NCBI GenBank assembly: GCA_963696045.1
Contig: CAVOIR010000007.1
Span: 20,665 to 84,664 of the forward strand
Direction: 5' to 3'
Origin: an uncultured Chloroflexia bacterium
GTDB lineage: Bacteria; Chloroflexota; Limnocylindria; Limnocylindrales; CSP1-4
DNA: 64,000 nt
The first letter of the stretch is position 1. The number at the start of each line of letters is the position of its first letter. Position numbers and translations under genes: made by a program. Of the stretch, positions 1 through 64,000 are shown piece after piece. The notes under the pieces are model-generated. The model made no database searches, was not told the origin of the DNA, and saw nothing but the letters and a program-made list of their open reading frames with translations.

Positions 1-712
1 ACAGCTGCGCCGGCCGCGGCGAGGCCAGGATGATGGGGCTGGCCCACTGGAGCAGGCCGCTGGCGAGCTCGAAGCCCGAGTTCTGCTTGCCGATGATGAA
101 GAGCCGACTTGATCGGCGTAGCTCGCGGCGTCGCGGGTGTCGGCGTAGTGGGCGCGTGCTCGATGCCCGGCGTCTCGGGCAGGAGCGGCTCGGCGATGCC
201 CACCGCGAAGATGACGACGCGGCTGCGGTAGTCCCCGTCGGGCGTGTGGAGGACGTAACGCTCGCCCGTCCCGGGAGGTGCCCTGCCAGGGCGTCTGGTA
301 GGCGCACCTGCAGGCCGGTCCGCTCCGCGAAGAGCCGGATGCCCTCCTCCATCTCCGGCCGCGAGCCGGGAACTCCGACGTCCCGTCCATGAGCTCCGGC
401 ATGACGGCGCGATGCTCGGGCTCGAAGGCCACCAGGCTGTTCCAGTCGTAGCGCTCGTAGGCCTTCGAGGCGTGCGGCAGCTGGGCGTGCGGCTTGGTCC
501 AGGACAGGAGACGCTGGAAGAAGGGGAACCGCCGGAACATGCCGCCCGGGCCCGGGATCGGCCGAGATGACCGCGTGGTCGATGCCGAGGCGCGAGAGGT
601 AGTAGGCGACCTGCAGGCCGCCGGGACCGCTGCCCACGACGACGACGTCGTAGTCGCCCGGGCGGGCAGGGAGGCCCGTCCCGGCCGACCGGAGCGCGGG
701 ATCGTCTGCCAT
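1..712 (-). CDS. FAD/NAD(P)-binding oxidoreductase (flavin-monooxygenase-like); C-terminus lies beyond the window start; frame-broken
   Basis: Manual minus-strand translation from ATG at 712 gives MADDPALRSAGTGLPARPGDYDVVVVGSGPGGLQVAYYLSRLGIDHAVISADPGPG (GxGxxG Rossmann motif). The frame then breaks near 545 (extra G/C in a run). Later pieces read EMEEGIRLFAERTGLQV and RLFIIGKQNSGFELASGLLQWASPIIL. It is absent from the ORF track as a single ORF because of at least 2 frame breaks. Confidence 0.55.
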   Translation of the reverse strand, partial: MADDPALRSAGTGLPARPGDYDVVVVGSGPGGLQVAYYLSRLGIDHAVISADPGPGRHVPAVPLLPASPVLDQAARPAAARLEGLRALRLEQPGGLRARASRRHAGAHGRDVGVPGSRPEMEEGIRLFAERTGLQVRLPDALAGHLPGRASVTSSTRPTGTTAAASSSSRWASPSRSCPRRRASSTRPLRRHPRRRELRRSSRLFIIGKQNSGFELASGLLQWASPIILASPRPAQL

Positions 713-720
713 GCGTGCGC

Positions 721-1139
721 TCAGCCGCGCCGGTTGGCGCGATCCAGGCGGCGGCAGACCGACTGGAGCATGCGGTACATGACCGGCGGATAGGCGAGCA
801 GGAACGCGCGCAGGTCCGGGCCTGCCAGCTGGAGCGCCTTGAGCGGAGACTGGGTCACGACGTCGGCGATCGGCAGGCTACGCCCAGCAGCAGCGAGATC
901 TCGCCGAAGAAGTCGCCCTTGGCCAGCCTCGAGACCTCGACGCCGTCGACCTGGACCACGGCCTCGCCCTCGAGGATGATGAAGAAGCCGCCGCCCGAGA
1001 AGCCCTGGCGCAGGATGCGCTGGCCGGCCGGGAACGACTCCTCGGACATGGTGTGGGCGACCGCCTCGAGCTGTGGTCGGTCGAGGTCCGAGAAGAGGGC
1101 CAGCCCGGCGAGCGCCTCGAGGATCTGCGCTTCGTTCAT
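721..1139 (-). CDS. stand-alone cyclic-nucleotide-binding (CAP effector) domain protein; one frame shift near 880
   Basis: ORF 855..1280(-) from internal Met at 1139 reads MNEAQILEALAGLALFSDLDRPQLEAVAHTMSEESFPAGQRILRQGFSGGGFFIILEGEAVVQVDGVEVSRLAKGDFFGEISLLLG. The C-terminal helix continues in ORF 721..1200(-): IADVVTQSPLKALQLAGPDLRAFLLAYPPVMYRMLQSVCRRLDRAN. Confidence 0.7.
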
Positions 1140-1174
1140 CCTTCCAGTCTCCCGTTCTGCCGGCTGCCGGACGG

Positions 1175-1603
1175 TCAATTGCGCAGCTGCGCGTCGGCAC
1201 GACGCAGCCGTCCCGCCAGCTCGCGCAGCAGGTTCATGGCCAGGTCGCTGTCCTGCTGGAGCATGGCGATGAGGTCCCACGAGGCGAGGGCAAGACAGGC
1301 CGTCGCGCCATCCGCCAGCGCCGACGCGGCGCGCGGCTGCTGGTCGATGACGGAGAGCTCGCCGATGATCTGGCCCGGCCCGAGACGCGCCAGCTCGTCG
1401 TCGCCGGCGAGGATGCGCACGCCGCCCGAGACGACGATGTAGAGCCCGTTGCCGACCTGCCCCTGCTGGACGATGACCTGTCCGTCGGCGAAGTCGAGCG
1501 CTGCGGTGACATCGGCGAGGCGGTCGAGAGTCTCGGCATCGCAGCCGCGGAAGAGGGGCACCTGCTCGAGCCAGCTGCGCTTCTCCTGCCTGCTCAGCGA
1601 CAC
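1175..1603 (-). CDS. stand-alone cyclic-nucleotide-binding (CAP effector) domain protein
   Basis: C-terminal 142 aa of ORF 1175..1870(-), starting at GTG 1603: VSLSRQEKRSWLEQVPLFRGCDAETLDRLADVTAALDFADGQVIVQQGQVGNGLYIVVSGGVRILAGDDELARLGPGQIIGELSVID. The upstream part of that ORF is Arg/Ser-rich junk. Confidence 0.72.
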   Translation of the reverse strand: MSLSRQEKRSWLEQVPLFRGCDAETLDRLADVTAALDFADGQVIVQQGQVGNGLYIVVSGGVRILAGDDELARLGPGQIIGELSVIDQQPRAASALADGATACLALASWDLIAMLQQDSDLAMNLLRELAGRLRRADAQLRN

Positions 1604-1646
1604 GTCGGGCCTCCTGCGCGTTGAGGCCAACGGTAGCACGCGGGGC

Positions 1647-1958
1647 TCAGTCGCCGCGGTGGGCGCCGACCCGGATCTCGAAGTCGCGGAGACCCCCTCG
1701 CGCGGGTTCGAAGCGGACATCGACCTGGCTGACCGCGGCGCCCGCGGGGCCCTGTCGCAGCGCGGCGACGAGCTCGTCGAGGTCCGCGTCGGCTCCCTCC
1801 GCCACGACCTCGACGCTCCCGTCGGACCGGTTGGCGACCCAGCCACTGAGGCCGAGTCGCGCGGCCTCACGCTGGACGAACCAGCGGAAGCCGACGCCCT
1901 GGACGAAGCCGTGGACGGTGGCCACCAGTCGGCGAGGGCCGGTGCCCGGCCCGGTCAT
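1647..1958 (-). CDS. acyP: acylphosphatase
   Basis: 103 aa with VHGFVQGVGFRWFVQREAARLGLSGWVANRSDGSVEVVAEG, the classic acylphosphatase signature. The ATGA overlaps the holB stop. Confidence 0.85.
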   Translation of the reverse strand: MTGPGTGPRRLVATVHGFVQGVGFRWFVQREAARLGLSGWVANRSDGSVEVVAEGADADLDELVAALRQGPAGAAVSQVDVRFEPARGGLRDFEIRVGAHRGD

Positions 1959-3059
1959 GGCGCCGCGGCCGGGGGCCGCGGCCAGGCAAGCAGGAGGACG
2001 TCGAGCGTCAGCTCGGGATTGGCGTAGCCCTCGATGGCGAGCATGAGCCTGTCGAGGCGGTCGAGGAAGCGTCGCAGCGCGCGGTGATCCACCGTTCTCG
2101 CGACCGCCACGAGCTCCTGGAGGTGCTCGTGGTCGCGGACACCATCGGGACCGGCCGTGGCCGCGACGGCCAGGTCGCGCCCGAGGTCGCGCCAGACATC
2201 GATGACGAGGCTCGCGGCGCGACGGCGCTCAGCGGGCTCGAGCCGAGTCGCCGACGGGGCCACGTCGCCACGGAGTGCGGCATCGACGGCGGCGGCATCG
2301 GCGACCAGGTCCGCGGCCGCGGCCAGGCGGGTGCGCCTGTCGGCTGTCACCAGGTCGAGCAGGGTCCGACCGATGCGAGCTCGGGCCAGGACCGCGTCGG
2401 GCCGCGAGGCGAGCCGGAGGGCCAGCCCTGGTCGGCCCCCGCTGGCGATGGCGATGGCGCGTGCCGGCCCCGGGTCGGCGTCGCCGCGGTCGACCAGCCA
2501 GCGCGACAGCGCCTCGACTGTCGGCGTGCCGAGCCGCAGGCGTGCTGCGCGTGAGACCACGGTCGGCAGCAGCGGCGCCATGTCATCCGCGCAAAGGATG
2601 AGGCAGGTCGCGGGACCGGGCTCTTCGAGCGTCTTGAGCAGCGCATTCTGGGCGTCTGGGTTGAGGCGATGGGCCGAGCTGATGACGGCCACGCGGAAGC
2701 GCCCCTCGAGCGGCGTCAGCGACAGCTCGGTGGTCAGTCGCTGGACCTGCCCGAGGCGGATCTGCTCGCCCGCTCCGTCTGGCTCGATGCGATGCAGGTC
2801 GGGATGGACGCCGAGCTCGACCTTGCGGCAGGCCGTGCATGACCGACACGGGCCGATCGGCCGGATCGGGCTCAAGGCAGAGCAGCCCGGCAGCAAGGTC
2901 GAGAGCGAGCGTCGTCTTGCCCACGCCCCTGGGCCCCACGAGCAGCAGGGCGTGCGGCGGACGCTCGTCTCGGACCGCGCGCGCGACGGCCTCGAGGGCG
3001 TGCGCGTGCCCCTCGGTCAGGTACCGGCCGCCTCCTTCTGCCGGCCCGTCGGACGCCAT
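1955..3059 (-). CDS. holB: DNA polymerase III delta-prime subunit; one frame shift near 2855
   Basis: N-terminus in ORF 2583..3059(-): HALLLVGPRGVGKTTLALDLAAGLLCLEPDP (Walker A). The rest is in ORF 1955..2896(-): CRSCTACRKVELGVHPDLHRIEPDG...RFRVAVISSAHRLNPDAQNALLKTLEEPGPATCLILC...LPTVVSRAARLRL. Confidence 0.8.
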
Positions 3060-3140
3060 CCCTCGACGGCTAGGCCTCTTCGGACGCGGCGGCCTTGGGG
3101 GTCCGCTTGCGGGGCGCCCGCTTGGGCTTCGCCTCCTCTG

Positions 3141-4823
3141 CTACGCCGCCGCGGCTCTGCGTCCGGCGTGGTCGGCGGCCGGCTTGCGCGACGCCCGCTT
3201 GGGCTTCGGCGCCTCTGTCGCGGGAGCCGGGCTCGCGTCGGCCTTGGGAGCCGGGCTCGCGTCGGCCTTTGGAGCGGTGGCGGTGCGGCTGGTGCGACGG
3301 CGGGTCGTCCCTCGCAGCTCTGACCTCGTCCGCCTGGGCGGCCACGTCCTCGCGGGAGGCCTCGGCGGCGGCTTCCGTGGTCTTGGGGGTCCTGGGCTCC
3401 CTGGCCGGCGCCGCCCGGGTGGCTGCGCCTGCCTGCCGACGGGCCAGCTCGGCGCGGAGGAGCTCCTGCACCTCGGGCGGCACCTCGCTCCAGGATCGCC
3501 GCCGGGGGTTTGCTCGATGGGAGCCATGGCATGGGCGGAGGCCCTGCCCGGATGACGGGGCCTGATGGCCACCTTTGCCGCCACGCCCCGGGCCTCGTGA
3601 GAACCCTGAGCGCGATCCGACTCCGTAACGCTCCCGGTCGATCGCCGATCGATAGCCACCGCCACGGCCGCCGCGGCCGCCGCGGCCCTCGCGCCGCCTG
3701 TCCTGCTGGCGCCGTTCGGCGAGGAGGTACTCGGGCACGTCGGGCTCGGGCAGGAGGTCGTCGTCGACGGGCGGTGCTGCGGCGCGGTCCGGGGACCGAC
3801 GCGGGACGATCCGAGGGCACGCCGATCTGGCGGTCCCAGACCGAGCCGAAGGCTGAGTGCTGCGGCAGGGTCGGCACCTCGTCGGGGAAATCGGTCGCGT
3901 CGACGTCCGGCTCGACAGGCTGTGCGCCCTCGACAGGCTGGGCGACGATGTCCTCGGGCCCGCGGCCACCGCGACCGCGTCCACGACCACCTCGGCGGCG
4001 GCGGCGCCGCCGACCGTCCTCGGAGGGGAGATCCTCGCAGATCGCCGTCCTCCTCGATCGCGACTCCCGCCTCGGCCGTCACGGGGATGTCGACGGGCCC
4101 CATGCCGCGCGAGAGCTTCTCGCCGGGCAGAGCTACCAGGCCGGCCAGCGCTGGTCGTTCATCGTCAACGACGGGTGCGGCCGGGGTGCCGCGGCGCCGG
4201 GTCGGCCGCTCGGGGCGCTCGGCGCGCTCGGGCCGCTCCTCCCCGTCGCGTCGGCGACGGCGCGGCGTGACGCCGGATTCCTTGTCCGGCACCTCGGTCA
4301 TCGAGAGGTCGCCCTCGGCGGCCACGCGACGCCCGCTGCGCGCGCCCTTCTCGACCCGGGCGATGTTGGAGATGTCGATGAAGACATCCGCCGCGTCGAT
4401 GAGGTCGCTGCTGGTGTTGCCGCGGAAGCTGATGACCTCGACGCGGACGCCCTGCTGCTGGACGGCGTAGATGGCCGGCGCGAAGTCCCCGTCGCCGGAG
4501 ACGACGACGGCGATGTCGAGCTTCTCCGCCATGCGCATCATGTCGACGACGAGCTCGATGTCGAGGTTGGCCTTGATGCGCCCGTCGCCGTACTTGCGGA
4601 TGTCCTTGCTGACGACCTTGTAACCGCTGCGGGCCAGGAAGGAGTGGAACTGGCGCTGGTTCTCGTTCTCCGGATCGAGGCCGGTATAGGCATAGGCACG
4701 CACGAAGTCGCGACCGGCGGTGGCCGACTTCAGAAGAGTGACGTAGTCGATGTCCACGCCCGCGGCTTTGGCCGCATAGAAGATGTTCGCGACGTCAACG
4801 AAGACGGCGACGTTCTTGCTCAC
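3141..4823 (-). CDS. NYN-domain (LabA/PIN-like) protein with a tail of more than 350 aa rich in Arg/Gly/Pro/Lys; the frame of the tail is uncertain (an alternative stop at 3070 is possible)
   Basis: GTG start at 4823. The first ~170 aa read VAVFVDVANIFYAAKAAGVDIDYVTLL...DIELVVDMMRMAEKLDIAVVVSGDGDFAPAIYAVQQQGVRVEVISF (NYN fold). All three minus frames are open over 3070..3990. The best-looking segments hop frames and include RGG boxes (RRRRRRGGRGRGRGGRG and RREGRGGRGGRGGGY). Confidence 0.7.
   Translation of the reverse strand: MSKNVAVFVDVANIFYAAKAAGVDIDYVTLLKSATAGRDFVRAYAYTGLDPENENQRQFHSFLARSGYKVVSKDIRKYGDGRIKANLDIELVVDMMRMAEKLDIAVVVSGDGDFAPAIYAVQQQGVRVEVISFRGNTSSDLIDAADVFIDISNIARVEKGARSGRRVAAEGDLSMTEVPDKESGVTPRRRRRDGEERPERAERPERPTRRRGTPAAPVVDDERPALAGLVALPGEKLSRGMGPVDIPVTAEAGVAIEEDGDLRGSPLRGRSAAPPPPRWSWTRSRWPRARGHRRPACRGRTACRAGRRRDRFPRRGADPAAALSLRLGLGPPDRRALGSSRVGPRTAPQHRPSTTTSCPSPTCPSTSSPNGASRTGGARAAAAAAAVAVAIDRRSTGSVTESDRAQGSHEARGVAAKVAIRPRHPGRASAHAMAPIEQTPGGDPGARCRPRCRSSSAPSWPVGRQAQPPGRRRPGSPGPPRPRKPPPRPPARTWPPRRTRSELRGTTRRRTSRTATAPKADASPAPKADASPAPATEAPKPKRASRKPAADHAGRRAAAA
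3222..3269. repeat. perfect 24-nt tandem duplication (gggagccgggctcgcgtcggcctt x2) inside the NYN-protein tail
   Basis: Read directly from the sequence: 3222..3245 equals 3246..3269. It encodes KADASPAP twice in the 3141..4823 frame. Confidence 0.9.
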
Positions 4824-5135
4824 GCAGGACTCCTGTGTGTGGCGGGCCGCTCAGGGCGGCTCCGCGGAGGGGGACACGTGTCGCGTCCATGGCGTCCGGG
4901 GGCGGGCCCCCTCGCGCAGCGCGGGTGTGGTGTCCGATCGTTGCTGATGTGTCGGTCTCCTGTGACATCCGGGGGCCCGATGGCGCCACGTGGTGTCTGA
5001 CCACGACTGAGCACGTCCGCCTGGAAGTCCCGTCGCCGCGACGGCGATCGAAGGGCCTCGAGCGCGCCGCACCGGGTGGCCCAGCGGCCGCGACACGGGC
5101 CACTGTCCGCACACGCCCGGGGCGCTCGCGGCGTC

Positions 5136-5163
5136 TTGCATTAGGAACGCGCCTCGCTATGAT
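5136..5163 (+). promoter_or_regulatory. sigma-70-like promoter candidate (TTGCAT - 16 nt - TATGAT) with a ~170-nt leader
   Basis: TTGCAT at 5136..5141 and TATGAT at 5158..5163, inside an AT-richer patch of a 510-bp intergenic region upstream of the ATG at 5335. Confidence 0.4.
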
Positions 5164-5334
5164 ACTGCACGGTGCGCCTGCCGTGAGCGTGCCCCCATCG
5201 GAGCGGGTGACACCAGACGGGGTCGGTCCGCTGGAATGGGCTCGCGCCCTCGCGAGAGCCACCCATCCACTGATCCCGGTCCAGACGCCGGCGCGCGCCG
5301 GTCCATAGCCGTGAGCCCAAGGAGGACCAGCACC

Positions 5335-5760
5335 ATGAAGCTCAAGACCATCGCCGGCCTGTTCGCCGCTCTGCTGTTCGCCTTCGCCGTCGTCGCCTGC
5401 AGCAACGACTCCGCGACACCGGCGCCGGCCGCCGACGTCGCCCGCCGCGGCCGCGGAGTCGCCCGCCGGCTGACACCATCCGGGCCATGCGCGTCGCGGC
5501 CCATCCCACAGCAAGCAAGCGGAACGGTCGGGGTCCCCTCCCCGGCCGTTTCGGATTCCTGTCGGCCGCAGCCGATCCACCTTGCGCGCGCAGGATCACG
5601 CACTATCATGTCGCCACGCTTGAGCGGCCACGACGCGTGGGCCCGCTCGTTGAGGGGCATGTGCTGGGATGGGCGACGCGCTGGCCATGTGCCGGACCGG
5701 ATCGCTGACCCCAGACGAGCCGCACGACGGGGGGCTCAGGTCGTGCGCGGCTCGGACTGA
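5335..5760 (+). CDS. putative lipoprotein; only the signal peptide and lipobox are recognisable; possibly a gene remnant
   Basis: GGAGGA RBS at 5319 and ATG at 5335. The product starts MKLKTIAGLFAALLFAFAVVAC-SNDSATPAPAA (lipobox VVAC). The remaining ~100 codons are Arg/Pro-rich with no recognisable fold, and another frame stops at ~5470. Confidence 0.3.
   Translation: MKLKTIAGLFAALLFAFAVVACSNDSATPAPAADVARRGRGVARRLTPSGPCASRPIPQQASGTVGVPSPAVSDSCRPQPIHLARAGSRTIMSPRLSGHDAWARSLRGMCWDGRRAGHVPDRIADPRRAARRGAQVVRGSD
5582..5609 (+). promoter_or_regulatory. sigma-70-like promoter candidate (TTGCGC - 16 nt - TATCAT) with a ~200-nt leader
   Basis: TTGCGC at 5582..5587 and TATCAT at 5604..5609. The downstream leader shares CTGGRATGGGC ... 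CCAGACG with the leader after 5163. Confidence 0.35.
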
Positions 5761-5808
5761 CCGCCGCCATCCAGGCGGGGCAGAGAGCGAAGGAGGAGTA
5801 CCAGGAAC

Positions 5809-7033
5809 GATGACCAGGAAGACACTTGGCGTCTTCGGTGCGCGGCCTGCTGGCCCTGGCCGCCGTGGCGCCCGTATCCGCCCAGGCGCCCGAGGATCCC
5901 CTCGGCGTCGTGACCATCCCGCCCGGGGAGCCGGTCGTCATCGCCGGCTGGGGCGTCAACTCCGGGGCCGACGCATCGCTCGGCACCGACTGGATGAACT
6001 CGATGAAGGTCGTCGCCGATGACCGGGGCGAGGAGCTCCTCGGCCACCCCCTCGAGCTGGTCTTCGAGGACGGCCTCTGCACCCCCGAGGGTGGCGCGAC
6101 GGCCGCCCAGAAGCTGGCCGCCGACACGACCATCGTCGGCCTCATCGGCTCAGCCTGCTCGGACGAGACAGTCGGTGGCATCGCAGCTATCACCAACGCC
6201 GGCCTCACCACCATCTCGCCGTCGAACACGCGCCCGGCCCTCACGGCTGAGGATCGCGGTCCGGAGTTCGCGGGCTACCTGCGCACGGCACACAACGACC
6301 TCGTCCAGGGCGCCTTCGTCGCGGACTTCGCTTACAACGTCCTCGGCGCCCGCACCGCCGCGACTCTCCACGACGGCTCGGCTTACGCCGAGGCACTGCA
6401 GCAGGTCTTCCAGGACAACTTCGTCGCCGCAGGCGGCTCGATCGTCACGGTTCAGGCGGTGCAGAAGGGCCAGACGGACATGAAGCCCGTCCTCACCGCC
6501 ATCGCCAACGCGCCTGCGCCGGATGTCCTCTACTTCCCGATCTTCACGGCCGAGGGCGCCTTCGTCATCGCCCAGAGCAAGGAGGTCGCCGGTCTCGAGA
6601 ACACGGCCCTCATCGGCTCGGACGGCATGTTCTCCCAGGACATGGTCAATGGTGCAGGTCCGGCAGCCGTCGGCGTGTACCTCTCGTCGCCGGCCGTGAC
6701 GGGCGATGCCTACACGGAATTCCTGGCCAAGTACGAAGAGATCAACGGGGTCAAGCCACCGCAGGCGTTCCATGCCCACGGCTGCGGACGCCATGAACAT
6801 CCTCCTGAACGCCATCGAGCAGGTCGCGGTGCAGGGCGACGACGGCACGCTCTATGTGCCCAAGGGCGCGCTGCGCGACGCCGTCTACGCCACCAAGGAC
6901 TACCAGGGGCTGACCGGCAACATCACGCTGTACTCCGACGGGTGACTGCGGCGCCGGCGCCATCGGGGCGTACGTCATCACCGAGGACACCGTCAACGGC
7001 ACCTGGCCGCCGCCCCTGTACACGGGCGAGTAG
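5809..7033 (+). CDS. branched-chain amino-acid ABC transporter substrate-binding protein (LivJ/K type); at least 3 frame shifts
   Basis: GAAGGAGGAG RBS, then ATG 5809 (MTRKT), shifting almost at once into ORF 5826..7130: signal peptide LLALAAVAPVSAQA, then GVVTIPPGEPVVIAGWGVNSG...IVGLIGSACSDETVGGIAAITNAGLTTISPSNT. Continues in ORF 6706..6945 (DAMNILLNAIEQV...YQGLTGNITLYSDG), then a third frame to TAG 7031..7033 (CGAGAIGAYVITEDTVNGTWPPPLYTGE). Confidence 0.8.
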
Positions 7034-7075
7034 CCAGGCATCCACCGAGCGTCGTCTCGGACGTCGAACGGTCGA

Positions 7076-7104
7076 GCGAGCCGGGCGATCGACGCCCGGC
7101 TCGC
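7076..7104 (+). terminator. GC-rich hairpin (12-bp perfect stem, 5-nt loop) after the binding-protein gene
   Basis: gcgagccgggcg-atcga-cgcccggctcgc read directly. It is followed by only a weak T tract (cccttctgtg), so attenuation or processing is as likely as full termination. Confidence 0.5.
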
Positions 7105-7126
7105 GCCCTTCTGTGAACGATCCGAT

Positions 7127-7155
7127 TTGACATCCGGCATCGCTATCGGTATGAA
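7127..7155 (+). promoter_or_regulatory. sigma-70-like promoter (TTGACA - 17 nt - TATGAA) upstream of livH
   Basis: TTGACA at 7127..7132 and TATGAA at 7150..7155, about 95 nt before the ATG at 7251. Confidence 0.5.
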
Positions 7156-7250
7156 CGCACGAACACCCCCGCCCAGTCGAAGGGACCTGGGACGGCCGGG
7201 AAGGCGGCAGACACGACCGTGGACGTGAAGAGGAGGGAGACGCCGACGGG

Positions 7251-8378
7251 ATGACCGGTCAGGCTGTGCCCAGGGACTACGGTGCGGCGGCCCGCACGAA
7301 GGCGACCGAGCGCGCCCTTGACGCGGCCATCGCCGCCTTCCTCTGGGGCTTCCGCATCATCGTCGTCCTGGTCATCGTCGTCGGCTCGTACCTGACGCTG
7401 TCGTCAGGCAAGTACTCGGTCGACACGTGGATCGACCTCCTTGTGGATGGCGCGTCCCTGGGCGGCGTCTATGCGCTCATCGCCCTGGGCTACACGATGG
7501 TCTACGGCATCCTGCGCATGATCAACTTCGCCCACGGCGACGTGTTCATGATCGGCGCTTTCGCCGGCTACTACTCGGCCATCTTCCTGCGCAACATCGG
7601 CTTCCTGAATTCGAGCCCGGCCGCCTCGGTCATCTCCATCGCCATCATGATGGCGGTGGCCGCCGTCGTGGCCGTCGTTGGTCGCCGTGCTCATCGAGCG
7701 CATCGCCTACCGTCCCCTGCGCAACTCGCCGCGACTGGTGCTGCTCATCGCCGCCATCGGCGCGTCATTCTTCCTGCAGTACACCGTGAAAGGGCATCGT
7801 CGGCACCGGCGTCTTCGCCTACCCGGTGCCCTCGTTCCTGTCGGAGCCTGTGGCACTCCCCATCGCCGAAACGCTGCGCCTGAAGTGGCTGGACGTGGTG
7901 GTCGTCGGCTCGGCCATCCTCATGATGGTCGTGCTCTATCTGTTCGTGCAGCGCTCCAAGCTGGGCACCGCCATCCGGGCCGTCTCCGAGGACGCGCCGA
8001 CGGCAGCGCTCATGGGCATCAACGTGGACCGTGCCATCGTCGCGACGTTCGCCATCGGCGCCGCGATGGCCGGCGTCGCCGGCGTGCTCTTCGGGCTGGT
8101 CTTCATCCAGATCAACTTCCTCAGTGGGTTCATCCCGGGCATCAAGGCCTTCACGGCGGCCGTCCTCGGCGGCATCGGCAACATCCCGGGCGCCATGGTC
8201 GGCGGCATGTTCCTTGGGCGAGATCGAATCGGTCGGGCCCATCCTCTTCCTCGAGGGCCTCGGCGTCCCGTCGCCCAGCCAGCTCAAGGACGTCGTGGCC
8301 TTCACTCTGCTCGTCCTCGTGCTCGTCTTCCGACCCCAGGGCATCCTCGGTGAACGGCTCTCGAGGACGCGGGCATGA
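7251..8378 (+). CDS. livH: branched-chain amino-acid ABC transporter permease LivH; at least 3 frame shifts
   Basis: Pieces in ORFs 7251..7883, 7678.., 7826..8353 and 8031..8378 join to [34 protein letters not shown] / [30 protein letters not shown] / [26 protein letters not shown]...[12 protein letters not shown] / [18 protein letters not shown]. Confidence 0.8.
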
Positions 8379-10112
8379 GCGCCAGCCAGCCAGCGGTCGG
8401 CCGAGCAGCCCCGACCGTCAGCCCGCTCGACGCCTGGCGCGGCGTTCTCGTGGTCGGGCTGATCGCGGGCGCGGTGGTCATCTACCTCTGCGTCGTGGGC
8501 ATCGTGCCGATCTTCGGCGAGCGGCCGCTCATCGACGAGGCCGTGACCCTGGGCGAGGCCGCGCTCCTCATCACCGGACTGGCGTCCGGGTACATCGCCG
8601 CCCAGCGTGCACCGGCCGGCCCCATCGCCGCCATCGGCGGCGGGATGCTGGCCGGCCTCATCGCCGGAGCATTCCTGGCCGCGCTCATCCTCCTCAGCGC
8701 CGCCTTCGCGCTGCGCTCATTCCTGCCCAACGTCTCGCCCGATCTTCTTGACATCCTCACGTTCGAGAGCGATCCCGCGGTCAACGGCTTCTGGATGCCA
8801 GTCCTCGGCGGAGCGGTGCTGGGCCTCGTCGGCGCCATCCTCGCCGTGCTGCCGAGCGTCCTGCGCGGACTCATCGTCGCCAACCTCGTGGCGCTGTTCG
8901 CGATGGGCCTGTTCGCGGGCCTGATCCGGACACCCATGCTCTCCGGCCTGCTCGCGAACGAGGCTCGCACGGTCTTCGCGTCGGACGGCCTGACGCTCAC
9001 CGGCGCGCTCCTCACCGTCGTGGTCGTCTCGGCAGCCTACCTCGCCTGGGTCGGTCTTCGGGTCCGGCAGCGGGTGCGCGCGATGCCCGACCAGCAGCGA
9101 CGGGTCGCCACCATCCCCGTGTCGATCGTCCTGCTGATGTTCATCGTCTGGCTGCCGCTGGGCATGGGTCCCTTCGTGGCCCAGGCCGTGGCCCTCATCG
9201 CCCTCTACATCCTCATGGGCCTGGGCCTCAACATCACGCTGGGCCTGGCGGGCCTCCTCGACCTGGGCTTCGTGGCGTTCTTCGCCGTGGGCGCCTACAC
9301 GGTCGCCCTGCTGACATCGACCGGGTCCGTTCGGTATCGCGGACATCTCGTTCTGGTTCGCGGTCCCCTTCGCCATCATCGCGGCCATGGCCTTCGGCGT
9401 CTTCCTGGGCCTGCCCATCCTGGGCATCCGCGGCGACTACCTGGCCATCGCGACCCTCGGGTTCGGCGAGATCATCGCCATCCTCGCCAGGTCCGACCTG
9501 CTGAAGCCGTGGCTCGGCGGTCCGCAGGGCATCCTCAACATCCCGCCGCCCATCGCCGTCGCGGTCACCGACTTCCTGAATGGTCCGGTGCAGATCTACT
9601 ACATCGCATTGGTCTGCGCGGCGGTCGTCGCCTTCGTGGCCTATCGGCTGCGCGGCTCTCGCCTCGGGCGCGCCTGGCTGGCCATCCGCGAGGACGAGGA
9701 CGTGGCCGAGGCGCTGGGCGTCAACCTCGTCCAGACGAAGACCCTGGCCTACATGCTGGGGGCTGCCTTCGCGGGCCTCGGCGGCGCGATCTTCGCGGCC
9801 GACTTCATCGGCTCGGTCTTCCCGAGCAGCATCAACATCCTCGTGTCCATCAACGTGGCGGCCATCGTCATCGTCGGCGGCATGGGCAGCATCCCTGGCG
9901 TCGTGCTGGGCGCCATCGTGCTCATCGGCCTGCCCGAGCTCTTCCGCGAGTTCTCCGAGTACCGCTTCCTCTTCTACGGCATCGTCCTCATGCTCATGAT
10001 GCGCTTCCGCCCGGAGGGCCTCTGGCCGTCGCGCATCGGCCGTCGCGAGATGCACGGTGCGGAGGCACCGGCGACGGCTCTGCCCCTCGACGCCACCACG
10101 GAGGCCAGCTGA
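8375..10112 (+). CDS. livM: branched-chain amino-acid ABC transporter permease LivM with a long N-terminal membrane extension; one frame shift near 9325
   Basis: ORF 8375.. is credible up to [33 protein letters not shown]. It then continues in the frame of ORF 9387..10112: [49 protein letters not shown]...[15 protein letters not shown]...[12 protein letters not shown]. Confidence 0.8.
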
Positions 10113-10115
10113 GCC

Positions 10116-10927
10116 ATGGCCCTGCTGGAGGTCAGCGGCGCGACCAAGCGCTTCGGCGGGCTGCTGGCCGTCAACGCGCTCGACTTCACGCTCGACGAGG
10201 GCGCCATCGTCAGCGTCATCGGCCCCAACGGCGCGGGCAAGACGACGTTCTTCAACTGCATCGCCGGCTTCTATCAGATCGACGAAGGCAGCATCGTCCT
10301 GGACGGGTTCCCCATCCACGAGCTGCGCCCGGACCGCATCGCCCACATGGGCCTCTCGCGCACGTACCAGAACATCCGGCTCTTCCGGGGCATGACCGCG
10401 CTCGAGAACGTCCTCGTCGGCGCCCACCAGCACCTCGTCTCAGGCTGGGTCAGGTCGGTCCTGCGCACGCCCGGTCAGCGCGAGGAGGAGCGGTCCGCCG
10501 TGGCCGAGGCGGAGGAGCTCCTGGCGTACGTGGGCCTCGCCGGCCGGAGCGACATCCAGGCCTCCAGCCTGCCCTATGGCGACCAGCGTCGGCTCGAGAT
10601 CGCCCGGGCCCTGGCCACGCGACCGCGCATCCTGCTGCTCGATGAGCCGACGGCCGGCATGAACCCCGCCGAGACGGCCGAGACGACGGCCCTCATCCGC
10701 CGCCTCCGTGACGAGCGCGGCATCACCATCCTGCTCATCGAGCATGCCATGCGCGTGGTCATGGGCATCTCCGAGCGCATCACGGTCCTCGACTACGGCC
10801 AGCGCATCGCCGAGGGCACGCCGGCGGAGATCCAGCGCGACCAGCGGGTCATCGAGGCCTACCTGGGCAAGGGCGCCGGCGCGAGTCAGCGCCGCTGCGC
10901 CCCGAGCAGGCGCAGGACAGGGCCTGA
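10116..10927 (+). CDS. livG: branched-chain amino-acid ABC transporter ATP-binding protein LivG; as sequenced it has no in-frame stop before livF
   Basis: [47 protein letters not shown] (Walker A), [41 protein letters not shown] 25-codon linker runs in frame into the livF ATG. A TGA at 10925..10927 exists in another frame. Confidence 0.75.
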
Positions 10928-10928
10928 C

Positions 10929-11644
<716 letters not shown>

Positions 11645-11647
11645 CGC

Positions 11648-12617
11648 TCACCCGCGCCGAGGGCGCTGGCGACCTGATATCCGGCGCCAGCTAGCCGCCG
11701 CCGCCGTGGCCGTGCATGCTGCCGCCGAGCCCGGAGACGTCCCCCGGCGTCGTCGAGCGCCCGGCGGCTCGTGGTCCGGCGACGGCTCGTCGAAGAGCGA
11801 GGGCGGGCGCGGCTCGGTCGCCGTCGGCGCCCGGGCGCCCTCGCTCAGGAAGCGGCGCAGGAACTCCTTGGTGGCCTCCTGCTGGGGGTCGTCGAGCACC
11901 TGTTCGGGCGGTCCCTCCTCGACGACCACGCCGCCCTCGAGGTAGAGCACGCGGTCGGCCGCCTCGCGCGCGAAGGCCATCTCGTGGGAGACCACGATCA
12001 TCGTGGCGCCCTCGTGCGCGAGCCCCGCCATGACCACGATGACCTCGCCGATGAGGTCCGGGTCGAGCGCGCTGGTGGGCTCGTCGAAGAGCAGGACCTG
12101 GGGCTCCATGCAGAGGGCGCGGGCGATGGCGGCGCGCTGCTTCTCGCCGCCGGACATGCGGGCCGGATACTCGTCGCGCTTGTCGAGCAGGCGGACCTTG
12201 GCGAGGAACCGCTTCCGCCGTGGCGACGGCCTCGCTCGCGGCGTCAGGCCCTTGACGTGCATGGGCGCCTCGATGCAGTTCTCGAGCACGCTCATGTGCG
12301 GGAAGAGGTTGAACTCCTGGAAGACCATGCCCGTGTGCTGGCGGATCTGGCGGATGTCCGAGGCTCGCCCCCGGCCGGCCTGCTGGAGCGGGTCGGCGTC
12401 GACGCGTCAGGCCGCCGATGCTCACGCGGCCGCGCGTGGGCTCCTCGAGGAAGTTGAGGCAGCGCAGGAAGGTCGTCTTGCCGGAGCCGGAGCGGCCGAT
12501 GAGCACGACGGTCTCGTGCTGCCGTACCGCCAGGCTGACGCCGCGCAGGACATGGTTGGTGCCGAAGTACTTCTCGACGTCGGTGGCCTCGAGGACCACG
12601 TCGCCAAGCGCCACCAT
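11648..12617 (-). CDS. polar amino-acid ABC transporter ATP-binding protein (GlnQ/HisP type); at least 2 frame shifts; 3' end uncertain
   Basis: ATG at 12617: MVALGDVVLEATDVEKYFGTNHVLRGVSLAVRQHETVVLIGRSGSGKTTFLRCLNFLEEPT. Continues in ORF 11648..12328(-): MVFQEFNLFPHMSVLENC...MSGGEKQRAAIARALCMEPQVLLFDEPTSALDP...VVSHEMAFAREAADRVLYLEGG. The last ~60 codons are low-complexity, so the true stop may be earlier or in another frame. Confidence 0.75.
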
Positions 12618-13464
12618 CAGCGGTCACCCCGGGCCATGCGGTGCTCGAGCCTCTCCTGGAAGTACGAGAAGATGATGGTGAGGATCCAGTAGACGCCGGC
12701 TGCCAGCAGCAGCGTCTCAAGCGATCGGAAGTTGGCCGTGCCGATGGTCTTGGAGCGCCAGAGCAGCTCCTGGACGCCGATGAACGACACCAGGGCCGAG
12801 TCCTTGATCATGGCGATGAACTCGTTGCCGATGGCCGGCGTGACGATGCGGATGGCCTGCGGCATGACGATGCGGCTCATGATGCGGCGCTGGCGCATGC
12901 CCAGCGCCAGGGCCGCCTCGCGCTGCCCGACGGGCACGGCCTCGATGCCGGCCCGGAAGATCTCCGTGAGATAGGCCCCGTAGTTGAAGGCCAGGGCGAA
13001 GATGCCCAGCACGATGCCCGGGATCTTGGCGGCCTCCGGGAAGAGCTGCGGCAGGGCCAGGTAGACGAAGAGGATCTGGAAGATGAGCGGCGTGCCGCGC
13101 ACCGCGGAGACGTACAGCGTGGCCACCGCGTAGATCGGCGCGCGTCTTCGAGATCCGGCCCAAGGCGCCGATGAGGGCGAGGACGATGGCTCCGGCGATG
13201 GAGGCGACCGAGATGAAGATCGTCAGCGGCGCGCCACCGAGGATGTACAGCCCTTGCTCGGCGATGAAGGGGAAGTCGAAGCGGTCGATGCTGACGAGCC
13301 AGCAGCGTGAAGCCACCGATGAGCACGATCCAGGTGATGGCGAAGGCCGTGCGGAAGCGCAGCCGGTGACGTGCCGTGGCCGCGGCGATCTGCGCCACGA
13401 TGGGGTCGGCCGTCATCCCCTCCGGGACGCCGCCCTGCGGGCGGCGCAGGCTATCGACGGTCAT
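12617..13464 (-). CDS. polar amino-acid ABC transporter permease (His/Glu/Gln/Arg family); 2 frame shifts
   Basis: Joins ORFs 12877..13464(-), 12717..13316(-) and 12617..13126(-): FAITWIVLIGGF / FDFPFIAEQGLYILGGAPLTIFISVASIAGAIVLALIGALGRIS / VRGTPLIFQILFVYLALPQL...AGIEAVPVGQREAALALGMRQRRIMSRIVMPQAIRIVTPAIGNEFIAMIKDSALVSFIGV. Confidence 0.8.
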
Positions 13465-13531
13465 GGCCGCAACGTCTCGGACCGTCGAGGGCGCGCGGAT
13501 CGCCGCTCGCCGATCGTGGCTGGGAACGGGA

Positions 13532-14383
13532 CTACTCCCCGACCTTCTTGGTGAGGTCGATGCCGTACCACTTCTGGCTGAGCTCGCTGAGCGTGCCGTC
13601 AGCGTGCATCTCGCCGACGATGGCGTCCACGGCGGCGACGAGGGAGTCGTTGTCGGCGACGGACTTGTCGAAGGCGACCGCCAGAGGCTCGTAGAACACG
13701 GGGTCCCCCAGCTTCACGATGGGCAGACCGTCGGCGATGGCGTCCTCCACGGTCGTCGACGAGGCCAGCCAGCCCTCGAAGTCGATCCGACCGAGGCCCC
13801 ATTCCTGTGCGCAGTCGCGGTCGGTGGGGCGAGTCACCGGGATGGAGCCCTCGGGCGCGACGGTGGTCGGGGTCTCGGTGCCGAAGTCGAGCGTGCCGCC
13901 CATCCATTCCAGGTAGGACGTGGCCTCACCCATGCAGATGGTCTTGCCAGCCAGGCCCTCGGGGGTGGTGATGCCGGTGTCCGCGTGGGCCGCCAGCTGC
14001 GCCGGCGTGTAGTAATAGGGCTGCGTGAAGTCGAGGACCTCCTGGCGCTCTGACGTGATCGTCATGGAGCCCACGCTGAAGTCCCAGCGATCGCCCCACG
14101 AGCCGGCCGTGATGAGCACCCAGTCAGGCGTCTCGAGCTGGAGGGCGACGCCGAGGCGCTCGGCGATCTCGGTGCCCACGTCGACGTCGAAGCCGACGAT
14201 GACGCCGTCGACGAGCTCGGACTGCGGCGGATAGGCCGGATCGGTGGACATCCGGATGACGCCGGCGTCGAGGATGCGCTGGAGGTGATCGGGCTCCTGC
14301 GCTGCTGCGGGCGCGGCCGCGAGGCTGAGCGTCAGCAGGACCGCTGACCCGGTGACGACGATGCGTCGACGATGCTCCCCCAT
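13532..14383 (-). CDS. amino-acid ABC transporter substrate-binding protein (family 3)
   Basis: AGGAGG RBS, then ATG 14383: MGEHRRRIVVTGSAVLLTLSLAAAPAAAQE (signal peptide), VIRMSTDPAYPPQSEL..., FTQPYYYTPAQL, SELSQKWYGIDLT. The frame is intact. Confidence 0.8.
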   Translation of the reverse strand: MGEHRRRIVVTGSAVLLTLSLAAAPAAAQEPDHLQRILDAGVIRMSTDPAYPPQSELVDGVIVGFDVDVGTEIAERLGVALQLETPDWVLITAGSWGDRWDFSVGSMTITSERQEVLDFTQPYYYTPAQLAAHADTGITTPEGLAGKTICMGEATSYLEWMGGTLDFGTETPTTVAPEGSIPVTRPTDRDCAQEWGLGRIDFEGWLASSTTVEDAIADGLPIVKLGDPVFYEPLAVAFDKSVADNDSLVAAVDAIVGEMHADGTLSELSQKWYGIDLTKKVGE

Positions 14384-14526
14384 CCTGGTGACCTCCTGCG
14401 TGTCTGTGGGTCGCATCGGTATACCACGCCCCGATCCCGCTGGGCATGGACCGAATGGCCCGATGGCAGTCGTCCACATAGCCCCTCGCGACGCCGAGCT
14501 GTCGGCGCTCGCCGTACACTTGCCGC

Positions 14527-15282
14527 GTGGATGCCGAAGGCTGGCTGACGAGCGAACTGGCCTCCTTCGGCTGCGCCGCCTGCGGGCAGCCCTACGGCGA
14601 GGCCCAGATCCGCCTCATCGCCCAGCGCGACGAGCTCTACTTCGTGGACCTCTCCTGTCCCCATTGCGGCTCCCAGGCCGTCGCCATCGTGACCATCCAG
14701 GTCGATGGCGAGGCGGCGACCTCGAGGCGGCCTGTGGCCGCTCGCGCGACCGGCGAGCGACGGGAGTCGACCGGCCGCCGGCCATCACGCGTCGACGACG
14801 TCATCGACGCCCACGCCCTGCTCCGGGACTTCGAGGGCGACCTGCCACCAGCTCGTCGAGCGCTTCGAGAGGCCGGCCCCTTGAGCCCGACGCCCCGCTT
14901 CGCCCACGCCAGCGAGGCGGAGCTGGCGCGCATCCTCGACTACTACAAGGTCGAGTGGCTCTACGAGCCCCACGTCTTCCCCATCCGCTGGAACACCGAG
15001 GGCGTCGTGGTGGAGTCCTTCACGCCCGATTTCTACCTGCCCGAGCTCGAGATGTACGTGGAGCTCACGACGCTCAAGCAGAGCCTCGTGCGCAAGAAGA
15101 ACCGCAAGCTGCGGCACCTGCGCGAGCTCTACCCGATGGTCCGCATCAAGCTCTTCTACGCCCGCGATTTCCGGGCCCTGCTGCTGAAGTACGGCCGCCT
15201 CGACGCCGCCGCGTCGCTCATCGGCATCGATGGCCAGGCGCCGCCCCGGCGCGCCGCCGCGGATCGAGGCCGAGGCTGCTGA
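14527..15282 (+). CDS. hypothetical protein: N-terminal CxxC...CxxC zinc ribbon plus a C-terminal restriction-endonuclease-like (PD-D/ExK-like) region
   Basis: GTG start. FGCAACGQPYG...LSCPHCGS (4-Cys ribbon), DDVIDAHALLRDFEGDL, then ASEAELARILDYYKVEWLYEPHVFPI...ESFTPDFYLPELEMYVELTTLKQSLVRKKNRKLRHLRELYP. The fold assignment rests on motif resemblance only. Confidence 0.5.
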   Translation: MDAEGWLTSELASFGCAACGQPYGEAQIRLIAQRDELYFVDLSCPHCGSQAVAIVTIQVDGEAATSRRPVAARATGERRESTGRRPSRVDDVIDAHALLRDFEGDLPPARRALREAGPLSPTPRFAHASEAELARILDYYKVEWLYEPHVFPIRWNTEGVVVESFTPDFYLPELEMYVELTTLKQSLVRKKNRKLRHLRELYPMVRIKLFYARDFRALLLKYGRLDAAASLIGIDGQAPPRRAAADRGRGC

Positions 15283-15382
15283 CGAGCCGACGCCCGCGCT
15301 TCCGGTCGCTGGCCGTCCCGGTCACGACCGCCCGGCCATCGGCTGACCAGTCCCACGTCGCCGACGAGAGGAGCAGCAGCGG

Positions 15383-15936
<554 letters not shown>

Positions 15937-15940
<4 letters not shown>

Positions 15941-16389
15941 GGCGCGGCCTGGGGCGAGGTCGCACGCTCATCGGCCTGGGCGCGCTCCTGGCCATCTGCT
16001 CGATGCCCCTGCCCTGGCTGACGGTGGGCGGCATCGTCCTCTCCGCCGAGACCGCCAGCGGCTTCGACCTCGCCCGGCGTTTCGGCGAGGACGCCGCAGC
16101 GGGTGGCTGCCTGCTCATGTTCCTGGCCGCTGCCGCATCCCTCGGACTCATCGTCCTGCCCTACGCCACGAAGGGTGGACAGGCGACGCTGGACCGGCCT
16201 GTGAGCTACGTGGTCCTGCAGGTCATCGCGCTGGCGGGCCTCGTGGCATCTGGCGCCAGCCTGCTGGCGACGGAGGGCAGCAGCCTGGTGCCGGCTGACG
16301 CGCCCGGGCTCTGGCTGGCGATCGCCGGCGTGGCCATCGCCAGCTGGGGGGTCCTCGAGCTCCTGGCGGAGCGGCCTCAGCAGCCCTGA
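15937..16389 (+). CDS. hypothetical membrane protein (about 4 TM segments)
   Basis: Its GTG overlaps the hpt stop (GTGA). Hydrophobic segments: LIGLGALLAICSMPLPWL, CLLMFLAAAASLGLIVL, VVLQVIALAGLVASGASLL, LWLAIAGVAIASWGVL. Confidence 0.55.
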
Positions 16390-16487
16390 CCCCCACCCGC
16401 GCCGCGCCCAGCCGACGGGCGGCCCGCCGGATATACTCCCTCCCAGTATCCGTCACCCTCCCACGCCAGGCCGAACCAGGAGGAGCA

Positions 16488-16844
16488 TTGGTCAGCCCGA
16501 CGGGCACCTCGCGAAGGCGCTCACCCACCAGTGAGACGCGACCCTACGCCAGGGACCGGGCGCAGATCCTGCGTCGCCTGGCCCGCATGGAGGGCCAGGT
16601 CCGCGGCATCGCCCGGATGATCGAACGGGACGAGACCTGCGTGGACGTGCTTCAGCAGACCGCCGCGCTGCGCGCCGCCGTGGACTCCGTGACGATGCTC
16701 CTGATGGAGGATCACGTCCACGGCTGCCTGACCCGAGCTCTGCGGTCGGGCGAGAGTGAGGCCGCAGCCGACGAGGTCATGGAGGTGCTGCGCCGCAGCA
16801 TGGGCCGCCCCACGAGGCATACCCGCCCGACCGGCGAGCCGTGA
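16488..16844 (+). CDS. csoR: CsoR/RcnR-family metal-sensing transcriptional repressor
   Basis: AGGAGG RBS, then TTG 16488. ILRRLARMEGQVRGIARMIERDETCVDVLQQTAALRAAVDSVTMLLMEDHVHGC gives a Cys...His...Cys (x-C-H-C) signature. An imperfect dyad GGATATACT-ccctccc-AGTATCC at 16429..16451 lies upstream and contains a TATACT -10-like hexamer. Confidence 0.8.
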   Translation: MVSPTGTSRRRSPTSETRPYARDRAQILRRLARMEGQVRGIARMIERDETCVDVLQQTAALRAAVDSVTMLLMEDHVHGCLTRALRSGESEAAADEVMEVLRRSMGRPTRHTRPTGEP

Positions 16845-16857
16845 CGACCGGCCGGCC

Positions 16858-16932
16858 GGTGGATGCGTCTGTCCACCGTCGCAGGCTGGTTGTCCACACC
16901 CGGTGACGACGCGCAACGAGTTTGGTGGATAA
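16858..16932. promoter_or_regulatory. cluster of four DnaA-box-like 9-mers in the csoR-rsmG intergenic region
   Basis: ggtggatgc (16858, 6/9 on the complement), ctgtccacc (16869, 7/9), ttgtccaca (16890, 9/9 to the actinobacterial consensus TTGTCCACA) and ggtggataa (16924, complement TTATCCACC, 8/9 to TTATCCACA). Confidence 0.35.
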
Positions 16933-17295
16933 CCGTCTTGACGGGCACTTCGCCGGACGCGGACACTGCCCGCCCCTGCACCACGCGGTGCCCTACGTGG
17001 TGTCGTGCAGTGGCGGAGTACGGGTAACGCGGCCGGGACGAGGCGCGGAGGGATCCGCGCGCCAGCATCGTCCGGGCGGCGGAAGACCGAAACGTCGGGG
17101 TGCGAGGAACGTCCCAGCGCCGGGAGCGGCTATGGCCCGGGTGACGAGCTCGCGACGACGACCGCGAGCCGGCCACGAGGAGGGTCGCTCCCGGCGCTTT
17201 CCCTTGCCTCGGCCGGTGCGAGGGCTCTGACGCTGGCCGAGCGACCGCGTGCTCCGCGCCGGGAGCTGCCCAGCGATCCGTGGCCGCTCGAGCCC

Positions 17296-18072
17296 ATGGG
17301 CGCGGCGTTCGACCATGTCGTCTCTGAAGGGCTGTCGGAGCTGGGCCTGGGCGCGTCTGCGGCAGGATCGGCAGCCGCCCGGCGGAGCTACGAGGCGCAT
17401 GCCCGCCTCCTGCGTGACTGGGGCAGCGCCATCAACCTGACAGCCATCCGCGACCCGGCCGAGGTCGCTCGTCGCCACGTCTGTGACTCGCTGAGCGCCG
17501 TGCCGCGGATGACAGCGACGCTCCGGCCGGGCAGCGCCCTGCTGGACCTCGGGAGCGGCAGCGGCTACCCGGGTCTGCCTCTGGCCGCGGCGCTGTCGCT
17601 CGGTCGGATCGGGCTCCTCGAGTCTGTCGGCAAGAAGGCCCGTTTCCTGTCCGTGGCCGGGGCTGCGGTCCGGACGACCCTGCTCGACGGGTCACCACCG
17701 GATGCCTCGGTGCCCATGATCGAGGCCATCCCCGAGCGGGCTGAGGACCTGGCCGAAGAACCATCCGATCGGGCTGCCTGGGATGTCGTGACGGCCCGCG
17801 CCGTCGGTTCGCTGGCCGAGGTCCTGGAGCTGGCGCTCCCCCTGCTCCGTGAGGGTGGGCTCGTCGTGGCCTGGAAGCGCGAGGAGGATGGCGGCGGCCT
17901 GCGCACCGAGCTCCGCGAGGCCGGCCCGATCATCCGCGCCGCAGGCGGCGGACGCCCGGACGTCGAAGCCGTGACGGTGCCCATGCTGACCGGCCACCGC
18001 CTCGTCGTCGTGTCCAAGGAACGGCCGACCCCAGCGCGCTTTCCACGCGCGGTGGGCGAGCGGCGACGCTGA
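17296..18072 (+). CDS. rsmG: 16S rRNA (guanine527-N7)-methyltransferase RsmG (GidB)
   Basis: Internal ATG 17296 of ORF 17005..18072: YEAHARLLRDWGSAINLTAIRDPAEVARRHVCDSL...LLDLGSGSGYPGLPLAA (SAM motif)...VVTARAVGSLAEVLELALPLLREGGLVVAWK. Confidence 0.85.
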   Translation: MGAAFDHVVSEGLSELGLGASAAGSAAARRSYEAHARLLRDWGSAINLTAIRDPAEVARRHVCDSLSAVPRMTATLRPGSALLDLGSGSGYPGLPLAAALSLGRIGLLESVGKKARFLSVAGAAVRTTLLDGSPPDASVPMIEAIPERAEDLAEEPSDRAAWDVVTARAVGSLAEVLELALPLLREGGLVVAWKREEDGGGLRTELREAGPIIRAAGGGRPDVEAVTVPMLTGHRLVVVSKERPTPARFPRAVGERRR

Positions 18073-18146
18073 GGCGGGAGGGCGTTCCGGAGGCACCTGG
18101 CCCACCGGCGGGTCTCACCAACAGGGGCCCTGCTACGCTCGGGACG

Positions 18147-18869
18147 ATGCGTGTGGCCGTCCTCTCCGACATCCACTCCAACGCGCATGCCCTTGACGCC
18201 GTCCTCGAAGCCGTCGCCCCGACCGACCGGCTCTGGGTCCTCGGCGACATCGTGGGCTACGGGCCGCATCCCGACGGGGTGGTCGAGCGGCTCGCGGCCG
18301 AGGGCGCCATCGCGGTGCAGGGCAACCATGACGCGGCCGTGCTCGGCCGCATCCCCATCTCGACCTTCAACGAGGCCGCGCGCGCGGCCGTGGAGTGGAC
18401 GGCCGAGACGATCTCGACGGCCACGCGCGACTGGCTGGCCGCTCAGCCGGACCGGCGCGAGGTCGGTGCCTTCACCCTCGTCCACGGCAGCCCTCGCGAC
18501 CCTCTCTGGGAGTACCTCCTCTCGATCCCGACGGCGCGCGTCAACCTGGGGGCCTTCACGACGAGCCACTGCCTCGTCGGCCACACCCACATCCCGATCG
18601 CCTACCGCGATGAGGACGGACGTCTCTCGGTCATCCGAGCCCAGGACAGCACCCATCTCAGCCTGGACGGCCGGCGGACCATCCTCAACCCCGGCAGCGT
18701 GGGACAGCCCCGTGATGGCGACCCACGGGCGGGTGCCCTGCTCATCGACACCGAGACGGGTGAGGTCGAGTGGCGGCGCATCGAGTATCCGATCGAGGCC
18801 ACCCGCCGGGCCATGCGCGAGCTGCCGCTCCCCCGTGCCCTGTCCGACCGCCTGCTTCGCGGCCGCTGA
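18147..18869 (+). CDS. metallophosphoesterase (calcineurin-like, YfcE/MJ0936 group)
   Basis: MRVAVLSDIHSN, LWVLGDIVGYGP, VQGNHD, LVHGSP, VGHTH, NPGSVGQPRDGD: a full phosphoesterase motif set. Confidence 0.85.
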   Translation: MRVAVLSDIHSNAHALDAVLEAVAPTDRLWVLGDIVGYGPHPDGVVERLAAEGAIAVQGNHDAAVLGRIPISTFNEAARAAVEWTAETISTATRDWLAAQPDRREVGAFTLVHGSPRDPLWEYLLSIPTARVNLGAFTTSHCLVGHTHIPIAYRDEDGRLSVIRAQDSTHLSLDGRRTILNPGSVGQPRDGDPRAGALLIDTETGEVEWRRIEYPIEATRRAMRELPLPRALSDRLLRGR

Positions 18870-18937
18870 CGCAGACACCCCGGCGCGGTCGCGCCGACGC
18901 CGGAGGTCCGGCCCGCTTATCCTCCGCGGATACCTCG

Positions 18938-21070
18938 ATGACCGAACAAGACGAACGCAGCCGAGCCGCGAGACCCCCTGACCCGACGCCGAACCCAGGA
19001 GCGGCAGCGTCCCCGGCGCAGGGGCTGCGCGGCCAGAAGCCGGGCAACCGGCGCATCCGGGTGGAGCGGCCCCAGAGCCAGTACTTCCGCTACACGCCGT
19101 CAGGTGCGCTCGAGGCTCGTCCCAAGGCCCACGAGGAGCGAGGTGCCCTCGGCCGGATCAAGACCACGTCGCGACGGATCCTGTTCGGCCGGCCCCTTGC
19201 CTCCGCCGAGGAGATCGGGGAACGCCTGAGCAAGCCGAAGGCGCTCGCCATCTTCAGCTCGGACGCCATCAGCTCGAGCGCCTACGCCACGGAGGAGATC
19301 CTCCGGGTCCTCATCGTGGCCGGAGCGGCTGCCTTCGTCCTCAGCCTCGAGGTGGCCATCGCCATCGCCATCCTCCTCGCCGTCGTGTCGACGAGCTACC
19401 GCCAGATCGGCATCGCCTACCCCAATGGCGGCGGCGCCTACGCGGTATCCAAGGAGAACCTCGGTTGGCTGCCCGCCCTCGTGGCCGCCGGTGCCCTGCT
19501 CGTGGACTACATCCTGACCGTGGCGGTGTCCATCTCGTCGGCGGTCGCCCAGATCACGTCGGCGCTCCCCGAGCTGCTGCCCTGGACCGTGCCCATGGGC
19601 GTGCTCTTCATCATCCTCATGACGCTCGGCAACCTGCGCGGCATCCGTGAGTCGGGGAACATCTTCGCGGCCCCCACCTACCTCTTCGTGGGCGCGGCGC
19701 TGCTGATGATCGGACTGGGCACCTACCGGGTCCTGTTCGAGGGCGCGGGGGTCGAGGTCATGGACCCTGTGCCCGGAGCCCCGGCGCCTCTCCAGGCGGT
19801 GACCATCCTGCTGCTCCTGCGAGCGTTCGCCAGCGGGTCGGTGGCGCTCACCGGAGTGGAGGCGGTGGCCAACGGGGTGCCCGCCTTCAAGCCGCCCGAA
19901 GCCAGGAACGCAGCCACGACGCTCACGGTCATGGCCGTCCTCCTGGGCACACTCTTCGTGGGCATCACCTTCCTGGCCGACGCATTCGCCATCGTGCCCA
20001 GCGAGGATGTCACGGTCGTGGCCGAGGTCGCCGGCACCGTCTTCGGCGGGGGATCGCTGGGCTTCTACCTGTTCCAGACCTTCACGGCCCTCATCCTCAT
20101 CCTCGCCGCCAACACGTCATTCAACGCCTTCCCGCGGCTGGCCGCCATCCTGGCCGAGGACTACTACTTTCCGCGGCGCTTCGCCTATCGCGGTGACCGA
20201 CTGGCCTATACGACCGGCATCATCGTCCTGTCCACGGTCGCGGCCATCCTGCTCGTCGCCTTCCGCGGTGACACCCACGCCCTCATCCCGCTCTATTCCG
20301 TGGGCGTGTTCCTGGCCTTCACCCTGAGCCAGAGCGGCATGGTCCGCCACTGGCTCCACGACCGCATCTCGGGCTGGCGCTGGCGGCTCAGCATCAACGG
20401 CGTGGGAGCCACCCTGACCGGCGTCGTCCTGGTGGTCGTGCTCTTCAGCAAGGCGCCCGAATCGCTCCTCGTCGCGATCATCATCCCCGTCATGGTCGCG
20501 CTCATGTGGTTCATCCGCCACGAGTACGACACCGCGGCGAAGGAGCTGTACATCGATCCGACGCGGGTCTTCGGCAAGTCCGAGAAGCGCACCCGCGTCA
20601 TCGTCCCCATCCCCAACATCTCGCGTTCGGTCATCCGCTCCGTCCAGTTCGGGCGGGCCCTCTCCGACGATGTGCGCGCCGTGCACATCACCATCGACTC
20701 GGAGTCGGCGGAGCAGCTGCGCCGGGATTGGGAGCACATGCTGCCGGGCGTGCCCCTGGTGATCATCGAGACGCCGTATCGGTCCCTGGTGGTGCCGTTC
20801 CTGCACTACCTGGACGTCATGGCGCCGACGCCGCCCGACACCATCACGGTCGTGGTCCTGCCCGAGTACGTGCCGCGCCATTGGTGGGACCGCCTTCTCC
20901 ACAACCAGAAGGCCGAGCGCATCCGCCAGTCTCTCGTGGGCCGCCACAACACGGTCGTGGCCGAGGTCCCCTACGCGGCCGAGCGCGAGAGTCGGACGAA
21001 CGGTCAGGACGGGGGCCCGTCCATCGCCTCGGGATTGAGCTACGCGCTCGTGACCATGAGGCGGTGGTAG
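18938..21070 (+). CDS. APC-superfamily permease with a C-terminal cytoplasmic domain (the type linked to trkA genes in actinobacteria)
   Basis: ATG 18938 within ORF 18770..21070. SKPKALAIFSSDAISSSAYATEEIL, YPNGGGAYAVSKENLG, 12 or more TM segments, and a C-terminal VIVPIPNISRSVIRSVQFGRAL...VVVLPEYVPRHWWDRLLHNQ. The 2.1-kb frame is intact. Confidence 0.8.
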   Translation: MTEQDERSRAARPPDPTPNPGAAASPAQGLRGQKPGNRRIRVERPQSQYFRYTPSGALEARPKAHEERGALGRIKTTSRRILFGRPLASAEEIGERLSKPKALAIFSSDAISSSAYATEEILRVLIVAGAAAFVLSLEVAIAIAILLAVVSTSYRQIGIAYPNGGGAYAVSKENLGWLPALVAAGALLVDYILTVAVSISSAVAQITSALPELLPWTVPMGVLFIILMTLGNLRGIRESGNIFAAPTYLFVGAALLMIGLGTYRVLFEGAGVEVMDPVPGAPAPLQAVTILLLLRAFASGSVALTGVEAVANGVPAFKPPEARNAATTLTVMAVLLGTLFVGITFLADAFAIVPSEDVTVVAEVAGTVFGGGSLGFYLFQTFTALILILAANTSFNAFPRLAAILAEDYYFPRRFAYRGDRLAYTTGIIVLSTVAAILLVAFRGDTHALIPLYSVGVFLAFTLSQSGMVRHWLHDRISGWRWRLSINGVGATLTGVVLVVVLFSKAPESLLVAIIIPVMVALMWFIRHEYDTAAKELYIDPTRVFGKSEKRTRVIVPIPNISRSVIRSVQFGRALSDDVRAVHITIDSESAEQLRRDWEHMLPGVPLVIIETPYRSLVVPFLHYLDVMAPTPPDTITVVVLPEYVPRHWWDRLLHNQKAERIRQSLVGRHNTVVAEVPYAAERESRTNGQDGGPSIASGLSYALVTMRRW

Positions 21071-21080
21071 GCTTGCCGTC

Positions 21081-21566
21081 GTGCCCGCCGGACCGACCAG
21101 CCAGCCCCTCAGACGCGCCGTCCTGAGCCTGAGCGGCGGTCCCGTCGACCTCCTCGTCATCGACTTCGGGTGCAAGCTCGCGCGCGCCGATCGCACGCGA
21201 TTGACGGCCATCTACGTGGTCGAAGTCGATTGGCGCCATGGACTCGACGACGAGCTCGGGGCCGAGCGGGAGAAGGCCTCGCGCACCCTCGACGTGGCCG
21301 AGGGTGTCGCCGAGCGGGAGAAGGTCGTCCTCGAGACCCAGCTCCTGCAGGCTCGCGACGTCGGCGCCGCGCTCGTGGACGAAGCGGTGGCCCTGGAGGC
21401 CGACGCCATCGTCCTGGGCCTGCCCTACCGGGTCCGCTTCGGAGGCGACTTCGCCATCGGGGAGGTCATCCCCTACGTCTTCAAGAACGCGCCCTGCCGC
21501 GTCCTCGTCATCCGCGAGCCCGTCGCGGACAGCGAGGCACGCGACGGCGACACCAAGAGGTCCTGA
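21081..21566 (+). CDS. universal stress protein (UspA family)
   Basis: GTG start. TAIYVVEV...ARDVGAALVDEAVALEADAIVLGLPYR...GEVIPYVFKNAPCRVLVIRE. Confidence 0.7.
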   Translation: MPAGPTSQPLRRAVLSLSGGPVDLLVIDFGCKLARADRTRLTAIYVVEVDWRHGLDDELGAEREKASRTLDVAEGVAEREKVVLETQLLQARDVGAALVDEAVALEADAIVLGLPYRVRFGGDFAIGEVIPYVFKNAPCRVLVIREPVADSEARDGDTKRS

Positions 21567-21569
21567 TCG

Positions 21570-22094
21570 ATGCGCACCATCATCGTCGGCTGCGGGCGCG
21601 TGGGCGCCGGGCTGGCCGGCCAGCTCGCCAGGGACGGCCACGAGGTCATCATCCTGGACCAGACGACCGAGGCCTTCCGTCGCCTCGAGCCCGGGTTCCC
21701 GGGCCAGGCCCTGCGCGGCGACGGCACCGATGAGAGCGTGCTGCGCCGGGCCGGCGCCGACGGGGCCGACTGGTTCCTGGCCCTCACCAACGGCGACAAC
21801 CGCAACATCCTGGCCGCGCAGCTGGCCTCCGAGACGTTCGGCATCCCCAATGTCGTGTGCAAGATCAACGATCCCGTGCGTGCGCAGGCCTACGCCACGC
21901 TCGGGGTGAACACCGCGGACCGCACGATGATGCTGATCGATTCCATCGGCCGGTTCATGGGTCGTCCCGCCATCACCGGCGCGACGGACGTCACGCGGGC
22001 GACATCGCGACCGGTCGCCCAGCCGGTGCCGCCGCCGCCCCCGGGGCAGCTGCCGGCGCTGGGCGCGGGCGGACAAGGGCTGGAGGGACGCTGA
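21570..22094 (+). CDS. trkA: TrkA-N (RCK, NAD-binding) potassium-transport regulatory protein
   Basis: MRTIIVGCGRVGAGLAGQLARDGHEVIILD (GxGxxG), ALTNGDNRNILAAQLA; Pro-rich tail. Confidence 0.75.
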   Translation: MRTIIVGCGRVGAGLAGQLARDGHEVIILDQTTEAFRRLEPGFPGQALRGDGTDESVLRRAGADGADWFLALTNGDNRNILAAQLASETFGIPNVVCKINDPVRAQAYATLGVNTADRTMMLIDSIGRFMGRPAITGATDVTRATSRPVAQPVPPPPPGQLPALGAGGQGLEGR

Positions 22095-22095
22095 C

Positions 22096-22773
22096 GTGTT
22101 CGTGATCGTGGTCGGGGGCGGACGCATCGGCTTCTACCTCACCAAGGAGCTCCTGGCCGAGGGCCACGAGCTGGTGCTCATGGAGAAGGACCCCCGCAGC
22201 GCCGAGCGCATCCGCGACGAGCTCGGCGCGGTGGTCATCAACCGCGACGGCTGCGAGGGCACGCACCTCGCCGAGGCCGGCGCCAACCGCGCCAGCATCG
22301 TGGCCGCCGTCACCGGCGACGACGCCGACAACCTCGTCGTCTGCCAGATGGCCAAGCATCACTTCGACGTGCCGCGCACCATCGCCCGTGTCAACAACCC
22401 ACGCAACGAGGAGCTCTTTCGGGAGCTCGGCGTCGACGAGATCATCAGCCCCACGCGGATGGTGCTGGCGGCCATCGAGCAGGACATCCCCGTCCACGAG
22501 CTGCTCCACCTGGCCCAGCTCGAGGGCGGCGAGCTGGAGCTCATCGAGGCCCAGATCGCCGAGGACTCGCCGGCCCTCGGGCGCCGACCCTCCGACATCG
22601 ACCTGCCCGAGGGTTGCGCCCTGTTCGTGCTCATCCGAGACGACCGGGCGCAGCCCGTGCGACCGGACACCGTCTTCCAGGCGGGCGACAAGGTCCTCGC
22701 CGTCTCACGGACAGAGTGCGAGGCGGACCTCCATCGCCAGCTCATCGGCGCGGCCCCCCAAGGCGGGCTCTGA
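22096..22773 (+). CDS. trkA: TrkA (RCK N plus C domains) potassium-transport regulatory protein
   Basis: GTG start. VIVVGGGRIGFYLTKELLAEGHELVLMEKD, VTGDDADNLVVCQMAK, and the C domain LELIEAQIAEDSPALGRRPSDIDLPEGCALFVLIRD. Confidence 0.8.
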   Translation: MFVIVVGGGRIGFYLTKELLAEGHELVLMEKDPRSAERIRDELGAVVINRDGCEGTHLAEAGANRASIVAAVTGDDADNLVVCQMAKHHFDVPRTIARVNNPRNEELFRELGVDEIISPTRMVLAAIEQDIPVHELLHLAQLEGGELELIEAQIAEDSPALGRRPSDIDLPEGCALFVLIRDDRAQPVRPDTVFQAGDKVLAVSRTECEADLHRQLIGAAPQGGL

Positions 22774-22829
22774 TCGCCGTGGCAGCGGCTCGGATGTCAG
22801 CTATCTGGAACATCTCCGGGTCATAAGAC

Positions 22830-22859
22830 TTGACAATGGTATTGTCATGTCCCTATCAT
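22830..22859 (+). promoter_or_regulatory. heat-shock operon promoter (TTGACA - 18 nt - TATCAT) with an embedded perfect palindrome TGACAAT-ggt-ATTGTCA (candidate HspR operator)
   Basis: TTGACA at 22830..22835, palindrome at 22831..22847, TATCAT at 22854..22859, in an AT-rich island 85 nt upstream of hsp20. The outer bases CTTGA...TCA.G and the 7-N7-7 spacing resemble the HAIR consensus CTTGAGT-N7-ACTCAAG. Confidence 0.55.
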
Positions 22860-22942
22860 CGGCCGCGTACAAGGGCTGGCCCCTCGGGCGGCTCTAGGAC
22901 GGGTCCGCAGCGGGCCCGGAGATCGTGATCGGAGGACATGAC

Positions 22943-23455
22943 ATGACCATCATCCGCAGGACCGCGCCCCGGACCGAGATGTTCCGCAGCGCCATCGACC
23001 GCGTCTTCGACGATGCCCTGTTCCGCCCGCTGGGTTGGGGCAACTTCGCCGAGTCGCGACTGCCGCTGGACATCACCTCGACCGAGGACGCCATCACCGT
23101 CGAGGCGGCGCTCCCGGGCGTGCACCCCGAGGACGTCGAGATCACCGTCCACCAGGACACCCTCACCATCAGCGTCAAGGAGCAGGCGGAGCAGGAGAGC
23201 CGTGAAGGCGAGCGCGTGTACCGCGAGGTGCGCCGCAGCTTCGGCAGCCGGACCCTGACCCTGCCCAGCGGCCTCGACCTCGACAGGGCCGCGGCTGCCT
23301 TCGAGAACGGCATGCTGCGCCTGGACATCCCTCGCGCCGAGCAGGCCAAGCCACGCCAGATCCCCGTGACCGCGGTCACGGAGTCCGCTTCCCGGGCCGG
23401 CACGGAGCCGGCAGCCGTCGGGGCGGGCACCGCGCCGGCGACCGAGCAGGCCTAA
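22943..23455 (+). CDS. small heat-shock protein (Hsp20/alpha-crystallin)
   Basis: GGAGGA at 22931, then ATG 22943. LPLDITSTEDAITVEAALPGVHPEDVEITVHQDTLTISVKE...FGSRTLTLPSGLDLDRAAAAFENGMLRLDIP. Confidence 0.85.
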   Translation: MTIIRRTAPRTEMFRSAIDRVFDDALFRPLGWGNFAESRLPLDITSTEDAITVEAALPGVHPEDVEITVHQDTLTISVKEQAEQESREGERVYREVRRSFGSRTLTLPSGLDLDRAAAAFENGMLRLDIPRAEQAKPRQIPVTAVTESASRAGTEPAAVGAGTAPATEQA

Positions 23456-23462
23456 GACCCCG

Positions 23463-23852
23463 GTGCGCGAGCGACCCGGGACACGACAACGGCCGGCCGG
23501 CCGCGATGCCAGCCGGCCGGTCTACATCATCAGCGTCGCCGCAGAGCTGGTGAGCGTCCACCCCCGAACGCTGCGCATCTATGAGGGTGAGGGCTTGGTC
23601 TGCCCGGCGCGCACCCCCACCAACATCCGGCTCTACTCGGAGAATGACATCCGGCGGGTCCTCTGGATCCGCCACCTCACCCAGAACCTGGGCGTGAACC
23701 TGGCCGGGGTCCGCGTCCTCTTCGAGCTCGAGGAGCGCCTCGGGATGCGCGTCCTCGAACAGCTCTACAGCGAACCCGGAGCCGTCCCGCAGGAGGCTGT
23801 CGGGGCCGATGAGCCGACGAGCGGACAGCCCGTCGGCGATCGGCGCATCTGA
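23463..23852 (+). CDS. hspR: MerR-family heat-shock repressor HspR
   Basis: VYIISVAAELVSVHPRTLRIYEGEGLVCPARTPTNIRLYSENDIRRVLWIRHLTQNLGVNLAGVRVLFELE. It sits inside a chaperone/protease operon. Confidence 0.8.
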   Translation: MRERPGTRQRPAGRDASRPVYIISVAAELVSVHPRTLRIYEGEGLVCPARTPTNIRLYSENDIRRVLWIRHLTQNLGVNLAGVRVLFELEERLGMRVLEQLYSEPGAVPQEAVGADEPTSGQPVGDRRI

Positions 23853-23880
23853 AACCCCGAGCCCGAGCCAAGGAGACCTG

Positions 23881-26370
<2,490 letters not shown>

Positions 26371-26387
26371 CGACCCGGTGACGCCGG

Positions 26388-27467
26388 ATGGAGTATCGCG
26401 ACTACTACGCCACGCTGGGCGTCGACAAGGGCGCCAGCAAGGCCGACATCAGGAAGGCCTTCCGCCGCCTTGCCCGCGAGCACCATCCGGACGTCAACAA
26501 GGGCGACAAGGCCGCTGAGCAGCGCTTCAAGGAGGTCAGCGAGGCCAACGAGGTCCTCTCCGATCCCGAGAAGCGCAAGGCGTACGACCAGCTCGGGGCC
26601 GACTGGGCGTCCTACCAGCGGGCTGGAGCCGGCGACCCGTTCGCGTCCGGCTCTCGGGGCGCACCCGGGGGCGTCCGCTTCGAGTTCCACGGCGACCCGC
26701 GCGACGTCTCCGGCTTCAGCGACTTCTTCCGCACGTTCTTCGGCGGCGGTGCGACGACCGCCCGTGGCACCAGCGGAGGGACATACACGACGTACATGGC
26801 GGATGCTGACGGGGCGTCCGAGGCAGCCTTCGACTTCGAGCCCCTGTTCGGGGGCCTGGGCGGCGACTCTGGCGCCGGCCATGCGGCCTCGGGCTTCGGC
26901 ACGGGCAGCGCGCGCGGTACGCGGCGCCAGCCATACCGCGCACCCGCCGACGCCACGGCCGAGACGACGGTGAGCCTGGAGGAGGTCCTCTCGGGCACCG
27001 AGCGCCACCTTGACGTCGGAGGCAAGCGCCTCGCGGTGCGCATCCCACCCGGGGTGACGGACGGGCAGCGTATCCGACTCTCGGGCAAGGCTGAGGGCGG
27101 AGGCCACATCTACATCACCGTCCACGTGGCGCAGCACCCGGCCTTCGACCGCGAAGGCGACAACCTGTCCATGGAGCTGCCCCTCACGCTCGGGGAGGCC
27201 CTCCTGGGCGCGCAGGTGCACATCGACGCCCTGAACGGGAAGAAGCTCCTCCTGACCATCCCGCCGGCCACCCAGAACGGCCGCCTCTTCCGGCTCGCCG
27301 GGCAGGGCCTGCCGCGCTTCGGGGGCGGCAGCAGCGGTGACCTGCGCGTCCGCACCTCGGTCGTCCTGCCGCACGCCCTCGACGATGAGGGCAAGACCCT
27401 GGCCCGCCAGCTCATCGAACATGTCGACCAGCCCGACCCGCGGCGCGATGCTTCCCGCGCCCGCTAG
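26388..27467 (+). CDS. J-domain co-chaperone, type II (CbpA-like; no zinc-finger domain)
   Basis: DYYATLGVDKGASKADIRKAFRRLAREHHPDVNKGD (HPD), a G/F-rich linker, and the C-terminal substrate-binding domains GKRLAVRIPPGVTDGQRIRLSGKAEGG...LTLGEALLGAQVHIDALNGK. No CxxCxGxG repeats. Confidence 0.85.
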   Translation: MEYRDYYATLGVDKGASKADIRKAFRRLAREHHPDVNKGDKAAEQRFKEVSEANEVLSDPEKRKAYDQLGADWASYQRAGAGDPFASGSRGAPGGVRFEFHGDPRDVSGFSDFFRTFFGGGATTARGTSGGTYTTYMADADGASEAAFDFEPLFGGLGGDSGAGHAASGFGTGSARGTRRQPYRAPADATAETTVSLEEVLSGTERHLDVGGKRLAVRIPPGVTDGQRIRLSGKAEGGGHIYITVHVAQHPAFDREGDNLSMELPLTLGEALLGAQVHIDALNGKKLLLTIPPATQNGRLFRLAGQGLPRFGGGSSGDLRVRTSVVLPHALDDEGKTLARQLIEHVDQPDPRRDASRAR

Positions 27468-27479
27468 ACAGGACTCGCC

Positions 27480-30208
<2,729 letters not shown>

Positions 30209-30209
30209 T

Positions 30210-31627
30210 ATGGAAGGATCTGTCAAAGGGGTAGATGGCGGGGCATGGCCGGGGTCAGGTCCTGGCGATGGTGGTCACTCTGATATGCGCGGGTCGGCGA
30301 AGCCGTTGCCGCATGACAGTGAGCCGGTCACCGAGGTGCCTCGGACTAGGGGCGCGAGTCGGGATCGCATAGTTCAGGTCGAGGGTTCTCGATGGCGCTG
30401 TCCCGCTCGGCCATGCCCCGCCACGTCATCGGTCAGGCGGCCCTCGGTGCCACGTGCTGGCCAGCCGCCCAGACGAAGCCGGCCAGCTCGCGGGCCACGG
30501 CGGTGACGGTCTTGTTCACCCCGATACGACCGACGAGGGCACGGTAGCGGTGATGGAGCCGCGCCTGGGCCCGGCGGTCGATGGCCACGATCTCGGGCGG
30601 CACCAGGCGTTGCCGCGCCCGAAGACCGGAGCTGACGTTGGGTCGGTAGCGGGCGTTGTGGGCGGCCTGGCCGAGGACGTGGCGGATGAGCCGGTCGCCG
30701 GTCTTGGTGATCCGACCGCGATGACGGACGGGGCCGCTGGACCACTCGGACGGCACGAGCCCGACGTAGGCCATGAACTGGCGCGCGGTGGCGAAGCGGC
30801 GCAGGTCACCCGCCTCGGCGGCGATGGTCACCGCCGACAGGAAGCCGATGCCCCGGATGGCCTGGAGCGCGGCGAGGAGCTCGGCCTGGGGTCCCTCGCC
30901 CGCCGTCCGCATGAGCGCGCCCTCGAGACGCTTGACCCGCTCGGCCGCGGCTCGGGCGACCGCGCGATAGTCCTCGAACACGACCTCGTCGGCCGCCTGG
31001 GCGAAGACCACCTTGCCCAGCCAGGTCTCGTGGGCCCGGCTCCACGCACGCACGCCCGCTGGTGGGTGGACCGCCCGGCGCAGCAGGAACTTCGAGAGGC
31101 GGTGCCGGGCCCGCAGCTGGTCGGCCTTGGCGTCGTCCCGGGCCCGCACCAGGTCGCGCAGCGCCTCGCCGGCCTCGTCGGGCACCCAGACCGCGACGAG
31201 GTCGCCGCTGCGCAGGAGCCGCGCGAGCTTGGCAGCGTCGCGCTGGTCGGTCTTGATCCGGTCGCCCGGTCGGACGGGGATGAGCGACGGTGCCACCACG
31301 ATGCACGCGATGCCCATCGCGCGTCACCTGGCGATGGAGGGCATAGCCGGTCGGTCCGGCCTCGTAGGCGACGACGAGGCGATCAGCGCCGTCCCCGAGG
31401 CGCTGCAGCAGCCGTCGGACCGCCGACGCGTCGTTGGCGATCTGGCCATGATCCTCCGGCTCGCCGTACTCCCCGGCGACCGCGACGGCGATCGATGCCT
31501 TGTGGACGTCCAGACCGACGAACCGGGTACGCTCAGACATGGACCGGCCTCCCGTATGTGGCTCTGTGCGGGCAAGCTCAGGCTACCCGCGCAATCCACG
31601 ATGTTGCGCGAGTGCCGGTCCTTCCAT
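30210..31627 (-). mobile_element. IS110-family insertion sequence (1418 bp) bounded by 11-bp imperfect inverted repeats
   Basis: ATGGAAGGATC at 30210..30220; the complement of 31617..31627 reads ATGGAAGGACC (10/11). A DEDD transposase gene lies inside. It sits 1 nt after the clpB TGA and 11 nt before the next gene's GTG, and GC drops at the left end. Confidence 0.75.
30433..31540 (-). CDS. IS110-family (DEDD) transposase/recombinase; one frame shift near 31320
   Basis: N-terminus in ORF 30806..31540(-): MSERTRFVGLDVHKASIAVAV...LVVAYEAGPTGYAL. The rest is in ORF 30433..31317(-): VAPSLIPVRPGDRIKTDQRDAAKLARLL...LQAIRGIGFLSAVTIAAEAGDLRRFATARQFMAYVGLVPSEWSSGP...ITKTGDRLIRHVLGQAA. Confidence 0.88.
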
Positions 31628-31638
31628 GTTGACTAGGC

Positions 31639-32814
31639 GTGGTCCCCAGGGTCGGTGATGGCATCCCGGAAAGCCAGGCGGCGCTCGATCCTCGCTGGAC
31701 TGACAGCCAGCCCGCGCTGGTGGCAGCCATCCGCGGCGAGATCCTGGCCAGCCCGAAGCAGCGCATCACGTTCGCGCGCTTCATGGAACGCGCGCTGACC
31801 GAGCCCGGTCTGGGCTATTACGCGACGAGCGAGCTGCGACCCACCCGGGAGGGCGACTTCCTCACGGCGCCCGAGCTGCACCCCTTCTTCGGGCGCTGTC
31901 TCGGCCGCTTCCTGACCGCGGTCTGGCGGGCCGCCGGGGCACCGGAGCGCTACCTGGTCCGCGAGCACGGCGCGGGGCGGGGCACGCTGCGCGACACTGT
32001 CATGGCCGGCCTGGCGGCGGATGCGTCGGGCCTGTCCGGGGCCATCGAGTGGCATTCGCTCGACCTGCCCGGGCACGGCGGCGGAGCCGAGGAAGCCGCG
32101 CACGTCATCCTCGCCAACGAGTTCCTCGATGCCCTGCCCGTCCACCGGCTCGTCCAGGCGGGAGTCCTCCGCGAGGCCTACGTCGAGTGGCGGGACGGGT
32201 GGTTCGGCGAGACGCTCGATGACCCGTCGAGCGCCGACCTCGCCGGTCACCTGGCCGCCGACGGAGTCGTGCTGCGCGAGGGCCAGCGGGCCGATGTCTG
32301 CCTGGCCGCGCCTCGCTGGCTGGTCGCGGCTGGGTCGTCCCTCGCTCCCGGCGGACTCGTCCTCGTCATCGACTACGGCCACGAGGCGACCGAGCTGTAC
32401 GGACCCAGGCGGCTGGCCGGGTCGCTGCTGACGTATCGGGAGCATCGCGTCGCCGAGGACCCCTTCACGGCCGTGGGCCACACCGACCTCACGAGCCACG
32501 TCGACGTCACCGCCCTGCAGCGCGCGGCGCGGTCCGCCGGCCTGAAGGCCCTCGGAGACACGTCCCAGGGCCGCTTCCTGGCCGACCTCGGCCTGGGCCA
32601 GCTCCTCTCGGACCTCGGCCGTGACCCGGGGACCGAGCCGGAGGCCTATCTCCTTGCCCGCAGCGCCGTGGCGCGCCTGCTTGACCCGCGTCACCTGGGC
32701 GCCTTCCGCGTCCTCCTCTGGGGCCGACCGCGAGCCGAGGACGCAGCGGCGGAGGTCCCGGGTCTCGAGGCCACGCTCCCGGGTTTCGAGGCCGGGCCCG
32801 CGGCGAGGTCGTAG
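31639..32814 (+). CDS. SAM-dependent methyltransferase, DUF185 / MidA (NDUFAF7-like) family
   Basis: ITFARFMERALTEPGLGYYA...GDFLTAPELHPFFGRCLGRFL...LVREHGAGRGTLRDTV...VILANEFLDALPVHRL...LVIDYGHEATELYGP...GHTDLTSHVDVTAL. Confidence 0.8.
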   Translation: MVPRVGDGIPESQAALDPRWTDSQPALVAAIRGEILASPKQRITFARFMERALTEPGLGYYATSELRPTREGDFLTAPELHPFFGRCLGRFLTAVWRAAGAPERYLVREHGAGRGTLRDTVMAGLAADASGLSGAIEWHSLDLPGHGGGAEEAAHVILANEFLDALPVHRLVQAGVLREAYVEWRDGWFGETLDDPSSADLAGHLAADGVVLREGQRADVCLAAPRWLVAAGSSLAPGGLVLVIDYGHEATELYGPRRLAGSLLTYREHRVAEDPFTAVGHTDLTSHVDVTALQRAARSAGLKALGDTSQGRFLADLGLGQLLSDLGRDPGTEPEAYLLARSAVARLLDPRHLGAFRVLLWGRPRAEDAAAEVPGLEATLPGFEAGPAARS

Positions 32815-32823
32815 GCTCTGCTG

Positions 32824-33465
32824 ATGCGCTTCGACACCGCGCTCGAGCGCCTGGGCCGGCTGCCCGACCCCCTGCCTCCGCCGCGCACTGACATCGAGGC
32901 CCGTGTCCTGACCGAGGGCCCGCTGCCCGAGGCGCTCCGACGCGTACCTTCTGGCCCGGCGCGTGAGGCGGCGGCCCTCGTGCTGCTCTACCCGGACGCC
33001 CGGGGCGAGGCCTGCACCGTGCTGACGGTGCGTCCCGACGGAGGGCACATCCACGCCGGCCAGGTGGCACTGCCGGGCGGGAAGCGGGAGCCCGGCGACG
33101 AGTTCCCGGCCGGGACCGCGTTGCGTGAGGCCGCCGAGGAGGTCGGCCTTGACGCGGCCGCGGCAGGCGTCTCCGTGGTCGGAACGCTCGACCCGGTGGA
33201 TGTGCGGGTGTCAGGCTTCCTGCTCGTGCCGGTGCTCGCGGTGGCGGATCGCGAACCGGACCTCGTGCCGCACGATGCCGAGGTGGCGACGATCCTGCGC
33301 GTGCCCGTCCTCTGGTTCCTGCCCGACGCCCCGGTCGAGCTGGTCGAAGAGGATCGAGGCGGGTGGCGGCTCCGCTACGGCGCCTTTCCCGTGGCCGGCT
33401 ACCGAGTCTGGGGTGCGACCGGCCGTGTGCTCGCGCAGCTCGGCGCTGTCCTGGCGCTCCCCTGA
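32824..33465 (+). CDS. Nudix hydrolase (CoA pyrophosphatase-like)
   Basis: Nudix box GGKREPGDEFPAGTALREAAEEVGL, preceded by AAALVLLYPD...VLTVRP. Confidence 0.8.
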   Translation: MRFDTALERLGRLPDPLPPPRTDIEARVLTEGPLPEALRRVPSGPAREAAALVLLYPDARGEACTVLTVRPDGGHIHAGQVALPGGKREPGDEFPAGTALREAAEEVGLDAAAAGVSVVGTLDPVDVRVSGFLLVPVLAVADREPDLVPHDAEVATILRVPVLWFLPDAPVELVEEDRGGWRLRYGAFPVAGYRVWGATGRVLAQLGAVLALP

Positions 33466-33472
33466 GCGGCCG

Positions 33473-33940
33473 TCACCAGGGCTCGCCCTCAGTCGGGTCG
33501 TGATCCTCCGGTCTCGACTCTCGCGGCGCCAATCGGCCTCGAGCCTGCAGCGCAGGGTCCCCGGTGGGTTCGGCCTCGACGTTCCGGGCGCCACGTCGGT
33601 GGGCGCCCTCGATCGTGTCGTCCGCCACCTCCACGAGGATGGCGCGCATGGGTGAGCCATCCGTCCAGGCACCATGGGCGACGCCGGAGGGCCATGCCAC
33701 GGCCTCACCGTGGTGGATGACGCTGCGCTCATCGCCCACCTGGACCCAGCCGCCGCCGCTCACGACGACGAAGAGGCCCAGGTCAGGGCTGGCCTGGGGA
33801 GGCATCAGGGCCCGCGGGGCGAAGGCGAGCTCGGTGACACGTGCCCCCGGAACGCTCCATATGGGCTGGTCGGCGAGGCCGCTGGAACCGGCCGGCGGCT
33901 CGCGTCTGCGGAAGCCCGGGCCGAACCGCAGGATCTCCAC
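33473..33940 (-). CDS. cupin-domain protein
   Basis: LGLFVVVSGGGWVQVGDERSVIHHGEAVAWPSGVAHGAWTDGSPMRAILVEV: a typical two-motif cupin barrel. Confidence 0.65.
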   Translation of the reverse strand: MEILRFGPGFRRREPPAGSSGLADQPIWSVPGARVTELAFAPRALMPPQASPDLGLFVVVSGGGWVQVGDERSVIHHGEAVAWPSGVAHGAWTDGSPMRAILVEVADDTIEGAHRRGARNVEAEPTGDPALQARGRLAPRESRPEDHDPTEGEPW

Positions 33941-33958
33941 TTGGGGGTCAGCGGCGGT

Positions 33959-34429
33959 TCAGCGTCGCTTCTTCGTGCTCGTCCGCGCCGCCCCCCGGGG
34001 CCGAGCCTTGGCGCGGGTGCGGTTGCGGATCGTGGAATCGGGGTCGCGGAAACGCTTCTGGCTCATGGAGCGCTCGCGACGCAGCGCGTTGTTGTAGGAG
34101 CGGATGAGGGGCGGGAAGCGGAAGAAGCGGATCCAGATGAACGTGCCCAGCCCGACGATGACCGTGCCCAGTACGAAGATGAAGTAGAACTTGAAGACAG
34201 CGTAGACGAGCAGCAGCCCGAAGACGGCGAGACCTGTCCAGAGCAGCCACTCCTGGAGCGTCACGAGCGGAGGGTGATGGTGCAGGCGGCGCGTCTGGAC
34301 GTTGTAGAGCACCACCGCCCCGATGAGCAGGACGAGGGCCGCCACGCTCACCGGATAGAACAGGTCGGGGAAGTTCTGGGGGCTGAATCCGCCGTCGAGG
34401 AAGAGCGAATCGAGGAAGGGCTGGTTCAC
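33959..34429 (-). CDS. hypothetical membrane protein (3 TM) with a strongly basic C-terminal tail
   Basis: 156 aa with noticeably lower GC. VSVAALVLLIGAVVLY, WLLWTGLAVFGLLLVYAVF, IFVLGTVIVGLGTFIWI, then RNRTRAKARPRGAARTSTKKRR. Confidence 0.6.
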   Translation of the reverse strand: MNQPFLDSLFLDGGFSPQNFPDLFYPVSVAALVLLIGAVVLYNVQTRRLHHHPPLVTLQEWLLWTGLAVFGLLLVYAVFKFYFIFVLGTVIVGLGTFIWIRFFRFPPLIRSYNNALRRERSMSQKRFRDPDSTIRNRTRAKARPRGAARTSTKKRR

Positions 34430-34545
34430 GGCGCGAGCCTAGCAGACCGGACCCCGCGGTCGGGAGACGCCACGAGCGTTGATATACTCGGAGCTCCCCG
34501 CCCCGGCGTCGGCGCCGGCGGGCCCACGAGGGAGGAGAGGACCGA

Positions 34546-36102
34546 GTGCGTGCCCTGCTCTCGGTCGCGGATGGCGGCGGGATCGACATCGCGGCCATCG
34601 CCCGCGCGCTGCAGGATCTCGGCGTGGAGGTCATCGCCAGCGAGGTCACACGAACACAGCTGGGGAGCGCCGGCATCGAGACCGGGGCCATCGTCGGGTC
34701 GGACCGGCCAGGAAGTCGCGATCGGCGACTCGCTCGAGACGTATCGCCCGTCGGTCTACGCCGGCATCCTCGCCCGTCGGCACGTCCCGGACGACCTGAG
34801 CGCGCTGGCAGACCAGCGGCTACGGCGCCATCGACATCGTCGTCGTCGGCCTGCGGCGCCTTCGTGCCGCAGGTCGGCGATCGCATCGCGGCCATCGACG
34901 AGGCGGTCGAGATGATCGACGTCGCGGGACTCTCGCTCCTGGGCGCGGCGGCCCGCAACTTCGGAGGCGTCGCGGTCGTCTGTGACCCGGCCGATCAGGG
35001 ACCCCTGCTCGACGAGCTGCGCGACACGGGGCGTGTCTCGGCCGAGACGCGTCGGCGCCTGGCCGCCCGGGCATTCGCGGTCGCGGCGGCCTACCAGGGC
35101 GAGGTGGCCGCGTACCTCGAGCACATCGGGGGCCAACGCTTCCCCGAGCAGCTCAGCATCGTGCTGCGCAAGGAGCGCGATCTTGCCTATGGCGAGAACC
35201 CCCATCAGAGCGCGGCCCTGTACCGGGAGACCGGAGGGCGCGCGCGTTCGCTGGCCGATGCGGAGCAGGCCCAGGGACCCCGGCCCACCTACAACGACCT
35301 CATCGACCTCGATGCCGGCTACCGCATGGCGTCCGACTTCGCCTCCCCGACCTGCGCCATCGTCAAGCAGCGCAACCCCGTGGGCCTGGCCTCCCACGAT
35401 GATCTTCGCGAGGCCTATCGGCGGGCCCTCTCGGGAGACCCGGTGACGGCCTACGGAGCGGTCGTCGCCCTCAATCGAGAGGTGGACGAGGCGCTTGCCC
35501 GTGAGCTCGTCCTGAACCCTTTCGAGGGCGTCGTCGCAGCCGGCGTCAGCGAGGGCGCCCGCGCCATCCTCGCCGAGCGCCCCGAGCTGGCCGTGCTGGA
35601 TGTGCCCTCAGGGCCGTCGAACGGTGCCTCCGAGCACGGCATCGCCGGGCTCGACTTCCATCGCGTGAGCGGCGGCCTCCTCGTGGAGACACGGGACACG
35701 CTGGACATCGACCACGCCCAGCTCAACGTGGTGACCAAACGGCGCCCCACGCTCGAGGAGCTCACCGACATGATGTTCGCGTGGCGAGCCGTCCGCCATA
35801 TCACGAGCCTCGCGGTCGTCGTGGCCAAGGCGGCCACGCTGGTGGGCGTGGGCGCCGGCCAGTCAAGCCGTCTCACCGCCACCGAGATCGCGCTGCATCG
35901 GGCCGCCGATCGGGCCCCCCGCAGCGTCCTGGCGTCCGATGCCTACTTCCCCTTCGGCGATGCCATCGCCCTCGCGGCCGAGCGGGGCGTCACGGCGATC
36001 ATCCAGCCCGGCGGCTCGGTGCGCGACGAGATGGCCATCGAGATCGCCGATCGCCACCACCTGGCCATGGTCTTCACGGGGCGCCGCCACTTCCGGCATT
36101 AG
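34546..36102 (+). CDS. purH: bifunctional AICAR transformylase / IMP cyclohydrolase PurH; at least 3 frame shifts between 34690 and 34870
   Basis: GGGAGGAG RBS, then GTG 34546. The N-terminal MGS-like domain is broken: ALLSVADGGGIDIAAIARALQDLGVEVIAS, then in other frames AIGDSLETYRPSVYAGILARR and YGAIDIVVVGL. From ~34870 it is in frame: MIDVAGLSLLGAAARNFGGVAVVCDPADQ...YGENPHQSAALY...YNDLIDLDA...QPGGSVRDEMAIEIADRHHLAMVFTGRRHFRH. An extended -10-like TGATATACT lies at 34480..34488. Confidence 0.88.
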   Translation: MRALLSVADGGGIDIAAIARALQDLGVEVIASEVTRTQLGSAGIETGAIVGSDRPGSRDRRLARDVSPVGLRRHPRPSARPGRPERAGRPAATAPSTSSSSACGAFVPQVGDRIAAIDEAVEMIDVAGLSLLGAAARNFGGVAVVCDPADQGPLLDELRDTGRVSAETRRRLAARAFAVAAAYQGEVAAYLEHIGGQRFPEQLSIVLRKERDLAYGENPHQSAALYRETGGRARSLADAEQAQGPRPTYNDLIDLDAGYRMASDFASPTCAIVKQRNPVGLASHDDLREAYRRALSGDPVTAYGAVVALNREVDEALARELVLNPFEGVVAAGVSEGARAILAERPELAVLDVPSGPSNGASEHGIAGLDFHRVSGGLLVETRDTLDIDHAQLNVVTKRRPTLEELTDMMFAWRAVRHITSLAVVVAKAATLVGVGAGQSSRLTATEIALHRAADRAPRSVLASDAYFPFGDAIALAAERGVTAIIQPGGSVRDEMAIEIADRHHLAMVFTGRRHFRH

Positions 36103-36716
36103 CCGTCGGGGTCCACCCATGCCCCGAGCTCGGGGCGCCAGTCCGCGACGCGCCACACTGCCTCAGGTCCTTCCCGCGCCAGGGCACGATCGCGCGCCCC
36201 TGCCACCGTCGTGTTCCAGCCTGGCGGCAGGAGGTCGGCAGCCAGCTCGGCCAGGGGCGCCAGGACGAAGAGCCGCTCGCCAGCAGCCGGATGCGGGACC
36301 TCCAGCCACTGGACGCCCGCGCGAGCCGCGTCGCTGCTCCCTGCGGCTGCCGTGCGCACGATGCGGATGCGGTGCTGACCGAAGAGCAGCAGGTCCAGGT
36401 CGATCTCCCGGGGACCCCATCTCTCACCCGGTCGGCGCCCCAGGGCCCGTTCGATCGACTTCAGGGACTCGAGCAGCGTCATGGCGGCCGTCTCCGCGTC
36501 GGGCTCGGCGACCACGCGAAGCCGCACGACGGCGTTCATGAAGTCGGGCTGCTCGACAGGACCCACGGGCCGGGTGCGATAAAGGGGTGAGACGCGGCTG
36601 ACCTGGGCCCCCGGCAGCGTGCCCAGGGCGGCGACGGCCTTCTCGAGGGCACGGCGAGCCTGGCCGACGTTGGCACCGAGGCCCACGTAGGCGTCCGCGA
36701 TGCCGTTCACCGGCAC
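36099..36716 (-). CDS. folK: 2-amino-4-hydroxy-6-hydroxymethyldihydropteridine diphosphokinase (HPPK)
   Basis: AYVGLGANVGQARRALEKAVAAL...VSPLYRTRPVGPVEQPDFMNAVV...LLESLKSIERALGRRPGERWGPREIDLDLLLFG...VPHPAAGERLFVLAPLAEL. Confidence 0.88.
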   Translation of the reverse strand: MPVNGIADAYVGLGANVGQARRALEKAVAALGTLPGAQVSRVSPLYRTRPVGPVEQPDFMNAVVRLRVVAEPDAETAAMTLLESLKSIERALGRRPGERWGPREIDLDLLLFGQHRIRIVRTAAAGSSDAARAGVQWLEVPHPAAGERLFVLAPLAELAADLLPPGWNTTVAGARDRALAREGPEAVWRVADWRPELGAWVDPDG

Positions 36717-36871
36717 ATCATGACCCTCGCGGACGACGTCCGGCCGTCCCGCTCACGAAGCTGCCGCCGGGACTCGCTGGGGTACACTCGACTCGCGCTC
36801 AGCTTCCTCCCGTGGCGCGGGCTGCGGGCTGGCAGCGAAGGCCCGACCCTCGAGCTCGAAGAGGAACCGCA

Positions 36872-37231
36872 GTGACCGCTCCGCTCTGGTACGTGCTCGG
36901 CTTCGCGATCGCGGGTGTCACCTTCGTCTTCCTCACCATCGGCCTGTCGTGGCTCATCACCCACCGCCACCGCGGCGACCGGCACAAGGGCCTGCCCTAT
37001 GAGTCGGGCATCGATACCTACGGCGACACGCGAGGGCGCTTCGGCCTCTCGTTCTACCTCTATGCGCTGCTGTTCGTGGCCTTCGACATCGAGGTCGTCT
37101 TCATCGCGCTGTGGGCGCTCGTCTTCCAGGACGTCCTGCTGGGCGGATTCGCAGGCATGCTCCTGTTCGTGGCCATCATGGAGCTGTCGGTGCTCTATGC
37201 CGCACGCAAGGGCCTCCTGACGTGGAAGTGA
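36872..37231 (+). CDS. nuoA: NADH-quinone oxidoreductase subunit A
   Basis: GTG 36872 within ORF 36812..37231. YESGIDTYGDTRGRFGLSFYLYALLFVAFDIEVVFIALWA. Confidence 0.88.
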   Translation: MTAPLWYVLGFAIAGVTFVFLTIGLSWLITHRHRGDRHKGLPYESGIDTYGDTRGRFGLSFYLYALLFVAFDIEVVFIALWALVFQDVLLGGFAGMLLFVAIMELSVLYAARKGLLTWK

Positions 37232-37238
37232 GGCACCC

Positions 37239-37958
37239 GTGAGCACCGAGAGCGGAGCCCGACGGACGCGCCGGGAGACACGGGAGGCTGCCGCAGCCGT
37301 CCCTGTCGTGACCGGCGGCGGCGTGGCCGTTCGCGAGACCATCCTGGTGCCCAACACGACCTGGACGCCCGCTGACCCCGGGGCCTACGGCGGCCAGCCC
37401 GCGAGCATCGACCACCTCAAGGAGCTCGAGCTCGGCGACAAGTCCGACAACGCCCGCTGGGGAGCCCTCGACGTGGTGCCCACCACGGCCGACCTCATCC
37501 TCGACTACATCCGCGCCAACAGCCTGTGGCCGCTCCTGTCGGGCCTGGCCTGCTGTGCCATGGAGATGATGTCGGCGGCCACGAGCGTCAACGACATGGA
37601 CCGCTTCAACATGTTCCCCTTCCGGGCCAGCCCTCGGCAGGCCGACGTGCTCATCGTGGCGGGCACGCTGACGACGAAGATGGCCGGGCCGCTCATCCGC
37701 CTCTGGGAGCAGATGCCGGAGCCGAAGTGGTGCGTGGCGATGGGTGACTGCACCTGTTCGGGCGGTCGCTACAAGCGCTCCTACGCCACCGTCGAGGGCA
37801 TCGACCGGATCATGCCCGTGGACGTCTACGTGCCCGGCTGCCCGCCGCGCCCTGAGGGCCTCATCTACGGCATGCTCAAGCTCCAGCAGCTCATCCTGGA
37901 GCGCCGAGGCAGCTGGCCGGAGCGCCGGGTCGGGCCGAGCGTGCCGGCCGGGGTGTAG
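37239..37958 (+). CDS. nuoB: NADH-quinone oxidoreductase subunit B (with a ~75-aa N-terminal extension)
   Basis: SLWPLLSGLACCAMEMM, RFNMFPFRASPRQADVLIVAGTLTTKMA, WCVAMGDCTCSGG, VDVYVPGCPPRPE (N2 cluster ligands). Confidence 0.92.
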   Translation: MSTESGARRTRRETREAAAAVPVVTGGGVAVRETILVPNTTWTPADPGAYGGQPASIDHLKELELGDKSDNARWGALDVVPTTADLILDYIRANSLWPLLSGLACCAMEMMSAATSVNDMDRFNMFPFRASPRQADVLIVAGTLTTKMAGPLIRLWEQMPEPKWCVAMGDCTCSGGRYKRSYATVEGIDRIMPVDVYVPGCPPRPEGLIYGMLKLQQLILERRGSWPERRVGPSVPAGV

Positions 37959-38047
37959 CCAGGCCCAGCGCAACGCGACACAGGAGTCACGAGACGGACA
38001 GCCCACCGCTCCGCCGCATCGAAGAGCGCCTCGGCTCGCATCTGCTG

Positions 38048-39841
38048 GTGCCCGCCGCGCTGCGCGCCGACAGCCTTGAGCTCATCGTCGCGGCGGGTTC
38101 TGTCCCGCTCGTGCTGCGCACCCTGCGCGAGGACGCCGAGCTGCGCTACGAGATCCTCGCGGACATCTGCGGCGTGGACACGGGCGTCACGATGCAGGTC
38201 GTCTACCACCTCTGGTCTCCGCTCACCTCGCGATGGCTGCGGGTCATCGCCGACGGTCTCTCGCGAGACGATCCGCGGGTGCCCTCGATCACCTTCCTGT
38301 GGCCCGGTGCCGAGTGGGGTGAGCGAGAGGCCTACGACATGTTCGGCATCGTGTTCGAGGGCAACCGCGACCTGCGACGCATCTACATGCCGCCCGACTA
38401 CCTGGCCTTCCCGCTGCGCAAGGATTTCGCCCTGGCGGACGATTCGTCCCGCGCTCCCGGCGAGGGCATCCGCCACATGGAGCTGCCCCATCGACCGGCC
38501 GAGGTCCGGGCCGTCCCGGTCATCCGGACGAGCCCGGGCGCGGGAGCGGTCATCGGCCCGGACGGTGCGCGCCTCCAGGCGGTCCGGCGGGGCCGACCGG
38601 CGGGGAGCCGCGGGTGCATGACCGAGCCGCAGTCCCGCATCCGCTCGCTCGACGACCCTGACATCCTGGTCCAGACCCCGGCCACCATCTACGACGCCAT
38701 CCCGCCGCTGACGCCGCGGACGGAACGCGAGGCCGAGTTCTACACGCTCGGCGACGGCGAGATGTTCGTGAACCTGGGACCGCAGCATCCGTCCACGCAC
38801 GGCGTCCTGCGCGTCGTGCTCAAGATCGACGGCGAGCGCATCGTCGATCTCGACCCCGTGCTGGGCTACCTGCATCGCGGCGTGGAGAAGATCTGCGAGA
38901 ACGGCGACTGGCACCACGCCATCAGCAACTGCGACCCCCTCGAGTACGTGGCCTCGATGTTCAGCGAGGCCCTGCCGGTGCTCTCGGCGGAGCAGCTCCT
39001 GGGCCTCGAGGTGCCGAGCCGCGCCGAGCACATCCGTGTCCTCGCCTGGGAGCTCAATCGCATCTCCAGCCACGCCCTCTTCATCGGCTGGCTGGCCCTC
39101 GACCTGGGCGGCCTGACGCCCATCCTCTACGGCTTCATCGAGCGCGACGAGATCGTCGAGATGCTGGCCGCCCTGACGGGCCAGAAGCTGCTCTTCAACT
39201 ACCTGCGCATCGGCGGCGTGAACGGCGACCTCAACCACGAGTTCCTGAGCCGGCTCGGGGACTGGATGGGCCGCGCCGGCAAGCACATCGACGAGCAGGC
39301 CGCGCTCATGAACGAGAGCGAGATCTTCGTCAACCGGACCAAGGGCCTGGGGCGCATCGACCGCGAGACGGCCCTGCGGATGTGCATGTCAGGGCCTCCG
39401 CTGCGGGCCTCGGGCGTGCCCTATGACGTGCGGCGCGCTCACCCCTACAGCGTCTACCCGGAGCTCGAGTTCGACATCCCGACGCGCACCGATGGCGACA
39501 GCTACGCGCGCTACCTGCTGCACATCGAGGAGATCAAGCAGTCGCTGCGCATCATCGACCAGGTCCTCCATCGGATGCCCGACGGTCCGGTCATGGCCAA
39601 GCTGCCGCGCCTCCTGCGGATCCCGCCCGGGCGGGCCTTCGTGGCCCTGGAGAGCCCGCGTGGCCAGTACGCGGCCTACGCCATCAGCGACGGCTCCGAC
39701 CAGCCCTTCCGGTTCCGCATCCACGACCCCTCGTACTTCAACCTGCAGGCCGTCGGACTGCTCACGCCGGGACACCTGGTGGCTGACATCATGGCCATCA
39801 TGGCCAGCCTCGACCCCATCATGGGTGGCATCGACAAGTGA
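38048..39841 (+). CDS. nuoD: NADH-quinone oxidoreductase subunits C and D in one reading frame as sequenced (NuoC ~38048..38450; NuoD from ATG 38618)
   Basis: NuoC: LRTLREDAELRYEILADICGVD...WPGAEWGEREAYDMFGIVFEGNRDLRRIYMPPDYLAFPLRKDF. NuoD: FVNLGPQHPSTHGVLRVVLKIDGE...LGYLHRGVEKICE...PRGQYAAYAISDG...HDPSYFNLQA. The NuoC N-terminus (LRRIEERLGSHLL) continues upstream of GTG 38048 without a start codon, so the true start is probably ~37990 across an indel. Confidence 0.85.
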   Translation: MPAALRADSLELIVAAGSVPLVLRTLREDAELRYEILADICGVDTGVTMQVVYHLWSPLTSRWLRVIADGLSRDDPRVPSITFLWPGAEWGEREAYDMFGIVFEGNRDLRRIYMPPDYLAFPLRKDFALADDSSRAPGEGIRHMELPHRPAEVRAVPVIRTSPGAGAVIGPDGARLQAVRRGRPAGSRGCMTEPQSRIRSLDDPDILVQTPATIYDAIPPLTPRTEREAEFYTLGDGEMFVNLGPQHPSTHGVLRVVLKIDGERIVDLDPVLGYLHRGVEKICENGDWHHAISNCDPLEYVASMFSEALPVLSAEQLLGLEVPSRAEHIRVLAWELNRISSHALFIGWLALDLGGLTPILYGFIERDEIVEMLAALTGQKLLFNYLRIGGVNGDLNHEFLSRLGDWMGRAGKHIDEQAALMNESEIFVNRTKGLGRIDRETALRMCMSGPPLRASGVPYDVRRAHPYSVYPELEFDIPTRTDGDSYARYLLHIEEIKQSLRIIDQVLHRMPDGPVMAKLPRLLRIPPGRAFVALESPRGQYAAYAISDGSDQPFRFRIHDPSYFNLQAVGLLTPGHLVADIMAIMASLDPIMGGIDK

Positions 39842-39886
39842 GCAGCTTCTCGCGATCCCTGGCGGCGGCTCACGCCGGCGGGCAAG

Positions 39887-41227
39887 GTGGTGCTGCCCCT
39901 CGTGGCCATCCTGGTGCTGGGCATCGTGGCCTTCACCGTGCTCTGGGTGGTCGGCGTCGGACCGCGCATCTACGACCTGGCTGTCGACACCGCGGAGGCC
40001 AACATCGGCATCCTCCGCTTCGTCGCGGCGGCCACGGGCATCCTCCTCTTCACCGTCCCGGCGGCCTTCGTCATCATCTTCATGGAGCTCAAGATCATCG
40101 CCTTCATGAACCTGCGCCTGGGGCCCAACCGCATCGGCCCGTGGGGCACCCTGAGCTCCACGATCCACGGGCTCAAGGTGCTGGCCAAGGAGGACTTCAC
40201 CCCGAGCGGCGTGGACGTGCCGGTCTTCACGCTGGCGCCGGCGGTGGTCTACCTGGCGGCGGTCCTGACGCTGCTCGTCATCCCCTTCGCGCCCGGCATG
40301 GTCGGCTCCGAGATGGAGCTCGGCCTCCTCTACTTCTTCGCCATCGGGGGCCTGAGCGTCATCGGCCTGATGATGGCCGGCTGGTCGAGCTTCAACAAGT
40401 ACTCGCTCCTGGGCGGCCTGCGCGCCGCGGCGGCGATCGTCAGCTACGAGCTGCCGCTCATCCTCGGCGTCATGGGCATCGTGCTGCTGGCCGGTACCCT
40501 CAACCTGGGGACGATCGTGGAGAATCAGTCGGGCTCCATCCTCGACTGGTACGCCTTCCAGCAGCCGCTCGGCCTCATCATCTTCTTCATCGCCGCCACC
40601 GCCGAGGCCTCGCGGACGCCCTTCGACTTCACCGAGGCTGACTCCGAGATCGTGGCCGGCTTCGCCACCGAGTACAGCGGCATGCGCTTCGGCTTCTTCT
40701 TCTTCGCCGAGTACGTCAACGTCTTCATCCTGTCGGCGCTGACCGTGACGCTGTTCCTGGGCGGCTGGAATGGCCTCTTCGACATCGACCCGCTGCTCGA
40801 CGCGGTGGGCATCGCCACGCCGGTCTCCACGGCGCTCGACATCGGCTCGCTGGGCCCCTGGCTGATCGCCATCCCGCTGCTCGTGCCGCCGGTCCTCGTG
40901 CTCGCCCTCGCCGGCCTGCTGTGGATGCTGAGGTCGTCGTGGGGGGTCCTGAAGTCCCTGCTCATCGGGTTCGTCCTGGCCAACCTGCTGGTGGCGGGTG
41001 CGGTGACGATCTGGGCGCTCTTCAGCTTCGAGGCGCTCATGGGGATCGTCTGGTTCCTGCTCAAGTCGTTCGTGCTGGTAGCCCTCTTCGTGCTCATGCG
41101 GGCGACCTTCCCGCGCGTGCGCATGGACCAGCTCATGGGCTTCGCCTGGAAGTGGATGATGCCGGCCGCGCTCGTGAACATCTTCGTCACCGCGGCCGCC
41201 ATCCTCATCGTCATGGAGCTGGCCTGA
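39887..41227 (+). CDS. nuoH: NADH-quinone oxidoreductase subunit H
   Basis: FMELKIIAFMNLRLGPNRIGPWGTLSSTIHGLKVLAKEDF, GWSSFNKYSLLGGLRAAAAIVSYELP, AEASRTPFDFTEADSEIVAGFATEYSGMRFGFFFFAEY. A GTG at 39838 overlaps the nuoD stop (GTGA), so the real start may be there across an indel. Confidence 0.9.
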   Translation: MVLPLVAILVLGIVAFTVLWVVGVGPRIYDLAVDTAEANIGILRFVAAATGILLFTVPAAFVIIFMELKIIAFMNLRLGPNRIGPWGTLSSTIHGLKVLAKEDFTPSGVDVPVFTLAPAVVYLAAVLTLLVIPFAPGMVGSEMELGLLYFFAIGGLSVIGLMMAGWSSFNKYSLLGGLRAAAAIVSYELPLILGVMGIVLLAGTLNLGTIVENQSGSILDWYAFQQPLGLIIFFIAATAEASRTPFDFTEADSEIVAGFATEYSGMRFGFFFFAEYVNVFILSALTVTLFLGGWNGLFDIDPLLDAVGIATPVSTALDIGSLGPWLIAIPLLVPPVLVLALAGLLWMLRSSWGVLKSLLIGFVLANLLVAGAVTIWALFSFEALMGIVWFLLKSFVLVALFVLMRATFPRVRMDQLMGFAWKWMMPAALVNIFVTAAAILIVMELA

Positions 41228-42066
41228 TGCGCACCGATCGCGTGCCGGGCCTGGCCATCGTGAAGGGCGTCTGGTTCGCCTTCCGCCAGGTCCTGCGGCC
41301 CAAGGTCACGGTGCAGTACCCGGAGGTCCGCAACGACATCTCGCCGCGCCACCGTGGCCGCCTCATCCTCCTCTACGACGAAGCGGGCACGCTCAAGTGC
41401 GAGACCTGCTTCCAGTGCGCGGCTGCCTGTCCCATCGAGTGCATCGACATGGGCGGCGTGGACACGCGTGATCGCTACCACGTCCATTGGGGCCCGGCCG
41501 AGCAGTACGCCGAGCGGCGCGAGGAGAGCGCCCTGCGCCGCTCCGGACGTCCCGTCCCGGACCGCAGCTACGATGCCTTCGAGCCCATCGACCTGGCGCC
41601 GCTCGATGCCATCCTGGCCGCCGAGGGCCATCAGCCGCGCCGCTCGGTGGCCATCCTCGAGCGGACACAGGAAGCCTACGGCCACCTGCCCGTGGCGGCG
41701 CTCCAGCACATCGCCCATCAGACGGGTGCCTGGTACAGCGAGCTGTACGGCATCGCCACCTCGTATCCACACCTGCGCTTCGAGCCGCCGACGAGCCACG
41801 TGGTGCGGGTCTGCCGCTGCACCGGGTGCACGCTGGCGGGCGGCGGGCGGATCCTCGCTGCCTTCCGCGAGCATCTCGGCACCGACGTCGGCGGCGTCAG
41901 CCCCGATGGCGCCGTGCGCCTCGGAACGACCGATTGCCACGGCTCCTCTCCGGGGGTCGCCAGGGTCGAGGTCGACGGAGAGATCCTGCCCCGCTCGAGC
42001 CCCGAGGATGCGGCCACCATCGCCGCGGCGCTGCGCGCGCACGTGCCCCAGGGCCGGGCGGCCTGA
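41227..42066 (+). CDS. fusion of the NuoI N-terminal half (one 4Fe-4S motif) to a NuoE/HydC-like 2Fe-2S thioredoxin-fold domain
   Basis: The ATG overlaps the nuoH TGA (TGATG). NuoI part: AFRQVLRPKVTVQYPEVRNDISPRHRGRLILLYDEAGTLKCETCFQCAAACPIECIDMGG...DRYHVHW. It continues in the same frame with no stop into the NuoE part: LDAILAAEGHQPRRSVAILERTQEAYGHLPVAALQHIAHQTGAWYSELYGIATSYPHLRF...HVVRVCRCTGCTLAGG...DGAVRLGTTDCHG. There is no second CxxCxxCxxxCP motif. Confidence 0.8.
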   Translation: MRTDRVPGLAIVKGVWFAFRQVLRPKVTVQYPEVRNDISPRHRGRLILLYDEAGTLKCETCFQCAAACPIECIDMGGVDTRDRYHVHWGPAEQYAERREESALRRSGRPVPDRSYDAFEPIDLAPLDAILAAEGHQPRRSVAILERTQEAYGHLPVAALQHIAHQTGAWYSELYGIATSYPHLRFEPPTSHVVRVCRCTGCTLAGGGRILAAFREHLGTDVGGVSPDGAVRLGTTDCHGSSPGVARVEVDGEILPRSSPEDAATIAAALRAHVPQGRAA

Positions 42067-42076
42067 GGGTGAGACC

Positions 42077-43375
42077 GTGAGCCTGCCCATCCTGCAGGGC
42101 GCCCGCGACTGGCCGTCCGTGCTCTTCGCCGGGGCCGAGGCCGAGGAGGCGGGTGCCTGGGAGGCCTATCGGAGCGCCGTCTCAAGCCTGACGCCGGATG
42201 CCGTCATCAGCATCATCAGCGAGTCCGGCCTGCGCGGACGCGGCGGCGCCGGCTACTCCACCGGCAGCAAGTGGCGCCACTGCGCGGGCCAGACCGAACG
42301 GCTGCGCTACGTCGTCGCCAACGGCTTCGAGGCGGACCCGGGGGCACAGGTCGACCGGACGCTCATGGAGCGCGACCCCGATGCGGTCGTGGAGGGCGTC
42401 GCCATCGCCGCCTGGGCGGTGCGAGCCGAGTCGGCCATCATCGTCGTGCGCGCCTCGGCGGTGGTGGCGGCCGCTCGCCTGCGGGACGCCGTCGCGGCCG
42501 CGGAGGCCCGCGGCATCATCGGTCCCGAAGCCGCGGAGACGGGTCGTCCCCTGCGCATCGAGGTCCGGGCGCTGACGGGCTCGTTCGTGGTCGGGGAGGA
42601 GACCGTCCTGCTTCGCGCGCTCGAGGGGCGCCGGGCGCAGCCGGATCAGCGGCCGCCCCATCCCTCGCAGGAGGGACTGTGGGGCAAGCCCACGGTCGTC
42701 AACAACGTCAAGACGCTCGCGGCCGTGCCCTGGATCCTCCGCCACGGGGCGGGTGCCTACGCCTCGCTCGGCAGCGGCGAGGCGCCCGGGACGACGCTGC
42801 TCCAGCTCGGCGGCACCATCCGCAAGCCCGGCATCGTGGAAGTCCCGTTGGGCGCCACCATCCGCGAGGTCCTCGATGGGCCAGGCGGCTTCGTACAGGG
42901 CAAGCTGAAGGCCGTCCTGGTGGGCGGACCCACGGGCGGCTTCCTCCCGCCCGACGCGCTCGACACGCCCCTGGCCTACGGCCCGCTGAGCGAGGCTGGG
43001 GCCCTCGTCGGCTCCGGCACGCTGCTGGCCCTCGACGATGCGACCTGTCTGGTCGATCTCGCCACCCTCATGATCCGCTACCTGGGCGACCAGGCCTGCG
43101 GAAAGACCATCCCTTGCCGCATCGGCACGCGCCGGCTGGCCGAGCTCGGAGCTGGACTCTGCAGCGGCCATGTCCGGCCCGGCGACCGGGGCCTCATCGG
43201 CGACCTGTCGCGGGATATCCGGGACGCCGCACTCTGCCGTCTCGAGGCCGACGCCCCGAACCCGCTGCTCACCGGGATGCGATACTTCGCCGCGGAGTTC
43301 GACGAGCACATCGAGCGTGGCCACTGCCCCGCCGGCGTCTGCCAGCCCGTCTCCCTCGCGGGAGCGGCACGATGA
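42077..43375 (+). CDS. nuoF: NuoF-like FMN/NADH-binding subunit (divergent)
   Basis: GTG 42077 within ORF 41354..43375. GLRGRGGAGYSTGSKW (FMN site), YVVANGFEADPGAQVDRTLME, GSFVVGEETVLLRALEGRRAQPDQRPPHPSQEGLWGKPTVVNNVKTLA, GGPTGGFLP, DQACGKTIPCRIG (the canonical motif is CGKCTPCR). Confidence 0.85.
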   Translation: MSLPILQGARDWPSVLFAGAEAEEAGAWEAYRSAVSSLTPDAVISIISESGLRGRGGAGYSTGSKWRHCAGQTERLRYVVANGFEADPGAQVDRTLMERDPDAVVEGVAIAAWAVRAESAIIVVRASAVVAAARLRDAVAAAEARGIIGPEAAETGRPLRIEVRALTGSFVVGEETVLLRALEGRRAQPDQRPPHPSQEGLWGKPTVVNNVKTLAAVPWILRHGAGAYASLGSGEAPGTTLLQLGGTIRKPGIVEVPLGATIREVLDGPGGFVQGKLKAVLVGGPTGGFLPPDALDTPLAYGPLSEAGALVGSGTLLALDDATCLVDLATLMIRYLGDQACGKTIPCRIGTRRLAELGAGLCSGHVRPGDRGLIGDLSRDIRDAALCRLEADAPNPLLTGMRYFAAEFDEHIERGHCPAGVCQPVSLAGAAR

Positions 43376-43432
43376 GCGAGGTCGCATGACCAGTCGCGCA
43401 GCGGGGCCGGACCGCGGAGCCCCCCACACGCC

Positions 43433-46023
43433 ATGACCGACACCCTGCCCCAGACCAGCCAGCCTGCCCTGGACGAGGCCGCCGAGCGACTGCTCAGCAG
43501 CCAGTCGCCGCAGCGCCGCCTGGTCTCGCCGGCCTTCAGCCTCGAGATCGACGGCCGGACGCTGACCGGTCGGGGCGGCCAGACCATCCTGGATGTCTGC
43601 CGGGACAACGGCATCGAGGTACCCACCCTCTGCTACGAGCCCAAGCTGCCCGGCTTCGGCGCCTGTCGCATGTGCGTCGTCGAGGTCGAGGGCGAGGAGT
43701 CTCCGCCCATCTCCTGCTCGCGCCCGGCGGAGGCGGACATGGTCGTGCGGACCCAGACGCCGAGGCTGCGACAGATCCGCAAGACGAACCTCGAGCTCAT
43801 CTTCAGCGACCACAACGCCTACTGCCTGCCGCCCTGCCAGAACAAGTGCCCCAGCCACATCGACATCCCGGGCTTCCTGAAGGCCAACACCGAGGGCGAC
43901 TTCGTCGAGTCGGCGCGGATCTTCAAGCGCACCATCCCGTTCCCCTCGATCCTGGGCCGGGTCTGCCCGGCGCCCTGCGAGGAGCACTGCCGTCGCGACG
44001 AGGTCGAGGAGGCCATCGCCATCCGCGACAGCCACCGCTACGCTGGTGACCAGGTCCTGAAGCTCCAGGCTGCCGGCGCCCAGCCGCCTCGGCCATTCGA
44101 GCTGCAGCCATCCACCGGCCGGCGGGTGGCCGTCATCGGTTCGGGCCCGGCGGGCATGGCGGCCGCCTATTACCTGGCCCTCGACGGTCACGGCGTGACC
44201 GTCTTCGAACGCGACCCGGAGCCCGGCGGCATGCTGCGCTACGGCATCCCCCAGTACCGGCTGCCCAAGGTCGAGGTCCTCGAGGCCGAGTACGAGTCCG
44301 TCTGGGACCTCGGTGTCCGCCTCGTGGCCAACGCCGAGCTCGGGGTGGACTTCACGCTCGACGACCTGCAGAACGAGGGCTACGACGCGGTCCTCGTGGC
44401 CATCGGCTGCTACGACACGAACGAGCTGGGCATCCCGGGAGAGGACGCCACGGGCGTCATCGACGGCCTCGAGTACCTGCGCGTCGCGACACTTGGCCTG
44501 CCCTACCCGGACCATGCGGGCAAGCGGGTGGTCGTCATCGGCGGTGGCTTCACGTCGATGGACTGCGCACGCACCTCGATCCGCCAGGGCTGCTCGCGAG
44601 GTGACGCTCGTCTACCGGCGCGACATGAAGGACATGCCCGCCGCCAACGAGGTCCACGAGATGCTCGAGGAGGGCGCCCGGGCCATCTTCCAGGCCTCGC
44701 CGACGCGCGTCGTGACCGACGCGTCCGGGACGGTGACCGGCGTGGAGTTCCAGCGCATGGCACTCGGCGCCCCGGACGCATCGGGCCGCCGGCGACCGGA
44801 GCCCATGGCCGGCACCGAGTTCATCATCGACTGCGATCGCGTCCTGCTGGCCATCGGCCAGGCGCCCGACCTCACCTGGCTGACGCGCGGTGCGGAGGGT
44901 GTGCGAGCTTCGTCGCGCGGACGCCTCGAGGCCGACGCAGTGACCTTCGGGACCGGGCGGGCGGGCGTCTTCGGCACGGGCGATGTGCGCACCGGGTCCG
45001 CCACCGTCGTGGAGGCCATCGCCGAGGGCCGTCGCGCCTCGTATGCCATCAACGCCTACCTGCAGGGCCAGGACCTCGACGAGATCAGGACCCGCCAGAT
45101 CGCTCGCCGAACCGCAACCCGAGTTCCTGTCGATCGTGCCCTACAGCGGCGAGGTCAAGGAGCCACGCCTCCGGCTGCGCTCCATGGCTCCCGCCGAACG
45201 GAGCAGCTCGTACGTCGAGTACGAGATCCCCTACACGCAGGCCGAGGCGATGCGCGAGTCGGCCCGCTGCCTGCAGTGCACGTGCGAGGCCATCGGCTAC
45301 TGCGACCTGCGCCGCCAGGGCATCGAGTACGGGACGACGCTGCGGACGCTCGAGCCTGGACGGACCGGCCTGTCGGTGCGCAGCGTGGCCGAGAACCGCT
45401 TCACGGGCGCCAACCACGACTACATCCGCGACGACAGCCACGCCTTCATCCTGCGCGAGCCATCCCGCTGCATCGACTGCGGCCGCTGCGCCAACGTCTG
45501 CAAGGAGGTCGTCGGCGCGGCCTGCTACGACTTCATGCGCACGGGCTTCGACACGCTCGTGACGACGCCGCTGGACATGAGCCTGAACACGACGCCCTGC
45601 GTCTCGTGCGGCCGCTGCGCCGAGACGTGCCCGACTGGTGCACTCATGCCCAAGCCGCGAGTCCTCGAGAAGTACGAGGTCGACGAGTCACGCTGCATCC
45701 TCTGCGGCATCTGCGTGGATGCCTGCCCTTACGACGCCCTGCGCTGCGGTCCGGACTTCGAGCTCGCCCACGAGTCGCGCGAGGAGCCCATGATCGATCT
45801 CATGGCCATCTCCGCCATGGAACGCGACACCGAGATCAGCTACGTGCGCCGTGAGCGCGACTGGCTGGCGCGGGCCCAGGCCGACGGGCGTGACGTCCCG
45901 CGCGATCGGTCGCTGCCCGTGCTGCCGGTGAGCCTGGCCGGCAACGGCTCGGCGCAGGGTCGCCATCATGGAGGCGTCGCCGGAGCGACCGGCGGTGGCT
46001 CGACACACGCCCATCACAGGTAG
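43433..46023 (+). CDS. chimeric FeS flavoprotein: NuoG/HydA-type 2Fe-2S domain, GltD-like FAD/NAD(P)H oxidoreductase, NuoG/HydA-type 4Fe-4S domains, and the NuoI C-terminal half; 2 frame shifts (~44588, ~45100); no molybdopterin domain
   Basis: ORF 43433..: EIDGRTLTGRGGQTILDVCRDNGIEVPTLCYEPKLPGFGACRMCVVEVEG; CLPPCQNKCPSHIDIPGFL...FPSILGRVCPAPCEEHC; RRVAVIGSGPAGMAAAYYLALDGHGVTVFERDPEPGGMLRYGIPQYRLPK. Frame of ORF 44313: REVTLVYRRDMKDMPAANEVHE...RVLLAIGQAPD...GVFGTGDVRTGSATVVEAIAEGRRASYAINAYL. Frame of ORF 44983: CLQCTCEAIGYCDLRRQGIEYG, SRCIDCGRCANVCKEVVG, CVSCGRCAETCPTGAL, KYEVDESRCILCGICVDACPYDALRCGPDFELAHESREE. Confidence 0.8.
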
Positions 46024-46040
46024 GCGGGGGACGAGAGGGA

Positions 46041-46623
46041 GTGGCGCTACCGGAGACGGTGCCGTATCTCGACTGGCGCTGGGATGACTTCGTCTTCCTG
46101 GCCCTGGCTGGCGTGCTCCTGGGCGCCGCGCTGCTCGTGGTGCTCTCCCGCGACATCATCCGCTCCGGCCTCTGGCTGGTGCTGTCGTTCGCCGGCCTGG
46201 CGGGCATCTACGCACTCCTGGCCAGCCCCTTCATGGCCGTCGCCCAGGTCCTCGTCTACATGGGCGCCATCAGCGTCCTCATCCTGTTCGCCATCATGAT
46301 CACGCAGTCGAAGGCGGGGCCCGGCCGGCTCGTCTTCCAGCGCCAGTGGTGGGCCGGTGCCATCGCCGCCGTGGTGCTCGTCGCGCTCATGCTGCGTGGC
46401 CATCCTGCTGACGACCTGGCCGCTGGCCGGTGACCAGATCGTGCCGCAGGCCGCCCGCGACATCGCCCGCCTTCTCTTCGGCGACTACCTCTTCGCCTTC
46501 GAGGTCGTCGGCGTGCTGCTCCTGGCGGCCGTCATCGGCGGGCTGTACCTGGCGCGGCGGGATCCAGACATGCCCGAGACGAACCGGCTCGTGCGTCCCG
46601 GCGACGACGAGGAGGGCGTTTGA
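46041..46623 (+). CDS. nuoJ: NADH-quinone oxidoreductase subunit J; one frame shift near 46395
   Basis: ORF 46041..46433 (FLALAGVLLGAALLVVLSRDIIRSGLWLVLSFAGLAGIYALLASPFMAVAQVLVYMGAISVLILFAIM) joins ORF 46357..46623 (LLFGDYLFAFEVVGVLLLAAVIGGLYLAR). Confidence 0.88.
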
Positions 46624-46931
46624 GCCAGTCGCTGGAGGCCTACCTCGTCCTCTCCGTGCTCCTCTTCGGCATCGGCGTCTTCGGCTTCCTCGCCAAGCGC
46701 AACGCCATCGCCATGCTCATGTCCATCGAGCTCATGCTCAACGCGGTGAACCTGGCCATCGTGGCCTTCGGCGCCTTCACCCCGGAGCTGGCCGCGCAGG
46801 CCTCGACCATCGCCCTCTTCGTCATCGCCGTGGCGGCGGGTGAGGCGACGGTCGGTCTGGCCATCGTCATCGCCATCTACCGCAATCGCAGGACGCCGCT
46901 CGTCGACGAGTACGCGTCGATGCGCGAATAG
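46620..46931 (+). CDS. nuoK: NADH-quinone oxidoreductase subunit K
   Basis: 103 aa: LVLSVLLFGIGVFGFLAKRNAIAMLMSIELMLNAVNLAIVAF...FVIAVAAGEATVGLAIVIAIYR. Confidence 0.92.
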   Translation: MSQSLEAYLVLSVLLFGIGVFGFLAKRNAIAMLMSIELMLNAVNLAIVAFGAFTPELAAQASTIALFVIAVAAGEATVGLAIVIAIYRNRRTPLVDEYASMRE

Positions 46932-46939
46932 CGGGCTCG

Positions 46940-48934
46940 ATGGGCATCTTCGGGGCGGAGGCGGCTGAGGAAGCGCTGCACCTCGGCGGGGCCAGCAGCG
47001 AGCAGGCCATGGCCCTGCTGGCCGTGCTGGCGCTGCCGCTGGCGGGATTCCTGCTCACGGGCCTGCTGGGCCGGCGCATGGGCGGGCGTCCCTGGCTCAT
47101 CGCGGTCACGGCCATCCTCGCGGCCACGGCCATCGCCAGCGTCCTCGCGCTGGGCGCGCTCGTCGGTCCGGAGCCGATCCGCATCGGCTTCACGGTCTAC
47201 ACCTGGATCCCCGTCGGCGACCTCCAGGTCGAGTTCGGCATCCTCTTCGACAACCTCACCGCCGTCATGCTCATCGTGGTCACCTGGATCGGCTCGCTGG
47301 TGCATGTCTACAGCATCGGCTACATGGCTCACGACCCGGGCAAGTGGCGCTTCTTCGCCTACCTCAACCTCTTCATGTTCAGCATGCTGCTGCTCGTCCT
47401 CGCGGACGGCTACCTCGTCATCTTCGCGGCCTGGGAGCTGGTGGGCCTCTCCTCGTACCTGCTCATCGGCTTCTGGTATCGGCGGCGGGCCCCGGCCCTG
47501 GCCTCGAAGAAGGCCTTCCTCGTCAACCGCGTGGCCGACCAGAGCTTCATCGTCGGCATCATGGGTGTCTTCCTGCTCACGGGGACGATGAATGTCCTCG
47601 ATTCGTTCGCACCGTTCGAGACCGCCGACGACACGGTCCGGACCCTCGTGGCGCTCCTCCTCTTCGTGGGTGCCGCGGGCAAGTCGGCCCAGTTCCCGTT
47701 CCACGTCTGGCTGCCCGACGCCATGGAAGGCCCGACACCCGTCTCGGCCCTCATCCATGCCGCCACGATGGTGAACGCGGGCGTCTACTTCATCGCCCGG
47801 ACGTCACCGCTCTTCGCCACGGCCGGGTCGGCGCTCGTGGTGGTGGCGTCCATCGGCATCTTCACGGCCATCCTCTCGGCCTCGATCGCGCTGACCCAGA
47901 AGGACATCAAGCGCGTCCTGGCCTACTCCACGCTCAGCCAGCTCGGCTACATGTTCGCGGCCCTCGGCGTCGGCGCCTTCGTGGCGGCGATCTTCCACCT
48001 CATGGCCCATGGCTTCACGAAGGGTCTCCTCTTCCTCGGCTCAGGCTCGGTCATCCACGCCGTGGACGGCGAGCAGGACATGGACCGCATGGGCGCTCTG
48101 CGCCGGCGCATCCCCATCACGCATTGGACCTTCCTCATCGGCGCCCTGTCCCTGGCCGGCATCCCGCCCCTGGCCGGCTTCTTCTCGAAGGACTCGATCC
48201 TCGGGGAGTCGTACCTGCTGGGCTACGGCTGGATCCTCGTCATCGGCCTGGTCGTGGCCGGCCTGACCGGCTTCTACATGTTCCGGCTCATGGGCAAGAC
48301 GTTCTACGGGGAGAGCCATGTCGACCCGGCCGTCGAGCCGCATGTCCACGAGTCGCCTCCGTCGATGACCCTGCCGCTCATCCTGCTGGCCATCCCGACG
48401 GTCCTGCTCGGCCTCGTCATCGGCACGCCCCTCGGGAACTCCACGATCTTCCACTGGCTCGAGCCCGTGTTCCTGCCTGCCGAGGAGCTGCTGGGCATCC
48501 ACCTGCCGGAGTACGAGCTCTTCGGCATCGACGGCGTCCTCATCCTCGCCTCGGTGGCCGTGGCGGCGCTTGGCATCGGTGTGGGCATCTGGCTCTTCGG
48601 CTTCTTCCGCAGCCGGGCGCGGCCTGAGACGGTCGAGCGGCTCACGGATCGCAACGGCCTGACGCGGGCGCTGTACACGGCCTCGTTCCGGAAGTGGTGG
48701 TTCGACGACCTCAACCACCTCGTCTTCTACCGCTTCGGGGGCGCCGTGGCGAACGCCGTGATGTGGTTCGACGTGCGCGTCATCGACGGCGTCGTCAACG
48801 GCACGGGGACTGCCACGCAGGCCGCCGGTGATCGCATCCGGCGGGTCCAGACCGGGCGCGTCCAGAACTACGCGCTGGGCATCGCCATCGGCCTCGTCGT
48901 CATGGTCGGCCTGTTCATCCTGCTGGCCCGCTGA
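46940..48934 (+). CDS. nuoL: NADH-quinone oxidoreductase subunit L
   Basis: 664 aa, intact. [68 protein letters not shown]. Confidence 0.93.
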
Positions 48935-50509
48935 TGCTCGAGGACTTCCTCGCCCGACCGGACCTCCTCTCGCTGCTCATCTTCACCCCCCTGCTGGGGG
49001 CCGTCCTGGTGGGCTTCATCCCCGGACGGAACGTCAGCGCCATCCGCTACGCGGCGCTGGGAGTGGCGGGCCTTGCGTTCCTGCTCTCCCTGCTCGTGGC
49101 CCTCTCGTTCGACGAGGGCCGGGCCGGCTTCCAGCTCGTCCAGCGAGCAGACTGGATCGGCTTCTTCGGCATCACCTACACGGTCGGCGTGGACGGCATC
49201 TCGCTCGTGCTGGTGCTCCTCACCACGCTCCTGACGATGGTCAGCATCCTGGCCAGCTTCGGCCCCATCACGACGCGCGTGAAGGAGTACATGATCGCCT
49301 TCCTCGTGCTCGAGGTGGGCATGCTGGGCGTGTTCCTGGCCCTGGACCTCTTCCTCTTCTACGTCTTCTGGGAGGTCGTCCTGGTGCCGATGTACCTCAT
49401 CATCGGCATCTGGGGCGGTGCCAACCGCATCTACGCGACGATCAAGTTCGTCATCTACACGCTCGTCGGCTCGCTCCTGATGCTGGTGGCCATCCTGGCC
49501 CTGGCGTGGAGCTACCAGGAGGCCACGGGCACCTGGGCCGGAGCGTTCGACTACGAGACCCTGCTGGCCTTCGGGTTCGACCCGACCCTGCAGTTCTGGG
49601 CATTCCTGGGCTTCTTCCTGGCCTTCGCCATCAAGGTGCCCATGTGGCCCTTCCACACCTGGCTCCCGGACGCGCACACCGAGGCGCCCACGGCCGGGTC
49701 GGTCATCCTGGCCGGCGTTCTGCTGAAGCTGGGCGGCTACGGGCTCATCCGCTTCAACCTGCCGCTCTTCCCCGACGCCGCCCACGACCTTGCCTGGCTC
49801 GTCATCGGGCTCTCCCTGGTGGGCATGCTCTACGGCGCGATCGTGGCCATCCGCCAGCCCGACCTCAAACGCCTCATCGCCTACTCCTCGGTCAGCCACA
49901 TGGGCTTCGTGACCCTCGGCATCTTCGTCTTCGGCGAGCAGGGCCTCCAGGGCGCTGTCTTCCAGATGGTCGCCCATGGGCGTCATCACGGGCGCCCTCT
50001 TCCTCCTCGTCGGCGTGATCTATGAGCGTACCCATGACCGCACCATCGCCAAGATGGGCGGCCTGGGATCGCGACTGCCGGTCTTCGCCACCCTCATGGT
50101 CTTCTTCAGCCTGGCCTCCGCGGGCCTGCCCGGGCTGGCCGGCTTCGTGGGCGAGTTCCTCGTGCTGCTGGGCGCGGTCGACCAGCAGGCCATCCTGGGT
50201 TTCGTGGCCGCGCTGACCATCATCCTGGCCGCGGTCTACCTGCTCTACATGGTCCAGAACACGATCTTCGGCGAGCTGTCTGACTTCCTGAAGGGCCTGG
50301 GCAGCCGATTGACCGACGTCGACCGCGTCGAGGCCATGACGCTCGCCCCGCTCGTCGTCCTGACCGTCGTGCTGGGCCTCTTCCCGGCCCTCGTCCTCGA
50401 TCTCACGGCCGTCCCGATCGAGGGCATCCTGGCCATCGTTGACGGCGCCTCCGAGGCGGCAGCGGCCGGCGCAGTGGATGCGGCCGGCGCAGCGGCGGTG
50501 CTGCCATGA
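48934..50509 (+). CDS. nuoM: NADH-quinone oxidoreductase subunit M; one frame shift near 49975
   Basis: ORF 48934..50025 (FYVFWEVVLVPMYLIIGIWGG...FAIKVPMWPFHTWLPDAHTEAPTAGSVILAGVLLKLGGYG...AYSSVSHMGFV...FQMVAHG) joins ORF 49976..50509 (VITGALFLLVGVIYERTH...LPGLAGFVGEF). Confidence 0.9.
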
Positions 50510-52029
50510 CGCAGGACCAGGTACTCACCATCCTGCCCTTCGTCATCGTGGTGGGCGCCGCTCTTGCGGTCATCCTCGTCGACCTCTTCTGGCCCCGCCG
50601 CGACGAGCTCGTCATGGCCGTCGGCCTCGGCGGCTTCGGCCTGGCGCTCGTGGCGACCCTCGCCATCGGGCCGCTCCCGGGTGACTGGGGGGCCCTGGCG
50701 AGCGGCGGTTCGATCGGTGACCCCGAGCTCTATACGCGCGACCTGCTGACCGTGCTGCTCGACGTGGCGCTCCTCTCGATCGGCCTCCTGACGCTCCTCT
50801 TCGCGCCCGACTACCTGACGCCGCGCCGGCTGCCCGTCGCCGAGTTCACGGCGACGCTGCTCTTCGCCATCAGCGGCGGCATGCTCATCGCCGGCGGCCA
50901 GGACCTGCTCGTCCTCTTCCTGGGCCTCGAGCTCCTCGTGCTGCCGGGTTACCTCCTGGCCGGCTTCGCCAAGCGCGACGGCCTGTCCACCGAGGGGGCC
51001 ATCAAGTACTTCCTCCTGGGCTCGTTCTCGAGCGCCATCCTCCTCTTCGGCCTCGCCTTCGTGCTGGGCTTCACGGGCTCCACCCAGCTCGACGGCATCG
51101 CCGACGCGCTGAGGGGCATCGTGGTCGACGGCCAGGCCCTGCCCCTCGCCCTGGCCATGGGCCTCGCCCTGCTCTCGGTGGGCGTCCTCTTCAAGATCGC
51201 GGCAGTGCCCTTCCACTACTGGACGCCCGATGCATACCAGGGCTCCCCCACTCCGGTGACGGGCTACCTCTCGGTTGGCCCCAAGGTGGCTGCCTTCGCG
51301 CTCATCCTGCGCCTCTTCGTGGAGGGCCTCGTGCCGCTGCGCGGAGAGTGGGCCGTCATCGTGGCCGTGCTGGCCATCGTCACCATGACGGTGGGCAACC
51401 TCGCGGCGCTGGGGCAGGACAACATCAAGCGGATGCTGGCCTACTCGTCGATCGCGCACACGGGCTACATCATGGTCGGGCTCGTCGTCTTCGCCACGGC
51501 CACAAGTCCTGAGGTCGCCGCCTCGGGCGTCCAGGGCGTGCTCTTCTACAGCTTCGCCTACGCCTTCATGAACCTGGGGGCCTTCGCGGTCGTGGCCGCC
51601 CTGCAGCGACGTCCGGGAGTCACGAGCCAGATCGCCACCTTCACGGGTCTCGGCTACCGGGCGCCGGTCCTGGCCCTGACGATGACGGTCTTCCTCCTCT
51701 CGCTGACGGGCATCCCGCCGCTGGCCGGCTTCTTCGCCAAGGCCATGATCGTGCTGGGAGCGCTCGAGGTGGGCGGCGCCATGAGCTGGCTGGCCGTGAT
51801 CATGATGCTGAACGCCGCCGCCGCGGCCTTCTACTATCTGCGGGTCGTCGTCTACATGTACATGCGCCGGCCGGCTGAGGAGGCGGCCGAGGTCAGCATC
51901 GGCGGCCTGACCAGGGTCGGTCTCGTGGTGGCGGCGACCCTCACCATCCTCATCGGCCTGTTCCCGCCGGTCACCCAGGCGGTCCTGGAGTGGACGGAGG
52001 CCGCAGCGGTGGCCCTGGCGCAGCTCTAG
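50506..52029 (+). CDS. nuoN: NADH-quinone oxidoreductase subunit N
   Basis: 507 aa, intact. LFLGLELLVLPGYLLAGF, LFKIAAVPFHYWTPDAYQGSPTPVTGYL, KRMLAYSSIAHTGYIM. Confidence 0.93.
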   Translation: MTQDQVLTILPFVIVVGAALAVILVDLFWPRRDELVMAVGLGGFGLALVATLAIGPLPGDWGALASGGSIGDPELYTRDLLTVLLDVALLSIGLLTLLFAPDYLTPRRLPVAEFTATLLFAISGGMLIAGGQDLLVLFLGLELLVLPGYLLAGFAKRDGLSTEGAIKYFLLGSFSSAILLFGLAFVLGFTGSTQLDGIADALRGIVVDGQALPLALAMGLALLSVGVLFKIAAVPFHYWTPDAYQGSPTPVTGYLSVGPKVAAFALILRLFVEGLVPLRGEWAVIVAVLAIVTMTVGNLAALGQDNIKRMLAYSSIAHTGYIMVGLVVFATATSPEVAASGVQGVLFYSFAYAFMNLGAFAVVAALQRRPGVTSQIATFTGLGYRAPVLALTMTVFLLSLTGIPPLAGFFAKAMIVLGALEVGGAMSWLAVIMMLNAAAAAFYYLRVVVYMYMRRPAEEAAEVSIGGLTRVGLVVAATLTILIGLFPPVTQAVLEWTEAAAVALAQL

Positions 52030-52926
52030 CGGACCCGCGCCCGTCCCGGTTGCCGGGTGACCGCGCCGAGGCCGGCGCTGATCATCGCGAGGAAGCTGGC
52101 GACCTCACGCGGGGAAGCCAGCAGCAGGTCGGCCTCCGGCGCCACGGCCGCGCTGACGTCCGGCCGGCTCGAGACGGCGATGGCCAGGCCGCTCACACGA
52201 CCGGCGGCCCTGGCTTCACGCAGGGCCGCGAAGGCAAGTGCGTCAGTGTGATCGTCGCCCAGCATGAAGAGGACGCGCGGCCGCTGCTCATCGATGAGCC
52301 GTCGCACGGCCGATCCCTTGTCCGAGGCGCCTGCTGGGCGCAGCTCCAGCGAACGCCGGCCGCCCGAAGGACGCAGGAGGCCATCCCGGTCCACGCTCTG
52401 CACAGCGGCCCGGACGCGCTTCCGGGCGACATCGACGTCCGGAGCCGTCCGGAAGTGGAAGGTGACTGCCGGACCCTTGGCCTCCACGACCAGCCAGTCC
52501 TCCTGCAGGGCCTGGGGCACGGCCGCTGACAGACGCTCCGCCATCGCCAGGTCGGCCGACGAGGCGGGCTCGCGCTCGGCTCGGAGCGCCGAGGGCCGGA
52601 ACCCACGCCTCGCGACCGCCCGCTCTGAGCCGTGATCACCCAGGTAGCTGATGCCGCCGACGCGTGCACGGCCCGCCAGGTCGGCGACTCCGCGTCCGGA
52701 GAGGAGCGCGACCTGCACGCCCGGCGTCGCGGCCAGCCTCCTGAGGGCGCGCTGGGCGGTCGGGAGGATGGTCGCACCCCAGGGGTCCGGCACGAGCTCG
52801 GCGAGCGTGCCGTCGAAGTCGCTGGCCAGCAGGATCGGCCCAGCGCCAGGGCTGTCGGCAGCCAGGCACGTCGGCAGCCAGAGCGAGGGCGGCTCGGGCA
52901 GCCGATCGCGCGTCCGTGCTGACCAC
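52026..52926 (-). CDS. otsB: HAD-IIB phosphatase, trehalose-6-phosphate phosphatase-like; start uncertain; probable frame shift near 52860
   Basis: ORF 52026..52793(-) plus in-frame upstream codons without a start: ILLASDFDGTLAELVPDPWGA (DxDGT), ALLSGRGVADL, LELRPAGASDKGSAVRRL, LFMLGDDHTDALAF. A GTG near 52926 in the adjacent frame would supply the start. Confidence 0.6.
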
Positions 52927-52930
52927 GACG

Positions 52931-54517
52931 CTAGAACCCAGCGACAAGGTCCTCGTCCGGGTGCCCCGCTGCTGGGCCACGGGGACGCATCATCCAGGCC
53001 GGCAGTGCGGTCACCGCCAGCACGATGGCGGCCAGGATGAAGAGTTGCCCAAGGACCGTGGCTGCCTCGGCCGAGGCCCAGCTCTCGAGGGCGTCCAGCA
53101 CGAGCGGGTCGCTGAGCGGAGAGCCCACGAGCTCGGGCGGCAGGATGCTGTCGCGATAGACCTGGTCGGTGATGGCCACCGAGACGGCATCGATACGAGT
53201 CGTCGCATAGGCCGTCAGGATGGCCATCCCGAAGGCCATGCCGGCCATCCGCGCGACCGTCACGGTCCCGCTGGCCATGCCGAAGGCGGCTCGCCCCGCC
53301 GCCTCCACGGCCGATGTCGTGCGCGGCGTCACGGTCAGCCCGAACCCGAGGCCGAAGAGCGTCACCGCGCCCACGGGGAGGAGCAGGTCGGAGTCGATGC
53401 GCACGGTCGACAGGGCGAGGAGGCCGACGATGCCCGTTGCGAGACCGAGGAGCGTGATCAGGGTGCCGTCGAATCGGCGAGACGCCAGGCCGGAGCCCAG
53501 CGCGCCGAGGGCCATTCCCAGGGCCATCGGCCCGAGGATGATGCCTTGCTCCTCGGGGCCGGCGAAGCGGACGCGGTCGATGAACGTCGCCATGCCCACG
53601 ATGGCCGTGGCCAGCGCATAGCCGGTCAGCAGACTGACGAGGACGGCGCCGGCGAAGGCGCGGTCGCGGAAGAGCCGCAGGTCGAGGAAGGGCTCAGGGA
53701 TGCGCAGCATCCGCCGGGCAGCCAGCAGCCCCGAAACGAGGAAGACCGCGGCAGCCACCACGGCCAGCGGCAGACTGGTCGCCGATTCGTCGCCGATGAG
53801 CGTGATGGCCAGCAGCCCGGCAAGGAGCGTGAGGATCGAGAGGGCCGCTCCAAGCCCGTCGAGGCTCGCCCGTCCGGGCGGCACATCCCAGTCAGGGGAA
53901 GCCGCCCAGACGTAGATGAGAGCCAGCAGGGCGAGAGGGACGGAGAGGTAGAACACCCAGCGCCAGGAGGGCACCAGGAGATCGACGGCCAGTCCTCCCC
54001 AGATGTCGATGCCGGCCAGCGCGTCGCGCAACTGGAGGTTCGAGAGCACGAGGGCGCCGAGGAGCGGCCCGATGGCCATGCCCAGGAACGTGGCCGCGCT
54101 GACAAGGCCGACTGCCCGTGCGCGGACATGGCCGGAATAGAGGTGGCTTGCCCCGGCGGTCGCCAGCGGCACGATGGCGCCGGCGCCGGCGCCCTGGACC
54201 GCCCGTGCTGCGACCATCTGCTCGAGCGTCTGGGCAGCCCCGCTGAGGAGTGAGCCCAGGGCGAAGATGGCCAGGGCGCCGATCATCAGGCCCGGCAGGC
54301 GGTAGCGGTCGGCGGCGCGGCCGGCCAGCGGGGTGGCGGCGATGTAGGTGATGAGATAGACGGTGATGATCCAGGAGGCCCGACGCAGGTCGGTCCAGCC
54401 CGACAGGTCGACGATGATGCGCGGCAGGGCGACAGCCGTGATGAAGAGCTCGATGCCGACGAGCAGGACGCTGAGGCAGAGCGCGGCCAGCAACACCGCG
54501 CGCGACGCCGCCGTCAC
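52931..54517 (-). CDS. MFS transporter, 14-TMS DHA2 (EmrB/QacA) type
   Basis: 528 aa, intact. LCLSVLLVGIELFITAVALPRII, ATPLAGRAADRYRLPGL, ARAVQGAGAGAIVP; 14 hydrophobic segments. Confidence 0.85.
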   Translation of the reverse strand: MTAASRAVLLAALCLSVLLVGIELFITAVALPRIIVDLSGWTDLRRASWIITVYLITYIAATPLAGRAADRYRLPGLMIGALAIFALGSLLSGAAQTLEQMVAARAVQGAGAGAIVPLATAGASHLYSGHVRARAVGLVSAATFLGMAIGPLLGALVLSNLQLRDALAGIDIWGGLAVDLLVPSWRWVFYLSVPLALLALIYVWAASPDWDVPPGRASLDGLGAALSILTLLAGLLAITLIGDESATSLPLAVVAAAVFLVSGLLAARRMLRIPEPFLDLRLFRDRAFAGAVLVSLLTGYALATAIVGMATFIDRVRFAGPEEQGIILGPMALGMALGALGSGLASRRFDGTLITLLGLATGIVGLLALSTVRIDSDLLLPVGAVTLFGLGFGLTVTPRTTSAVEAAGRAAFGMASGTVTVARMAGMAFGMAILTAYATTRIDAVSVAITDQVYRDSILPPELVGSPLSDPLVLDALESWASAEAATVLGQLFILAAIVLAVTALPAWMMRPRGPAAGHPDEDLVAGF

Positions 54518-54524
54518 GGTCTTC

Positions 54525-55217
54525 CTAGCGGGAGCTGCGGTCGACCGGCCACGCCGTCTGACGTGGCTCCCCGGGCGGTGCGCCCGGTGGGTCGGTCGGC
54601 AGGAGCTCGAAGTGGTCGGCGTCGAACGAGGCGAGGCCCTCGTTGTGCTGGGTCCTGATGGGCCGCTGCAGCGACGCCCCGGTGGCAGCCTGCAGGCTGT
54701 CCCAGCCGGACCACGTGGTGACGGTCACGAACTCACGATCGCTCGCCGAAGCCAGCACCAGCACGTCAGGGTCGGAGCCCCGAGCGTGGTCGATCGCGAC
54801 CCCGGCGCGAACCGACTCAGCGTACGACACCGTGTCGCCCTGTGCCAGCAGCCCGCGTGCCACTCGCAGCACACCCGAGCGCAGGCGACCGGGAGCACCG
54901 ATCGACCACAGGACCGGCCGAACCTCGAGGACGCGATCGGTCGTCTCGTCGAGGTACTGCGGCTGGAAGCGAAGGTGTGCGAGGTCGATGCCCATCGCCT
55001 CCTCCATGGCGTCCCGGCTCGTCCACAGCGACGCCACGACCCTGCGACCCAGCTCGTCAGGCCCCTTCCGGCCCGCCCAGACACCGAGGACGCCGGGACG
55101 CTGAGCCAGGGCGGGCAGGATCTGGTTTCGCGTGACGGCGTCGAACGTGGGACGGAGAGGGTTGAACTGATACAGGCGGAGTTGGACGACATCAGAGGCC
55201 GTTGCGGGCGCGGGCAC
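54525..55217 (-). CDS. hypothetical protein with two ABM-like (dimeric alpha-beta barrel) repeats; start uncertain
   Basis: C-terminal ~230 aa of ORF 54525..55493(-): VVQLRLYQFNPLRPTFDAVTRNQILPALAQRPGVLGVWAGRKGPDELGRRVVASLWTSRDAMEEAMG, and a second copy LRVARGLLAQGDTVSYAESV...EFVTVTTWSGWDSLQAATG. The upstream part of the ORF overlaps a promoter region and is Arg-rich junk. Confidence 0.45.
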   Translation of the reverse strand: MPAPATASDVVQLRLYQFNPLRPTFDAVTRNQILPALAQRPGVLGVWAGRKGPDELGRRVVASLWTSRDAMEEAMGIDLAHLRFQPQYLDETTDRVLEVRPVLWSIGAPGRLRSGVLRVARGLLAQGDTVSYAESVRAGVAIDHARGSDPDVLVLASASDREFVTVTTWSGWDSLQAATGASLQRPIRTQHNEGLASFDADHFELLPTDPPGAPPGEPRQTAWPVDRSSR

Positions 55218-55458
55218 AGACCCAGGTCCCGATCGCGCATGGCTGACGCCCACTCCTACCTCCAGACGTCGATCGCGTCTCTCCCACGCGCCGATGACGG
55301 CATGACGAGCCCAGCCGCCGAGCGAGACCGCCACTGCCCGCCTGCCGGATGGAACTGTAGCGCGTCCGGCGACCCTCCCCGAGGGTCGCCACTGTACGAC
55401 GTCTCTCGGCACTGCCTGGGTGGCCCTGGGCCGGCAGGCACACGCCGGCAGGCGCTGC

Positions 55459-55508
55459 TTGACAGGCGCGCGGACGGTCGATAGCATCAACATCCGCTTA
55501 TGTAAGAG
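55459..55508 (+). promoter_or_regulatory. promoter (TTGACA - 17 nt - TAGCAT) followed by the conserved motif CAACATCCGCTTATGTAAGAG (dyad CTTATGTAAG)
   Basis: TTGACA at 55459..55464, TAGCAT at 55482..55487, motif at 55488..55508. It lies 130 nt upstream of arsR and is nearly identical in layout and sequence to 56582..56632. Confidence 0.55.
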
Positions 55509-55619
55509 TCCCTTGTTCCTGGGTGCTCATCGAAGCCAGGGAGACGACCGCTGCCGAGTCCGGCCCGCATCAGATCCACCATCGCAAGCCTGACCGATCC
55601 ACCGGCTGACCTGAAGGCT

Positions 55620-55889
55620 GTGGCGGTCGTTCACAAGGCGCTGGCTGACCCCACCCGGCTGCGCATGCTGCAGCGCCTCAGCGAGGGCGATGGCACTGTG
55701 TCGGACCTCATGCACCACGTCGATCTCAGTCAGCCGCTCGTGTCGTGGCACCTGCGGCGGTTGCGCGTCGCCGGACTCGTCGAGACCCGCCGGGCCGGCC
55801 GCGAGGTCGTGTGCAGCCTCGGTCGCGATGCCCTGGCCCGGTTCCATGAGCAGGAGCATCGGCTCCTCGGCATGGACGGTCGGCCGTGA
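55620..55889 (+). CDS. ArsR/SmtB-family transcriptional regulator
   Basis: GTG start. VHKALADPTRLRMLQRLSEGDGTVSDLMHHVDLSQPLVSWHLRRLRVAGLVETRRAGREVVCSL (winged HTH). Confidence 0.85.
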   Translation: MAVVHKALADPTRLRMLQRLSEGDGTVSDLMHHVDLSQPLVSWHLRRLRVAGLVETRRAGREVVCSLGRDALARFHEQEHRLLGMDGRP

Positions 55890-56545
55890 GCAAGGGCTCG
55901 TTCGTCTCGCCGGAGCAGCGCTCGGGCATCCGCGCCCGCATCGAGCCGCTTGCGCTGGCCATGGCCCGCGCGGGGCTGACGCCCAACATGCTCACGCTCA
56001 TCGGGTTCGGGATCGCCTCACTGGGTGGAGTCATGGCGGCTCTCGAGTGGTGGCTCCTGGCGGGCATCGTGGCCACCGCAGGTGCCGGGTTCGACATGTT
56101 CGATGGCGCCGTGGCCCGAGCCACGGGCACGGTCAGCAAGCTCGGCGCCTTCATGGACAGCACCTTCGACCGCTGGGGAGAGGGCGTCGTCTACCTGGGC
56201 ATCGTCATCGGTTGCACACAGGCCGGCTTCGACCTCGGCGCCTGGCTGGCAGCCGCGGCTCTCGTCTCGGCCTTCATGGTCAGCTATGCACGCGCCAAGA
56301 GCGAGTCGCTGGGCTTCTCGAGCGGCACGGGCATGGCAGCCATCGGCTTCGCGCCTCGGGAGGTGCGCACGGTCATCCTCGGCATCGCCCTCGTCGGGGC
56401 GGGCCTCACCGGAGGTGTGACGTCACAGCTCTTGGACATCGGCTCGCTCATCCTGGCGGCCGGCCTCGCGCTCATCGCGGTGCTGGCCACCATCACCGTC
56501 ATCCAGCGCGTCCTCTACGTCACCTCTCAGCCGCGAGACGTCTAG
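55886..56545 (+). CDS. pgsA1: CDP-alcohol phosphatidyltransferase, phosphatidylinositol-phosphate synthase-like
   Basis: Its GTG overlaps the arsR stop (GTGA). It carries the D-x2-DG-x2-AR-x8-G-x3-D-x3-D motif GFDMFDGAVARATGTVSKLGAFMDSTFDR, has 6 TM segments, and is adjacent to ino1 and pimA. Confidence 0.8.
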   Translation: MSKGSFVSPEQRSGIRARIEPLALAMARAGLTPNMLTLIGFGIASLGGVMAALEWWLLAGIVATAGAGFDMFDGAVARATGTVSKLGAFMDSTFDRWGEGVVYLGIVIGCTQAGFDLGAWLAAAALVSAFMVSYARAKSESLGFSSGTGMAAIGFAPREVRTVILGIALVGAGLTGGVTSQLLDIGSLILAAGLALIAVLATITVIQRVLYVTSQPRDV

Positions 56546-56581
56546 CAGGCCCTGCACCGGCGGAACTGAGAAGCTCAGGGG

Positions 56582-56632
56582 TTGACAGCAACGCCGAGTG
56601 GCCCGTAGCATCAACAACTGCTTATATAAAGG
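56582..56632 (+). promoter_or_regulatory. promoter (TTGACA - 18 nt - TAGCAT) followed by the conserved motif CAACAACTGCTTATATAAAGG
   Basis: TTGACA at 56582..56587, TAGCAT at 56606..56611, motif at 56612..56632. It lies 60 nt upstream of the ino1 ATG. Confidence 0.55.
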
Positions 56633-56672
56633 CTCGCTATAGCGTGGCCGCGAGCAGCCGGAGGTCGAGGAC

Positions 56673-57911
<1,239 letters not shown>

Positions 57912-57921
57912 CAGGAGGGAC

Positions 57922-58968
57922 GTGTCCGGCGTCGACTACGCACCGCACCGCCCGCGGCCCGGCAGGGCCGGGCACGGCGCGCCGCCTCGCGCGGCTGGGA
58001 GCGCTTCGTGGTGGCACTCTACCGGGGCACCTCGGCGCTGCTGGTGCGTGTCCCGCTGCGCGTGTCCGAGCCCGTGGCCCGGCGGCTGTTCCTGGCCGGC
58101 TACCTACTCTGGCCGTCCAAGCGCCGCATCATCAGGGACAATGCGGCGCACGTCCTGGGTCTTCCCGCATCGCACCCGGACGTGGCGCGGCCTGGCGCGG
58201 GCCATCTATGCGACCTATTCGCGCTTCGCCCTCGAGCTCATGCGCCTGCCCGGTCTCCCGGCCGACGAGCCGCGGCGTCTGGTGCACTGCGAGGGCCCCC
58301 ATCATGAACGCTTCATGGCGCTCTGGGAGCGGTGCCGGGCCGAAGGGCGCGGCATCATCGCCGTGAGCGGGCACATCGGCAGCATCGAGGTCTTCGCGGG
58401 CGCCTACGCCCAGCAGGGCATCCCGACCTACGGCCTGGCTGACGATTCGGCCTTTCCCGAGCTCTTCGAGTTGCTCACCCGATCTCGCGCCCGATGGGGC
58501 GTGACGATCATCCCGTGGCGAAGGCTGCGCGAGATCTTCCGCATCATGCGCCGCCCGTGCGTGCTGGGCATGGTCGTGGACTGGGGCTATCGTCCCGACG
58601 ACCAGCCGGTCCGCCTCTTCGGGGCGTGGACGACGCTGCCCGTGGGACCGGCCCTCCTGGCGGCCCGGACCGGAGCGGTCGTCGTGCCAGTGATGGCCCG
58701 CCGTGAGGACGACGGGCGCTACGGGCCGGTCATGTACGACCCCATCGAGGTCGCCGACGGATCGGCCGCGGAGCTGGCGCGGGTGACGCAGGCCGTCTCC
58801 GATGCCCTCGAGGACATGATCGCCGAGGCGCCCGAGCAGTGGTACACGTTCAAGCCGATGTGGCCTGCGCGCGCGGCTGAGGCGGCCGCGCTCGCGGAGC
58901 GCGCCTCCGGCGTCGGAACCAGCACCGGCAACGGCGTCGCAACCAGCGTGCGCGAGCTGGACGCGTGA
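57922..58968 (+). CDS. lipid A-type (LpxL/HtrB family) acyltransferase, PatA-like; 2 frame shifts (~57990, ~58190)
   Basis: AGGAGGG RBS, then GTG 57922. Frame of ORF 58008: VALYRGTSALLVRVPLRVSEPVARRLFLAGYLLWPSKRRIIRDNAAHVLG. Frame of ORF 57766: ARAIYATYSRFALELMRLP...GIIAVSGHIGSIEVFAG (HxxxxE)...VLGMVVDWGYRPDDQPVRLFGAWTTLPVGPALLAARTGAVVVPV...APEQWYTFKPMW. Confidence 0.78.
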   Translation: MSGVDYAPHRPRPGRAGHGAPPRAAGSASWWHSTGAPRRCWCVSRCACPSPWPGGCSWPATYSGRPSAASSGTMRRTSWVFPHRTRTWRGLARAIYATYSRFALELMRLPGLPADEPRRLVHCEGPHHERFMALWERCRAEGRGIIAVSGHIGSIEVFAGAYAQQGIPTYGLADDSAFPELFELLTRSRARWGVTIIPWRRLREIFRIMRRPCVLGMVVDWGYRPDDQPVRLFGAWTTLPVGPALLAARTGAVVVPVMARREDDGRYGPVMYDPIEVADGSAAELARVTQAVSDALEDMIAEAPEQWYTFKPMWPARAAEAAALAERASGVGTSTGNGVATSVRELDA

Positions 58969-59034
58969 GCGCCGGCCGGCTCCCGCCCGCGGCACCGATG
59001 AGCGCCTTGCGAGCGGGTCGCCTTCCGACTCCTC

Positions 59035-59938
59035 ATGGCCGGCATCGGGATGGCCCAGCGGCTGCCCGACCGCCTCGTGTACCGCGTCGCCTACGTCATC
59101 GGCGCCGGCCTCTCGCTCGTCCTGCCCGAGCGTCGCGGGCGCGTCCGGCGGAACCTCGAGCGTGTCTGTCGCTGGCTCGTGGCCGAGGGGATGGCCAGCC
59201 CGCGGGTGGCTGCCGCGGCGCATGACGGGCGCGCCCTCGACGGTCTCGTGCGCGCCACGTTCGGCCACTGGCTGGTCACCTACGCCGAGGCGGCCATGGC
59301 GCCGCGCTATGGCGCCGACGAGCTCCGTGCGCGGTTCGTGGCCAGTCGACCCCGCGGCCAGTCGCGAGGCGCTCTCGGCCCCGCCGCCCGGCGCGGTCGG
59401 CGTCATCCACCTGTCGCTCCACTTCGGCTCGGTCGACCTGTCCGCGCTGTACGGCACGCGCGTGGGTACGCTGCCGGTGACCGGCCCGATGGAGATCGTG
59501 ACCTCCCCCCTGGCGCGGGCCTACTTCGACCATGTCCGGTCCGAGCTGGGCGTCACCATCGTGCCCGTCGGGGATGCCGCCGCCAGCCTGGTCGCGGCGC
59601 TGCAGCGTGGCGAGGCCGTCGGGCTGGTGGCCGATCGGAACATCATCGGCAGCGGGGTCGCGGTCGAGCTCTTCGGCGCCCCGGCGAGGCTGCCCATCGG
59701 CCCGGCCCTGCTCTCGGTCCAGACGGGCGCACCGATCTACCTGGTGGCCATCGAGCGCACCGGCACCGGGGAGTGGCTCGGTCACACCGTGCCCATCCGA
59801 CCAGCCGCCGGTCTCGAGCGTCGGGCGGCCGTGCGCTCCATCATCGACCAGGAGGCGCGGGCGTTCGAGCGCATCGTCGCCCGGGCGCCCGAGCAATGGT
59901 CGACACTGTTCTTCCCCATCTGGGAGGATGAGACGTGA
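59035..59938 (+). CDS. second LpxL/HtrB-family acyltransferase, PatA-like paralogue; one frame shift near 59340
   Basis: ORF 59035..: LPDRLVYRVAYVIGAGLSLVLPERRGRVRRNLERV...FGHWLVTYAEAA. Continues in ORF 59162..59938: VIHLSLHFGSVDLSALY...GLVADRNIIGSGVAVELFGAPARLPIGPALLSVQTGAPIYLV...APEQWSTLFFPIW. Confidence 0.78.
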
Positions 59939-60870
59939 GCGACGGGACTGGCGATGCCGAGGCATGGCCCGAGGGTGCGGGGGAGAGCCGGCCGGACGGT
60001 CCCGCCGCGGCCCGGTCACGGCGGCTGCGCATGGACCTGCACATCCACACGCTCGCCTCGGACGGCGTCTCGGACGTCGAGGCGATCCTCGAGGCCGCCG
60101 TGGCCCGGGGGCTTGACGCCATCGCCATCACCGACCACGAGCGCATCGACGCCGCGCTGGCGGCGAGGGACATCGCCGAAGGTCGCGGCCTGCCCATCGA
60201 GGTCATCGTGGGCGAGGAGATCAGCACTCGCGGCGGGCACCTGGTGGGTCTCTGGATGACCCAGCGCGTGCGACCCTGGCACTCGCTCCGGCGCTCCATC
60301 GCCATGGTCCACGAGCAGGGCGGGCTGGCGGTCGTCGCCCATCCCCTGCCGCCCTACCCGATGTGCGCCAGCGAACGGGCGCTGCGCCGGCTCATGGAGG
60401 AGGCCGATCCCATCTTCCATCCTGATGCCCTGGAGGCCTTCAACCCGACGACGGCGCGGATGCCCTGGAGTCGCAGGGCTGCGGCGCTGGCGGAGGAGAT
60501 CGGCATGGCCGCGGTGGCGGGCTCGGACGCCCATCACGCCGAAAAGGTCGGCAGCGCCGTGACCATCGTCCGGGGCGAGCGCGCCCAGGACCTCCGGGCC
60601 GCCGTGGCGGCGAGGGACACGGCCTGGGACGGCCGTGCCTACGGCTGGTCCGAGCAGCTCCGCATGTTCGGGCGTCAGCAGCGCAAGAACGCCGTCGCGG
60701 TCCGCGACGAGGTGCGCGGCCTGGTGCGGCGCGACGGCAGCGGACGGGACCTCGGCTACCCGGGCGGCCGGAGCAGGCCCGCCCGCCTGGACCGCGCGGC
60801 GGCTGGACTTCCCGAGCTCGACTCCGCGGCCGAGCCGACGCCACGCCGGGGAGGGAAGGCAGCGCCCGTG
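59935..60870 (+). CDS. PHP-domain metal-dependent phosphoesterase; as sequenced it has no in-frame stop before pimA
   Basis: Its GTG overlaps the acyltransferase stop (GTGA). MDLHIHTLASDGVSDVEAILEAAVARGLDAIAITDHE, VGEEIST, AVVAHP, AVAGSDAHH. The ORF runs in frame into the pimA GTG at 60868. A TGA at 60869..60871 exists in another frame. Confidence 0.75.
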
Positions 60871-62072
60871 AAGATCGGTCTCGTGACGCCCTACATCTAC
60901 CCGGTGCCGGGCGGCGTCAACGCCCACGTGCGCTACCTCTACGAGAACCTCGTCAAGCGCGGCCATGACGTGCGCATCATCAGCAGCACCCATGGCCCGC
61001 AGCGCTCCAGCGAGGGCGACGTCATCCGCCTCGGCTACGGCTGGAGCGTGCCCACGAACGGCTCGATCGGCACCCTGACGGTGTCGCATCGCTACGGCCA
61101 GCTGGTGAGCGAGATGCTCGACCGAGAGCGCTTCGACATCATCCACTTACCACGAGCCATTCGTGCCCTTCCTGTCGCTCCAGGTCCTGCGCCACTCCAC
61201 GTCGGTGAACATCGCCACGTTCCACGCCTACTCGGGCTTCAGCCCCTCCTACGAGTTCGGGCAGCGGATGATGAAGCGCTTCGCCAGGCGGCTGCACGGC
61301 CGGATCGCGGTCAGCGCGGCCGCGAGGCACTTCATCGGCCGCTTCTTCCCGGGCGAGTACAAGGTCATCCCCAACGGCGTGGACCTGCACCCAGTTCCAT
61401 GACGTGCCACCGTTCGCCCGCTGGCGCGATGGCATCCCCAACATCCTCTTCGTGGGTCGGCTCGAGAACCGCAAGGGGCTGATGTACCTGCTGCGCGCCT
61501 ACTACCAGCTGCGCCTGGAGGGCCTGGGCTGCCGGCTCCTCATCGTGGGACATGGGCCGCAGGCGGGTGAGGCCCGCCGCTACATCGGCTCGCGGCGCCT
61601 CGGCGGCGTGGAGATGCTGGGACGGCTCTCGGAGCAGGACAAGGCGAGGGCCTTCGCGACGGCGGACATCTACGCCTCGCCGGCGACCGGCCAGGAGTCC
61701 TTCGGCATCGTGCTGCTCGAGGCCATGGCCTCGGGCGTGCCCATCGTCTGCAGCGACATCCACGGCTACAAGGGCGTCGTGCGCCGCAACGAGCAGGCGG
61801 TGCTCGTGCCACCACGCGATGTCGAGGGCCTGGCCGCAGCGCTCGGCGCCCTGCTCCGCGACCCGCTCCTGCGCGGGCGGATGGGCGAGGCGGGGCGCGC
61901 TCGGGCCCAGCAGTTCGGCTGGGAGGCGGTCACAGCCAGGGTCGAGGACTACTACGGCTTCGTCATCCGGCGCCTCGCCGCGAGCGGCGCGCTGCCGCCC
62001 GGATTCTCCGCACCCATCCCGGAGCCTCCCGTGCGAGCGCCCATGGGACCGGGCATCTGGTCGAGCCGCTAG
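60868..62072 (+). CDS. pimA: GT4 glycosyltransferase, phosphatidylinositol mannosyltransferase PimA-like; 2 frame shifts (~61148, ~61395)
   Basis: GGGAGGGAAGG RBS, then GTG 60868. VKIGLVTPYIYPVPGGVNAHVRYLYENLVKRGHDVRIIS. Frame of ORF 61163: PFLSLQVLRHSTSVNIATFHAY...VIPNGVDL. ORF 61404..62072: ILFVGRLENRKGL...PATGQESFGIVLLEAMASGVPIVCSDIHGYKGVV. The observed ttaccacgag versus the expected ttacacgag shows an extra c. Confidence 0.82.
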
Positions 62073-64000
62073 GGTCCGGGCATCCCGGGTAGCGCCGCGC
62101 CACCGGCTGCCGACGGCGCCTCCCCCCTGGCTGGACGGCGGAGGCGCCGGGCAGCGATCGCCGCCATGGACACGGCCCCGACCCCGACGAGGCCCACGAC
62201 GAGCGTGTCGAGGGCGATGATGGGGCCCTCGAGTGCGGGGTCGCTGTTCACGGCGAACTGGAAGTCCCAGTTCCAGGTGGGCAGCAGGCCCTGGTAGAGG
62301 TAGGCGAGATCGCTCGGCAGCGGCAGCCCTGACAGGTTCGGGTACCAGATGAGCAGCCAGAGGACGCGCCGCGCCCAGCGTGGCCAGCACGAGCCGGCGT
62401 GGGTCCCTGGCCCGCAGCACCAGCCAGGCCGGTATGGCGAGGACCGCGAGACCGGCCAGCGCGATGACGTCGGAGCTCAGGCTCAGGGCCACGGTCCTGG
62501 TGCTGTCCAGGAGCGACAGGGTGGCCACGACCCCGGCCAGCGTGAGGATGGCCACCCAGACCAGCGCGGCGAAGGGGGTCTGACCAGGCCGCGTGCGTGC
62601 GCCATGCCCAGGACGCGACCGGTTCGAGCGCCAGCCGATGATGGCCGCGGCGGTCGTGCCTGCGGCCAGCACCGCCAGCGCGGCCATGCCTGCCTCGCTC
62701 ACCTGCGCCGTCCGTGTGATCGAGGATGCGCAGGCCACGCCTCCTGGGCGCGCCACCGCCGTGCCCGCCAGGATGCAGAGCGGCGTCCGCAGGAACCACG
62801 ACAGCGGCACGCCCAGGATGACGAGCGCCGCGGCCACCCGGGCGAGCAGCCAGGTGCGGGCGCTCGGGCCGTGCCACAGCTCCGCCAGCAGGTAGGCCAG
62901 CGCCAGCACCAGGAACGGCAGGCTGGCGAAGACGTGGTACTGGAAGGTGGCTCGATCGATGCGCGCCCAGGGCAGCCAGAGGCAGAGCCAGAGGATGACG
63001 ATGATGGCCAGGGCACGGCTCCGACGGTGCCAGGCCGCCCACCCCGCGAAGGCCATCGCGCCGATGCCGGCCCAGAAGATGATGAGGTTGCCCGCGTCGT
63101 AGATCAGCCCCGTCGTTCGGCCCGCGTAGTCCTTCGAGAACCACCACACCGGCTTGAGGTCGAGCGGCCAGGCCCACCAGGGCGACGAGGCGGCGTGCTC
63201 AGCTCGCAGATTGTCGTGGTACTGGTAGATCGAGGCGGTGAGGTCCGCGAGCGTCCTGCCCGTAGCGCTGCCCTCCGGGAGGAAGGGCAGTCTGCCGATG
63301 AGCGGCAGACCCCACTGGTTGCCCAGCTCGATCCACGGTGCGTACGAGACGATGTAGATGCCCACCGGGATGAGCGTGAGGCAGGCCAGCGTGAACAGCC
63401 AGGGCACCCCGGCCAGGCGCCCGGGATGCAGCCAGGCGCTGCGGTCTGGCAGCGCCTGAGCAGCCCCGGTCGCGAAGGGACCGTACCCACGGCGCCCGGC
63501 GAGCCATGTCACTCCCGCCACGGACAGGCCCAGGAGGATGGCGAGGCCTCCGGCCACCACGAGCCGCTCCGGCCAGGGATCGACGGTCAGTTCGCCGAGA
63601 GGGTCGCCCGAGGCCCCCGGCGCGGCCTGCAGAAGGCCCATGGCGACGAGCGCCCCGCCGGCCGCCAGCGGGCCCAGGATGGCCAGCCAGACCTCACCGC
63701 GGGTGAACCGGAGCGGCCGACGGACGAACCCGATCGACAACAGGCCGCAGAGGACCAGCATGAGGAGGAGGAAGAGCCAGTTGCGGGCCGGGTCCTCCGC
63801 GGCCGTCGGCCGGACGGCCATCGCCCCGAGGACGGCGGTCAGGGCGATCATGCCGAGGAGGGCGATGGCGCGGCCCAGGGCGGAGCGCAGCAGGACGAGC
63901 AGGACGAGGCCGCCGATCGCGTACAGGGCCACCCACTTCGACGCCAGGGCGAGGCCGAGACAGAGCCCGGCGCCGAGCAGGAGGGCGACGGCGGTCCAGG
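62069..64000 (-). CDS. PMT-family (GT39-like) phospholipid-carrier-dependent glycosyltransferase; N-terminus beyond the window end; one frame shift near 62375
   Basis: ORF 61365..63932(-) is in frame with codons up to 64000 (SKWVALYAIGG). Many TM segments; LTASIYQYHDNLRAEHAASSPWWAWPLDLKPVWWF. The true C-terminus is in ORF 62069..62251(-) and upstream codons (LWLLIWYPNLSGLPLPSDLAYLYQGLLPTWNWDFQFAVNSDPALEG). The part of the long ORF below 62375 that overlaps pimA is out of frame. Confidence 0.75.

Follow-up and report, generated by a model that had tools for sequence, protein, structure and literature searches.

Known RNA-guided elements of the IS110 family

RNA-guided integration by recombinases of the IS110 family, including its IS1111 group, was first described in 2024, and these recombinases are under development as programmable DNA-insertion tools. 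Transposases of the IS110 family combine a DEDD/RuvC-like domain (PF01548) with a C-terminal domain (PF02371) that bears a conserved G..P....SG motif, and their elements insert at specific sites with no duplication beyond a short crossover core. Elements of the IS1111 group additionally possess inverted repeats of 7-17 bp, located a few bases inside the termini, and a longer non-coding end downstream of the transposase gene. Bridge RNAs were predicted in 93% of IS1111 elements, and donor loops were reported for IS1111-group RNAs (Durrant et al. 2024, PMC11208160). The IS1111 seekRNAs that are sufficient for transposition measure 82-96 nt and contain target matches only (PMC11187229), while the core IS1111 transposases are 330-350 aa long (Siddiquee et al. 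2024, PMC11187229).

IS621 and ISCro4 (PMC11208160; PMC11208158; PDB 8wt6, 9t56) encode a DEDD/RuvC domain and a Tnp domain with a catalytic Ser, and employ a two-loop RNA, consisting of a target loop and a donor loop, with the 2-nt core present in each guide. The protein domains are also found in the element described here, and the same RNA organization is predicted for it. In IS621 and ISCro4, however, the left end, 5′ of the gene, encodes the RNA, whose guides have the opposite strand order to those described here, the 5′ side pairing with the bottom strand (PMC11208160). Moreover, their inverted repeats span only 2-3 bp, and their structures can be aligned with the protein studied here over the C-terminal domain only (E about 1e-8 to 1e-9).

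A similar arrangement of the ends is seen in ISEc11, ISPa11, ISKpn4 and ISPst6, whose seekRNAs have been described (PMC11187229). As in the present element, the repeats of these insertion sequences are subterminal, a long non-coding stretch follows the transposase gene, the guide matches overlap at the insertion point, the top-strand match lies 5′ of the bottom-strand match, and no target duplication is formed. In contrast, their transposases, of 330-350 aa, are about 22% identical to those of the ISSso6 clade. Additionally, the RNA considered here is predicted from sequence, and its model adds a second arm that matches the donor end.

The closest named transposase is that of ISSso6, with 42% amino acid identity over 98% of the length, as found by the comparison with named elements that the initial annotation of this DNA had proposed. 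ISfinder assigns ISSso6 to the IS110 family, IS1111 group, and a supplementary table in Durrant et al. 2024 (PMC11208160) gives it as 'RE / IS1111', with a predicted bridge RNA in the right end. Both proteins share the motifs YEAGP.GY...VVAPSL.P..PG.R.KTD.RDA and GLVPSE.S(S/T)G. Their hosts differ, as ISSso6 comes from Enterobacteriaceae and the present element from Chloroflexota (class Limnocylindria, by the names of related records). With an identity of only about 22% to the core IS1111 transposases, ISSso6 itself forms a deep branch. Because of this low identity, and because the transposase described here has 368 aa rather than 330-350, the element is filed, on its architecture and closest named relative, as a probable member of an ISSso6-like clade with IS1111 architecture, and phylogenetic membership in the IS1111 group is not claimed.

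In the window, which is the whole 64,000-nt stretch of DNA that was analysed, there is very probably an ISSso6-like element of the IS110 family, with IS1111 architecture, that has integrated by RNA-guided, conservative and site-specific recombination into CCTGAA-CT-AGG at the end of clpB. The element is a clear further example of a known mechanism and extends the system to uncultured high-GC Chloroflexota.

Element ends and empty site

The insertion sequence occupies positions 30207..31632 of the window (1426 bp), with limits that were set from three aligned copies, 12 further copies and a contig with the empty site. With the transposase on the minus strand, 31632 is the terminus of the left end (LE) and 30207 that of the right end (RE). 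The same termini occur in at least 12 copies with unrelated flanks. In the transposase sense, the 12 full copies from genomes and metagenomes read LF..CTAG, followed by TCAACATGGAAGGACC ... CTTGACAnnTCCTTCCATATC and then by AG with a variable flank, that is, always LF..CTAG / TCAAC...CATATC / AG + variable. Two related copies in same-genus genomes (L006 and L007), of 79-81% identity, match the window from 30205 to about 31636.

The crossover core is the dinucleotide CT. Its RE-adjacent copy lies at 30205..30206 and reads AG in the element sense; AG follows RE, and ..AG precedes LE, in every copy. The LE-adjacent copy, at 31633..31634, was placed by the copy alignment and the empty-site contig. 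This contig, of 589 nt, comes from a soil metagenome (run X4) and is about 98% identical to the window; it connects 30203 directly to 31632, leaving out 1428 nt, and contains 3 ambiguous letters. The empty site is the same in relatives and in this metagenome contig (CTGAACTAGGCG). Empty sites read CTGAA-CT-AGG (CTGAACTAGG), and the filled site shows no target duplication beyond the 2-nt core present at both junctions.

The RE subterminal inverted repeat, ATGGAAGGATC, is located at 30210..30220, 3 nt from the terminus, and its LE counterpart at 31617..31627, 5 nt from the terminus. The repeats are 11 nt long, match at 10 of 11 positions and are conserved in all other copies. The non-coding ends comprise 226 nt at RE and 92 nt at LE, the longer one being downstream of the transposase gene, and the GC content of this 3′ end is 0.65, compared with 0.735 for the gene. 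The initial annotation, made without comparison to other DNA, had recognised the element, its repeats with their 10/11 match, the asymmetry of the non-coding ends and the GC-poorer 3′ end, all of which stand. It had taken the repeats as the boundaries of a 1418-bp element with non-coding ends of 223 and 87 nt; these values are replaced by those given above, as the repeats are subterminal. Its statement that there is no direct target duplication was right apart from the 2-nt core. The search for other copies and for empty sites in related genomes, which it had recommended, yielded both.

One further empty site, that of the genome G001 (CTGAACTGATATGGCC), shares GATATGG with the element terminus. 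This likeness is judged coincidental, because in alignment CTGAACTGATATGGCC corresponds to the 5′ region of MidA in other genomes; the shared letters combine a TGA stop with the ATG start after it.

The transposase gene and its frameshift as assembled

The gene for the IS110-family DEDD transposase extends over 30433..31540 on the minus strand (1108 nt). Pfam recognises both DEDD_Tnp_IS110 (PF01548) and Transposase_20 (PF02371), divided over two overlapping open reading frames, 30806..31540 and 30433..31317, so that the gene first reported as a DEDD transposase at these coordinates is confirmed in its identity but is not a single open frame. Alignment with the intact copies L039, L040 and L041 traces the interruption, which had been missed, to a single extra base at 31323 (GA[C]GCGCG). 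The native N-terminal part corresponds to about 31321..31540 and the C-terminal part to 30433..31317, both on the minus strand, and these are 93% and 98% identical, respectively, to the intact 368-aa protein P0003. Intact homologues, some of which are named IS110 family transposase in their sources, are likewise 368 aa long. In the alignment to P0003, residues D11, E60, D98, D101 and S268-G269 are kept, and the segment GLVPSEWSSG represents the conserved G..P....SG motif.

The frameshift has a roughly even chance of being real and may be an assembly error. The extra base is missing from contigs of two metagenome runs (X2 and X4) that are near-identical to the window. It is present in L031, only 88% identical, and absent from the closer copy L039, a pattern which suggests a systematic assembly error. 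As assembled, the transposase is frameshifted, and therefore the element could move only with an intact copy provided in trans, unless the extra base is such an error. A second copy of the element was not found in this genome, whose assembly is 57% complete. An annotation of this genome should either flag the transposase as frameshifted or test the assembly for an error at this point.

A conserved structured RNA in the right end

Read in the minus sense, the right end has a more stable fold than shuffled sequence (z = -3.6). The RNAalifold consensus of 14 close copies consists of a long outer stem and two arms, with nine pairs that show compensatory changes. In the window, the predicted core of this bridge or seek RNA is about 190 nt long and lies at 30236..30423 on the minus strand, as delimited by the consensus and by a covariance model. 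The outer stem is formed by 30408-30422 with 30237-30251 (minus strand) and encloses two arms, each with an internal loop.

The covariance model R1, built from the 14 close copies, scores 212.7 bits at 30236..30423 on the minus strand. With this model, 36 loci were found to carry the RNA immediately 3′ of their transposase gene, among them contigs of Alphaproteobacteria, Planctomycetota, Armatimonadota and Dormibacterota, where the transposases are only about 44-57% identical. On the alignment of these 36 homologues, 93% of the cells are paired, compared with 35-42% when the partners are slid, and compensatory double changes occur in 40 of 54 base pairs, with support for all nine helices; as this alignment was fitted to the model, the pair counts favour the structure. 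In a survey of the same genus, 7 of 49 genomes carry the RNA, one copy each, in assemblies from metagenome bins, which tend to lose repeats.

The proposed target-binding loop

The internal loop of the first arm is the part of the RNA that would recognise the target. Its 5′ side, ACCUGAACUA (30370..30379, minus strand), is the reverse complement of T-AG-TTCAGG, located just beyond RE and belonging to the last codons of clpB, and it is the sole hypervariable stretch of the RNA. Within it, the segment CCUGAACUA is the exact reverse complement of the clpB-side flank. The target specified by the guide of this copy is predicted to be CCTGAACTAGG. In L026, for comparison, the 5′ loop reads GCCAACUA, with CTAGTTGGC as the corresponding predicted target.

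The 5′ side of the loop changes together with the flank. Among 14 copies with a known right flank, the loop matches its own flank at 4.57 of the 6 variable positions on average and the flanks of other copies at 1.76 of 6; the own-flank match was reached in 0 of 100,000 permutations (p<1e-5). In nine copies, the match between loop and flank is perfect over 7-8 nt. It also persists in distant relatives, being 8/8 in L033, L052, L054 and L062 and 7/8 in L061 and L069, so that the loop follows the flank in relatives down to about 44% amino acid identity. Overall, more than 25 independent insertions, with differing flanks, show such matches at one and the same position of the loop. Among elements of 79-93% identity there are at least nine distinct 5′ guides, all of them matching their own flank, and the clade represents a clean series of naturally reprogrammed guides.

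The 3′ side of the same loop, CCCCUAGUC (..CUAGUC; 30344..30352, minus strand), is nearly fixed. Its CUAG corresponds to the left flank plus the core, while UC corresponds to the first two LE bases. The exceptions follow the left flank: the 3′ loop has AUAG in L042, where the left flank is ATAG, GUAG in L054 (left flank GTAG), CAAG in L023 (CAAG) and UCAG in L020 (TCAG). Similarly, the last two bases track the start of LE, with UC accompanying TC and AC accompanying AC. These two additional bases would match the partner DNA after strand exchange, in which they resemble the handshake guides of IS621 (PMC11208158).

The first arm thus has an internal loop with two segments that are predicted to pair with opposite target strands, that overlap at the core and that covary with the target; the top-strand match is 5′ of the bottom-strand match. 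The target rule predicted from these comparisons is a fixed (C)TAG with 5-6 programmable bases.

The possible donor-binding loop

The internal loop of the second arm contains, on its 3′ side, the 8-mer CAUAUCAG (30280..30287, minus strand), which recurs at 30205-30212 and is identical to the RE terminus CATATC together with the AG core. This side covaries with the terminus, since L033 has AUCCUAG in the loop and ..CATCCT/AG at RE, and L048 has AUGUC and ..CCATGTC. The 5′ side (..CACUGUCA.., 30314..30322, minus strand) is a weaker candidate, with ACUG as the sole stretch that might pair with the circle junction C-AG-T. Comparison of this side with the LE sequences of nine lineages revealed no match or covariation beyond these 4 nt, ACUG against CAGT.

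The proposal of the initial annotation that the 3′ flank, in the minus sense, encodes an IS1111-style guide RNA is borne out by conservation, by structural covariation and by the covariation of loop and flank, the last found through the loop-flank comparison which it had suggested and which includes CCUGAACUA. Its prediction that the loops pair with the target and with the donor ends is supported for the target loop, which covaries with the flanks, and for the 3′ side of the donor loop, which matches RE; it is weak for the donor 5′ side, with its possible match of 4 nt. The hairpin that it had offered as an example, at 30331..30344, gives way to another pairing, as the comparison joins those bases to 30380..30392, closing the target-binding arm. 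The observations that it had listed as speaking against a guide RNA were looked for and not made: the RNA has covariance support, the repeats are conserved, and the transposase groups with ISSso6, an IS1111-group element with the RNA in its right end.

Proposed mechanism and alternative explanations

If it behaves like IS621, ISEc11 and similar elements, the insertion sequence would excise as a circle joining RE-AG-LE, with the predicted junction ..CCATATC-AG-TCAACATGG... The circle junction would also assemble a promoter for the transposase gene, TTGACA-17-CAACAT. Its presumed -35 box, TTGACA, lies at 30221..30226 (minus strand) and is proposed as part of a junction-only promoter by comparison with published IS110/IS1111 circles (PMC11187229); CAACAT is found in LE at 31626-31631, which would be 17 nt downstream of TTGACA in the circle. 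The spacing between TTGAC(A/G) and the RE terminus is constant in all relatives, even in those of about 44% amino acid identity.

The RNA, which we infer to be made and bound by the transposase, would then bring circle and target together. In the first-arm loop, the two guides would pair with opposite target strands and overlap at the 2-nt core; the variable 5′ guide would read the core and 5-6 nt on the RE side, while the nearly fixed 3′ guide would read CUAG and two bases matching the incoming LE. The second-arm loop, through CAUAUCAG, would recognise the RE terminus of the element itself together with the core. In effect, the complex of RNA and transposase may pair the circle junction with a target consisting of (C)TAG and 5-6 guide-specified bases, with strand exchange taking place at the 2-nt core.

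The conservation of the 3′ flank might be explained without a guide RNA, if this DNA held end-binding sites or provided the transposase mRNA with its 3′ UTR or terminator, and if the flank matches were due to chance. This would agree with the outcome of an Rfam scan of 29900..31900 (E up to 10), in which no relevant family appeared and only microRNA noise was returned, and with that of a promoter and terminator scan of the linear element, which yielded no promoter-like site. Contigs from a metatranscriptome run (X17) map to parts of clpB and of the transposase gene's 5′ end and leave the non-coding end uncovered, so they are uninformative on its expression. However, such an explanation is highly improbable in view of the loop-flank matches at one loop position in more than 25 independent insertions and of the compensatory changes in all nine helices, and the same scan found no terminator-like site either. 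A narrower alternative accepts the RNA and assigns guidance to the first arm only, as in the short seekRNAs of Siddiquee et al.; the second arm would be a scaffold or transposase-binding DNA, and the donor ends would be recognised through the repeats and the target halves. The published seekRNAs of 82-96 nt with target matches only (PMC11187229), the 5′ side of the second loop, for which a convincing donor match is missing, and the length and invariance of the inverted repeats all fit this alternative. It is nevertheless improbable, as the 8-nt CAUAUCAG reproduces the RE terminus and the core and changes with the terminus in L033 and L048, the helices of the second arm show compensatory changes, and donor loops were reported for IS1111-group RNAs (Durrant et al.). 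A two-arm guide RNA that addresses both target and donor is the preferred reading.

A different question is whether the element is still active in this cell. If the frameshift is real, there would be no full-length transposase, and the insertion would be an immobile passenger whose RNA has no purpose here. The additional base in the assembly, the failure to find another copy in this 57%-complete genome and the presence in L040 of an insertion at the same clpB site whose divergence is similar to that of its flanks, as would suit an old insertion, are all in line with such a relic. Against it, both halves of the transposase remain 93-98% identical to the intact 368-aa protein, with D11, E60, D98, D101 and S268-G269 kept, and the element's ends and its RNA are likewise intact. 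The additional base is missing from near-identical copies of two metagenomes, an empty allele exists at 98% identity, and the occurrence of the base in the 88%-identical L031 but not in the closer L039 suggests a systematic assembly error. The chance that the element is dead is put slightly below even.

Resemblance of the guide DNA to the target

The DNA that encodes the 5′ guide mimics the target of the element. At 30370-30379 it reads CCTGAA-CT-AT, which agrees with the target CCTGAA-CT-AG at 9 of 10 recognised bases. A single contig of run X4 (257 nt with four ambiguous letters, depth about 5) fuses 31575..31631 to 30176..30373 in reverse complement. Its junction, ..CCATGTTGA-CT-ATGCGATCC.., connects the LE terminus, at the core, to the DNA encoding the 5′ guide. 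This suggests either a reverse-inserted second copy in the guide gene or an inversion of 30374..31631, and, coming from one low-depth contig, it is a lead only. The LE-to-guide junction TTCCATGTTGACTATGCGAT, with 1 mismatch allowed, had no match in the 49 genus genomes or in the fetched loci, and a literature search on self-targeting by bridge RNA elements retrieved reviews only and no primary paper. Tentatively, the guide DNA may be a pseudo-target for its own recombinase, so that self-recombination would be a recurrent hazard for ISSso6-like elements, with the invariant U after CUA (G in the target) acting as the limiting mismatch and as a discriminator of self from non-self; this possibility is considered rather unlikely.

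The clpB locus

The element lies between clpB (27662..30208), on its left, and a MidA-like (Methyltransf_28) gene, on its right, which begins at 31639 with a possible GTG start; both neighbours, as first annotated, are confirmed by Pfam. The left half of the split target is the 3′ end of clpB, GCCTGAACT (30197..30206, plus strand), and the right half (CT-AGGCG..) is at 31633..31641 (plus strand). In same-genus genomes that are free of the element, clpB ends with CTGAACTAG, which shows that the insertion is inside the TAG stop codon, splitting it after the T, and not 1 nt behind the stop, as had been assumed. The present stop of clpB is TGA at 30206-30208 (CTGAAC TGA). As the T of the target and the GA with which the element starts rebuild a TGA codon, the length of ClpB is unchanged. 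The clpB gene is therefore intact, and the MidA-like gene is now separated from the heat-shock operon.

The insertion is polymorphic, because the empty allele is present in run X4. In L040, which belongs to another species, an insertion occupies the same clpB site, and identity to the window is 85% for clpB, 87% for the transposase gene and 77% for MidA; the non-coding end, at 91%, exceeds the transposase gene. The data fit both an old insertion with occasional precise excision and recurrent targeting of a conserved site.

Stop codons may be a more general destination of these elements. At 6 of 12 insertion sites, an open frame of at least 100 codons ends at the CTAG, on the guide-side strand, a count that is not decisive in DNA of 70% GC. 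The fixed CTAG half-site may steer insertions to TAG stop codons, where the GA of the element terminus restores the stop of the interrupted gene. In the window, CTAG is about 13-fold under-represented, with 13 occurrences found and 172 expected.

Empty site and possible insertion polymorphism

An allele lacking the element, CTGAACTAGGCG, is present in a soil metagenome, in a contig of run X4 with ~98% identity to the window, and its junction corresponds to window positions 30203|31632. This allele points to an insertion that is either polymorphic in the population or capable of precise excision. In the empty-site arrangement, the start of the MidA/NDUFAF7-like methyltransferase gene (31639-32814) would fall 2 nt past the clpB stop, and 1.4 kb of opposite-strand IS DNA now lies between this gene and the heat-shock operon, a separation that may alter its expression. 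At the empty clpB/MidA junction of locus L008 (G001:C6), which reads CTGAACTGATATGGCC, the motif GATATGG is shared with the right terminus of the element. We judged this likeness to be a coincidence, in which a TGA stop is followed by an ATG start, while an alternative reading is that it could be a footprint.

A related IS, 87-91% identical, is inserted at the identical position in the clpB stop of another species (L040:809-2234), where the flanking genes are 85% (clpB) and 77% (MidA) identical to those of the window. Either the insertion is of ancient origin, or a conserved site has been struck repeatedly.

Target choice and possible self-targeting

The target's fixed half, the tetranucleotide CTAG, has 13 occurrences in the 64-kb window, whereas base composition would predict about 172. 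Several of the insertion sites have a long open frame that ends with the TAG of CTAG, which hints at a preference of the element for stop codons. In one metagenome contig of run X4 (depth ~5), the left-end terminus (window 31575-31631) is fused at the CT core to the guide-coding DNA of the element itself (30370-30379), giving ..CCATGTTGA-CT-ATGCGATCC.. This junction, in a single contig at that depth, suggests that the element targeted a pseudo-target within its own guide gene.

Related copies and their hosts

The clade includes degenerate copies: a locus of the same genus (L031, also G043:C18) carries the extra base seen in the window and one further indel, the truncated copies L022 and L027 break off after about 712 nt, and L018 retains the RNA without the terminal ~30 nt of the right end. 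Cultured Alphaproteobacteria, namely Consotaella, Roseibium, Sinorhizobium and Ensifer (loci L025, L028, L029, L030, L032 and L035), also gave hits to the covariance model built in this analysis, with an RNA of the same architecture lying 3' of IS110-family genes; these hosts would be experimentally tractable.
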